Assembly: GCA_038895675.1 (NCBI GenBank)
Contig: JAWANB010000007.1
Coordinates: forward strand, 1 to 28,196
Length of the DNA stretch: 28,196 nucleotides
Source of the DNA: Candidatus Iainarchaeum sp.
GTDB taxonomy: Archaea > Iainarchaeota > Iainarchaeia > Iainarchaeales > Iainarchaeaceae
Direction of reading: 5' to 3'
Shown: one piece after another, positions 1 to 28,196 of the stretch
Layout of the letters: every line of letters starts with the position of its first letter
Numbering within the stretch: position 1 is the stretch's first letter
Translations under genes and position numbers: made by a program
The notes under the pieces: model-generated
What the model was told of the DNA's origin: nothing
What the model saw: only the letters and a program-made list of their open reading frames with translations
Databases searched by the model: none

Positions 1-81
1 AGAAAATTAGGTTTTGTAGTAGACTTATTTATTAAAAAAATGAAAGAAGCAAAAGACCAAATAAAAAGAGAGCTCACATAA
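1..81 (+). CDS. Possible 3' end of a gene running in from outside the window (RKLGFVVDLFIKKMKEAKDQIKRELT*)
   Basis: Frame 1 is open from base 1 to TAA at 79-81 and reads as a plausible amphipathic helix. Too short to identify. Confidence 0.4.
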   Translation, partial: RKLGFVVDLFIKKMKEAKDQIKRELT

Positions 82-97
82 TTTGCTTGACTTTAAT

Positions 98-105
98 TTT
101 ATAAA
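98..105 (+). promoter_or_regulatory. Putative archaeal TATA box for the tRNA-Cys gene
   Basis: TTTATAAA lies 27-34 nt upstream of the first tRNA base (G132). Confidence 0.55.
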
Positions 106-173
106 TTTCATGCTATTTCAATTAAATAACCGCTGGGATGACAGAGCGGCCATGTACTCGCCTGCAGTAACCC

Positions 174-272
174 TTTTCTTTCCTTTTTACCAAGGAAAGA
201 AAAGCGTTAACGGAAAAGAAAGGTGGTGTTTTTTTCTTTCCTTTTTACCAAGGAAAGAAAAGCGTTAACGGA
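174..272 (+). repeat. Two identical 41-bp hairpin units (type A) inside the tRNA intron
   Basis: TTTTCTTTCCTTTTTACCAAGGAAAGAAAAGCGTTAACGGA at 174-214 and 232-272. Stem (C)TTTTCTTTCCTT/AAGGAAAGAAAA(G), loop TTTACC. Confidence 0.95.
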
Positions 273-276
273 TAAC

Positions 277-404
277 CCTTTTTTGCTGGTCGCAAAAAAG
301 CGTTAACGGAAATGGTATTAGTCCTTTTTTGCTGGTCGCAAAAAAGCGTTAACGGAAATGGTATTAGTCCTTTTTTGCTGGTCGCAAAAAAGCGTTAACG
401 GAAA
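277..404 (+). repeat. 46-bp tandem repeat (2.8 copies) of hairpin unit type B inside the tRNA intron
   Basis: CCTTTTTTGCTGGTCGCAAAAAAGCGTTAACGGAAATGGTATTAGT at 277-322 and 323-368, partial at 369-404. Stem CTTTTTTGC/GCAAAAAAG, loop TGGTC. Confidence 0.95.
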
Positions 405-504
405 AAATTCAATAAATAATTTGCGGCAAGCGAGCAAGGAGGGTTCGACTCCCTCTCCCAGCTTATTTTATATTTATAAAAATACATTATAATGAGTAGC
501 TAAT

Positions 505-882
505 ATGCAAGAAATTTATTCTCCATTTCAAAGAGCTTTGTTAGTAATTTTTCTTATTTTATTATATTTCGCGTTTCAAATTTCAATAGTATTTGGCATT
601 GTAGGGCCTTATTTTTGCCTATTAATTTTTTTTGCTGTGATGACGTTTATAACAAAAAAGCGTTCTGAATATTCTTACAAACCAAGCGACAATGAAGAAT
701 TTGCAAAATTTATAGACAAAAATGTAGAACTGATAATTATTTTGAGTCATTTATTCTTCTCTTTACTCGGTTTAGTAAGCATTTTTATTGTTCAAGACAT
801 TGTACATAAAATACTAATATTTTTAATCGCGATTGGATTTATTGTTAACGGAGTGATAGCTTATAATAAGGTAAAGCACTAA
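505..882 (+). CDS. Hypothetical membrane protein (about 4 TM segments)
   Basis: 125-aa ATG ORF with four hydrophobic stretches. TTTATAAA lies about 25-30 nt upstream. Confidence 0.7.
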   Translation: MQEIYSPFQRALLVIFLILLYFAFQISIVFGIVGPYFCLLIFFAVMTFITKKRSEYSYKPSDNEEFAKFIDKNVELIIILSHLFFSLLGLVSIFIVQDIVHKILIFLIAIGFIVNGVIAYNKVKH

Positions 883-885
883 AAA

Positions 886-1204
886 GTGATTTGCATATGT
901 TTTTTTTCTGTTTACAATATAAAAACAACTTTAATATTGATTCTCCTTTTGTTTTTGTTTATTGGTTGTTTTACTAATAAAAATAGTCAAATAAACCAAG
1001 AAACAGCCAAATAGTATTATAAGTAATAGCAACGGAGTGCTCGTATATACTTATTATAATCTAAATGTAATCTATGTTCTATGGCGACACGACAATAAAT
1101 TAATTAGATTCTCACTAAACAAAAAGCTTTTTGATAGTGAAGGTTTCAGCAATCCAGTGATCCAAAAGTATATTAATAAATTTCCACCTAACCAAGACAA
1201 TTAA
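886..1204 (+). pseudogene. Frameshifted remnant of a secreted/lipoprotein-like gene
   Basis: 886-1014 encodes a signal-like segment IKTTLILILLLFLFIGC then stops. An overlapping second frame is open 995-1204 (PNSIISNSNGVLVYTYYNLNVIYVLWRHDNKLIRFSL...IQKYINKFPPNQDN*) without its own ATG. Confidence 0.5.
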
Positions 1205-1213
1205 AGTTTGCGC

Positions 1214-3865
1214 TTATAATTTTTTGTTGTTCGTGAATTTTTGTATTTCCATTATAGCAAACCCAACTAAAGAAATACCAAGTATTGTTGCCCAATCAAT
1301 TAGGCTTATTGAAGTAGTGTTGAATATTTTTTGCATTGGCTCAAAATAAATTATTAATATTTGCAATAATATTGAAGAAGCTATTCCTAACACGAGCATT
1401 CTGTTTTGCAAAATATTATTGAGGCTTTTCAGAGGCTCTGAACTTCTGCTCCCTATTGCTGCAAACATTTGTAATACTACTAATGTTGTGAACGCCATTG
1501 TTTGAGCTTTTGTAATCCCCTGATTCAAGTAAGCGTAAAATAGTATAAAACTAAAGAAACCCATTATTAAGCCAAAAGTAATTATCATTCTCAAGTTTTC
1601 TTTATTCAATGGTTCTTCTTCGGCCTTTATTGGAGGCTTTTCAAGCATGTTTTGCTTTGTTTTTTCAAAACTTAATCCTATTGCAGGCAAGCCATCAGTA
1701 AGTAAGTTCATTGTTAGTATTTGTAGTGGTGTTAGTGGAAATGGCAAGTTTGCAAGCATTGTTGATACTACTATAACAACTTCTCCTAAATTGCATGACA
1801 ACAGATATTTTGTTGAGTTAATTATTTTTTCATAAACATTTTTTCCTTCATTTATTCCTATTATTATTGTTGTAAAATTATCATCCGCTATTGTTGCGCT
1901 TGAAACTTCTTTAGCTACATCTGTTCCAGTTATTCCCATTGATATTCCTAAATCAGCATTTTTTAGTGCAGGAGCATCATTTACTCCATCGCCTGTCATG
2001 GCCACTATTTTTCCTTGTTTTTTTAGAGCCTTTATTATTCTAAGTTTTTGAATAGGTAGTGTTCTCGCTATTATGCTTGTATCTTTTATTATTCTTTCTA
2101 ATTCTTCATCGCTCATTGCTTCTATTTCTTCGCCTGTGATTACTTTGTCCCCTTCTTCATACAAACCTATTTTTTCAGCTATTGCCTTTGCAGTTTCTTT
2201 ATGATCGCCTGTTATCATTATTACTTTTATTCCTGATTTTTTTGCCTGTTCTATTGCTTCTTTTACTTTTTCTCTTGGTGGATCTATCATCCCAACCAAA
2301 CCTAAAAATGTGAGGTTTGATTCGACTTTTTCTACTTCTTGAAAGTCTTCTTTGATTTCTTTGTACGCAAAACCTATTACTCTTAACGCCTCTTTCCCGA
2401 ATTTCAAGTTTGTTTCCAAAATTTGTTGTTTATCCTTTTTTGTTAGTTTGATTTCTTTGTTTTCCTTTACTATTTTTATGCTTTCTCTTAAAACAATGTC
2501 AGGTGCACCTTTTACTAAAACTAATTTCTTTCCATTTTCTTCTATTATAACGCTCATCATTTTTCTTTCTGAGTCAAAAGGAAACTCTTTTACTTTTTTT
2601 GTTTTTTGTTTTTCTTTTTCAACGTCAAAACCGAACTTTTCTGCGAGAACAAGTAATGATGCTTCCGTCGGGTCTCCTATGACTATTGTTTTTTGTTGAT
2701 TTCTAATTATTTTTGCGTCATTGCAAAGTACTGCTGTTTTTGCAATAATTTGTAATGCTTTGTCATTTTCTGGTTTAGGTGTTATTTTTCCTTCTTTCGT
2801 GTAACCCGAGCCAGTTATTTCATATTCTTTTTGTGTTGTGTAAACTTTTGTTACAGTCATTTCATTTTTTGTTAGAGTACCTGTTTTGTCGGTACAAATA
2901 ACATTTATCTGTCCTAAAGTTTGTATGGCGTCTAGTTTTCTTATTATCATTTTCTTTTTTGTGAGTTCTTGAGCGCCTAAAGCCAAGCTTATTGTTACTA
3001 TTGCTGGTAGAGAATTAGGCACTGCTGCAACAGCCAAACTGAGTGAAAAAATAAGTAATTGTGTTGTTTCTAAATTGCCTTTTAGTGTTCCTAATAGAAA
3101 TATTGCGATTATTATTAAGATTACTATCGCTCCTATTGTTTTTGAAAGTTTTTCAAACTTTTGTTCAAGCAAAGTTTTTGTTCTTTCTGTTTTTGATAAT
3201 GATGCTGCTATTTTTCCAAATTCTGTGTTATTCCCTGTCGCTATTACTATTGCTTTTCCTTTCCCGTAGGTTACTATTGTTCCCATGTACGCCATGTTTT
3301 CTCTATCCGCAACTTCACAATTCTCTTTTAGCGGTTCTACAATTTTTTTTGAGGGTATTGATTCTCCAGTAAGACTTGATTCATCTATTTGTAAGTTTGT
3401 TTCTTCGAATATTCTCGAATCAGCAGGAACAATGTCTCCAGATTCTAAAGCTATTATATCTCCCGGTACTAAGTATTTTACGGGAATAATTTTAGTTTCT
3501 CCATCTCTTATTACTTTTGCTTTTGGCGCTGTTAGTTTTTGGAGTTTTTCCATTGCCTTTTCTGCTCTGTATTCTTGGAAAAAGCCAAGTATTGCTGAAA
3601 TAAATATAACGAATATTATTGCAAGCGTTTCTAATATTTCGTGTAGAATTGCCGATACTATGGCTGCTATGAAAAGTAATATTATTAAGACGTTTTTGAA
3701 TTGGTCTAAAAGTATTTCAGTCCATTCTCTTTTTTTTTGTTTTTGGAATTCGTTATAACCATGTTCTTGAAGTTTTTGTTTTGCTTTTTCTTCAGTTAAA
3801 CCATTTTCGCTGGTTTCAAAAAACTCCATTACTTTTTTGTAATCTTGCGCGTGAAAGTTTTGCAT
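1214..3865 (-). CDS. P2-type cation-transporting P-type ATPase (Ca2+-ATPase-like) with an atypical M4 motif
   Basis: TGES, DKTGTLT phosphorylation site, KGAP, MITGD, GDGVND, M5 SCNLGE and M6 NLLTDGLP are present. M4 reads AAVPNSLP instead of PEGLP. Confidence 0.93.
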   Translation of the reverse strand: MQNFHAQDYKKVMEFFETSENGLTEEKAKQKLQEHGYNEFQKQKKREWTEILLDQFKNVLIILLFIAAIVSAILHEILETLAIIFVIFISAILGFFQEYRAEKAMEKLQKLTAPKAKVIRDGETKIIPVKYLVPGDIIALESGDIVPADSRIFEETNLQIDESSLTGESIPSKKIVEPLKENCEVADRENMAYMGTIVTYGKGKAIVIATGNNTEFGKIAASLSKTERTKTLLEQKFEKLSKTIGAIVILIIIAIFLLGTLKGNLETTQLLIFSLSLAVAAVPNSLPAIVTISLALGAQELTKKKMIIRKLDAIQTLGQINVICTDKTGTLTKNEMTVTKVYTTQKEYEITGSGYTKEGKITPKPENDKALQIIAKTAVLCNDAKIIRNQQKTIVIGDPTEASLLVLAEKFGFDVEKEKQKTKKVKEFPFDSERKMMSVIIEENGKKLVLVKGAPDIVLRESIKIVKENKEIKLTKKDKQQILETNLKFGKEALRVIGFAYKEIKEDFQEVEKVESNLTFLGLVGMIDPPREKVKEAIEQAKKSGIKVIMITGDHKETAKAIAEKIGLYEEGDKVITGEEIEAMSDEELERIIKDTSIIARTLPIQKLRIIKALKKQGKIVAMTGDGVNDAPALKNADLGISMGITGTDVAKEVSSATIADDNFTTIIIGINEGKNVYEKIINSTKYLLSCNLGEVVIVVSTMLANLPFPLTPLQILTMNLLTDGLPAIGLSFEKTKQNMLEKPPIKAEEEPLNKENLRMIITFGLIMGFFSFILFYAYLNQGITKAQTMAFTTLVVLQMFAAIGSRSSEPLKSLNNILQNRMLVLGIASSILLQILIIYFEPMQKIFNTTSISLIDWATILGISLVGFAIMEIQKFTNNKKL

Positions 3866-3893
3866 TCTAATCCTATAAAATTAGATTTTTGTG

Positions 3894-3937
3894 TTTAAAA
3901 GTCTATTTGGTATGGGTCTGGGAGTTTGTAGTCGTCT
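3894..3937. repeat. 44-bp direct repeat, copy 1 (duplicate of the pyrH 3' end)
   Basis: TTTAAAAGTCTATTTGGTATGGGTCTGGGAGTTTGTAGTCGTCT, identical to 6912-6955. Confidence 0.97.
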
Positions 3938-4058
3938 CGTGGTTTTTTTTTGTTTTTTTTCACAGGACAATTTTTTCATAAGGTAATGAATTTCTATATA
4001 ATACCTCTAAAAAATAAGTTAATAAAGTATTCTCTTGTATTCTTTTGTATGTGATTAG

Positions 4059-4385
4059 ATGGTTAAAAAATTAGCTAACATTAAAATTGTTTTCACTCTA
4101 CTAATTAAAGAGTCTATTTTAGATAATCTTCAAAAAATTTTGGAATTATTCAAATTCGATAAAAAATATATGGGTAGATATACCGTAGAGAGTCATTTAA
4201 ACGATTTATGCGTGGGTGTTTTTATTATATTGCTTAAGATTAACTTAACTCTATTAATGGGTGTAAAAAAATTGAAAGAAATAACAAAAATGGTAATCAC
4301 TTATAGTGTTCTACTAAAAAAAAGAAAAGAAAAAATATTTTCATTAGTTAAGAAATCAACAATCATTAGCTATTTCGCCAGATGA
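4059..4385 (+). CDS. Hypothetical protein or degraded gene remnant upstream of the helicase
   Basis: 108-aa ATG ORF ending 4 nt before the helicase start. No recognisable motif, and the C-terminal half looks like an off-frame read. Confidence 0.3.
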   Translation: MVKKLANIKIVFTLLIKESILDNLQKILELFKFDKKYMGRYTVESHLNDLCVGVFIILLKINLTLLMGVKKLKEITKMVITYSVLLKKRKEKIFSLVKKSTIISYFAR

Positions 4386-4389
4386 TAAC

Positions 4390-6909
4390 ATGAATTTATC
4401 CAAAGAAAAATTAGAAATATTAAAAGATACTTTTCATAATATAAAAATTGTTGCTGGCCCTGGCTCAGGAAAGACAACATTATTAATAGAAAAAATAAAA
4501 TTGTTAGTTCAAGAAGGAGTTCATCCTGAAAGAATACTATTAGTTACTTATACTAATAAATCTTCTAAAGACTTGTTTTACAAACTCAGCCAGAACATTC
4601 CAAATAAAAGAAATTTTTATATTGGTACCATCCATAAATTTTGCACTATTTTTATGCGACAGAATCCACAGTTTTTTTTAAAGTATAAAGATTTTGAAGT
4701 TTTAGATGAATATCGTCAATTTTTATTTTTTAAAAAATTTATTCGTAAAATAAAACCCCTTGGTTCTCGTTTAGAAATTTCAGAATTGCGGGATTATTTT
4801 GGCAGAATAAAAGACAATTATTTTTTTGAAGAAATAGAAAAAACTTATTTCGATTTAAAAGATTATTATTTGAATTATTGTAAAATTTTGGAAAAGAAAA
4901 AAAAGTTTGATTTTGGAGATTTAATCCACGTTGTGATAAAAGAAATAAAGTCAAATAAAGATCTTCAAACAATTGCAAAAAACAAATTTGATTATATATT
5001 TGTAGATGAATATCAAGATATAAATAGAGTTCAAGAGGCATTGTTGAAACTATTCCTAAGAGAAAGCAACAAGATTTGGGTAGTTGGAGATAAAAATCAA
5101 AGCATTTATGGTTTCAGAGGAAGCAATTTAAAACTTTTTGACGATTTTGAAAAAAATTTTCCAAACGTAAAAACTTACACTATAAAGAAAAATTACAGAT
5201 CAACGCAAAAAATAATAGATTTTTCGAATTTCTTTATGGATTTGAAAGAACCTGTTTTAGGTAATTTAGATTCCAGTGATGGCAGTATTACTCCGAAAGG
5301 AAGTAAAGTTCTAATAAAAGATTTTGATTGTGAAAAAGCCGAACTTAAATGGTTTGTTGAATATATTAAAAAGCTAAAAAAAGAAAAAATTATACAAAAT
5401 TATTCTGATATCGGGGTTCTTTTTAAAAGTATAAAACACCAAGCCAAAACTCATATAAAGTCATTAGAGGAAGAGAATATTCCAGTAGAAGTTTTAGGCT
5501 ATAGTGATCTCTCAAATTTAAACTATATCAAAGAAATATTATGTGTTTTTAAAGAATTTAATAATAATTCACGAATTTCAAATAAATTTCTAGAACTTGA
5601 AGTGTCTAAAGGATTTAATTCGAAAAGACCATTAGATTTGCTTTACGAAATTCTTTCAAATTCAAACTGGTTCAAAAATAAAATCAAGAATAATGACGAT
5701 AATGTTTTATTCAACATAGCGAGCCTTTCTAAAATATTAGAAATTTATCAATCGACATTTAATACAAACTTAGACGAATTTTACAAATATTTTAAAAATG
5801 AATTTATTGATTATTTTGATACTGAAAGACCAAAAAATACAAATTCGGTAAAAGTTTTGACGTTTCATAAGTCAAAAGGTTTAGAATTTCCAATAGTAAT
5901 AATTCCCAGAGTTGACAAAAATTTTTTTGCTAAAAAAGAAAAAGATTTTCTTCACTCTCTATTCCCTGATTATGATTCAACTGCTGATTTTAAAAGAGCA
6001 AAATATGTTGCAATAACTCGCGCAAGAGATTTATTAGTTTTTTCATCTGTTAGAGGCCCACCTATTGAATTAATAAAAAATCGAACTTTAGTCTACGTTA
6101 GTAGTAATATCGCAAACAACATTTTAATGCAAACTGAGGAAATTCCAAAAGTCAGATCAGTTAAGGAAAAAGAAGAGATTATAACTTTAAATCATTATAA
6201 ATTAGAAGAATTTTTGAAATGTCCTTTTTCTTATAAATTAAGATTTTATAACAAGTTTTCTGTTCTTTCTAATTATGCATTAATTTATGGTGCTAAATTG
6301 CATGGTGCAGTATATCGTTTAAATTTATTAATAAACAAAGAAAATATAAACAAGGATTTAGAGGACTTAATTAAACAATCAAAATATGAATCTCAATTAA
6401 AAGAGAAATTAGAGCGGTATCTTATTGATTTTAATGAGGAAACAAAAGATGCTCTTCTTTTTCCAGAAAAAACATTTTATTCAATCGTGGATGGGGTGAT
6501 TATTAAGGGTAAAATAGATTTATTAATACAAAAATCTGATGATGTCAAAATTATTTGTGAATTTAAATCGGGTAGCTATAACAAAATTTTTGAAGAAAAA
6601 GCAAAGAGACAATTAGAATTATACTTTTTGGCACTTAACGATTCAAAAATAAAAAAAGGCATTATTTATTTTTTCGGAAATCCTAGTAAGAAAATAGTTT
6701 TTGACTTTAGTCCTCAAACTAATTTAAAACTCATGGAAATTCTGAATAAAATTAAGTTAAAAAATTTTGAACCAGATACAAAAAATTGTAACTTGTTAAA
6801 TAAATGTGTTTTTGCTAAAATTTGCCCTCATTATAATAAAGACGCAATTAATGGTATTAATGAATATTATGAAGATGATAATACTGATTTAGAGCTCGAT
6901 GATTATTAA
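4390..6909 (+). CDS. UvrD/PcrA-family SF1A helicase fused to a C-terminal PD-(D/E)XK nuclease with a predicted Fe-S cluster
   Basis: Helicase motifs AGPGSGKT, VDEYQD, VGDKNQSIYGFRG, NYRS, TFHKSKGLEF and YVAITRAR. Nuclease motifs GKIDLL, EFKSG and QLELY. Cys pattern KCP...C-x5-C-x5-C resembles AddB/Cas4. Confidence 0.92.
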   Translation: MNLSKEKLEILKDTFHNIKIVAGPGSGKTTLLIEKIKLLVQEGVHPERILLVTYTNKSSKDLFYKLSQNIPNKRNFYIGTIHKFCTIFMRQNPQFFLKYKDFEVLDEYRQFLFFKKFIRKIKPLGSRLEISELRDYFGRIKDNYFFEEIEKTYFDLKDYYLNYCKILEKKKKFDFGDLIHVVIKEIKSNKDLQTIAKNKFDYIFVDEYQDINRVQEALLKLFLRESNKIWVVGDKNQSIYGFRGSNLKLFDDFEKNFPNVKTYTIKKNYRSTQKIIDFSNFFMDLKEPVLGNLDSSDGSITPKGSKVLIKDFDCEKAELKWFVEYIKKLKKEKIIQNYSDIGVLFKSIKHQAKTHIKSLEEENIPVEVLGYSDLSNLNYIKEILCVFKEFNNNSRISNKFLELEVSKGFNSKRPLDLLYEILSNSNWFKNKIKNNDDNVLFNIASLSKILEIYQSTFNTNLDEFYKYFKNEFIDYFDTERPKNTNSVKVLTFHKSKGLEFPIVIIPRVDKNFFAKKEKDFLHSLFPDYDSTADFKRAKYVAITRARDLLVFSSVRGPPIELIKNRTLVYVSSNIANNILMQTEEIPKVRSVKEKEEIITLNHYKLEEFLKCPFSYKLRFYNKFSVLSNYALIYGAKLHGAVYRLNLLINKENINKDLEDLIKQSKYESQLKEKLERYLIDFNEETKDALLFPEKTFYSIVDGVIIKGKIDLLIQKSDDVKIICEFKSGSYNKIFEEKAKRQLELYFLALNDSKIKKGIIYFFGNPSKKIVFDFSPQTNLKLMEILNKIKLKNFEPDTKNCNLLNKCVFAKICPHYNKDAINGINEYYEDDNTDLELDDY

Positions 6910-6911
6910 AC

Positions 6912-6955
6912 TTTAAAAGTCTATTTGGTATGGGTCTGGGAGTTTGTAGTCGTCT
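6912..6955. repeat. 44-bp direct repeat, copy 2 (last 13 codons and stop of pyrH)
   Basis: Identical to 3894-3937. Encodes DDYKLPDPYQIDF* on the minus strand. Confidence 0.97.
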
Positions 6956-7779
6956 TTTCGTTTTGTTTGTTTTGTTTTTGTTTTTCTTGTTTTTTTCTTT
7001 TTTTCTGTTTCTTTTTGTTCTTCTTCGTATTCAATTGTTTCTTCTGGAATTTCTTTTATTGTTGTTCCAGTAAATTGTTCTCCTCTTACAAAAGCCGCAA
7101 AGTTTGGTAAGTTGTTTCCGTTAAGAACTACTGCTGGTATTTTGCTTCTTTTTAGTATCATGCAACATGGTAGGTCCAGCACAACATTTTGTCCTGGTTT
7201 GGAGCTTTCTTTTGCTATTATTGTAATTAGTTTGTCGTATGAAATTTCTGTTAGCATTTTTGCTTCTGGATTTTCTTTCGGGTTTGAATCAAATATTCCG
7301 TCTACGTTAGTTAGGTTTACAAATGTTCCGTTTAGGTATTCTGCTATTAGTGCTGCTACCGTGTCTGTCGTGAATAGTGGCATTAAACCGCCGAAAACCG
7401 GTATTTTTCCTTCGTCTATTATTTCTTTAGCTTCTCTAACATCATCTAAAACTTTTTTCCATGCGTTTGGCAGTGCTGCTGCCATTAGTGTTGCATTTGC
7501 TTTTGTAATGAGTATTCCTAATAGGTCTTGTTCAAAATTGTTTAATCCAAGTGATTTTGCTGAATCAAGGTATAGTCTTGCCGACTTTCCGCCTCCTACT
7601 ACTATTACAAACTTTTTGCCCGAGTAATGTAGTTGTGAAATTACTTCTGCGATTGCTTTTATTTTTTCTGCGTCTGGCATGTCGTTTGTGAAAAGTAGGC
7701 TTCCGCCTATTGAAACAACATAAATGTCGTTTGTGGTAGTATTTGTCATTATTGTGTTGTTTTCAAAAATATCGAACAT
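6913..7779 (-). CDS. pyrH: Archaeal-type UMP kinase with a charged C-terminal extension
   Basis: SIGGS, VVGGGKSAR.Y, D.LGI..T..NA, TTD.VAALIAE, TNVDGIF..NP and GT motifs. Alternative start at 7749. Confidence 0.92.
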   Translation of the reverse strand: MFDIFENNTIMTNTTTNDIYVVSIGGSLLFTNDMPDAEKIKAIAEVISQLHYSGKKFVIVVGGGKSARLYLDSAKSLGLNNFEQDLLGILITKANATLMAAALPNAWKKVLDDVREAKEIIDEGKIPVFGGLMPLFTTDTVAALIAEYLNGTFVNLTNVDGIFDSNPKENPEAKMLTEISYDKLITIIAKESSKPGQNVVLDLPCCMILKRSKIPAVVLNGNNLPNFAAFVRGEQFTGTTIKEIPEETIEYEEEQKETEKKKKTRKTKTKQTKRKDDYKLPDPYQIDF

Positions 7780-7861
7780 GATTACATTAATGTTGTTCTT
7801 CTTTTTAAATTTGGTTGTAAGTCTTTATTTTATTTGGTTTTTTTAAATACTTAATAATGTT

Positions 7862-8410
7862 TTAATGTTCTTGGTTTTGGAATCGTTTGTCAATATATTC
7901 GTCAGCTTCTTTTAGTCTTTTTTCGCAGAGTTCTCTTACAAACCCTAAGTTTACTTTTAGCCCTATTTTTTCTAGTTCTTCTTCGGTTTCTTTTATTGAA
8001 CTGTTTATTATTCTTTGTTTGAATTCTAGTTCTTCCATTATTTTTTTTTTGTCTTTTGTTTTTAGAGTAACTTCTTTATATCCTTGGTAAGCATCTGCTA
8101 TGCCGTTCAGCATTATCCTTAGTTCTTGTTTTACTTTTCCTATTTTTTCTTTTGGTATTCTTAGAATATATAAAATTTCTGGGAGTATGTAATGTACTGC
8201 TATTTCTCTGAAAAGCGTTGTTCGTAGTTTTAATACTAGTACTTGTTCTAGTTTTCTTTTTTCTTCTTGAGATAGTTTTTCTTGCAAGAGTTTTCTTCTA
8301 ATTTCTTCTATTGTTCCTCCGTACATTTTGTCAAATTTTGCAATTTTTTTTTGATACGATCCTATGCCTGCTTTTATTTTTCTTTTTCTATTCCTACTTA
8401 TTTTCATCAT
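7862..8410 (-). CDS. Hypothetical basic, helical/coiled-coil protein
   Basis: 182-aa K/E/R-rich ORF, co-oriented and closely spaced after hppA. Confidence 0.7.
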   Translation of the reverse strand: MMKISRNRKRKIKAGIGSYQKKIAKFDKMYGGTIEEIRRKLLQEKLSQEEKRKLEQVLVLKLRTTLFREIAVHYILPEILYILRIPKEKIGKVKQELRIMLNGIADAYQGYKEVTLKTKDKKKIMEELEFKQRIINSSIKETEEELEKIGLKVNLGFVRELCEKRLKEADEYIDKRFQNQEH

Positions 8411-8429
8411 AAAAATAATTTTTGTTTAT

Positions 8430-10466
8430 TTAAATGAACAGTGGTGCTAACACTAGTGTTATTGTTGCTAATAGTTTTATTAGTACATGTAAGCTCGGTC
8501 CTGCTGTATCTTTGAATGGGTCTCCTATCGTGTCTCCTATTACTGCTGCTTTGTGGGTTTCGCTTCCTTTTCCTCCTTCATAGCCTTCTTCTATAAATTT
8601 TTTTGCGTTATCCCATGCTCCTCCTGCATTGTTGAGGAATGTTGCAAAGAGTATCCCTACTATTGTTCCTATTATTAGTAGTGCTGCTACTGCTTCTGCT
8701 TTCAGTGCTATGCCTATTATTAGTGGGAATATTACTGCTAACATGCCTGGTATTATCATGTTTTTTAGTGCTCCTTGTGTTGTTATGTCTACACATTTTG
8801 CGTAATCTGGTTTTTTCTTGCCTTTCATTATTTCTTTGTCTTTGAATTGTCTTCTTACTTCTTCTATTATGTATGTTGCGGTTTTTGATACTCCTCTTAT
8901 TGCTCTTGATGTGAATAATAGTACTAGCAATGCTCCCATTGCTCCGCCTATAAAGACTTCTACTTTTGCTATGTTTACTACGCTAAATTCTTTTCCTGTA
9001 AGGTGTGCTATTTCGCTCATGTATGCTGAGAATAGTAGGAAAGCTGCTAGCGATGCTGTTCCTATTGCGTATCCTTTTGTTAGGGCTTTTGTAGTGTTTC
9101 CTACTGAGTCTAATTTGTCTAACCTTGCTCTTGTTTCTTTTCCTTCTCCTGCAAATTGTGCTATGCCTGCTGCGTTGTCTGTTATTGGGCCAAACATGTC
9201 CATTGCTAATACATAAGCTGCTGTCATTAGCATTCCCATTGTTGCTACTGCTGTTCCAAATAGGCCTCCTTCTGGTGTTCCTGTTAGCGTTCCGAAGGTG
9301 TATGATAGCCATAGTGCTATTGCTATTGTTGATAAAGTTGGTCCTGTTGATTCTAATGCTAATGCAAAACCTGATAGGAAGTTTGTTGCTGGTCCTGTTT
9401 TTGATCCTTCTACTATTCTTTTCACTGGCCTGTGTTTGTGTTCTGTGTAGTGTTCTGTTATTATTACAAACACAATTGACATTATTATTCCTACCATTCC
9501 TGCTGCAAAGAATAATATGTTGTTGAATAGCGTCATTGTTGTAAAGTACATGAATATTGTTGAGAGTATTGCTGTTACCCAGTATCCTTTGTTCATGGCT
9601 TTCATGGCGTCTTCTTTTTCTAGTTTTACAATCATTATGCCTGTTATTGAGGCTAATAGTCCTAAGGCTGAAATAACTAGTGGGAATAATACTCCATTTT
9701 CTTTGAATATTGGGAATAATGCTATACCTAGTATCATTGCTCCTATGTTTTCTGCTGCCGTGCTTTCAAATAGGTCTGCGCCTCTGCCTGCGCAGTCTCC
9801 TACGTTGTCTCCAACCAAGTCAGCTATTACTGCTGGGTTTCTAGGATCGTCTTCAGGAATGTTTGCTTCTACTTTTCCTACTAAGTCTGCTCCTACGTCT
9901 GCTGCTTTCGTGTAAATTCCGCCGCCAAGTTGTGCGAATAAAGCTACGAATGATGCTCCAAACGCGTACCCTATTATTGTGAATGGTGTTATTTCTGGGT
10001 TTGCGCCGAAAGCAATGTATGTTATTGTTACTCCCAGTAATGACAAAGAAACTAATATTATGCCTGCTATTGCTCCTCCTTTAAATGAGACGTCAAAGGA
10101 CTTCTCTAGGCTATTTTTTGCTGCTGCTGCTGTTCGTGAGTTTGTGCTTATTGCTGTTGTCATTGCTATTATTCCTGCAAAAGCCGAGAGTGTTGCTCCT
10201 ATTAGGAAAGATATTGCTGTTGTAAGTTCTTTGCCTGGGTAAAAGTAGGACATTATTAGGAATAAGATTATTGCTATTGTTATTGCGTACATTGCTATTG
10301 TTTTTGTTTGTCTTTTCATGTATGCTATTGCGCCTTCTCTTATGTATGACGCGACTTCTTTCATTTTTTCTGTGCCTTCATCTTGTTTAAAAACATAAGC
10401 GGCTAAACCTATTGCAGTGAGTATTGCAAAAAAGCCTAATATTAAAGTTAACATTATTAAATCCAT
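8430..10466 (-). CDS. hppA: Membrane-bound ion-translocating pyrophosphatase, K+-independent H+-PPase signature
   Basis: GGGIYTKAADVGADLVGKVE, EDDPRN, DNVGD, GPITDNA, GNTTKA (Lys = K+-independent type), GGAWDNAKK and GDPFKDTAGP. A GGTGA RBS lies upstream. Confidence 0.96.
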   Translation of the reverse strand: MDLIMLTLILGFFAILTAIGLAAYVFKQDEGTEKMKEVASYIREGAIAYMKRQTKTIAMYAITIAIILFLIMSYFYPGKELTTAISFLIGATLSAFAGIIAMTTAISTNSRTAAAAKNSLEKSFDVSFKGGAIAGIILVSLSLLGVTITYIAFGANPEITPFTIIGYAFGASFVALFAQLGGGIYTKAADVGADLVGKVEANIPEDDPRNPAVIADLVGDNVGDCAGRGADLFESTAAENIGAMILGIALFPIFKENGVLFPLVISALGLLASITGIMIVKLEKEDAMKAMNKGYWVTAILSTIFMYFTTMTLFNNILFFAAGMVGIIMSIVFVIITEHYTEHKHRPVKRIVEGSKTGPATNFLSGFALALESTGPTLSTIAIALWLSYTFGTLTGTPEGGLFGTAVATMGMLMTAAYVLAMDMFGPITDNAAGIAQFAGEGKETRARLDKLDSVGNTTKALTKGYAIGTASLAAFLLFSAYMSEIAHLTGKEFSVVNIAKVEVFIGGAMGALLVLLFTSRAIRGVSKTATYIIEEVRRQFKDKEIMKGKKKPDYAKCVDITTQGALKNMIIPGMLAVIFPLIIGIALKAEAVAALLIIGTIVGILFATFLNNAGGAWDNAKKFIEEGYEGGKGSETHKAAVIGDTIGDPFKDTAGPSLHVLIKLLATITLVLAPLFI

Positions 10467-10617
10467 TTGGTCACCATTACAGAACTTTACTTTGTAGATA
10501 TTTTTTAAAACAATGCTTTTTTTTCGTCAAAAATCGTTATTCAATTGACTTTTAAAGGTCTTTTTCAGGCTTTTTTTTGGTCGTGTTTTTTAATATTTTT
10601 TGGCTTTTGTTTTTTTT

Positions 10618-11271
10618 ATGCTTAAGGCTGTTCTTTTTGACATGGACGGTGTTATTGTTGATACGATGCATTTGCATTCTAAAGCAACTGACTTTGCTTT
10701 TTCTTCTTTAGGCATTGCTGAACAAAGGCATTTGTTGAAAAAATTTGGGGCTTTGCCTACCGAGGAAGCAATAAAGCGTGCTTTTCCTGAAAAGTCTTTG
10801 GAAGAAGTTTCTTTGATTGTTGATTTGAAGTACAAAAAGCTCAAGGAACTTGCTTCCGAGTTGATTATTTTGCCTGGTTTTTTAGATTTTTTTAAAAAAG
10901 TTTCAGTCGAGTTTAAGACGGCTCTTGTTTCTAATTCGAGTAGGGATTTTGTGGAGTATGTTGTTAGTAAGTTGCCTGACTTTGTAAAGTTTGATGTTAT
11001 TATTTCTTCTTCTGATGTTGTTAATGGAAAGCCTGATCCTGAGTGTTATCTAAAAGCTGCTGAGTTTTTAGGTTTGAATGTTTATGAGTGTGTAGTTATT
11101 GAAGATTCTCTTGTGGGGATTGTTGCTGGAAAAGCCGCTGGAATGAAAGTTGTTGCTGTCGAAACTACTCATGATAAGATTTTTTTGCAGGATGCTGACT
11201 TGATTGTCAGGTCTTTGCAAGAACTTTCTGTTTCTTCTTTGTTGTCTTTGTTTTCCAAGAAAAATTTTTGA
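10618..11271 (+). CDS. HAD-superfamily hydrolase (beta-phosphoglucomutase/CbbY-like)
   Basis: FDMDGVIVDT, VSNS, GKPDP, IEDS..GI.A.KAAGM. ATG at 10618 is preferred over TTG at 10600. Confidence 0.9.
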   Translation: MLKAVLFDMDGVIVDTMHLHSKATDFAFSSLGIAEQRHLLKKFGALPTEEAIKRAFPEKSLEEVSLIVDLKYKKLKELASELIILPGFLDFFKKVSVEFKTALVSNSSRDFVEYVVSKLPDFVKFDVIISSSDVVNGKPDPECYLKAAEFLGLNVYECVVIEDSLVGIVAGKAAGMKVVAVETTHDKIFLQDADLIVRSLQELSVSSLLSLFSKKNF

Positions 11272-11281
11272 TTTTTGATTT

Positions 11282-11734
11282 TTAGGTTTTCGCTACTTTA
11301 GATGCTATGTGGCCTATAAAGATAAAAGTCAGTAATAATGTGCTGTCTATTCCAAAGTCTATTATAGAGTATAACATGTTAGGGTGGGAGTTTGTTAAGT
11401 AGTAAAAAAGGTTGTGTAATATTACTGCCAATATTATTGTTGGAATAATGTTGTTTAGCTTAAATTTTTTTATTTTGTAGCCATACGCAATAGCTATTAT
11501 GCCAATTATAACGTGGCCTGCGAAATGAAATATTGTGTCTAAAGTTATGGCCCAGTCTGGAAAAAATTTTTTTGAGTGTGGAAGAACTTTTCCAAAGCCG
11601 AATAATGAGTAATAATAAAGACTTTTTAGCCAAATTATTATTTGGATTCCTAAATAGTTTATTGCTAAACTTCTTTTGTCTAATTTGTAAAACAAGGAAA
11701 TAATGTTTTTTATCAAAAAATCACTAATAATCAA
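11282..11734 (-). CDS. Hypothetical membrane protein (about 4 TM segments)
   Basis: 150-aa hydrophobic ORF filling the gap between the HAD gene and acdA. Start codon uncertain. Confidence 0.6.
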   Translation of the reverse strand: MIISDFLIKNIISLFYKLDKRSLAINYLGIQIIIWLKSLYYYSLFGFGKVLPHSKKFFPDWAITLDTIFHFAGHVIIGIIAIAYGYKIKKFKLNNIIPTIILAVILHNLFYYLTNSHPNMLYSIIDFGIDSTLLLTFIFIGHIASKVAKT

Positions 11735-11767
11735 TTATTAAAAACACTTAAATTGATTTTTATTTGC

Positions 11768-13156
11768 ATGAGCGATTGGAAGTCTTTAGAGTATTTTTTT
11801 AAGCCAAAAAATGCTGCAATAATAGGCGCTTCAAATACTGAAGGTTCTGTTGGTTTTACTATTTTCAAGAATATGAAATTGGCTTTAGGGAAAAACGCTT
11901 ATCCTGTTAATCCTAATCATGAAATTGTTCAAGGGGCTAAAGCATTTAAGAGTATAAAGGAAATAAGCGATCAAATAGATTTAGCTGTGATAGTGACGCC
12001 TTCTAAAACCGTTCCTAATATTTTGAGAGAGTGTGTTGAGGTTAATGTAAAGGCTGTTATAATAGTTAGTGCTGGTTTTTCAGAGACTGGTGAGCAAGAG
12101 CTTACTAATGAATTAAAAAAAATAATATCTGAAAATCCGCAGACTAGAGTAATGGGACCTAATTGTGTTGGTGTAAAGTGTTTTGAGACAAACGTAGATA
12201 CTACTTTTTTTGCGCAGGACAGGATGAGTATTCCTAAGAGAGGTAGTTTGTCTTTCATTTCTCAGTCTGGTGCTCTTGGTTCTATGATTTTAGATTGGGT
12301 TTCGAAGGAAGAATTTGGGATAAGTAAGTTTGCTTCTTATGGTAACGCTATTGACATTGATGAATCTGATTTGATAGAGTATCTTTGCAATGATAAGGAC
12401 ACCAAGGTTATCACTCTTTATTTGGAAGGTGCTAAGGATGGTAAAAAATTTTTTGAAGTAGCTAAAAAGACGACTTTAAAAAAGCCTATCTTGATATTGA
12501 AAGGCGGCAAGTATGATAGCACAAGTCAGGCTACTGCTTCTCATACTGGGTCAATGGCTGGTTCTGCGAAAGTCTATGAGGCTGTTTTTAGGCAGGCAGG
12601 AATAATAAACACTGATGGTATGCAAGACTTGTTTAATACTGCAAAGTTGTTGGAAAAGGAAAAATTGCCAAAAGGCAAGAGGGTTCAAATAATAACTAAT
12701 GGTGGTGGTTTTGGTATAATAATGGCTGATCACATTATTCATAGGGGTATGGAGCTTGCTCAGCCTAGTAGGAAAACTATTGAGGAGTTGGAGAAAGAGT
12801 TACCTGGTATAAAAATTTCTAATCCTTTGGATTTGTTGGGTGATGCTGATGCTCAAAGGTATAGAATTGCAATAAAGAAGTGTCTTGAGGATAAGAACAT
12901 AGATATCTTGGTAATTATGTGTTTGTTTACTTTGTCTCCTTTGAAGCCTGATGACATTGATAAAATGCTTAAGAAGAGACGACCAAGTAAAACTATGGTT
13001 GTTATAGCTGTTGGTGGAGAATATACTGAAAAGAGGCTTGAAAAAATAGAGAAACTTGGTTATACTACTTTTGATTATCCTAACACTGCTGCAAAGTCTT
13101 TGGGCCATGCTTGTTGGTATGCTGATTATTTGAAAAGGAAGAAGGCTGAAAAATGA
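11768..13156 (+). CDS. acdA: Acetate/acyl-CoA ligase (ADP-forming) alpha subunit
   Basis: CoA-binding N-terminus (FFKPK..AIIGAS, YPVNP), SAGFSE, MGPNCVG, SQSGALG, catalytic His in ASHTGSMAG, TNGGG.G and NPLDLLGDA. ATG at 11768 is preferred over 11753. Confidence 0.92.
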   Translation: MSDWKSLEYFFKPKNAAIIGASNTEGSVGFTIFKNMKLALGKNAYPVNPNHEIVQGAKAFKSIKEISDQIDLAVIVTPSKTVPNILRECVEVNVKAVIIVSAGFSETGEQELTNELKKIISENPQTRVMGPNCVGVKCFETNVDTTFFAQDRMSIPKRGSLSFISQSGALGSMILDWVSKEEFGISKFASYGNAIDIDESDLIEYLCNDKDTKVITLYLEGAKDGKKFFEVAKKTTLKKPILILKGGKYDSTSQATASHTGSMAGSAKVYEAVFRQAGIINTDGMQDLFNTAKLLEKEKLPKGKRVQIITNGGGFGIIMADHIIHRGMELAQPSRKTIEELEKELPGIKISNPLDLLGDADAQRYRIAIKKCLEDKNIDILVIMCLFTLSPLKPDDIDKMLKKRRPSKTMVVIAVGGEYTEKRLEKIEKLGYTTFDYPNTAAKSLGHACWYADYLKRKKAEK

Positions 13157-13815
13157 AAAAACCTTTTTTACTTCAATCAGTTGTTTTTGATTTTGATGGT
13201 GTTATTGCTAATACTCCTAAATTTTATTTTAAGCATATGCGGAATGTGCTTTTGAGGCGTGGTATAAATGTTAGTAATAGTGAACTTTGTTCTTTGTTGG
13301 GTTATGGTTTGGAAGAGCAGTTGAAGATTATTTGTTTAAAGTATAGTGTTGACATTCCTTTAGGTGATTTTCTTTCAGAGTCTTTGTTTTTGGCTTCTCA
13401 GGAAATAAGTGTTAAGGCTAAGCCTTTGCCTGGCTTGTTTTGCCTTGTTTCTTCTTTAAAAGAGTGTGGAGTTAAAGTTGGTATAGCTTCTAATAATTTT
13501 CGTTCTGTCATTTTCCCTTTTCTTACAAGACATGGTTTATTAGAATACTTTGATGTGATAGTTTCTGGGGATGAGATAAAGTCTTTCAAGCCTTTGCCTG
13601 ATGTTTATTTGTTTTGTCTAAAAAAATTGGGCGTTGAGGCTTTTTTGTCTGTTGCTATTGAAGATACTTTTGTTGGTGTCGAGTCTGCAAAGTCTGCTGG
13701 CTTGAAAGTAATTTTTTTGCGTAATTCTTTTTGTAATAATGTTTCTTTGGCTGACTTGTCCATAAGTAATTTAAGGTCTTTGAAGGTTGAAGTTTTAAAG
13801 GGGTTGTTTGTTTGA
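13153..13815 (+). CDS. HAD-superfamily hydrolase
   Basis: FDFDGVIANT, ASNN, KPLPDVY, IEDT..GVESAKSAG. Overlaps the acdA stop (ATGA). Confidence 0.9.
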   Translation: MKKPFLLQSVVFDFDGVIANTPKFYFKHMRNVLLRRGINVSNSELCSLLGYGLEEQLKIICLKYSVDIPLGDFLSESLFLASQEISVKAKPLPGLFCLVSSLKECGVKVGIASNNFRSVIFPFLTRHGLLEYFDVIVSGDEIKSFKPLPDVYLFCLKKLGVEAFLSVAIEDTFVGVESAKSAGLKVIFLRNSFCNNVSLADLSISNLRSLKVEVLKGLFV

Positions 13816-15044
13816 AAATTGGGATTTTTTCAGATACTCATTTGGGTTTTGGTGAGGGCTCTGAGCGTTTCGAGGATTCTTTTCTTGCTCTTTCTCAAGC
13901 TTTGCGAATTTTCGTGGAGAAAAAAGTGGATTTTATTTTGTTAGGCGGGGATGTTTTTGATAGTGTGGATCCTTCTAATGAGGTGCTTTGTAAGACCATA
14001 AGTCATTTGTCTTTTTTGAAAGACAAACCTTGTTTTGTTTCGGTTGTTATTGAAAAGTTTGGCGAAAATGTTTCTTCAAAGCTTTCTTTTTCTAGTTTGC
14101 CAATTTTTGCTATTCATGGTAATCATGAGTTTTTAGGCAAGGATAGGAAATCCACTCTTGATGTTTTGTCGGAAGCTAATTTGATTTATTATTTTCATTC
14201 TTCTAAATTAAGTATTTCTAAAGGGAATGAAAAGGTTGTTGTTTTTGGTTTAGGTGCTGTTCCTGAAAAATTTGCTTTGGATGTTTTTTCTAAGTGGAAT
14301 CCTGTGCCAGAAAAAAATTGTTGTAATATTCTTTTGCTTCATCAGGGTTTTAAAGAGTTCATGGCTGTGGAAGATGAAATGGTTGCTACTCTTTCTTTAG
14401 AGAACTTGCCTAAAGGATTTGATCTTGTTGTTAATGGGCACTTGCATTGGAGTAATGTGCAAAACTTGCATTCTGGCAAGTTTTTGCTTGCTGGTTCTAC
14501 TATTCCTACTTCTATTAAGTCTCTTGAGGCAAAGGCGAGTAAAGGTGTTTTTATTTTTGATACTATTTCAAAGTCTCTTGATTTTGTTTCTTTTCCTAAG
14601 CAAAGGAAGGTTTTTTATCATAAGCTTGTTTTTTCAGATGCTGATAATGTTGAGGTTGTTTCGAAGTGCATTTCAACTATTGAGGCTGACTTGGTTGAGG
14701 CAAGTGATTCTAAACCTTTAGTTAGGTTGGTTCTTAAAGGTACTTTGAAAAAGGGTTTGTCTAATGCTGACATAAATGTTTCAGAGGTTGAGGCTAAGTT
14801 TCATAACAAGGTTTTTCTTTCTCTTTCTAAGGACTTTTCTTCAGTTTCTTTTTTGAAAAAAATTTCTGAGGTAAGGGCTGAACAAAAAGGCAAAATGTCT
14901 GTTGTTTCTACAGGTTTTTCTATTTTGGAGAAAAATCTTGCGGAGACGCGTTTTCCTTCCAATATTGATATAAAGGCTTTTTTTGATGCTCTTGTTGATT
15001 CTGATTTTGATAAGGCTGAAAAAATTTTAGTTAAAAAAAATTGA
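13812..15044 (+). CDS. mre11: Mre11/SbcD-family DNA repair nuclease
   Basis: Phosphoesterase motifs SDTHLG, GDVFD, HGNHE, LLHQ and GHLH, plus a capping domain. TTG start overlaps the upstream stop. Confidence 0.88.
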   Translation: MKIGIFSDTHLGFGEGSERFEDSFLALSQALRIFVEKKVDFILLGGDVFDSVDPSNEVLCKTISHLSFLKDKPCFVSVVIEKFGENVSSKLSFSSLPIFAIHGNHEFLGKDRKSTLDVLSEANLIYYFHSSKLSISKGNEKVVVFGLGAVPEKFALDVFSKWNPVPEKNCCNILLLHQGFKEFMAVEDEMVATLSLENLPKGFDLVVNGHLHWSNVQNLHSGKFLLAGSTIPTSIKSLEAKASKGVFIFDTISKSLDFVSFPKQRKVFYHKLVFSDADNVEVVSKCISTIEADLVEASDSKPLVRLVLKGTLKKGLSNADINVSEVEAKFHNKVFLSLSKDFSSVSFLKKISEVRAEQKGKMSVVSTGFSILEKNLAETRFPSNIDIKAFFDALVDSDFDKAEKILVKKN

Positions 15045-15110
15045 TTTTGTTCTTTGTAAAAACCTTTTTTATTGTTTTTTATTGGTTGGTTTTTTGTTTG
15101 TGTTTGAAAG

Positions 15111-16205
15111 TCATGGTAGGAAGTCTTCTTCTTTGATTTTTTTTGGTACGTATTCTTCTGTTATGAATCTTATGCCTTTTTTTGATAGTGCTTCTAACTC
15201 TAACTTTACTGCTTTTTCTCTCATGTTTTTGAATTCTGCTTTCCATTCTGGTTTTTGGAACCATTCGTAAGATTCCATTTCTTTTAGTCTCTTTGCATCT
15301 AATTGGTTTAGTTTTATGGTTACTTCTTTCGGTATTTTGAATTTTTCTATGTCTAAAGTTGTTAGGCCCACGAACTTTGCGCTTGGTGTCGCTAATTTTT
15401 CTTCCGAGTATGATAGTGATATTGAGCCTTGTTTTATTACCGAGTAAATGTACATTCCCCACGGGTCAGCATCTGCTAAGACGTAGATTGGTAAGCCGTG
15501 TTCTTTGTTTAGTCTTTGTGCCATTCTTCTTTCTCCTCTTCCTGGTTGACCTCTGCCTGTTATTATTATGCAGTTTTGTTTTTTCCAGAATTGGTCTTCG
15601 TTGAATCTTCTCCATACTGCGTCTTTTTCTATGAACAAAACATAGTCTGCGTTGACTTTTTTGAATTCTATGTTTTCTGGTTCTACGTTTGATGGTACGC
15701 TCCATCCGCCAGAACCCATTTTTGTTAGGTCTATGTTGTCTTTTCCGTCTCTTATTTGTATGTCGCCTGCTATTATTCCTTTTGCCGAGGCTGCTAAGTG
15801 TAATTCTTCTCTCAATAAGTCTAACGAAGCTTCTATGTCTTCTATTATTGGGTCTGATTCTGTTTGTTCTTCAAAAGTGTTTTCGTTCGTGCCTTCTATA
15901 GTGTGTTTTAGTGCATAGTACAAGTCACGGATGCTTACTGTTGCTTTTGCTTCTATCACTTTTTTTATTTCGTTTGCAACTAAGACCGTTTGCATGAATT
16001 TTCTGCTGTGTGCTATGTTCAAGAATTGTCTTTCGCTTTTTTTGTCTCCTAATTTTATTGTTCCTGTTTTTTTGTCAAAGTAAACGTTGCCTAATGTTCT
16101 TAGGGGCACTTCGTAGCTTGGTCCTTTTCCTTCTTCTATTTGCTTTAGTATTTGGTCTCCTATTTTGACTAATTTTGCATGAACTATTTTGTCTTTGTTT
16201 TCCAT
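15111..16205 (-). CDS. top6A: DNA topoisomerase VI subunit A
   Basis: SIRDLYY (catalytic Tyr), EQTESD..IEDIE, Toprim motifs IEKDA and DADPWG, and LELEAL. Confidence 0.97.
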   Translation of the reverse strand: MENKDKIVHAKLVKIGDQILKQIEEGKGPSYEVPLRTLGNVYFDKKTGTIKLGDKKSERQFLNIAHSRKFMQTVLVANEIKKVIEAKATVSIRDLYYALKHTIEGTNENTFEEQTESDPIIEDIEASLDLLREELHLAASAKGIIAGDIQIRDGKDNIDLTKMGSGGWSVPSNVEPENIEFKKVNADYVLFIEKDAVWRRFNEDQFWKKQNCIIITGRGQPGRGERRMAQRLNKEHGLPIYVLADADPWGMYIYSVIKQGSISLSYSEEKLATPSAKFVGLTTLDIEKFKIPKEVTIKLNQLDAKRLKEMESYEWFQKPEWKAEFKNMREKAVKLELEALSKKGIRFITEEYVPKKIKEEDFLP

Positions 16206-17840
16206 TTATTTTTCACCTTCTTTTTCGTTGTTTTGTGCTTCGTTTTCTTTTTGTTCTTCTAGTTTAAGGTGCTTGAGCACTATATTATGCAGCTTGTTTT
16301 CTATTTGTGTTCTGTTTTTTCCTGTTAATTCTGACAATGCTATTGCTATTTCTGTCGCGTATTTATAGTACATTTTTCTTTTCGCTTCTTTTTCTGCGGC
16401 TCTTCTTATTTGTCCTATGTGTGTGTATATTTTTCTTCCTATGTCCATTATTGCTAATCTTAGTTCTTCCATTATTTCTTCTTCGTCGCTTATTGCTTGT
16501 TTGCCTGCTGAAGTGTAGGGTATGTGTACTGAGATAAGGTTTACCATTATCGTTATTGGTGTGTTTTCTAAGTCTTTTATGCCGTATCTTTTCCAGTCTA
16601 TGCTTTGAACTGCTTTTGTTATTGCGCAGCCTCCTTGGTCAAATAGTAGTGGCGCTTTGTTTGCAAATCTCATTATTTCCATTTTTCTTTGTATTTGTCC
16701 GTTTTCATCTGGTTCTCCTAATTTTCCTGCTTCTCCGCCGTAAGCTATTCCTGCTTCTACTTGGAATGGAAAGCCTCCTTTGTATACTGTTGGTTTTCTT
16801 GTTACCACTGATATGAACTCTGGTTTTACTATGTTTTGTAGGCTTTTTCTTATTCTTTCTTCTCCTATTGGTATTAGTCCTTCTGTTCTTGGTGCTATAA
16901 AATTTATTTTTTTGAACATGTTTACTATTTGTTCTGCTTCTTCCCATGTAAGTTGTTTTGGGTCTTTGTTTATGTCAAACTTTATTCCTTTTTGTATTTC
17001 TTCTATTGCCTTGTCTCCTACTCTGTCGAAAGTATTTTTTAGGAAAGTAGATACTTTTTGTGAGTCTGAGTATCGTGCTAATGTATAGACTTCGTCAACG
17101 TTAACGCCTTTTGGGTGTGGCTTCATTTCTATTGGTCTTCCAGGTAGTTCTTTTAGTGTTCTTTTGAAGACTATTTTTTGTCCTGTTGGGTCTATGAAAG
17201 TTATTTGAGCATGAGGGTTTGCTATTGCGGTTCTTCTCAAGTATTCTAATGGTGCTTGTTCAGAGTTTACGTATTTTACTCCTTTGAACTTTGCTTTTAT
17301 TATCGTGCCTCTAAATTCTTTGTCTAATTCTTGCATGTTTGCTATTTTTGGCTCGTTTTTTTTGGGGTCTATTGTTATTTCTAATGATATTGGTTTTCCT
17401 TTTCCTGTTCCTGTGATTACTTGTACTGGTTTTCCGGTTGTTATTTGTGATAGCATTGTGCAGCCAGAGGCTCCTATTCCTTGTTGTCCTCTTGTTTGGA
17501 TCATTCTGTGGAATTTGGTTCCTGCTAATAGTTTTCCTAACGCTTTTCCTACTGTTTCTTTTGTTAAGCCTGGTCCATTATCTTTTGCTATTACTTCGTA
17601 AAATTCTTCGCCTATTTCTTTAATTTGGATTTCTATTTCTGGTAGTATGTGTGCTTCTTCGCATGCGTCTATCGAGTTGGTGACGTATTCGTGGACTATT
17701 GTTGTTAATGTTTTTATTTTTCCTGTTAGTCCTAACATTTGCATGTTTTTTTTGAAGAATTCTGCAACAGAATGTTCTTTGAATTCTGCTGCCATTTCTT
17801 CTGCAGTTTTTCCTTTTGTTTCATTGTTTTTTTCAGTCAT
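16206..17840 (-). CDS. top6B: DNA topoisomerase VI subunit B
   Basis: SVAEFFKKN, GHKL motifs E...NSIDA, DNGPG and RGQQGIG, H2TH region, RFANK.PL and SAGKQAI. Confidence 0.97.
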   Translation of the reverse strand: MTEKNNETKGKTAEEMAAEFKEHSVAEFFKKNMQMLGLTGKIKTLTTIVHEYVTNSIDACEEAHILPEIEIQIKEIGEEFYEVIAKDNGPGLTKETVGKALGKLLAGTKFHRMIQTRGQQGIGASGCTMLSQITTGKPVQVITGTGKGKPISLEITIDPKKNEPKIANMQELDKEFRGTIIKAKFKGVKYVNSEQAPLEYLRRTAIANPHAQITFIDPTGQKIVFKRTLKELPGRPIEMKPHPKGVNVDEVYTLARYSDSQKVSTFLKNTFDRVGDKAIEEIQKGIKFDINKDPKQLTWEEAEQIVNMFKKINFIAPRTEGLIPIGEERIRKSLQNIVKPEFISVVTRKPTVYKGGFPFQVEAGIAYGGEAGKLGEPDENGQIQRKMEIMRFANKAPLLFDQGGCAITKAVQSIDWKRYGIKDLENTPITIMVNLISVHIPYTSAGKQAISDEEEIMEELRLAIMDIGRKIYTHIGQIRRAAEKEAKRKMYYKYATEIAIALSELTGKNRTQIENKLHNIVLKHLKLEEQKENEAQNNEKEGEK

Positions 17841-17855
17841 CTCATCACTTTGACT

Positions 17856-18383
17856 TCATAACTCAAATTCTTGATTATAGTATTTGTTTTTTAATGATTC
17901 GTATGCTGTCGAGTGACTTGCTCCAAAAAGTAGTAATTGTATTGCTTTTTTTGCTTTTTCTACATCTTCATTTTTTCCTATTATGCTTATGGTTTTTCCA
18001 TACACTGATATTTTTACGTTTGATTCTTGTTCTATTTCTTTTCTTGCTTTGCCTTTTCTTCCTATGACTCTTCCTTTTTTTGCTTTCATTTTGTTTTCGT
18101 TTTTTCCTATTATTTCTCTCAACTCTATTATTTCTAATATGTTGTCATCAATTAGTAGTAGCATTGCATTTTCTGGTGAAAATCCTCTTGCTATTGCTTT
18201 CACTATTTTTATTGCTTTCATAAAGTCTATGGCGTTGCCTTTCATTGTTATTTCTATTTCGCCTGTAGAGCTGTCTATTTCTATTTTTGTTTTCGTGTTT
18301 TTTTCTATTCTTTTTTTTGTTTGACCTTTTGGGCCTATTAGGACTCCTATCCTATCGTGTGGTATTAGTAGGTATTCTGTCAT
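17856..18383 (-). CDS. KH-domain RNA-binding protein (Dim2/Pno1-like, ribosome biogenesis)
   Basis: RIGVLIGPKG, AIARGFSPENA, GRVIGRKG, ISVYGKT.SIIG and GA.H...Y. Usual position upstream of top6B. Confidence 0.9.
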   Translation of the reverse strand: MTEYLLIPHDRIGVLIGPKGQTKKRIEKNTKTKIEIDSSTGEIEITMKGNAIDFMKAIKIVKAIARGFSPENAMLLLIDDNILEIIELREIIGKNENKMKAKKGRVIGRKGKARKEIEQESNVKISVYGKTISIIGKNEDVEKAKKAIQLLLFGASHSTAYESLKNKYYNQEFEL

Positions 18384-18431
18384 TCTTATTCATATGTGGC
18401 TTAAGTATTTTTAATTTGAGTTTTTTTTTTG

Positions 18432-19247
18432 TTATTTGTTATAGAATTTTTGTATTACAAAAATTAGTATTCCTACAAAAAATATTCCTGAAATCAAGCC
18501 CCATAAAACAATGTATGTCAAGTCAATGCCTGCTTCTTTGGGGCTTTGTGCTGAAACAGGCGTTATTGTTTCTTCTGGTTCTTGGCTTTGTGTTTTTTGT
18601 ATGCTTGGTTTTGTTGTAATTTGTTGTGGCGAGTCTCTTATTTCTATTTTACCTTCTTCTAAGGCAAGTATTTTGGTTATTGTGTCATAATTTGTAGTTT
18701 TTTCTTTTGAGTCTAAGTATATTATTATTGTGTATTCTCCTGGCTCAAATTTCCATTCTTTTTTGAGTTTGTAGTTAAGTGTTTTTTTTGCTCCTAAAAA
18801 GGTTGTTGTTTCTGTTGTGCTATAAATTGTTTTTGTGTCGCTCTTTATTGTTGCTGAAACGCTGAAAGCTTGTGCTCTTGTAAGGCCGTTATAGATTTGA
18901 ATTGTTATATTGGCTGTTTTTTGTTCTTGATTTAAATCTACTTGAATTTGTTTTATTATTGGTTTCTCTTCAACACTTGTTGTGCCACTGCTGACAGCTG
19001 AATTGCCAGAAGTTGTTCCGCTGCTTGACCCAGTGTTTTGTGTTGGGCTTCCTTGGTTTTCAGGTGATGTTTGGCATTGTCCGCAGTCTTGTGGGCAGTT
19101 GATGCAGCTTTCGCCTTGGTCGCATGTAGAGTTGCCGCACGTTGCTATTGGTGGCCCTTCTACTACTTCATAAGTGACTCCTAATGTTAATGGTATTATT
19201 GCTATTGCTAATATTACTAAACATACTAATAATTTTTTTTTCCTCAC
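18432..19247 (-). CDS. Secreted, C-terminally anchored surface protein with a Cys-rich motif
   Basis: Signal peptide, CGNSTCDQGESCINCPQDCGQC, Ser/Thr/Gly linker, beta-rich (Ig/CARDB-like) domain and a C-terminal TM helix. Confidence 0.8.
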   Translation of the reverse strand: MRKKKLLVCLVILAIAIIPLTLGVTYEVVEGPPIATCGNSTCDQGESCINCPQDCGQCQTSPENQGSPTQNTGSSSGTTSGNSAVSSGTTSVEEKPIIKQIQVDLNQEQKTANITIQIYNGLTRAQAFSVSATIKSDTKTIYSTTETTTFLGAKKTLNYKLKKEWKFEPGEYTIIIYLDSKEKTTNYDTITKILALEEGKIEIRDSPQQITTKPSIQKTQSQEPEETITPVSAQSPKEAGIDLTYIVLWGLISGIFFVGILIFVIQKFYNK

Positions 19248-19290
19248 TATTCCAAGAGGTTTTTGTTATATAAATATCTTTTTTTTGCCT

Positions 19291-19308
19291 TTGCTTTGTA
19301 GAAATCAT
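19291..19308. promoter_or_regulatory. 18-bp imperfect dyad motif, copy 1 (candidate transcription-factor site)
   Basis: TTGCTTTGTAGAAATCAT, identical to 24626-24643. Lies 16 nt upstream of a minus-strand TTTATATA box (19274-19267). Confidence 0.5.
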
Positions 19309-19502
19309 TTTTGCTTTTTTAAGGTCGTTAGCTTGTTTTGATAGACAAAGTCAATTTTTTGTTTTCTTTTTTTGTAACTTTTGTTTGATTTAAAACTCAT
19401 TTCTAAAGAGCCTTTGCCTATGTTATTAATGTTATTGCATGAGTCATAATACTGATTTTCTGTTTTAGTGTTAATTAAATTTAGTTTTGTTGTTATTATT
19501 TT

Positions 19503-20279
19503 ATGGTTTTTTCATTTGATTTTGAATTGTTAGGTAAAAGGATAAGGCGAGAAAAAGACAGACGTATTTTTGCAAAGGTTTTTGACGCCAAGACTTTTGA
19601 CGCTATTCAATATCTTGCTAGTAGGAATCATTTTGATGTTTTGGAGCATATAATTAGTACTGGTAAAGAGGCTCATGTTTTTGTTGCTACTGATTTGGCT
19701 GGCAATTTGAGGGCTGTTAAAATCTATAAAAAACAAACTACCGACTTCAAGTCAATGTCTGATTATATTCTTGGGGATAAAAGGTTTAAGGAGGTGCGAA
19801 AGGAAATTAATTCTTTGATTTCTCTTTGGGCTAAAAAAGAGTTTAGTAATTTGGTTGTTGCTATGCGTGCTGGGTTGAATTCGCCTTTTCCTGTTGCTTT
19901 TAAGGATAATGTTGTTGTGATGGAGTTTATTGGTAGTAATGGTAATCCTGCTCTTAGGCTAAAGGACGTTGGTTTCGTTAGTTCTGATGCTGAAGACTAT
20001 TATTCACAAGTAGTCTATTTTGTGGCTAAGTTATATTTGAGTGGTTTAATTCATGCTGATCTTTCTGAATACAATATTTTGGTTCAGGGTAAAAAGCTTT
20101 GGTTCATTGATTTTGCACAGGCTGTTTTGCATTCGCATCCAATGGCTAAGTTTTTTTTTGAACGCGATATTTTGAACATGTCTTCTTATTTTTCAAAGCA
20201 TGGTTTTAAGGTTAGTTTTGAAAAGATGCTTTTTGATGTAAAGGCTAAAAAAGACGAGTTGGCATCAGGCATCAAATAG
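19503..20279 (+). CDS. rio1: RIO1-family atypical serine kinase
   Basis: ISTGKEAHVF, AVKIY, WAKKEF.NL, VMEFIG, IHADLSEYNIL and IDFAQAV. Confidence 0.95.
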   Translation: MVFSFDFELLGKRIRREKDRRIFAKVFDAKTFDAIQYLASRNHFDVLEHIISTGKEAHVFVATDLAGNLRAVKIYKKQTTDFKSMSDYILGDKRFKEVRKEINSLISLWAKKEFSNLVVAMRAGLNSPFPVAFKDNVVVMEFIGSNGNPALRLKDVGFVSSDAEDYYSQVVYFVAKLYLSGLIHADLSEYNILVQGKKLWFIDFAQAVLHSHPMAKFFFERDILNMSSYFSKHGFKVSFEKMLFDVKAKKDELASGIK

Positions 20280-20354
20280 CCTTGTATTTCTTTTTTTTGT
20301 GATTTTTTTGTAATAATATAGCTTTTTTTAATTGGTTTGCTATTCTTTATATTC

Positions 20355-20807
20355 ATGGATGTAGTAGCCAAGTTGCGTGAGTTGTTGCCTAAAAGAGAGA
20401 GAAATCTGGCTGTTTTTGTTGATGGCCCTAACATTTTAAGGAAAGAGTTGAATGTTAGTTTGGCTGATATTAAAAAGAGTGTTGAAAAATTTGGTAGAAT
20501 TAAGATTGGAAGAGTTTTTGTTAATCAGTATGCTTCTAATAAGCTTGTTGAGGCTGTTGTTAACCATGGTTTTGAAAGCGTAATAACCATGGGTGATGTT
20601 GATGTTTCAATGGTTGCTGATGCTGTCGAGGCTGTCTTTAATCCTAATATTCACGTGATTGTTTTTGTTACTCGTGATTCTGATTTTTTGCCTGCTATTT
20701 TGAAGGCTAAAAGGGAAGGTAAGGAAACTATTGTTTTGACGGCTGAAGAAGCTAGTTCTTCTTCTTTAAAGAATAATGCTGACAAGGTAATTGTTATTGG
20801 AAAGTGA
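20355..20807 (+). CDS. NYN-domain (PIN-like, LabA/TIGR00288-type) protein
   Basis: VFVDGPN, DVDV.M..DA, TRDSDFLP and GKETIV. ATG at 20355 is preferred. Confidence 0.88.
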   Translation: MDVVAKLRELLPKRERNLAVFVDGPNILRKELNVSLADIKKSVEKFGRIKIGRVFVNQYASNKLVEAVVNHGFESVITMGDVDVSMVADAVEAVFNPNIHVIVFVTRDSDFLPAILKAKREGKETIVLTAEEASSSSLKNNADKVIVIGK

Positions 20808-21304
20808 TTGTTATGAATTTACCTGTAGGTGAGATAATAACTCAAGGTCTGAATTTGAAAGAGGTTGATATCAAAAAGCTTTTGGAAGGCCTTTGTGAGA
20901 AGTCGTTTTCAGGCTATTTTATTTCTACTTTGAATGGAGTGAGCGGTATTGAGGAAGGTGCGCTTATTTTCAAGGACGGTTTTATAATTGCGTCTTTTTA
21001 TGAATACGAGTGTAATAAAATTACTATTTTTGGCAAGACTTCTTTGGAACATGTCTTTAATTCTTTCGTTGCAGAGTATTGTATAGCTGATATTGTGGGT
21101 CTTTCTAATCAGCAAGTTGATTTGGTGACGGCGTTCAACGACAAGGCGAAGCTTGAAGTGCCTCTTCAAAAGGGTGACCTTGGTAAAATGTTGCCTAAAA
21201 TTTTTTCTAAAGAGTTAGGGTTAAAAGTTATTAGTTCTTCTTCTGATAAAAGTGATAAGTCTGACATTTATAAGAAACTTGGTTTGAGTGAATTGGGTGT
21301 TTGA
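20804..21304 (+). CDS. DUF2226-like protein
   Basis: MNLP.G, FSGY......G..GIEEG.LIFKDG.I pattern, recognised by eye. Overlaps the NYN stop (GTGA). Confidence 0.65.
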   Translation: MIVMNLPVGEIITQGLNLKEVDIKKLLEGLCEKSFSGYFISTLNGVSGIEEGALIFKDGFIIASFYEYECNKITIFGKTSLEHVFNSFVAEYCIADIVGLSNQQVDLVTAFNDKAKLEVPLQKGDLGKMLPKIFSKELGLKVISSSSDKSDKSDIYKKLGLSELGV

Positions 21305-21305
21305 A

Positions 21306-21773
21306 ATGTTAAAGGGTTTGAGAATTGTTTTGAAGAAATTTGCTGAGAAAGTTTTGGATGTTGACGATACTTCCAAACCAGAGCATCAATTGTTGTTATT
21401 AAAAGACTATTCTGAAAATTTTAAGTTTTCTGAGAAGCCTTCTGACATGAAAGGTTTTTTGAACTTGTTAAAAAAGAAGCATTTGGTTGATGATATTGTT
21501 GTAAGCACTTTGTCTGGTAATTCTCTTGTTTCTTTGAATGGTGATTCTTTTTCTCAAGCCATTTCTGGCGCTGCTTTGTTCAATTATGTTAAGGCAGAAT
21601 TGCCAAAGAGTGAAGCTGTTTTGGTTAAGTCTAACGGTTGGCACATGATTTTTCAATTTAATAGTAAGTTGTATATAGTGAAGGCTTCATCAAGTCTAAC
21701 TAACCCTGAGCTTCATGCTTTGGCTAAGGAAATAGAAAATTTTATTGCTAAAAATGGTTTTTTGCAAAATTGA
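21306..21773 (+). CDS. Hypothetical protein with a possible roadblock/LC7-like fold
   Basis: C-terminal ~110 aa follow a helix, IVVSTLSG..LVS, helix (A...AALF), three strands, helix pattern. Starts 1 nt after the upstream stop. Confidence 0.55.
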   Translation: MLKGLRIVLKKFAEKVLDVDDTSKPEHQLLLLKDYSENFKFSEKPSDMKGFLNLLKKKHLVDDIVVSTLSGNSLVSLNGDSFSQAISGAALFNYVKAELPKSEAVLVKSNGWHMIFQFNSKLYIVKASSSLTNPELHALAKEIENFIAKNGFLQN

Positions 21774-21825
21774 TTTTTTTTTGTTTATGCTAAAAAATAA
21801 AAAGTGTCTTTGGGTGAACTATTAA

Positions 21826-22842
21826 ATGGTTATTACTTTCAAAGTTGCCAAGTGTGATAGGTGCAATGAGGAATCAAAAATACTTTTGCCTTATGGCCCT
21901 CATAAGTTTTGTCATTCTCATTTTATAGAATTTTTTGAGAACAGGGTAAAGCGTACTACTTCAAAAGCTAAAATGGTAAAGTATAATGAAAAAATAGCCG
22001 TGGCTGTTTCAGGCGGCAAAGATTCTATGACTACTTTGTACTTGCTTAATAAGTTGTTTTCTGAGACTAATCAAATAGAAGCAATAATGGTTGATGAAGG
22101 AATAAAGGGTTATAGGGATAAAGCAATAGAGGTCGCAATTAATTTTTGCGAAACTCACAATATTAAGTATCATGTGTTAAGCTTCAAAAGAGAGTTGGGT
22201 GTAGAAACTAAACAAATAATGGAAAAAATACTTTTTGACAAAAAACTCGGGAGTACTTGTGCTTTTTGTGGTGTGTTGAGGAGAAAGTTATTGAATGAAA
22301 AGGCGAAGGAAATAGGTGCTCATAAAATTGCTACTGGTCATAATTTGGATGACGAATGTCAGAGCATAGTAATGAATTTTTTTGACAATGATTTAGTGGG
22401 TTTGTTGAGGACTACTGAAAGAATGGAGAAAAAGTATTACGATTTGGTTCCGAGAATAAAGCCTCTTTATGAGACGCCTGAAAAAGAAGTTATAGCTTAT
22501 ACTGCTATTTGTGGAATAGAGCATTATAGCAATGAGTGTTGTCCTTATTCTTGGACTTCTAAGCGAAGCTATTATAGAAAAATGTTGAATGAACTTGAAG
22601 AACAGTTCCCTGGCACAAAGTATAAAATATTAGAAATGCATAGTAGGCTAAAGAGAAAGGTAATATTAGGCATTCAAAAGGAAATAGGTAAATGTGTTGT
22701 TTGTAATAATCCTACTGCTTCTAAAGATGTTTTGAAGTGTTCTGCGTGCAAGCAATTGGAGAAAATAAATAATGTTAAAGAAGGGAAAAAGAGAGTTAAA
22801 GAAAACCTGAATTTAAGTTGTACTGCTAAATATAATTTGTAA
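21826..22842 (+). CDS. ttuA: tRNA 2-thiolation protein, TtuA/NcsA (TIGR00269-like)
   Basis: N-terminal CxxC..CxxH, PP-loop SGGKDS, CAFCGVLRR, TGHNLDDE, RIKPL, CPY and a C-terminal CxxC..CxxC. A GGTGA RBS lies upstream. Confidence 0.88.
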   Translation: MVITFKVAKCDRCNEESKILLPYGPHKFCHSHFIEFFENRVKRTTSKAKMVKYNEKIAVAVSGGKDSMTTLYLLNKLFSETNQIEAIMVDEGIKGYRDKAIEVAINFCETHNIKYHVLSFKRELGVETKQIMEKILFDKKLGSTCAFCGVLRRKLLNEKAKEIGAHKIATGHNLDDECQSIVMNFFDNDLVGLLRTTERMEKKYYDLVPRIKPLYETPEKEVIAYTAICGIEHYSNECCPYSWTSKRSYYRKMLNELEEQFPGTKYKILEMHSRLKRKVILGIQKEIGKCVVCNNPTASKDVLKCSACKQLEKINNVKEGKKRVKENLNLSCTAKYNL

Positions 22843-22911
22843 AGTCGTAAATAAAGCATTCGTGGGTTTTAAAAGTACTATTTAAAATACCTTAATAGTG
22901 ATGCCATAATT

Positions 22912-23319
22912 ATGGACTATGAAAAAATGTTGCAACGTGCTATAATGTCTTTGCCTGAAAAAAGTTTGACTAAAGAAAGGTTCGAGTTGCCTACTTTGCA
23001 GACCATAGTTGAAGGTAAGAAAACTATAATAAAGAATTTTTCTCAGGCAATGAAGGCTATTTCGAGAGAAGAAAGGCAATTCTATAAGTACTTGACTAAA
23101 GAAACTGCTACTGCTGGCACGATTGAGGAAGGTAAGTTGGTTTTGTCTGGAAAGTTTTTTCCTGATGCTATAAACAAGTTGTTTGCTAATTATTTGAAAG
23201 AGTATGTTTTGTGTCATGTGTGTGGGAAGCCTGATACTCAAATAATTGATAAAAGTGGTATAAAGGTGTTGAAGTGTACCGCTTGTGGTGCTATTAGTCC
23301 TTTAAAAAAACTTGGGTGA
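22912..23319 (+). CDS. eif2b: Translation initiation factor aIF-2 beta subunit
   Basis: YE.ML.RA, ERFELP, KTIIKNF and the Zn ribbon YVLCHVCGKPDT...CTACGA. Confidence 0.95.
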   Translation: MDYEKMLQRAIMSLPEKSLTKERFELPTLQTIVEGKKTIIKNFSQAMKAISREERQFYKYLTKETATAGTIEEGKLVLSGKFFPDAINKLFANYLKEYVLCHVCGKPDTQIIDKSGIKVLKCTACGAISPLKKLG

Positions 23320-23614
23320 CAAATTGTATTGTAAGCTTCATAAAATACAAAATAATATAGTGCTTGCTTGTTGTGATAATGAGCTTTTGGGGAAGTCATT
23401 TAGAGAGCGAGGCGTTGAAATAAAGGTGAGTGAAAGTTTTTATGGCAATGTTGAAATTTCAAAAGATGAGGCGTTGAGAATGTTGAAAGAAGCTAATAGT
23501 GTTAACTTGTTAGGTAATGAGTCGGTGAAATTAGCTATTGATGAAAAAATAGTTTCAAAGTCAGAAGTGGTTAAAGTTGCAGGTTTGGAGCATGTTGTGA
23601 TAATAAAAGTTTAG
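23312..23614 (+). CDS. DUF424 family protein
   Basis: VLACCD.ELLGK.F, VSESFYG and NLLG.ESV..AI. Usual neighbour of aIF-2beta. Confidence 0.85.
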   Translation: MGDKLYCKLHKIQNNIVLACCDNELLGKSFRERGVEIKVSESFYGNVEISKDEALRMLKEANSVNLLGNESVKLAIDEKIVSKSEVVKVAGLEHVVIIKV

Positions 23615-23625
23615 GTTGTGTGTAA

Positions 23626-23955
23626 ATGAGTGTAGAAAAAGAAAAAGATGAAAATCAAATTCAGGAAGAAATAAAGAAAATTCCTTTGCCTAAAAAGGAG
23701 AATTTGGAAATGTTTGGCATGGTTGTTCAGTTGCATGGTTCTAATCAAGTGAAAATACTTTGTGAGGATGGTTTAGAGAGAATTTGTAGGATTCCTGGTA
23801 GAATGAAGAAAAAAACGTGGTTGAGGGAAAGAGATATAGTGATAATAAAGTTGTGGGATTTTCAGCCGAGCAAGGCTGATGTTGTTTGGCGTTATTTAGG
23901 GACTCATGTAGAGCATTTGAAAAAGAAGGGTTTGTTAAAGAATTTTGATGTTTGA
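23626..23955 (+). CDS. eif1a: Translation initiation factor aIF-1A
   Basis: MFG.VVQL.G, CEDG.ER.CRIPGRMKK..W.RE.D.V, WDFQ..KADVVWRY. Confidence 0.96.
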   Translation: MSVEKEKDENQIQEEIKKIPLPKKENLEMFGMVVQLHGSNQVKILCEDGLERICRIPGRMKKKTWLRERDIVIIKLWDFQPSKADVVWRYLGTHVEHLKKKGLLKNFDV

Positions 23956-23957
23956 TT

Positions 23958-24575
23958 TTATAAGAAAATGCTTTTTATTGTGTTTATCCCATAGTATGCT
24001 GACAATGCTATTATAATGTACCTTGTTGTTTTGCCTGCTAATGCTGCTATAAAAAATTTTTTTGGGTTGTACTTTAGCATGCCTGCTGTTATGCCTATTA
24101 TGTCAAATGGGAAAGGTACTACTGCTGAAAAGTAAATAAAGTACATTCCTAAATTGTCTATGTTTTCTCTTATCTGTTTCATTTTTTCTGCATCTATTTT
24201 TTTTGTTTTTTCTAATATGTTGCTTCCTAGCGCTCCTGCTATGTATGCGCTCATTTCTCCTATTCCTGCACCTAAACCCAAGACTAATGCTATTATTATT
24301 GTTTCTGTTATTGAGTTTGTTTGGCTTGCTAACGCTAAAAATAGTATGTCTATTGGCATTGGTAGTAAGACTGTTGCGTTTGCTATTATTGATGCTATGA
24401 AAAGCCCTAATAATCCATAGCCACTCGCGAGTTGGGTTATTATGTTTTTGTTGGTTAATAAAATGTAAATTAGTATTGTGATTATGATTAATATTATGCC
24501 GTATTTTAAGTAATTACCTATTTTTTGTGATTTTTCTAAAATGAGTATGTCTCTTAAAGATCTTGGTTTTCTCAT
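23958..24575 (-). CDS. DedA/VTT (SNARE-associated) family membrane protein
   Basis: YGLLGLF, LPMP, GAGIGE..AY..G, P.PFDIIGI.AG and FFIAALAGK..RY. Confidence 0.88.
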   Translation of the reverse strand: MRKPRSLRDILILEKSQKIGNYLKYGIILIIITILIYILLTNKNIITQLASGYGLLGLFIASIIANATVLLPMPIDILFLALASQTNSITETIIIALVLGLGAGIGEMSAYIAGALGSNILEKTKKIDAEKMKQIRENIDNLGMYFIYFSAVVPFPFDIIGITAGMLKYNPKKFFIAALAGKTTRYIIIALSAYYGINTIKSIFL

Positions 24576-24625
24576 GTTTGACTAATATTTTTTTTGTTTT
24601 TATTTTAAAATCATTTGTTTTGTTG

Positions 24626-24643
24626 TTGCTTTGTAGAAATCAT
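24626..24643. promoter_or_regulatory. 18-bp imperfect dyad motif, copy 2
   Basis: TTGCTTTGTAGAAATCAT. Lies 16 nt upstream of a minus-strand TTTAAAAT box (24609-24602) preceding the DedA gene. Confidence 0.5.
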
Positions 24644-24746
24644 GTTGTCTTTTTTAGGCTTTTTTTTTGTTTTTTGTTTTAAAGTCTTTTTGTCATTGTT
24701 TTTGTTTGTTTTATGAATTGTTGTTATTAGTTGAAGAAAGTCAATT

Positions 24747-26852
24747 TTATTGTTTGCTTGTGGGTTTGTAGTAGCCGTTTCTTGGGCAGTACACGTCTCC
24801 TTTTTCTGCTAATTTTGTTAGAAGGTCTCTTACTTTGTCTGCTTCTATGCCTTGTGCTTTTCCTTCGTTTATTATTTCTTCTATTGGTACCATGTCAAGT
24901 TCTGTTGCTTTTTCTTTTATTATGTTCAGTACTTTTTTGAGGTTTGTTAGCATTGTGTGTGTTTGGCCTACAGTTATTATATCTATGTCTATTTTTCCTG
25001 TTTCTGGGTCGGTCACTAAGTCTTGTAGTGATGTTTTCACTAACCTTATTGCTCTTTCCACGTCTTGTCTTTCTACAAAGTCTGATAGTCTTACTTTTGC
25101 ACTGGCTTCTGATAATCTTATTAGTCCTTCTAATTGTCTGTGTGTTGCGCTGTAAGCTCCTTCTTTTCTTCCTTGGTCTCTTAATGAAACATAAAAGTCT
25201 GATAATTCTTTTAGTGCTTCGTCTGTAAGCACTGGGAAAACATTTTGTCTTGCGTATGATATGTATTTTTTCAGTAGTTTTTCTGGTATTTTTGGTGTTA
25301 TTTGTTTTGTTATTTCTTCTAATTCTTCGTCTTTTTTTCCTATTCTTTTTTTTGACCTTTGTAATATCATTTCGCCTGCTTTGTGTGTTTTTAGTATGTG
25401 CATTGCTATTTCTGCGTCTTTCGTTTTGTCTAAGACGTCTCTTATCATAAAGAACAGGTCAAACCTGCTTATTAGTGATGGAGGCAAGTCTATTTGTTCT
25501 ATGAATGGCCTATAAATGTCAAACCTTGAGTATTTTGGGTTTGCAGCTGCTAATATTGATGTTTCTGTTTTGAATTTTGTTACTATTCCTGCTTTTGCTA
25601 TGCTTATTGATTGTTGTTCCATTGCTTCGTGCATTGCACTTCTGTCTTCTGAGTCCATTTTATCAAATTCGTCAATCATTGCCATGCCGCCAGAAGCTAA
25701 AACTAGTGCTCCCGCTTTTAGTGTCCAACCACCTTCTCCAAACTCGTCTTTCACTGCTGTTGCTGAGATTCCTGCTCCACTCGAGGTTTTTCCTGCAACA
25801 TAAATTGATTTTGGTGCTATGCTATCTGTTGCCTTTAGTACTGCACTTTTTGCCATTCCGGGGTCGCCTACTAGCAATATGTGTATGTTTCCTCTTACTT
25901 GTTGGTCGTTAGGCAATATTTTTTTGACTCCGCCAAAGAGTTGTAGTGCTATTGCTTCTTTCATTATTTCATGCCCATAAATGTGGGGCGCTATGCTTTG
26001 CACTAACATTTCATAAATGTCTTCTCTTTTTGCCAGTTCTTTTATTTGTTCTTCTTCTTCTTTACTTATTTCTACTTCTTCAAACTCTTTTTCTGTTTCT
26101 TCAATGTGCATTCCTTCCAAGTATCTGCCATAAACCGTTTTCTTTTCTTTTGGCGGAATTAGTCTTAGTATTCCGGTTATTTTTGCTCTTGCTCCTGGGC
26201 TCACTTTATTTACTATGTCATCTGAAACATAAATGTCCAAGTTAGTTGCTTTCTCGCTTCCTTTCAGCTTTTCAAGTGGTTCTTGTATTGTTATTTTTTG
26301 GTAATCCACGAACTCGCTTTTGTCTTCTATCAATTCAAAGTTCTTTTGTTTACATTCGGCGCAATAATTAGGTGCTTTTATTATGTTCTTTTTTTGGGGT
26401 ATTTTGTATGTTGCGTCGCATCTTAAGCATCTCCATGTAGCATATTTTAGTTTTGGTAATACTTCTGTTATTTGTTGAACTACTCCTTCAACACATATTA
26501 GTTTTCCAACGTGTTCTGCCCCAATGTTTTTTAAGTTAATACATTTTTCTTGTGGTAAATTATAGAATCTTATGTGTGGTTTGAACTTTTTTTGGTCTAA
26601 ACTTGGAATGTCTATTTCTGTAATAGCTTCGTATGCTGCTTCAAGACAAGAGTCTGGGTTTTCTAATAGTTCATCTGCTAATTCAGGGTCAAAATGCTCT
26701 AGTTCTGTAAAGTCTATTTGAAAGCTTTTTTTTTCAGGGTACTTTTGAGCTAATTTTTCTATTTGTTTTGTTTGGCTATATCTAAAAAACTCGAGGAATT
26801 TTTCTTGCAGTGGATTTTCGTTGCTTATTTCTTTTTCTAATTCTTTATACAT
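24747..26852 (-). CDS. mcm: MCM replicative helicase (no intein)
   Basis: Zn finger CLRC..CAEC, Walker A GDPGMAKS, Walker B IDEFDKM, AANP, arginine finger SRFD, sensor-2 RQLE and a C-terminal winged helix. Confidence 0.98.
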   Translation of the reverse strand: MYKELEKEISNENPLQEKFLEFFRYSQTKQIEKLAQKYPEKKSFQIDFTELEHFDPELADELLENPDSCLEAAYEAITEIDIPSLDQKKFKPHIRFYNLPQEKCINLKNIGAEHVGKLICVEGVVQQITEVLPKLKYATWRCLRCDATYKIPQKKNIIKAPNYCAECKQKNFELIEDKSEFVDYQKITIQEPLEKLKGSEKATNLDIYVSDDIVNKVSPGARAKITGILRLIPPKEKKTVYGRYLEGMHIEETEKEFEEVEISKEEEEQIKELAKREDIYEMLVQSIAPHIYGHEIMKEAIALQLFGGVKKILPNDQQVRGNIHILLVGDPGMAKSAVLKATDSIAPKSIYVAGKTSSGAGISATAVKDEFGEGGWTLKAGALVLASGGMAMIDEFDKMDSEDRSAMHEAMEQQSISIAKAGIVTKFKTETSILAAANPKYSRFDIYRPFIEQIDLPPSLISRFDLFFMIRDVLDKTKDAEIAMHILKTHKAGEMILQRSKKRIGKKDEELEEITKQITPKIPEKLLKKYISYARQNVFPVLTDEALKELSDFYVSLRDQGRKEGAYSATHRQLEGLIRLSEASAKVRLSDFVERQDVERAIRLVKTSLQDLVTDPETGKIDIDIITVGQTHTMLTNLKKVLNIIKEKATELDMVPIEEIINEGKAQGIEADKVRDLLTKLAEKGDVYCPRNGYYKPTSKQ

Positions 26853-27257
26853 TTGCTACCACTTCTTAAGCCCAAATAAAAAGTTTTTTTATTTCTTTTA
26901 AAGTCATTCAGAGTTGATTGCCATTGTATGGCTTTGTCGGTGTGTTGGGAGAATTCGTGTTTTATAGTTATTAGTAGTTCGGTTAGTTAATCCCAATTAA
27001 TTAATTTTCAAAACCATTTTTTGAAAAGTATTAAGAAAAACTAACTTTTGTTGTTTATCGTTTATTGTTTTTTGTCTTGTTTTTTTTAGTCGTGAGTTAC
27101 TATCCATTTCGTTTTTTTTTGTTAGTCTTGTTTTTGTCCATTATTTTTGTTTAGTTTCCTTATCAGGCCATGGTTTTTCATAGTTTTTAAGCCTGGTGTA
27201 GTTTTTTTTGTTTCTTTGTTTTTCAGTTGTTTTTAATTTCTAAAGTCGTGTGTTTTT

Positions 27258-28082
27258 TTATGGTAATTCTGTTGTTTTTATCATTAGGTAGACTATTATC
27301 ATGCAAACTACTTGTATTGGCAAGGCAGGTAATGGCTTTTTTTGTTTTGTCAGTATTTCAAAGGTTATGATTAAACCTATTATAGACGAAATCAAAATTA
27401 TTCCAGCTAAGTATGTGGGGTTTGCATAATTTTTTAACATGGCTTCATGCATGACGCTTATTGCAAATACTATTGGTATTACTATGTCTCCTGTGCCGAG
27501 TTCGTATTTTCTTTCATTGCCTTGTATTTCATAAGTAAAAGCAAGGTTTTTGCCTGAGAGTTTTTTTGCCATTTCTACCATGTGTTTTGTTTTGAAAACT
27601 GCTATGTAATCGTAAATAGCTAAAATTATCATTAGTGTTAAAGCTGGTATTGTGCCTATGCTTACCCCTATTATTGCTGAAGTGCCTGCAACAGCAATTA
27701 CACTTACAAAATTTTTTATTAAACTATTTTTGTAAATGTTTTTTGTTATTACTATTATAGCGCCTATCATTATTGCTATTTCAAAGCTTATGTTTGTTGG
27801 GTAAAGTATTATGGTTGTTGCTGCTATTATTGCGATACTTTCTATTACTTTTAATGCTATGTATGTTATGTAATCAGGCAATTTTTTGAAAGCTAAAAGA
27901 AGTATTCCTGTGAATATTATTATCCAAAGTATTATGCCTATGCTATTTTCTATTGCTTCTGGATTTTCGTTTATTAGTGTTGCTTTTATTTGGTCTTGAA
28001 TTAAGCTTTGTGCAGAATATATGCTTAATACGCTCGTGATTAGAAATATCATTATTGTGTTTATTACTAATTTTTTTTCCAT
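27258..28082 (-). CDS. Presenilin/signal-peptide-peptidase-family intramembrane aspartyl protease
   Basis: YD.IAVFKTKHM, LGTGD and PLPALP, with multiple TM helices. ATG at 28082 is preferred over TTG at 28103. Confidence 0.93.
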   Translation of the reverse strand: MEKKLVINTIMIFLITSVLSIYSAQSLIQDQIKATLINENPEAIENSIGIILWIIIFTGILLLAFKKLPDYITYIALKVIESIAIIAATTIILYPTNISFEIAIMIGAIIVITKNIYKNSLIKNFVSVIAVAGTSAIIGVSIGTIPALTLMIILAIYDYIAVFKTKHMVEMAKKLSGKNLAFTYEIQGNERKYELGTGDIVIPIVFAISVMHEAMLKNYANPTYLAGIILISSIIGLIITFEILTKQKKPLPALPIQVVCMIIVYLMIKTTELP

Positions 28083-28196
28083 CGTTGTTTCCCTTAATTT
28101 CAATTTTGTTGTTAATTTAGTTTTCCACTAAGTTATTAAAAATTGGTCTTTCGTTTTTATTGTTTAAATTTATAGCATAACTATTTTTTTTGTCGT

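Follow-up and report, generated by a model that had tools for sequence, protein, structure and literature searches.

A tRNA-Cys gene with a long, repetitive bulge-helix-bulge intron, and its relation to a family of three-strand modules at tRNA and gene ends in Iainarchaeota

Two halves of a tRNA-Cys gene lie 261 nt apart near one end of a 28,196-nt stretch of archaeal DNA (the window, which is the entire contig C7 of its assembly). Do these halves make up one working gene and, if they do, where did so long an intron come from? Usual archaeal tRNA introns are several times shorter than 261 nt. The source genome (G000) has 838,897 bases in 43 contigs, a G+C content of 32.6% and an estimated completeness of 91.7%. 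Its EndA is 70–86% identical to the EndAs of MAGs that carry the name Candidatus Iainarchaeum or Diapherotrites, Ca. Iainarchaeum andersonii among them, and we therefore took the organism to be an Iainarchaeota (DPANN) archaeon. The locus was found in nine sequencing runs from four studies, all of them DNA runs labelled hot-springs metagenome, with no RNA run among them.

We observed that the 5′ exon (132–167; (+) strand, as for all features of this gene) covers tRNA positions 1–37, with the anticodon GCA at 164–166 and G37 at 167, and that the 3′ exon (429–463) covers positions 38–73, with the discriminator at T463 and CCA not encoded. Read directly, the acceptor stem is fully paired (GCTGGGA, 132–138, with TCCCAGC, 456–462; 7/7 pairs), as is the anticodon stem (157–161 with 430–434; 5/5 pairs), and the T arm lies at 439–455. 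When the exons were joined in a script at 167|429, ARAGORN returned a tRNA-Cys(gca) of 71 nt with U73 and a standard cloverleaf. The two halves do reassemble into the clean cloverleaf with GCA, G37 and U73 that the initial annotation had seen in them. Reading of the sequence suggested a possible TATA box, TTTATAAA, at 105–112, about 20–27 nt before the tRNA 5′ end.

The intron (168–428; 261 nt as assembled, 36% G+C) occupies the canonical 37/38 position. A strict search for the bulge-helix-bulge (BHB) motif, defined as a 5-bp stem, a 4-bp helix and two 3-nt bulges, recovered both junctions. On the 5′ strand (157–170), the anticodon stem (157–161) is followed by the central helix (162–165), a bulge (166–168) and the inner helix (169–170), with the cut after 167; on the 3′ strand (421–434), the inner helix (421–422) is followed by the central helix (423–426), a bulge (427–429) and the anticodon stem (430–434), with the cut after 428. 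The central helix pairs CTGC with GCGG with one G·U, the bulges read AG|T and CA|A, and the anticodon loop becomes CTGCAGA. This motif had been described as a textbook BHB; the helix 162–165/423–426 and both bulges are there, but the term is slightly generous, as next to an outer helix of 5 bp and a central helix of 4 bp the inner helix has just 2 bp. A free-energy fold of the whole precursor (−116.4 kcal/mol, z −5.4) contained neither the cloverleaf nor the BHB.

Default ARAGORN and Rfam at gathering scores found nothing in the window, where no Rfam family of any kind matched at those scores, and the expectation that standard annotation would miss this gene was borne out. When introns of up to 400 nt were allowed, ARAGORN reported one gene at 132–463 with an intron of 261 nt, placing the cut two bases early and naming the gene Gly(gcc). 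We found no other tRNA-Cys among 39 ARAGORN genes, 34 Rfam tRNA hits and an exon BLAST in G000, although the incompleteness of the genome (91.7%) counts against the sole-copy reading, as a second tRNA-Cys may lie elsewhere. The intron had also been said to hold no C/D boxes and no credible ORF. Neither box C (RUGAUGA) nor box D (CUGA) matched on either strand, which leaves no sign of a box C/D guide in it, and the ORF at 83–268 had no Pfam match.

The gene has intron-bearing orthologues in seven relatives, and with the same BHB script we obtained the same splice positions and anticodon loop in 7/7 of them. Their introns measure 63, 69, 123, 127, 138, 143 and 240 nt, and their exons agree with the present ones at 56–69 of 71 positions. 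At stem pair 28:42 the present gene has T-A where each of the seven has C-G, a compensatory change with one side in each exon, and in the orthologue BHBs the central-helix variants GCGG and GCAG each pair with CTGC. Three relatives have a tRNA-Cys free of the intron: the halves are contiguous in G009 and G013, and locus L066 is also intron-less. DNA searches with the window's gene gave matches in 20/22 other family genomes, and those with the intron of a relative in 19/22.

The machinery for splicing such a precursor is encoded in G000. EndA has 170 aa, carries PF02778 and PF01974 (N and C domains), is alpha4-like and scores 97 bits; RNase P RNA is encoded as well (98.7 bits), and RtcB is present as two adjacent ORFs (331 and 287 bits) that overlap by 4 nt. 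We noted that the RtcB ORFs, at C26:1419-3133 (−), measure 346 aa (Pfam model 1–248) and 225 aa (model 205–426); the gene of this tRNA ligase is either split or frameshifted. According to PMC5829648, DPANN alpha4 EndAs with an extra loop go with more disrupted tRNA genes. We propose that the tRNA-Cys gene and its intron would be transcribed as a single precursor, in which the anticodon arm and the last intron bases would fold into the BHB. EndA (170 aa, alpha4-like) would cut after G167 and after A428, and RtcB would ligate the exons and probably circularise the intron.

Next, we analysed the body of the intron. It is composed of one complete and four truncated copies of a module of ∼58 nt, all in sense orientation, and the covariance model R1 found no antisense module in it. 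The complete fold-back module (168–228, (+); R1 65.4 bits, E 5.8e-11, full length; 171–223 in our module detector) runs from a head, TAAC, through a pyrimidine arm, a loop, a purine arm and the linker CGTTAAC to a mirror purine tract, GGAAAAGAAAGG. A second copy of the hairpin with its linker follows at 231–271 ((+); 25.6 bits, model positions 6–37), in which the next unit replaces the mirror tract. Three truncated modules (273–407, (+)) share a shortened hairpin (TTTTTTGC / GCAAAAAAG) and a linker (CGTTAACGG) and make a perfect 46-nt tandem repeat; R1 matched them at 273–312 (27.3 bits), 319–358 (21.3 bits) and 365–407 (24.9 bits), and TRF reported 277–404 with a period of 46, 2.8 copies and 100% matches. 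In the 28-kb window, R1 matched the intron alone, five times at 21–65 bits, the best score elsewhere being 16 bits. The order of a purine-class triplex motif (pyrimidine-purine-purine) is seen in 168–228 and not in the other four units. The intron body derives from the standard two-module intron of this lineage, set out below, and we infer that it lengthened through truncated copies being duplicated locally in tandem (2 + ∼3 units). The number of 46-nt copies could differ from that in the assembly, because no Logan contig of X1–X4 spans the intron (204–376 is not covered by one contig) and the unit is longer than the assembly word; the true intron may be longer or shorter than 261 nt by multiples of 46 nt.

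The intron of tRNA-Cys is not a one-off expansion, because its module family is common to four other introns of G000 and to hundreds of sites in relatives. In G000, the family occurs in the canonical BHB introns of the Ser-GGA (228 nt), Arg-TCT (170 nt), Ser-GCT (156 nt) and Tyr-GTA (126 nt) genes, located at C1:95609-95920, C6:7822-8067, C12:4381-4622 and C15:15929-16127 (−), respectively. Alike intron sequences are present here in genes with different anticodons, as in transposed introns of the Thermoproteales type. We found no further gene for any of these four anticodons, and none of the four is recovered by the Rfam tRNA model; ARAGORN misnames Ser-GGA as Leu(tag), Arg-TCT as Pyl(cta) and Ser-GCT as Ser(gga). 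Together with tRNA-Cys, five long-intron genes escape the Rfam model, each the sole gene found for its anticodon and those for Cys and Tyr the sole ones found for their amino acid, and automated annotation would therefore report missing tRNAs.

Our module detector gave 11 matches in the whole of G000 against 0–1 in five shuffles, where both the detector and ARAGORN at the 400-nt intron limit make some false calls in low-complexity DNA. The modules found all lie in tRNA introns, save for one complete module directly 3′ of the tRNA-Arg gene (C6:8070-8129, (+)), in the trailer of that tRNA, and a row of four or more units at the end of a contig (C20:1-400, (−)). A 13-base linker motif occurs 13 times in G000, namely five times in the tRNA-Cys intron, four times in the long C1 intron, once just 3′ of the C6 tRNA and three times on C20. 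Our best guess is that the intron modules of this copy-poor genome are mostly relics, kept since they are spliced out.

In the relatives, a 4-nt head is followed by a C, a pyrimidine arm, a loop, a purine arm, a C, the complement of the head, 2–3 nt and a second purine tract, which is the mirror of the first purine arm, that is, the parallel complement of the pyrimidine arm. The introns of relatives carry a sense module after the 5′ splice site, a variable hairpin, and an antisense module before the 3′ splice site, and this two-module plan was seen in tRNAs for Cys, Ser, Arg, Pro, Tyr, Gly and others. The AACC/GGTT heads of the modules lie directly at the splice sites, and in many cases the inner helix of the BHB is formed from them. 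An intron made of three hairpins (H1-H2-H3) was also considered and dropped: the middle helix was unsupported, with a complementarity of 9.0 within introns against 9.3 between introns, and two three-strand modules took its place.

We measured covariation in an alignment of 84 modules from relatives. In the hairpin and its 4-bp closing helix, 94.7% of 1502 cells were paired against 82.3 ± 0.4% after shuffling, and pairing fell to 58–67% when the partner was slid as a control. Compensatory change was found at 14/18 pairs, with 217 double-change cells against 55 ± 8 in the shuffles. The third tract behaved in the same manner: 92.4% of 1244 cells were parallel-complementary (75.9 ± 0.7% shuffled, 48–56% slid), and double-change cells numbered 143 against 46 ± 5. 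For 108 unique modules picked by the hairpin alone, the third-tract score was 12.78 against 9.49 ± 0.17, a value reached by 0/1000 permutations, while direct-repeat and antiparallel controls gave 8.6–8.7 against 8.3–8.4, also with 0/1000 as high and with z of ∼4 against 16–19; these shuffle statistics overstate the significance, because module copies are related by descent. The modules show 64 distinct arm patterns. At the leader site of tRNA-Cys in five genomes, four T-run patterns (5-4, 6-4, 4-5 and 5-5) were observed, in which the three strands had changed together.

Because the three strands covary by the rules of triplex pairing, as these are summarised in PMC13541005 and PMC4666352, we infer an intrastrand triple helix. 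The covariation of a hairpin closed by a 4-bp head/linker helix and of a third tract is observed, and a triple-helical fold would fit it. The predicted triplex would be of the purine type in sense RNA and of the U·A-U/C+·G-C type in the antisense orientation. Purine-type triplexes are weak in RNA. Should the triple helix exist, prokaryotes would have here a rare example of a long natural triplex on which selection clearly acts.

Coming back to the tRNA-Cys gene, all the sequence-level tests that were run agree with the initial proposal of a functional tRNA-Cys with a much expanded canonical intron, and they point to cis-splicing by the ordinary archaeal pathway. We regard it as highly probable that 132–463 is a working, and probably the only, tRNA-Cys(GCA) gene, spliced by EndA and RtcB, with an intron derived from the module intron of the lineage. 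The intron contains six runs of 5–7 T, among them those at 229–235 and 279–284. Such T5–T7 runs are termination signals in archaea and could shorten the precursor; if they stop transcription, the halves would be expressed separately and joined in trans, as are the split tRNAs of Nanoarchaeum. The layout, with a 5′ exon followed by a trailer-type module here and a leader-type module ahead of the 3′ exon in relatives, would also suit this arrangement, which we nevertheless consider very unlikely. We read no promoter-like spacing in the sequence ahead of the 3′ exon, and the halves are adjacent and co-oriented in 8/8 genomes. Moreover, complementarity between the two modules of one intron is no greater than that between modules of different introns (9.0 against 9.3), and the modules therefore offer no long guide for pairing in trans.

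That the expansion of the intron killed the gene, which would now be decaying, might be read from the loss of the antisense module and of most of the inner helix and from the truncation of the units. However, the exons are intact and carry the compensatory stem change, the BHB core is intact, and no second tRNA-Cys was found in the assembly; a pseudogene is improbable in the extreme. We hold it to be just as improbable that repeats common to other loci led the assembler to join the two tRNA halves. The repeat family is present on C1, C6, C12 and C20, and in the stretch 204–376 that has no spanning Logan contig, loose ends at 235 and 273 run into other copies. Against such a join, unitigs at 168–218, 189–235, 198–272, 243–306 and 323–404 link the contigs 1–203 and 377–900 (X1, X2 and X4) and cross junctions unique to this locus, the tRNA halves pair 7/7 and 5/5, and seven relatives have the gene with an intron at the same place.

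To see where the modules lie, we classified 104 of them in 71 loci of relatives, which had been fetched through matching a module query, so that the classes, resting on the module detector and ARAGORN calls, describe the copies found and not a genome-wide rate. Among these modules, 38 lie within tRNA introns (23 sense, 15 antisense), 21 lie ≤12 nt from a tRNA 5′ end (antisense) and 15 lie ≤12 nt from a 3′ end (sense). For modules outside a tRNA but ≤100 nt from its end, the head is on the tRNA side in 36/37. A further 29 are away from tRNAs; 12 of them lie behind a co-oriented ORF and start ≤40 nt from its stop codon (seven of the 12 at 1–6 nt), and in seven of the 29 a convergent ORF lies at the tail. 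The three-strand match was 0.95–0.97 in all five context classes and equal in both orientations relative to the host transcript. A promoter-like conserved motif, ..GCTTTTTAACC.., was noted ∼10–70 nt upstream of leader modules, for example at L003, L006, L008, L016, L021 and L030, and since it lies upstream of the module, a leader module would be part of a long pre-tRNA leader.

At the level of genomes, the covariance model of the module matched 58/101 genomes of the order at E ≤ 1e-3 and 43/151 of the phylum sample at E ≤ 1e-5, including 18/19 other family genomes, with up to 36 scored copies per genome in the scan of the phylum sample. Copy numbers among close kin were 0 in G001, 1 in G002, 9 in G000, 24 in G003 and 36 in G004. 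A literature search, for the most part outside subscription journals, gave no account of the module, of Iainarchaeota tRNA introns or of triplex-type elements at archaeal tRNA genes. The make-up of the intron brings together three subjects that are usually handled separately: the introns of tRNAs, the leaders and trailers of pre-tRNAs, and the 3′ ends of mRNAs share one structured element whose three strands co-evolve.

What, then, does the module do? We tentatively favour an RNA-level boundary cassette, which would keep flanking RNA folded on itself beside processing sites (EndA, RNase P, 3′ ends) and shield the ends that are released. Two observations count against a role in RNA: a sense-orientation RNA triplex would be of the purine type, and the three-strand match is equal in both orientations, which suits a constraint at the level of DNA or of mobility at least equally. 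If the constraint is on DNA, the modules would edge RNA-coding segments in the form of triplexes (intrastrand or H-DNA-type) or of hairpins bound by protein, acting as barriers to transcription or replication, bidirectional terminators or insulators, and the tRNA introns would tolerate them. The identical three-strand constraint in both orientations, the T5–T6 runs on both strands, and modules directly past stop codons and between convergent genes (L047) agree with this, and PMC4666352 reports that the intrastrand triplex motifs of bacteria form in vitro in DNA. However, the leader and intron copies sit inside transcribed precursors and must be read through, modules lie 0–4 nt from tRNA 5′ ends with the promoter-like motifs further upstream, and mirror covariation is not needed for simple termination at T runs; we consider the DNA-level role unlikely, with some chance of being right.

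The modules could also be selfish, REP- or MITE-like repeats with strand-specific spread, a structure that serves mobility and no host function, the introns being inverted module pairs that landed in the anticodon loop. Near-identical copies occur at unrelated loci of one genome (L038–L041 of G004), there are dozens of copies per genome, and close kin differ sharply in copy number. Paired inverted modules look like REP doublets, and alike intron bodies recur in many isoacceptors; the transposition of Thermoproteales introns, as described in PMC4090602, offers a comparison. We looked for a mobiliser among Y1 transposases (RAYT/TnpA) and rejected it: PF01797 had 0 matches in G000, where no cognate enzyme of a REP/RAYT system was found in this search, and its presence in 9/23 family genomes bears no relation to copy number, the copy-rich G006 and G011 being without a match (both are incomplete MAGs). 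The spacing of 0–6 nt to tRNA ends and stop codons, with heads toward the tRNA, is hard to obtain from random insertion, and three-way compensatory changes occurred in place at orthologous sites. Purely selfish spread is in our view about as unlikely as the DNA-level role.

With the RNA-level cassette as the role that we tentatively favour, a wider proposal is that Iainarchaeota have in this module a previously undescribed boundary element able to form a triple helix, of which inverted pairs would be the vehicle of tRNA intron gain. Two modules would land head-outwards in an anticodon loop; their AACC/GGTT heads would pair as the inner BHB helix, and EndA could then remove the insert. We put this forward as a possibility that is rather doubtful. 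If true, one cassette would define tRNA leaders, trailers, introns and mRNA 3′ ends, and would offer a testable route for the arrival of archaeal tRNA introns. For the Asgard archaea, a 2026 preprint (bioRxiv 10.64898/2026.10.13.758758) found no general route of tRNA intron arrival; the module gives a handle on how archaeal tRNA introns arrive.

We compared the locus with known systems. The tRNA-Cys intron is like canonical archaeal 37/38 introns (BHB, EndA, RtcB) in its position, 3-nt bulges, 4-bp helix and cut sites, and the EndA and RtcB genes are present here too; it differs from them in being repetitive, in coming from a genome-wide module family and in its inner helix of 2 bp. The tRNA-Trp intron of Haloferax carries a box C/D guide. 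Both are unusually long canonical introns, whereas the tRNA-Cys intron has no C/D boxes. Very similar introns in tRNA genes with different anticodons are known from the Thermoproteales (Fujishima et al. 2010, as described in PMC4090602). The likeness to those families is that introns resemble one another closely across anticodons within one genome, whereas the shared unit here is a module of ∼58 nt that, in either orientation, also borders tRNAs at their 5′ and 3′ ends and follows protein genes.

The strand order of the module in turn recalls triple helices of other kinds. In MALAT1, two U-rich strands clamp an A-rich tract. The antisense modules of relatives have the same strand order (U-rich, linker, U-rich, loop, A-rich) and are followed by the tRNA 5′ end, the RNase P site; the MALAT1-type 3′-end triple helix, with RNase P cleavage at a tRNA-like structure, is treated in PMC8457004. 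The organisms and sequences are unrelated, and for leader stabilisation the MALAT1-type comparison is one of strand order only. R1 found no antisense module, and hence no ENE/MALAT1-type element, in the window intron, whereas the leaders and introns of relatives do have such modules. Bacterial intrastrand triplex motifs, comprising the ITxF classes, TMECO and the BoxC/PIT elements (Holder et al. 2015, PMC4666352), share with the modules three homopurine/homopyrimidine segments on one strand, a hairpin with mirror symmetry and many copies. The bacterial motif characterised in that text is G/C-rich, was studied as DNA and is linked to instability, whereas the Iainarchaeota modules are A/T-rich, archaeal, located at tRNA exon edges and gene ends, and provided with a covarying 4-bp closing helix.

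Some minor observations were made in the course of this work. In relatives, modules lie 1–6 nt past the stop codon of a protein gene at L047:431-485, L049:416-470, L052:397-451, L056:408-458 and L064:446-500, and at L047 two modules stand tail to tail, close together. At L037, L060 and L069 (of G004, G021 and G006), conserved non-coding sequence with ...GAACAGAAGGCGGCTTA.. at its end precedes the module and may be where a structural RNA terminates. Two contigs (L102 and L106) in MAGs labelled Chloroflexota/Chloroflexi carry an EndA 56–57% identical to that of G000; these contigs are probably archaeal and mis-binned. In the window itself, a Pfam search with the ORF at 505–882 (125 aa) returned no match, and 1214–3865 (−) encodes a P-type cation-transporting ATPase of 883 aa with E1-E2 ATPase and Cation_ATPase N and C domains.

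What the first reader, a model, noticed from the sequence alone, without database searches (positions are those of the whole stretch)
168..404. Array of five REP-like hairpin modules housed inside the tRNA intron
Seen: five hairpins, each followed by the invariant 15-mer AAAAGCGTTAACGGA (200-214, 258-272, 296-310, 342-356, 388-402), which contains the palindrome CGTTAACG. Two different stem/loop sequences (13-bp stem with TTTACC loop; 9-bp stem with TGGTC loop) share one scaffold, TAAC-C-[stem-loop]-C-GTTA, with a C.C mismatch at the same position (172/205, 277/301, 323/347, 369/393). Structure is thus conserved while the core sequence is swapped. Established: imperfect hairpins with fixed flanks characterise REP elements and IS200/IS605 ends handled by HUH transposases, and excised archaeal introns can be ligated into circles. 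Inference: either a family of miniature mobile palindromes using a spliced-out intron as a safe harbour, or a tRNA-promoter-driven, splicing-released multi-hairpin (possibly circular) RNA. This is the best candidate for an undescribed system in the window.
Basis: partly seen in the sequence, partly recalled or inferred. Interest (0 to 1): 0.9.

Follow-up and report, generated by a model that had tools for sequence, protein, structure and literature searches.

The report
Triplex-type hairpin repeats filling tRNA-Cys intron
The cysteine tRNA gene of a tiny hot-spring archaeon has a very long intron made of five tandem copies of a small hairpin repeat that, in related genomes, sits in many tRNA introns and right beside tRNA ends, which gives a concrete lead on how archaeal tRNA introns grow and spread.

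Summary
Window 132-463 is an intact archaeal tRNA-Cys(GCA) gene with a 261-nt intron (168-428) at the canonical 37/38 site. The intron holds five hairpin modules, each ending in AAAAGCGTTAACGGA.

The modules are not a local oddity. The same module fills four other long tRNA introns of this genome. A covariance model finds it in 22 of 23 genomes of the family and 63 of 151 of the order.

The full module has three tracts: a pyrimidine arm, its purine hairpin partner, then the spacer GCGTTAACGG and a purine tail that mirrors the purine arm. That is the design of bacterial "intrastrand triplex" repeats (PIT/BoxC/TMECO). The tail co-varies with its own hairpin.

In a congener, all 15 copies flanking tRNAs and all 16 copies in introns point their AACC foot at the exon.

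Congeners with few modules have no tRNA-Cys intron or a 69-nt one, and only 17-33-nt introns in tRNA-Ser and tRNA-Arg.

My reading is a non-autonomous DNA repeat that colonises discarded RNA segments and was amplified here by tandem duplication. No HUH transposase gene was found in this assembly (92% complete). No RNA data exist. A boundary function is not excluded.

The scan has noted the same design before in other DPANN genomes.

The parts
97..106 (+). TATA-like box TTTTATAAAT, about 26-35 nt upstream of the tRNA 5' end (candidate promoter)
   Evidence: Read from the sequence. Inference only, not tested.
132..167 (+). tRNA-Cys(GCA) exon 1: acceptor 132-138, D arm 141-155, anticodon stem 157-161, C32-G37 at 162-167, anticodon GCA at 164-166
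   Evidence: Cloverleaf laid out by hand.
168..428 (+). 261-nt intron at canonical position 37/38. Bulge-helix-bulge: central helix C162-C165 with G423-G426 (one T.G pair), bulges A166 G167|T168 and C427 A428|A429, and an inner helix of only 2 bp (A169 A170 with T421 T422).
   Evidence: pairing by hand. EndA gene present in the genome. RtcB hits present as two adjacent pieces.
168..227 (+). Module 1, the only complete three-tract copy: foot TAACCC 168-173, pyrimidine arm 174-185, loop 186-191, purine arm 192-203, spacer GCGTTAACGG 204-213, mirror purine tail AAAAGAAAGG 214-223
   Evidence: Covariance model R1, 74.4 bits. Mirror relation read from the sequence and tested on 97 modules.
229..235 (+). 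Run of seven T between modules 1 and 2. Runs of six T also occur at 279-284, 325-330 and 371-376.
   Evidence: Sequence. That archaeal RNA polymerase tends to stop at oligo-T is recalled, not tested.
232..272 (+). Module 2: same hairpin and spacer as module 1 (98% over 44 nt), without foot and without mirror tail
273..318 (+). Module 3: foot TAACCC, 9-bp stem, loop TGGTC, spacer GCGTTAACGG, tail AAATGGTATTAGT (not a mirror tract)
   Evidence: R1, 52.8 bits..
319..404 (+). Modules 4 and 5: exact 46-nt tandem repeats of the module 3 unit, with foot TAGTCC
   Evidence: Tandem Repeats Finder: 277-404, period 46, 2.8 copies, 100% matches. A 76-nt contig spanning 323-398 is seen in X2, X3 and X4, and a 70-nt one in X1.
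405..428 (+). Host-specific 3' tail of the intron. It carries GCGG (423-426), which pairs with nucleotides 32-35 of the anticodon loop, and the 3' splice bulge.
   Evidence: Sequence. The same layout is seen in relatives' introns.
429..463 (+). tRNA-Cys exon 2: A38, anticodon stem 430-434, variable loop 435-438, T arm 439-455, acceptor 456-462, discriminator T463
   Evidence: All four stems pair, checked by hand.

Best explanation
Window 168-428 is the spliced-out intron of the only tRNA-Cys gene found in the assembly. It is built from five tandem copies, of two subtypes, of a roughly 46-58-nt module.

The module belongs to an order-wide family of dispersed, non-autonomous DNA repeats. Its design is: AACC(C) foot, pyrimidine arm, loop, purine arm, 10-nt spacer GCGTTAACGG, then a purine tail that mirrors the purine arm. 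On this strand that is a class II intrastrand-triplex design; on the other strand it is class IV.

These repeats accumulate where extra DNA does no harm because the RNA is discarded: tRNA introns, leaders, trailers and gene ends. The foot always faces the exon.

In this gene, an intron that is absent or short in congeners was occupied by modules and then lengthened by two recent tandem duplications (slippage or unequal recombination between near-identical units). The pre-tRNA is still cut at the bulge-helix-bulge by EndA and joined by RtcB.

Shown: the anatomy, the family, its spread, the co-variation, the polarity, and the turnover between congeners.
Inferred: DNA-level spread, lack of any role for the tRNA, the three-stranded fold itself, and splicing of this long intron.
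For: 1. Same module in four other long tRNA introns of this genome: Ser-GGA 232 nt, Arg-UCU 161 nt, Ser-GCU 156 nt, Tyr 126 nt. It also follows the tRNA-Arg 3' end and forms an array at a contig end. The five introns of 81 nt or less lack it.

2. Covariance model R1 matches 22 of 23 family genomes at 0-78 matches per genome, and 63 of 151 order genomes. These counts are inflated by reverse-strand hits on the palindromic stem.

3. Turnover within the genus. The tRNA-Cys intron is absent in G002, 69 nt in G001, 143 nt in G004, 240 nt in G003 and 261 nt here. In G001 and G002, which have few modules, the Ser-GGA and Arg-UCU introns at the same site are only 17-33 nt.

4. Recent local duplication. 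The 46-nt units are 100% identical. Modules 1 and 2 are 98% identical.

5. Polarity in G004. Of the 55 hits examined, 11 forward and 5 reverse copies lie in introns, 8 forward copies abut tRNA 3' ends and 7 reverse copies abut 5' ends. None of the 15 flanking copies has the opposite polarity.

6. Three-tract co-variation. The tail equals the parallel complement of the 5' arm over 9 nt in 47 of 97 modules. Permuted partners give a mean of 5.5 and a maximum of 14 in 5000 trials, and there are 9 concordant signature classes. In 12 of 12 forward-reverse pairs the two tails differ from each other while following their own hairpins.

7. Stem mismatches show no G.U bias: T.G 7, C.A 5, C.T 11 of 1140 pairs. 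This gives no sign of selection at the RNA level.

8. Splicing machinery. An EndA gene and RNase P RNA are present. RtcB is hit as two adjacent pieces, so its integrity was not checked.
Against: - The strict foot-toward-exon polarity and the exact abutment to mature tRNA ends and to stop codons are easier to explain by a function or a targeted mechanism than by passive tolerance.
- The spacer GCGTTAACGG is more conserved than the stems across genera. That suggests either sequence-specific recognition or very recent spread.
- No mobilising enzyme has been identified.
- The intron holds T6-T7 runs, which should hinder transcription of what is, as far as the assembly shows, the only tRNA-Cys gene. 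How the gene stays functional is unexplained.
- The inner helix of the splice motif is only 2 bp.
- No RNA data exist for any of this.
- Only module 1 of the five has the mirror tail, so the triplex design cannot explain modules 2-5.
Confidence: 0.58

Rival explanations
1. The modules are functional boundary elements of transcription or processing units. Placed foot-to-exon at tRNA ends, splice sites, rRNA ends and stop codons, they could act in three ways. They could stop or insulate transcription, through the T-rich arm or through a DNA triplex on the non-template strand. They could keep flanking RNA from interfering with tRNA folding. Or, in the reverse orientation, they could form a U.A-U RNA triple helix that stabilises leaders or excised introns.
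For: - 0 of 15 flanking copies violate the polarity.
- Forward modules lie 2-16 nt after same-strand stop codons in at least 5 of 21 non-tRNA copies inspected.
- Modules also follow the 23S rRNA 3' region.
- Three-tract co-variation implies selection on a fold.
- Pyrimidine-motif intrastrand triplexes can form in RNA, according to the introduction of PMC4666352.
Against: - A congener has a tRNA-Cys gene with no intron and almost no modules in its genome, so the modules are dispensable.
- Leaders and trailers with modules do not come in pairs.
- Terminator-like T runs inside an essential tRNA gene would be harmful.
- Purine-motif triplexes, which is the orientation of all five copies here, do not form in RNA (PMC4666352).
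- Bacterial PIT elements showed no promoter or terminator activity (same paper).
Confidence: 0.25
2. REP- or MITE-like elements mobilised in trans by an HUH (Y1, RAYT or IS200/IS605 TnpA) transposase that recognises the imperfect hairpin.
For: - Imperfect hairpin with a conserved C.C mismatch and fixed flanks.
- Y1_Tnp genes exist in 9 of 23 family genomes.
- One of them lies about 300 nt from a module.
Against: - No Y1_Tnp hit in this genome, which is 92% complete. There is none in G006 or G011, which have 64 and 43 model matches.
- 3 of 4 transposase loci inspected have no module within the 4-5.5 kb fetched.
- No shared target sequence is seen at insertion points.
Confidence: 0.07
3. The intron encodes a functional RNA of its own, for example a stable or circular multi-hairpin RNA or a guide RNA, released by splicing.
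For: - Archaeal introns are known to be circularised. This is from the search listing and abstract of PMC3326292 only.
- The hairpins are strong. RNAfold gives -116 kcal/mol for the pre-tRNA.
Against: - No Rfam family reaches its threshold in 1-3000.
- Intron content differs completely between congeners.
- The same modules occur outside introns.
Confidence: 0.06
4. Purely local slippage or an assembly artefact with no relatives elsewhere.
For: - The array lies 130 nt from a contig end.
- No contig spans it.
Against: - Fourteen further 15-mer or near-15-mer sites lie at four other loci of the genome, and there are hundreds in relatives.
- The junction contigs recur in four runs.
Confidence: 0.02

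Closest known systems
Potential intrastrand triplex repeats of bacteria (PIT elements / BoxC / TMECO; Holder et al. 2015, PMC4666352: introduction and the section on G/C-rich versus A/T-rich motifs read)
   Same: Same order of tracts on one strand: pyrimidine stem, loop, purine stem, loop, then a second purine stem that mirrors the first (class II; class IV on the other strand). Both are dispersed and multi-copy, vary in number between close relatives, and have no assigned function.
   Different: A/T-rich (T4C/A4G) rather than G/C-rich. The second loop is a conserved 10-nt near-palindrome rather than 3 nt. This family has an extra AACC/GGTT foot with a fixed C.C mismatch. It is archaeal. It is tied with strict polarity to tRNA splice sites and tRNA ends, whereas the paper reports no relation of PIT elements to flanking genes.
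Transposed bulge-helix-bulge tRNA introns of Thermoproteales (Fujishima et al. 2010, seen only as summarised in PMC4090602, passages read)
   Same: Similar intron sequences in tRNA genes of different isoacceptors within one lineage. Gain is thought to occur at the DNA level, and the mechanism is unknown.
   Different: Here the shared unit is a sub-intron module that also occurs outside introns, in leaders, trailers and after stop codons. All module-bearing introns seen in this genome are at 37/38. The introns pre-exist in short form in relatives.
REP/BIME and MITE-type palindromic repeats (recalled; outlined in the introduction of PMC4666352)
   Same: Short imperfect palindromes with conserved flanks, found singly, in inverted pairs or in tandem clusters, mostly between genes.
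   Different: No linked RAYT or Y1 transposase in this genome. The module has a third mirror tract. It lies inside tRNA genes.
Canonical archaeal tRNA introns at 37/38, cut by EndA and joined by RtcB
   Same: Position 37/38. A 4-bp central helix with two 3-nt bulges can be drawn. An EndA gene and RtcB hits are present.
   Different: At 261 nt it is the longest of the ten introns ARAGORN found in this genome, five of which are 81 nt or less. The inner helix is only 2 bp. The content is repeat DNA.

Membership tests
Archaeal bulge-helix-bulge tRNA intron | Interrupts an otherwise complete tRNA, here at 37/38 | tested here: met
   All four stems, the GCA anticodon and discriminator T463 are restored once 168-428 is removed.
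Archaeal bulge-helix-bulge tRNA intron | Two 3-nt bulges separated by a 4-bp helix, flanked by outer and inner helices | tested here: inconclusive
   The central helix 162-165/423-426 and both bulges can be drawn by hand, but the inner helix is only 2 bp. The RNAfold minimum-energy fold does not show the cloverleaf.
Archaeal bulge-helix-bulge tRNA intron | Splicing endonuclease and ligase encoded | tested here: met
   PF01974 hit of 97 bits in a 177-aa frame. PF01139 hits of 331 and 287 bits, as two adjacent pieces.
Archaeal bulge-helix-bulge tRNA intron | The intron is actually removed from the RNA | not testable with these tools
   No RNA run holds this DNA.
Intrastrand triplex repeat (PIT/BoxC/TMECO type, class II) | Pyrimidine stem, purine stem and a second purine stem in mirror order on one strand | tested here: met
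   Met for module 1 (174-185, 192-203, 214-223) and for the family: 47 of 97 exact over 9 nt against 5.5 expected. Not met by modules 2-5 of the window.
Intrastrand triplex repeat (PIT/BoxC/TMECO type, class II) | The three tracts change together | tested here: met
   9 concordant signature classes. The tail follows its own hairpin, not its partner's, in 12 of 12 pairs.
Intrastrand triplex repeat (PIT/BoxC/TMECO type, class II) | A three-stranded fold forms physically | not testable with these tools
   Needs CD, UV melting, NMR or footprinting.
REP/RAYT or IS200/IS605-derived element | A cognate HUH (Y1) transposase in the genome | tested here: not met
   0 PF01797 hits in G000. 9 of 23 family genomes have one.
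REP/RAYT or IS200/IS605-derived element | Repeats flank or neighbour the transposase gene | tested here: not met
   1 of 4 loci inspected has a module, and on one side only.
Known RNA families (Rfam 15) | Match at gathering score | tested here: not met
   The best hit is 30 bits against a threshold of 90.

The most novel reading that the evidence does not exclude
An order of DPANN archaea marks every piece of RNA that is to be thrown away (tRNA leaders, trailers, introns, rRNA flanks, 3' ends of genes) with one and the same three-tract module, foot toward the part that is kept. The module would work through a three-stranded fold. This could be DNA on the non-template strand acting as a one-way block to RNA polymerase. 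Or it could be a U.A-U RNA triple helix, in the reverse orientation, controlling the fate of the discarded fragment. The tandem array in tRNA-Cys would then be an amplified signal of that system, not junk.
Probability: 0.15. Interest if true: 0.85.

Novelty: new variant of a known kind. Interest (0 to 1): 0.62.

Why it matters
How archaeal tRNA introns arrive, grow and move is an open question. A 2026 preprint on Asgard tRNA introns (10.64898/2026.10.13.758758, abstract and passages seen) states that how they arrive remains open.

Here one defined repeat family links four things:
- long introns in five tRNA genes of this genome;
- the flanks of tRNA genes;
- ordinary intergenic DNA;
- gain, loss and expansion visible between species of one genus.

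That makes the process traceable. It also gives the "intrastrand triplex" repeats, whose role in bacteria is unknown, a setting in which position and polarity are informative.

My searches found no paper describing such repeats in archaeal tRNA introns. Subscription journals are not covered by that library.

Tried and rejected
- Default ARAGORN finds no tRNA in the window. With introns allowed it finds the gene but labels it Gly(gcc), and it mislabels other long-intron tRNAs too. I assigned isotypes by hand.
- The Rfam scan of 1-3000 gave only sub-threshold miRNA and snoRNA look-alikes on the hairpins.
- No RNA holder is listed for this DNA. Only DNA runs of hot-spring metagenomes hold it, four with a large share and all from one study. 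No contig spans the whole array.
- A leaderless tRNA model, with the reverse module acting as promoter because RNase P is missing: rejected. RNase P RNA is present at 98.7 bits, and this gene has an ordinary TATA-like box upstream.
- A leader-trailer processing stem formed by a reverse module upstream and a forward module downstream: rejected. The two rarely occur at the same tRNA in G004.
- The mirror tail as a by-product of pairing between the tails of forward and reverse modules: rejected. The tails differ in 12 of 12 pairs.
- A G.U versus A.C bias test for selection at the RNA level: too few mismatches to decide.
- The exact 22-mer was not found in viral contigs.
- A first register-naive mirror test gave only a weak signal, 8.63 against 8.27. 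Anchoring on the first G fixed an off-by-one in the A-run.
- Rows dropped from the G004 census: 23 of 78. These were 13 partial-model rows, 6 on contigs I did not fetch, and 4 reverse-strand echoes of counted copies.

Full report
**The observation**

The 15-mer AAAAGCGTTAACGGA occurs exactly five times, at 200, 258, 296, 342 and 388. Chance expectation is 0.05, and 0 of 100 shuffles reached five.

Each copy follows a hairpin.
- Modules 1 and 2 share a 12-bp pyrimidine/purine stem with loop TTTACC and are 98% identical over 44 nt.
- Modules 3-5 share a 9-bp stem with loop TGGTC. They form a perfect 46-nt tandem repeat of 2.8 copies with 100% matches.

In modules 4 and 5 the foot reads TAGT, not TAAC, and module 2 has no foot.

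**The host gene**

ARAGORN finds no tRNA by default. With introns allowed it calls a tRNA at 132-463 with a 261-nt intron.

Laid out by hand, this is tRNA-Cys(GCA):
- acceptor 132-138 with 456-462;
- anticodon stem 157-161 with 430-434;
- anticodon at 164-166;
- G37 at 167 and A38 at 429;
- discriminator T463.

The intron is 168-428, at the canonical 37/38 site. A bulge-helix-bulge can be drawn: central helix 162-165 with 423-426, bulges 166-168 and 427-429. Its inner helix is only 2 bp.

The genome has 839 kb in 43 contigs, 32.6% G+C, and is 92% complete. It encodes one EndA, an archaeal-type RNase P RNA, and RtcB as two adjacent pieces. No other tRNA-Cys gene was found in the assembly.

Earlier notes of this scan call the organism a DPANN archaeon of the Iainarchaeota/Diapherotrites. 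I did not test that directly. The exact 22-mer of the module does occur in public records titled Candidatus Iainarchaeum.

**Not a local oddity**

In the same genome the module fills four other long introns: tRNA-Ser(GGA) 232 nt with four copies, tRNA-Arg(UCU) 161 nt, tRNA-Ser(GCU) 156 nt, and tRNA-Tyr 126 nt with a variant spacer. It also follows the 3' end of tRNA-Arg and forms an array at the end of contig C20. The five introns of 81 nt or less lack it.

I aligned 19 modules from this genome and relatives.
- The stem shows changes on both sides at 8 of 16 pairs.
- 97.5% of cells are paired, against 62% or less when partners are slid.
- The foot AACC(C) and the spacer GCGTTAACGG are nearly invariant.

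A covariance model built from this alignment matches 22 of 23 genomes of the family, at 0-78 matches per genome. It matches 63 of 151 sampled genomes of the order at E of 1e-5 or better. These match counts are inflated by reverse-strand hits on the palindromic stem.

**A third tract**

In complete modules the spacer is followed by a purine tail. The tail is the mirror image of the purine arm, which is the same as the parallel complement of the pyrimidine arm.

I anchored the comparison on the first G and compared 9 nt. The tail equals the prediction exactly in 47 of 97 parsed modules. With permuted partners the mean was 5.5 and the maximum 14 in 5000 trials. Nine different tract signatures are concordant.

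Where a forward and a reverse module face each other in one intron, the two hairpins differ in 12 of 12 cases. The two tails never match each other (0 of 12), and each follows its own hairpin. So the mirror relation belongs to the single module and is not a by-product of pairing between modules.

Pyrimidine stem, purine stem, mirror purine stem is the class II intrastrand triplex design described for bacterial PIT/BoxC/TMECO repeats. The complementary strand is class IV (PMC4666352). That paper also states that purine-motif triplexes do not form in RNA while pyrimidine-motif ones can. All five copies in this window have the purine-motif orientation in the transcript.

Only module 1 has the mirror tail. 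Stem mismatches show no G.U bias: T.G 7, C.A 5, C.T 11 of 1140 pairs. The three-stranded fold is inferred from sequence only.

**Position and polarity**

I examined 55 of the 78 model hits in a congener, G004. The 23 dropped rows are listed under Tried and rejected.
- 11 forward and 5 reverse copies lie in 11 tRNA introns.
- 8 forward copies begin within 8 nt of a tRNA 3' end.
- 7 reverse copies end within 8 nt of a tRNA 5' end.
- 1 copy lies 53 nt upstream of a tRNA.
- 23 copies are elsewhere.

None of the 15 flanking copies has the opposite polarity. The rule is that the AACC foot faces the exon and the tail points away.

A typical intron of relatives is a forward module, a variable middle, a reverse module, then a short host-specific tail that pairs with nucleotides 32-35.

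Copies away from tRNAs belong to a second subfamily with spacer CGCTGGCG or GGTTGGCG. These often start 2-16 nt after a same-strand stop codon. Modules also follow the 3' region of 23S rRNA in two relatives.

Of 14 public stretches holding the exact 22-mer, 9 are in a tRNA intron or at a tRNA 3' end. There are none in viral contigs.

**Turnover**

Within the genus, the tRNA-Cys gene varies as follows:

| Genome | tRNA-Cys intron |
|---|---|
| G002 | none |
| G001 | 69 nt, degenerate |
| G004 | 143 nt, one forward and one reverse module |
| G003 | 240 nt, with extra inserts |
| this genome | 261 nt, five forward modules, no reverse module |

G001 and G002 have 0 and 1 model matches genome-wide. 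Their tRNA-Ser(GGA) and tRNA-Arg(UCU) genes carry introns of only 17-33 nt at the same site.

So the introns are older than the modules, the modules are dispensable for the tRNA, and the array here is a recent local amplification.

**Mobilising enzyme**

No Y1 (HUH) transposase hit exists in this genome. 9 of 23 family genomes have one, with no relation to module counts. Only 1 of 4 such loci inspected has a module nearby. The REP/RAYT reading therefore fails its defining test.

**Reality of the array**

Contigs from four DNA runs of one hot-spring study reproduce these junctions: 1-203, 206-261, 243-306, 323-398 and 377-900. None spans the array. No RNA run is listed.

**Verdict**

The 'mobile palindromes in a safe harbour' reading is largely right in spirit, and the HUH link is not supported.

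The thing itself is a tandemly amplified member of an order-wide family of triplex-coded hairpin repeats bound to tRNA processing sites. I take it to be mainly a selfish or neutral DNA repeat (0.58). A boundary-element function is the main rival (0.25), because the polarity and the conserved spacer are not explained by passive tolerance.

Earlier notes of this scan reached the same triplex reading on other DPANN genomes. I read those after my own tests.

Noticed in passing
G000:C26:1422-2962 (own genome, not in the window): RtcB (PF01139) is hit as two adjacent pieces: profile positions 1-248 in a 350-aa frame and 205-426 in a 260-aa frame. This could be a frameshift, an insertion or a split gene.
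   Followed up: no
G000:C20:1-380 (own genome): An array of at least four modules runs into the contig end on the minus strand with no tRNA called beside it. A variant module with spacer GCTTGACC lies at about 327-379.
   Followed up: partly
window 229-235, 279-284, 325-330, 371-376: Runs of seven and six T lie inside the intron of the only tRNA-Cys gene found. From recall, archaeal RNA polymerase tends to terminate at such runs, so how full-length pre-tRNA is made is unexplained.
   Followed up: no
G004 loci L066-L085 (for example L077:10963-11020, L067:1540-1596): Non-tRNA modules of the CGCTGGCG subfamily are followed by a conserved CCGCTCACGC. About 35-45 nt further on there is a TATA-like TACTATAAAA or TACAATAAAA box. 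This suggests a composite gene-end plus promoter cassette.
   Followed up: partly
L041:289-359 (G015) and L056:1501-1553 (G002): Modules sit just downstream of the 3' end region of 23S rRNA.
   Followed up: no
L046 (G012): The tRNA-Cys gene of this relative has a 98-nt intron made of G+C-rich hairpins rather than the module, and a reverse module directly at its 5' end.
   Followed up: no
window 132-463; L095: ARAGORN with introns allowed gives wrong isotypes for long-intron tRNAs because it misplaces the intron: Cys is called Gly, Ser(GGA) is called Leu or Ala, and Arg(UCU) is called Pyl. Annotation pipelines will probably miss or mislabel these genes.
   Followed up: yes
L095 (G001 tRNA-Ser(GGA)): The 17-nt intron ATAATAGGTTGCCAGCA looks like the two ends of a forward-reverse element (TAA...GGTTG plus the host-specific tail) with the inside missing. 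It could be a deletion scar or the ancestral minimal intron.
   Followed up: no

Follow-up and report, generated by a model that had tools for sequence, protein, structure and literature searches.

The window analyzed here, the entire 28,196-nt contig C7 of a Candidatus Iainarchaeum sp. genome (G000; 839 kb, 92% complete), carries a small islet at the 3' end of pyrH. The islet is bracketed by an exact 44-bp direct repeat and contains a single long gene coding for a helicase-nuclease fusion. It is real and polymorphic, being present in some members of the natural population and absent in others. Structurally, it is a well-supported integrase-less single-gene islet and an archaeal case of a pattern known from bacteria. 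As to its origin, we give about an even chance to an insertion that occurred without a recombinase, produced a long target duplication and has been lost or regained by RadA recombination. The features of the region are listed in Table 1.

Table 1. Features of the pyrH islet and its flanks (positions in the window)
Feature	Position	Strand	Remarks
P-type cation ATPase; directly after pyrH in the empty allele and in congener G001	1214..3865	-	
Left (ATPase-side) 44-bp copy, orphan: last 13 pyrH codons and stop	3894..3937	-	exact match, no extension
A-rich in-frame extension (KNCPVKKNKKKPR) inside the islet edge	3938..3975	-	weak excess over chance; missing from the empty allele
Islet leader, 452 nt	3938..4389	.	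no terminal inverted repeat, no arm-type repeats, no credible match elsewhere
108-codon ORF without relatives	4059..4385	+	no Pfam or PADLOC match
839-aa superfamily-1 (UvrD/AddA-like) helicase with C-terminal PD-(D/E)xK nuclease	4390..6909	+	PF00580, PF13361, PF12705 above cut-off
Right 44-bp copy, the functional pyrH 3' end	6912..6955	-	
pyrH, archaeal UMP kinase with Lys-rich C-terminal tail; target gene, intact	6913..7779	-	TIGR02076

The two repeat copies are identical at 44/44 positions, and the exact match extends neither way. They are the only copies of the 44-mer in the genome; calculated from base composition, the per-site chance of such a repeat is about 10^-25.6. Read on the minus strand, the 44 nt consist of one nucleotide of a Lys codon, 13 pyrH codons (DDYKLPDPYQIDF), TAA and one further nucleotide. 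Since the duplication spans the stop codon, pyrH remains intact, and repeats placed at the 3' end keep the gene whole in the same way as attL and attR do. The pyrH product scores 207.5 bits against TIGR02076 (cut-off 158), and its Lys-rich tail is conserved across the family. A gap of 2 nt separates the helicase stop codon (6907-6909) from the right copy, and excising 3,018 nt would leave 29 nt between the pyrH stop and the ATPase ATG. An earlier, sequence-only reading of this DNA had described an exact, 44-bp repeat over the last 13 codons and stop of pyrH, a helicase stop 2 nt from the right copy and a pyrH-ATPase spacing of about 29 nt after excision; the repeat proved identical, non-extendable and limited to two copies in this genome, and both distances agree with our coordinates. 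The islet interior has a GC content of 24.9%, compared with 31.9% in the left flank and 35.1% in pyrH. The 108-codon ORF in the leader is probably not a gene, its sole database match being its own 71-aa gene call. Comparison of the leader DNA with 215 genomes of the phylum returned short, mostly low-complexity matches and one pyrH tail, and nothing more. A sigma-70 promoter scan, using a model not suited to archaea, stayed at the chance level.

Both the filled and the empty allele are seen in nature. Of five hot-spring metagenome runs that contain the window, we compared four: X1, which may be the source run, two other samples of the same study (X2 and X3), and X5 from a second study. At least two of the four contain the empty site. 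X2 record 11 and X3 record 19 are each a single contig leading from pyrH through one core (the 44-nt repeat unit) into the ATPase gene; their 55 unaligned letters and seven differences are those predicted for the host tail plus one core. In X1 the islet forms one 3,034-nt contig at 15.8x, with flanks at 24.4x, and contigs break inside the core. The matches listed also include a 342-nt islet piece from X2, free of differences and at 2.3x, and at least three islet pieces of 151 nt from X5 with 0-1 differences. No circle junction was seen, but contigs built from 31-mers cannot tell an integrated copy from a circle, and the 44-nt core hides such a junction; nor do we read the X1 depth ratio of 0.65 as a cell fraction, as AT bias could contribute to it. 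The sequence-only reading had recommended looking for empty sites and alternative cargo at the pyrH-ATPase junction. Clean empty sites were found in X2 and X3, and the helicase is also missing from congener G001; no second repeat-flanked cargo turned up in 20 relatives and four metagenome loci. The proposed islet at the pyrH 3' end is thus borne out by its foreign-looking composition, its polymorphism and its empty sites.

That the islet is an assembly artefact, or a free 3-kb circle misthreaded into the chromosome through the shared 44-mer, is extremely improbable. The core breaks and uneven coverage in X1 would fit such an error, as would the blindness of the 31-mer graph to integrated versus circular DNA. 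However, C7 contains no N, overlaps of 127-131 nt at scaffold gaps suggest an assembly word longer than 44, and islet pieces recur in the second study. Moreover, database entries place both the helicase and the ATPase on 93,780-nt contigs, and pieces of the helicase, a variant of the ATPase and pyrH on 163,219-nt contigs; in each case the equal size points to one and the same contig. The helicase split in the 163,219-nt record falls at a run of five A, a position that suggests a long-read indel. The gap-free contig, the empty-site contigs and the second study also speak against the repeat being an assembly join, an outcome that the sequence-only reading had named as fatal to its proposal.

The pyrH locus was then compared across relatives. 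We detected pyrH in 36/41 genomes and examined 20 pyrH regions from the 35 other genomes with a match, with a downstream reach of 1.6-17.8 kb. In the closest congener, G001, pyrH lies 117 nt from the ATPase gene, with no helicase. In the other 19 of the 20 relatives, pyrH converges on a diphthamide-synthesis-like gene (a family label tested on one representative), either directly or via one or two small ORFs. The earlier view of pyrH and the ATPase gene as a natural pair therefore holds for the host species and G001 and fails for the remaining 19. Downstream of pyrH, a pyrH-tail repeat longer than 15 nt occurs in none of the 20 relatives and in none of the four metagenome loci (one of which repeats the G015 locus). 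Thus, pyrH was not found to be a recurrent or shared hotspot in these 20 regions and four loci. None of four congeners has a UvrD-family match, and the helicase clade described below is present in 3/215 genomes of the phylum, host included (a fourth match is a distant PcrA-like gene). Taken together, these two observations indicate that the helicase is a recent gain; the relatives without it also dispose of the concern that all relatives might carry the helicase at this position. Among the open-access papers listed in our literature searches, none pointed to pyrH as an integration target, or to such islets or this helicase clade in DPANN.

In the cargo, the Walker A and Walker B motifs and the helicase motifs that follow them are intact, and nuclease motifs are present near residues 707-745. 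Four cysteines, at positions 611, 800, 806 and 812, might form an iron-sulfur site. The predicted structural model (mean pLDDT 65) matches Rep, UvrD, AddA, RecB and AdnAB. Judging by motifs and model, the protein is most likely an ATP-driven helicase-nuclease that would unwind and degrade DNA from free ends. Its patchy distribution, composition and neighbours suggest that it may serve either as an accessory defence against incoming DNA or in repair. Like the AddA, AdnA-AdnB and RecB-type enzymes, it combines a superfamily-1 motor with a following PD-(D/E)xK nuclease; unlike them, it falls far below the family cut-offs, has no partner in the islet and shows a patchy, AT-rich occurrence in DPANN archaea. 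Assignment to AddAB or AdnAB was rejected, as the AddA score is 127 bits against a cut-off of 708 and the islet holds a single gene with no partner subunit. In Gabija systems, the GajA OLD-family nuclease adjoins a UvrD gene. This assignment was rejected as well, because GajB profiles match the generic helicase part only and the neighbouring islet ORF has no PADLOC match. With a GC content of 25.1%, the helicase gene is one of 6/481 long ORFs at or below 26%. In synonymous codon usage the gene does not stand out (rank about 142 of 481), which counts against the foreign-insertion reading.

Eight database relatives of the helicase share 42-50% identity with it. The close relatives make up a fully supported 12-member clade (in a tree of 19 rows) within a wide family of ~900-aa fusions, and the source labels of some clade members are Micrarchaeota, Pacearchaeota and Woesearchaeota. 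Scans of genome and viral contigs for helicase relatives gave one blank; otherwise, the best 80 matches were distant UvrD-type proteins, at most 32% identical in genomes and represented by short or partial matches only in viruses. Two close relatives have a readable context, and both sit at sites other than pyrH. In genome G055 the gene follows a small HNH gene within a block located just 3' of a predicted tRNA, which suggests that genes of this kind move as parts of multigene units. The G055 relative is not closely bracketed by any repeat of 15 nt or longer, and no empty site for it was found among 60 genomes. In G166, a small pair of genes flanked by repeats comes after the relative, whose other side is a contig end.

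The islet was also searched for traces of a dedicated recombination machinery. Tyrosine-integrase sites consist of inverted core-binding arms flanking an overlap of 6-8 nt, casposons have terminal inverted repeats and integron cassettes bear a palindromic attC hairpin. The islet ends show no terminal inverted repeat (the best candidate pairs 9 of 14 positions). The best core-type inverted repeats match at 4-5 of 9 positions, a level that 86-100% of 500 shuffles also attain (degenerate sites might escape detection), and arm-type repeats are missing from the islet. Folding is no better than that of shuffled sequences on 4/4 strands (z from -0.4 to +0.7). A DNA transposon was therefore rejected for want of terminal inverted repeats, a casposon for want of both these and a Cas1-like casposase, and an integron cassette because no strand forms an attC-type hairpin above the shuffle level. 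No integrase or integrase relic was found in the islet, in line with its earlier description as integrase-less. PF01867 (Cas1) has no match in the islet, G000 or G001, and no tyrosine recombinase, serine recombinase or Cas1 was found in the host genome; RadA is present there. In IMG/VR nothing matched the protein, and a 21-mer searched exactly and a degenerate pattern of the tail were equally negative; GenBank phages gave no match to the core or pyrH, and plasmids none to the helicase at 1e-30. A search of viral and plasmid sequences for the core, recommended by the sequence-only reading, thus produced no viral or phage copy, and the helicase is not on plasmids. That reading had also offered two interpretations of the repeat. 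The first, a protein-gene att site of an integrative element, finds no support in recombinase-type inverted repeats, a hairpin, a second pyrH-targeted cargo or a viral or phage core; the second, a recombinational cassette, fits best.

The missing recombinase has to be read against the state of the assembly. A tyrosine recombinase is present in 191/215 genomes of the phylum, and PF00589 is missing in both G000 and G001. G000 contig C16 starts with genes that in six relatives are closely adjoined by xerA; the whole xerA block is missing in G000. The host xerA region looks unassembled, situated just past the contig end. Since the xerA neighbourhood is missing too and 191/215 genomes carry a tyrosine recombinase, the missing enzyme is weak evidence. 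The lack of PF00589 in both genomes hints at a loss of xerA in the host lineage, which we do not claim, as the neighbouring genes are missing as well. A recombinase acting in trans is possible.

The sequence-only reading had further proposed that the left copy runs on in frame as a Lys-rich, pyrH-like stretch. The in-frame stretch is real: after a TGA, the left copy continues as KNCPVKKNKKKPR. Its resemblance to pyrH is weak. Scored against a profile of 16 pyrH tails from the family, the extension is equalled by 1.2% of 145,840 non-coding 39-mers and by 3.9% of 16,726 39-mers in an A-matched control. Aligned to the host tail at the DNA level, it is equalled by 3.5% of 3,000 sampled 30-mers and by 7.7% of 2,000 T-matched ones. 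It fits the G001 tail better than the host tail (24 versus 10; 0.5% of A-matched 39-mers), with G001 picked post hoc from the 16 tails. The empty allele carries the host tail without the extension. Overall, the likeness to the pyrH tail exceeds chance only weakly, and the extension may reflect microhomology where the insert was joined or else be left over from the pyrH tail of a relative.

A close parallel comes from bacteria, where the islet architecture is already familiar. As described in the available text of PMC2853133 (Furuta, Abe and Kobayashi 2010), insertions with long target duplications are below 20 kb, are flanked by duplications of more than 30 bp (44-49 bp in Table 2) and have no mobility gene; the repeats often span a start or stop site. 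The operational criterion given there calls for restriction and modification genes in the insert, with a lone mcrA and orphan methylases listed too; in that text no archaeal case passed the selection. Three of the four features are present here, namely a 44-nt duplication, 3,018 nt without a mobility gene and an empty site. No methyltransferase or restriction family was found in the islet among the matches listed. The islet therefore works like a member of that class without being a restriction-modification member of it. The likeness covers the small insert, the near-perfect repeat longer than 30 bp that spans the stop codon, the empty site in kin, the low GC content and the nuclease cargo; the UvrD/PD-(D/E)xK type of that cargo, the archaeal host and the pyrH target are different.

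According to the reading that we favour, the islet is an AT-rich single-gene segment, acquired horizontally, whose one-time insertion at the pyrH 3' end would have involved no dedicated recombinase. It may have been brought in through break repair or a single crossover that duplicated 44 bp of the target. Host RadA, recombining the two identical copies, could then remove the islet, and strains that carry it could pass it back by exchange across the flanks. Deletion and restoration of this kind would explain why filled and empty alleles coexist; within the species, change would presumably have run from a single gain to losses and regains. Several observations count against a recombinase-free origin. 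The repeat ends 1 nt past the stop, as in a gene-restoring element, and 44 bp is also typical of crenarchaeal att sites. The G055 relative lies outside any closely bracketing repeat, the known class is defined on restriction-modification genes, unlike this cargo, and the better fit of the extension to the G001 tail is not predicted by a pure target duplication.

A rival view, which we consider a tentative possibility, is that the islet is a decayed integrative element. An integrase-bearing virus or plasmid would have integrated site-specifically at the pyrH 3' end, restoring the gene, and deletions would later have left a single cargo gene flanked by attL and attR; the islet might even now be excised by an integrase acting in trans. 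The repeat suits this view in length and position. In the available text of PMC6563490, crenarchaeal att sites are 29-69 bp long (median 45) and 14/68 thaumarchaeal elements target the 3' ends of protein genes. The two copies match at 100% and end abruptly, a relic of attP might survive in the weakly pyrH-like extension, and the HNH-linked block of G055 next to a tRNA would fit as well. The frequency of tyrosine recombinases in the phylum and a host xerA that may be unassembled leave a source for the enzyme. However, core-type and arm-type repeats were not found, nor was an integrase relic in the islet, an integrase in the genome or another pyrH-targeted element in the 20 relatives and four metagenome loci, and the viral and phage scans gave nothing. 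The islet also fits the definition of a CIME (cis-mobilizable element) as worded in the available text of PMC5704250, with att-like repeats at a gene 3' end and no integration or transfer genes. It differs in that no parent element or tandem partner was found here and its repeats are without recombinase-site features, so descent from an integrative element is putative. Similarly, thaumarchaeal elements share with the islet an archaeal host, a protein-gene 3' end as target, a preserved frame, empty sites in kin and sizes down to 2.6 kb. They differ from the islet in their enzymes, with an integrase as the best-conserved protein of the cryptic elements and a Cas1 homologue serving the casposons; their repeats are mostly shorter than 26 bp, and pyrH is not among the targets listed in the available text (PMC6563490).

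Two further readings derive the repeat from the cargo itself or from its earlier position. It is unlikely that the stand-alone AddA/AdnAB-like helicase-nuclease resects ends and so drives its own insertion, leaving long, target-variable duplications; we would be just as surprised if the islet were a minimal DPANN mobile element made of one gene, alternately integrated and excised with neither integrase nor transposase. By fold and motifs the cargo is indeed an end-processing enzyme, and double-strand breakage has been suggested to underlie this insertion type (PMC2853133, available text). Several of the 12 close relatives also reside on islet-sized contigs (3,654 nt in 3/3 of one cluster, 3,028 nt and 3,259 nt in two others), but short contigs are usual in those collections, and the only relative with both flanks readable, that of G055, is not repeat-bracketed. 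The other reading, a tandem-duplication scar, is very unlikely. Here, the helicase gene would first have stood upstream of pyrH, the pair would have been duplicated, and one helicase gene and most of one pyrH would have been lost. A ~290-nt gene-end duplication around housekeeping genes on contig C16 indicates that such scars arise in this genome, and the pyrH-like extension would be accounted for. Nevertheless, two extra events are required, the helicase is near pyrH in no relative, and a decaying remnant is unlikely to stay perfect over 44 nt and then be sharply broken.

The islet is a clean archaeal instance of a gene gained along with a long target duplication and in the absence of any mobility gene, and natural populations contain both its filled and its empty allele. 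The locus offers a simple assay of RadA-dependent versus recombinase-dependent excision in a streamlined DPANN genome, and its cargo is a candidate stand-alone defence or repair enzyme. If insertion promoted by the cargo were true, the virus-like life cycle hypothesized for restriction genes in the available text of PMC2853133 would extend to end-resection enzymes and to archaea.

No tyrosine recombinase match was found in the whole genomes of the host (G000) and its closest congener (G001), while such an enzyme is present in 191 of the 215 genomes of the phylum. The block consisting of xerA, a PRC-barrel gene and an NAD-synthase gene is absent as a unit from G000. Since all of these genes are absent beside a contig end (the start of C16), both loss and an assembly gap are possible. 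On the same contig, a gene for a 787-aa protein has its 3' end and the sequence downstream of it duplicated, and the two copies enclose 6.6 kb with housekeeping genes and two tRNA-Lys genes. This arrangement looks like a duplication-loss scar. Coordinates of this and other features are collected in the table.

Coordinates of repeats, duplications and associated features in the host genome, its relatives and the window
Feature	Location	Remarks
Near-identical duplication, ~290 nt	G000:C16:4797-5085 and 11441-11730	
Exact repeat, 41 nt	G000:C1:36813-36853 and 37814-37854	L281
Putative type V-A CRISPR locus remnant	G000:C2:16080-17815	L282
Small repeat-flanked genes	L058:2457-3307 and G055:C5:10100-12700	L058 is from G166
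Loose contig ends, runs X2 and X3	window 4109, 4266, 5883, 6582-6617	
PyrH C-terminal tail	window 6913-7000	compared in L002-L022 and L218-L221
Tandem repeats, 46-58-nt units	window 168-414	near contig start

Two further loci of the host genome carry ORFs with partial similarity to Cas proteins. On C2, residues 23-48 of a 65-codon ORF match the start of Cas12a (TIGR04330) with an E-value of 3e-8, although the score is far under the cut-off. The ORF runs into a partial repeat, followed by one spacer-sized stretch and a repeat, which we take to resemble Cas12a repeats. Another copy of the repeat, identical over 33 nt, occurs at a distance of 1.7 kb, and a DUF6036 nucleotidyltransferase-like gene separates the two. 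Judging by these sequence features, the locus is a putative remnant of a type V-A CRISPR system. On C1, an open frame without an obvious N-terminus is Cas4-like in its C-terminal part (PF01930, above the cut-off). Within this frame there is an exact piece of the adjoining gene (316 aa), representing either a template-switch scar or a mis-assembly.

Small repeat-flanked genes, presumably toxin-antitoxin-like, occur in two genomes encoding relatives of the islet helicase. In G166 they directly follow the helicase gene and are flanked by direct repeats of 38 and 18 nt; the L058 ORF has no Pfam match. In G055 they lie downstream of tRNA-Tyr, and the flanking direct repeats are degenerate and tRNA-end-like. 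Within the islet itself, the loose contig ends at 4109 and 5883 are common to the hot-spring metagenome runs X2 and X3; the loose ends could stem from a related element or from chance matches at 88% likeness.

As for the target gene, in most relatives (L033-L048) a small, basic and highly variable ORF (73-187 aa) is located between pyrH and a diphthamide-like gene. PyrH of the host's family has a Lys/Arg-rich tail ending in the conserved motif P-D/N-P-Y-x-I-D-F/Y, which is mostly missing from other families of the order. This tail end is possibly a binding motif.
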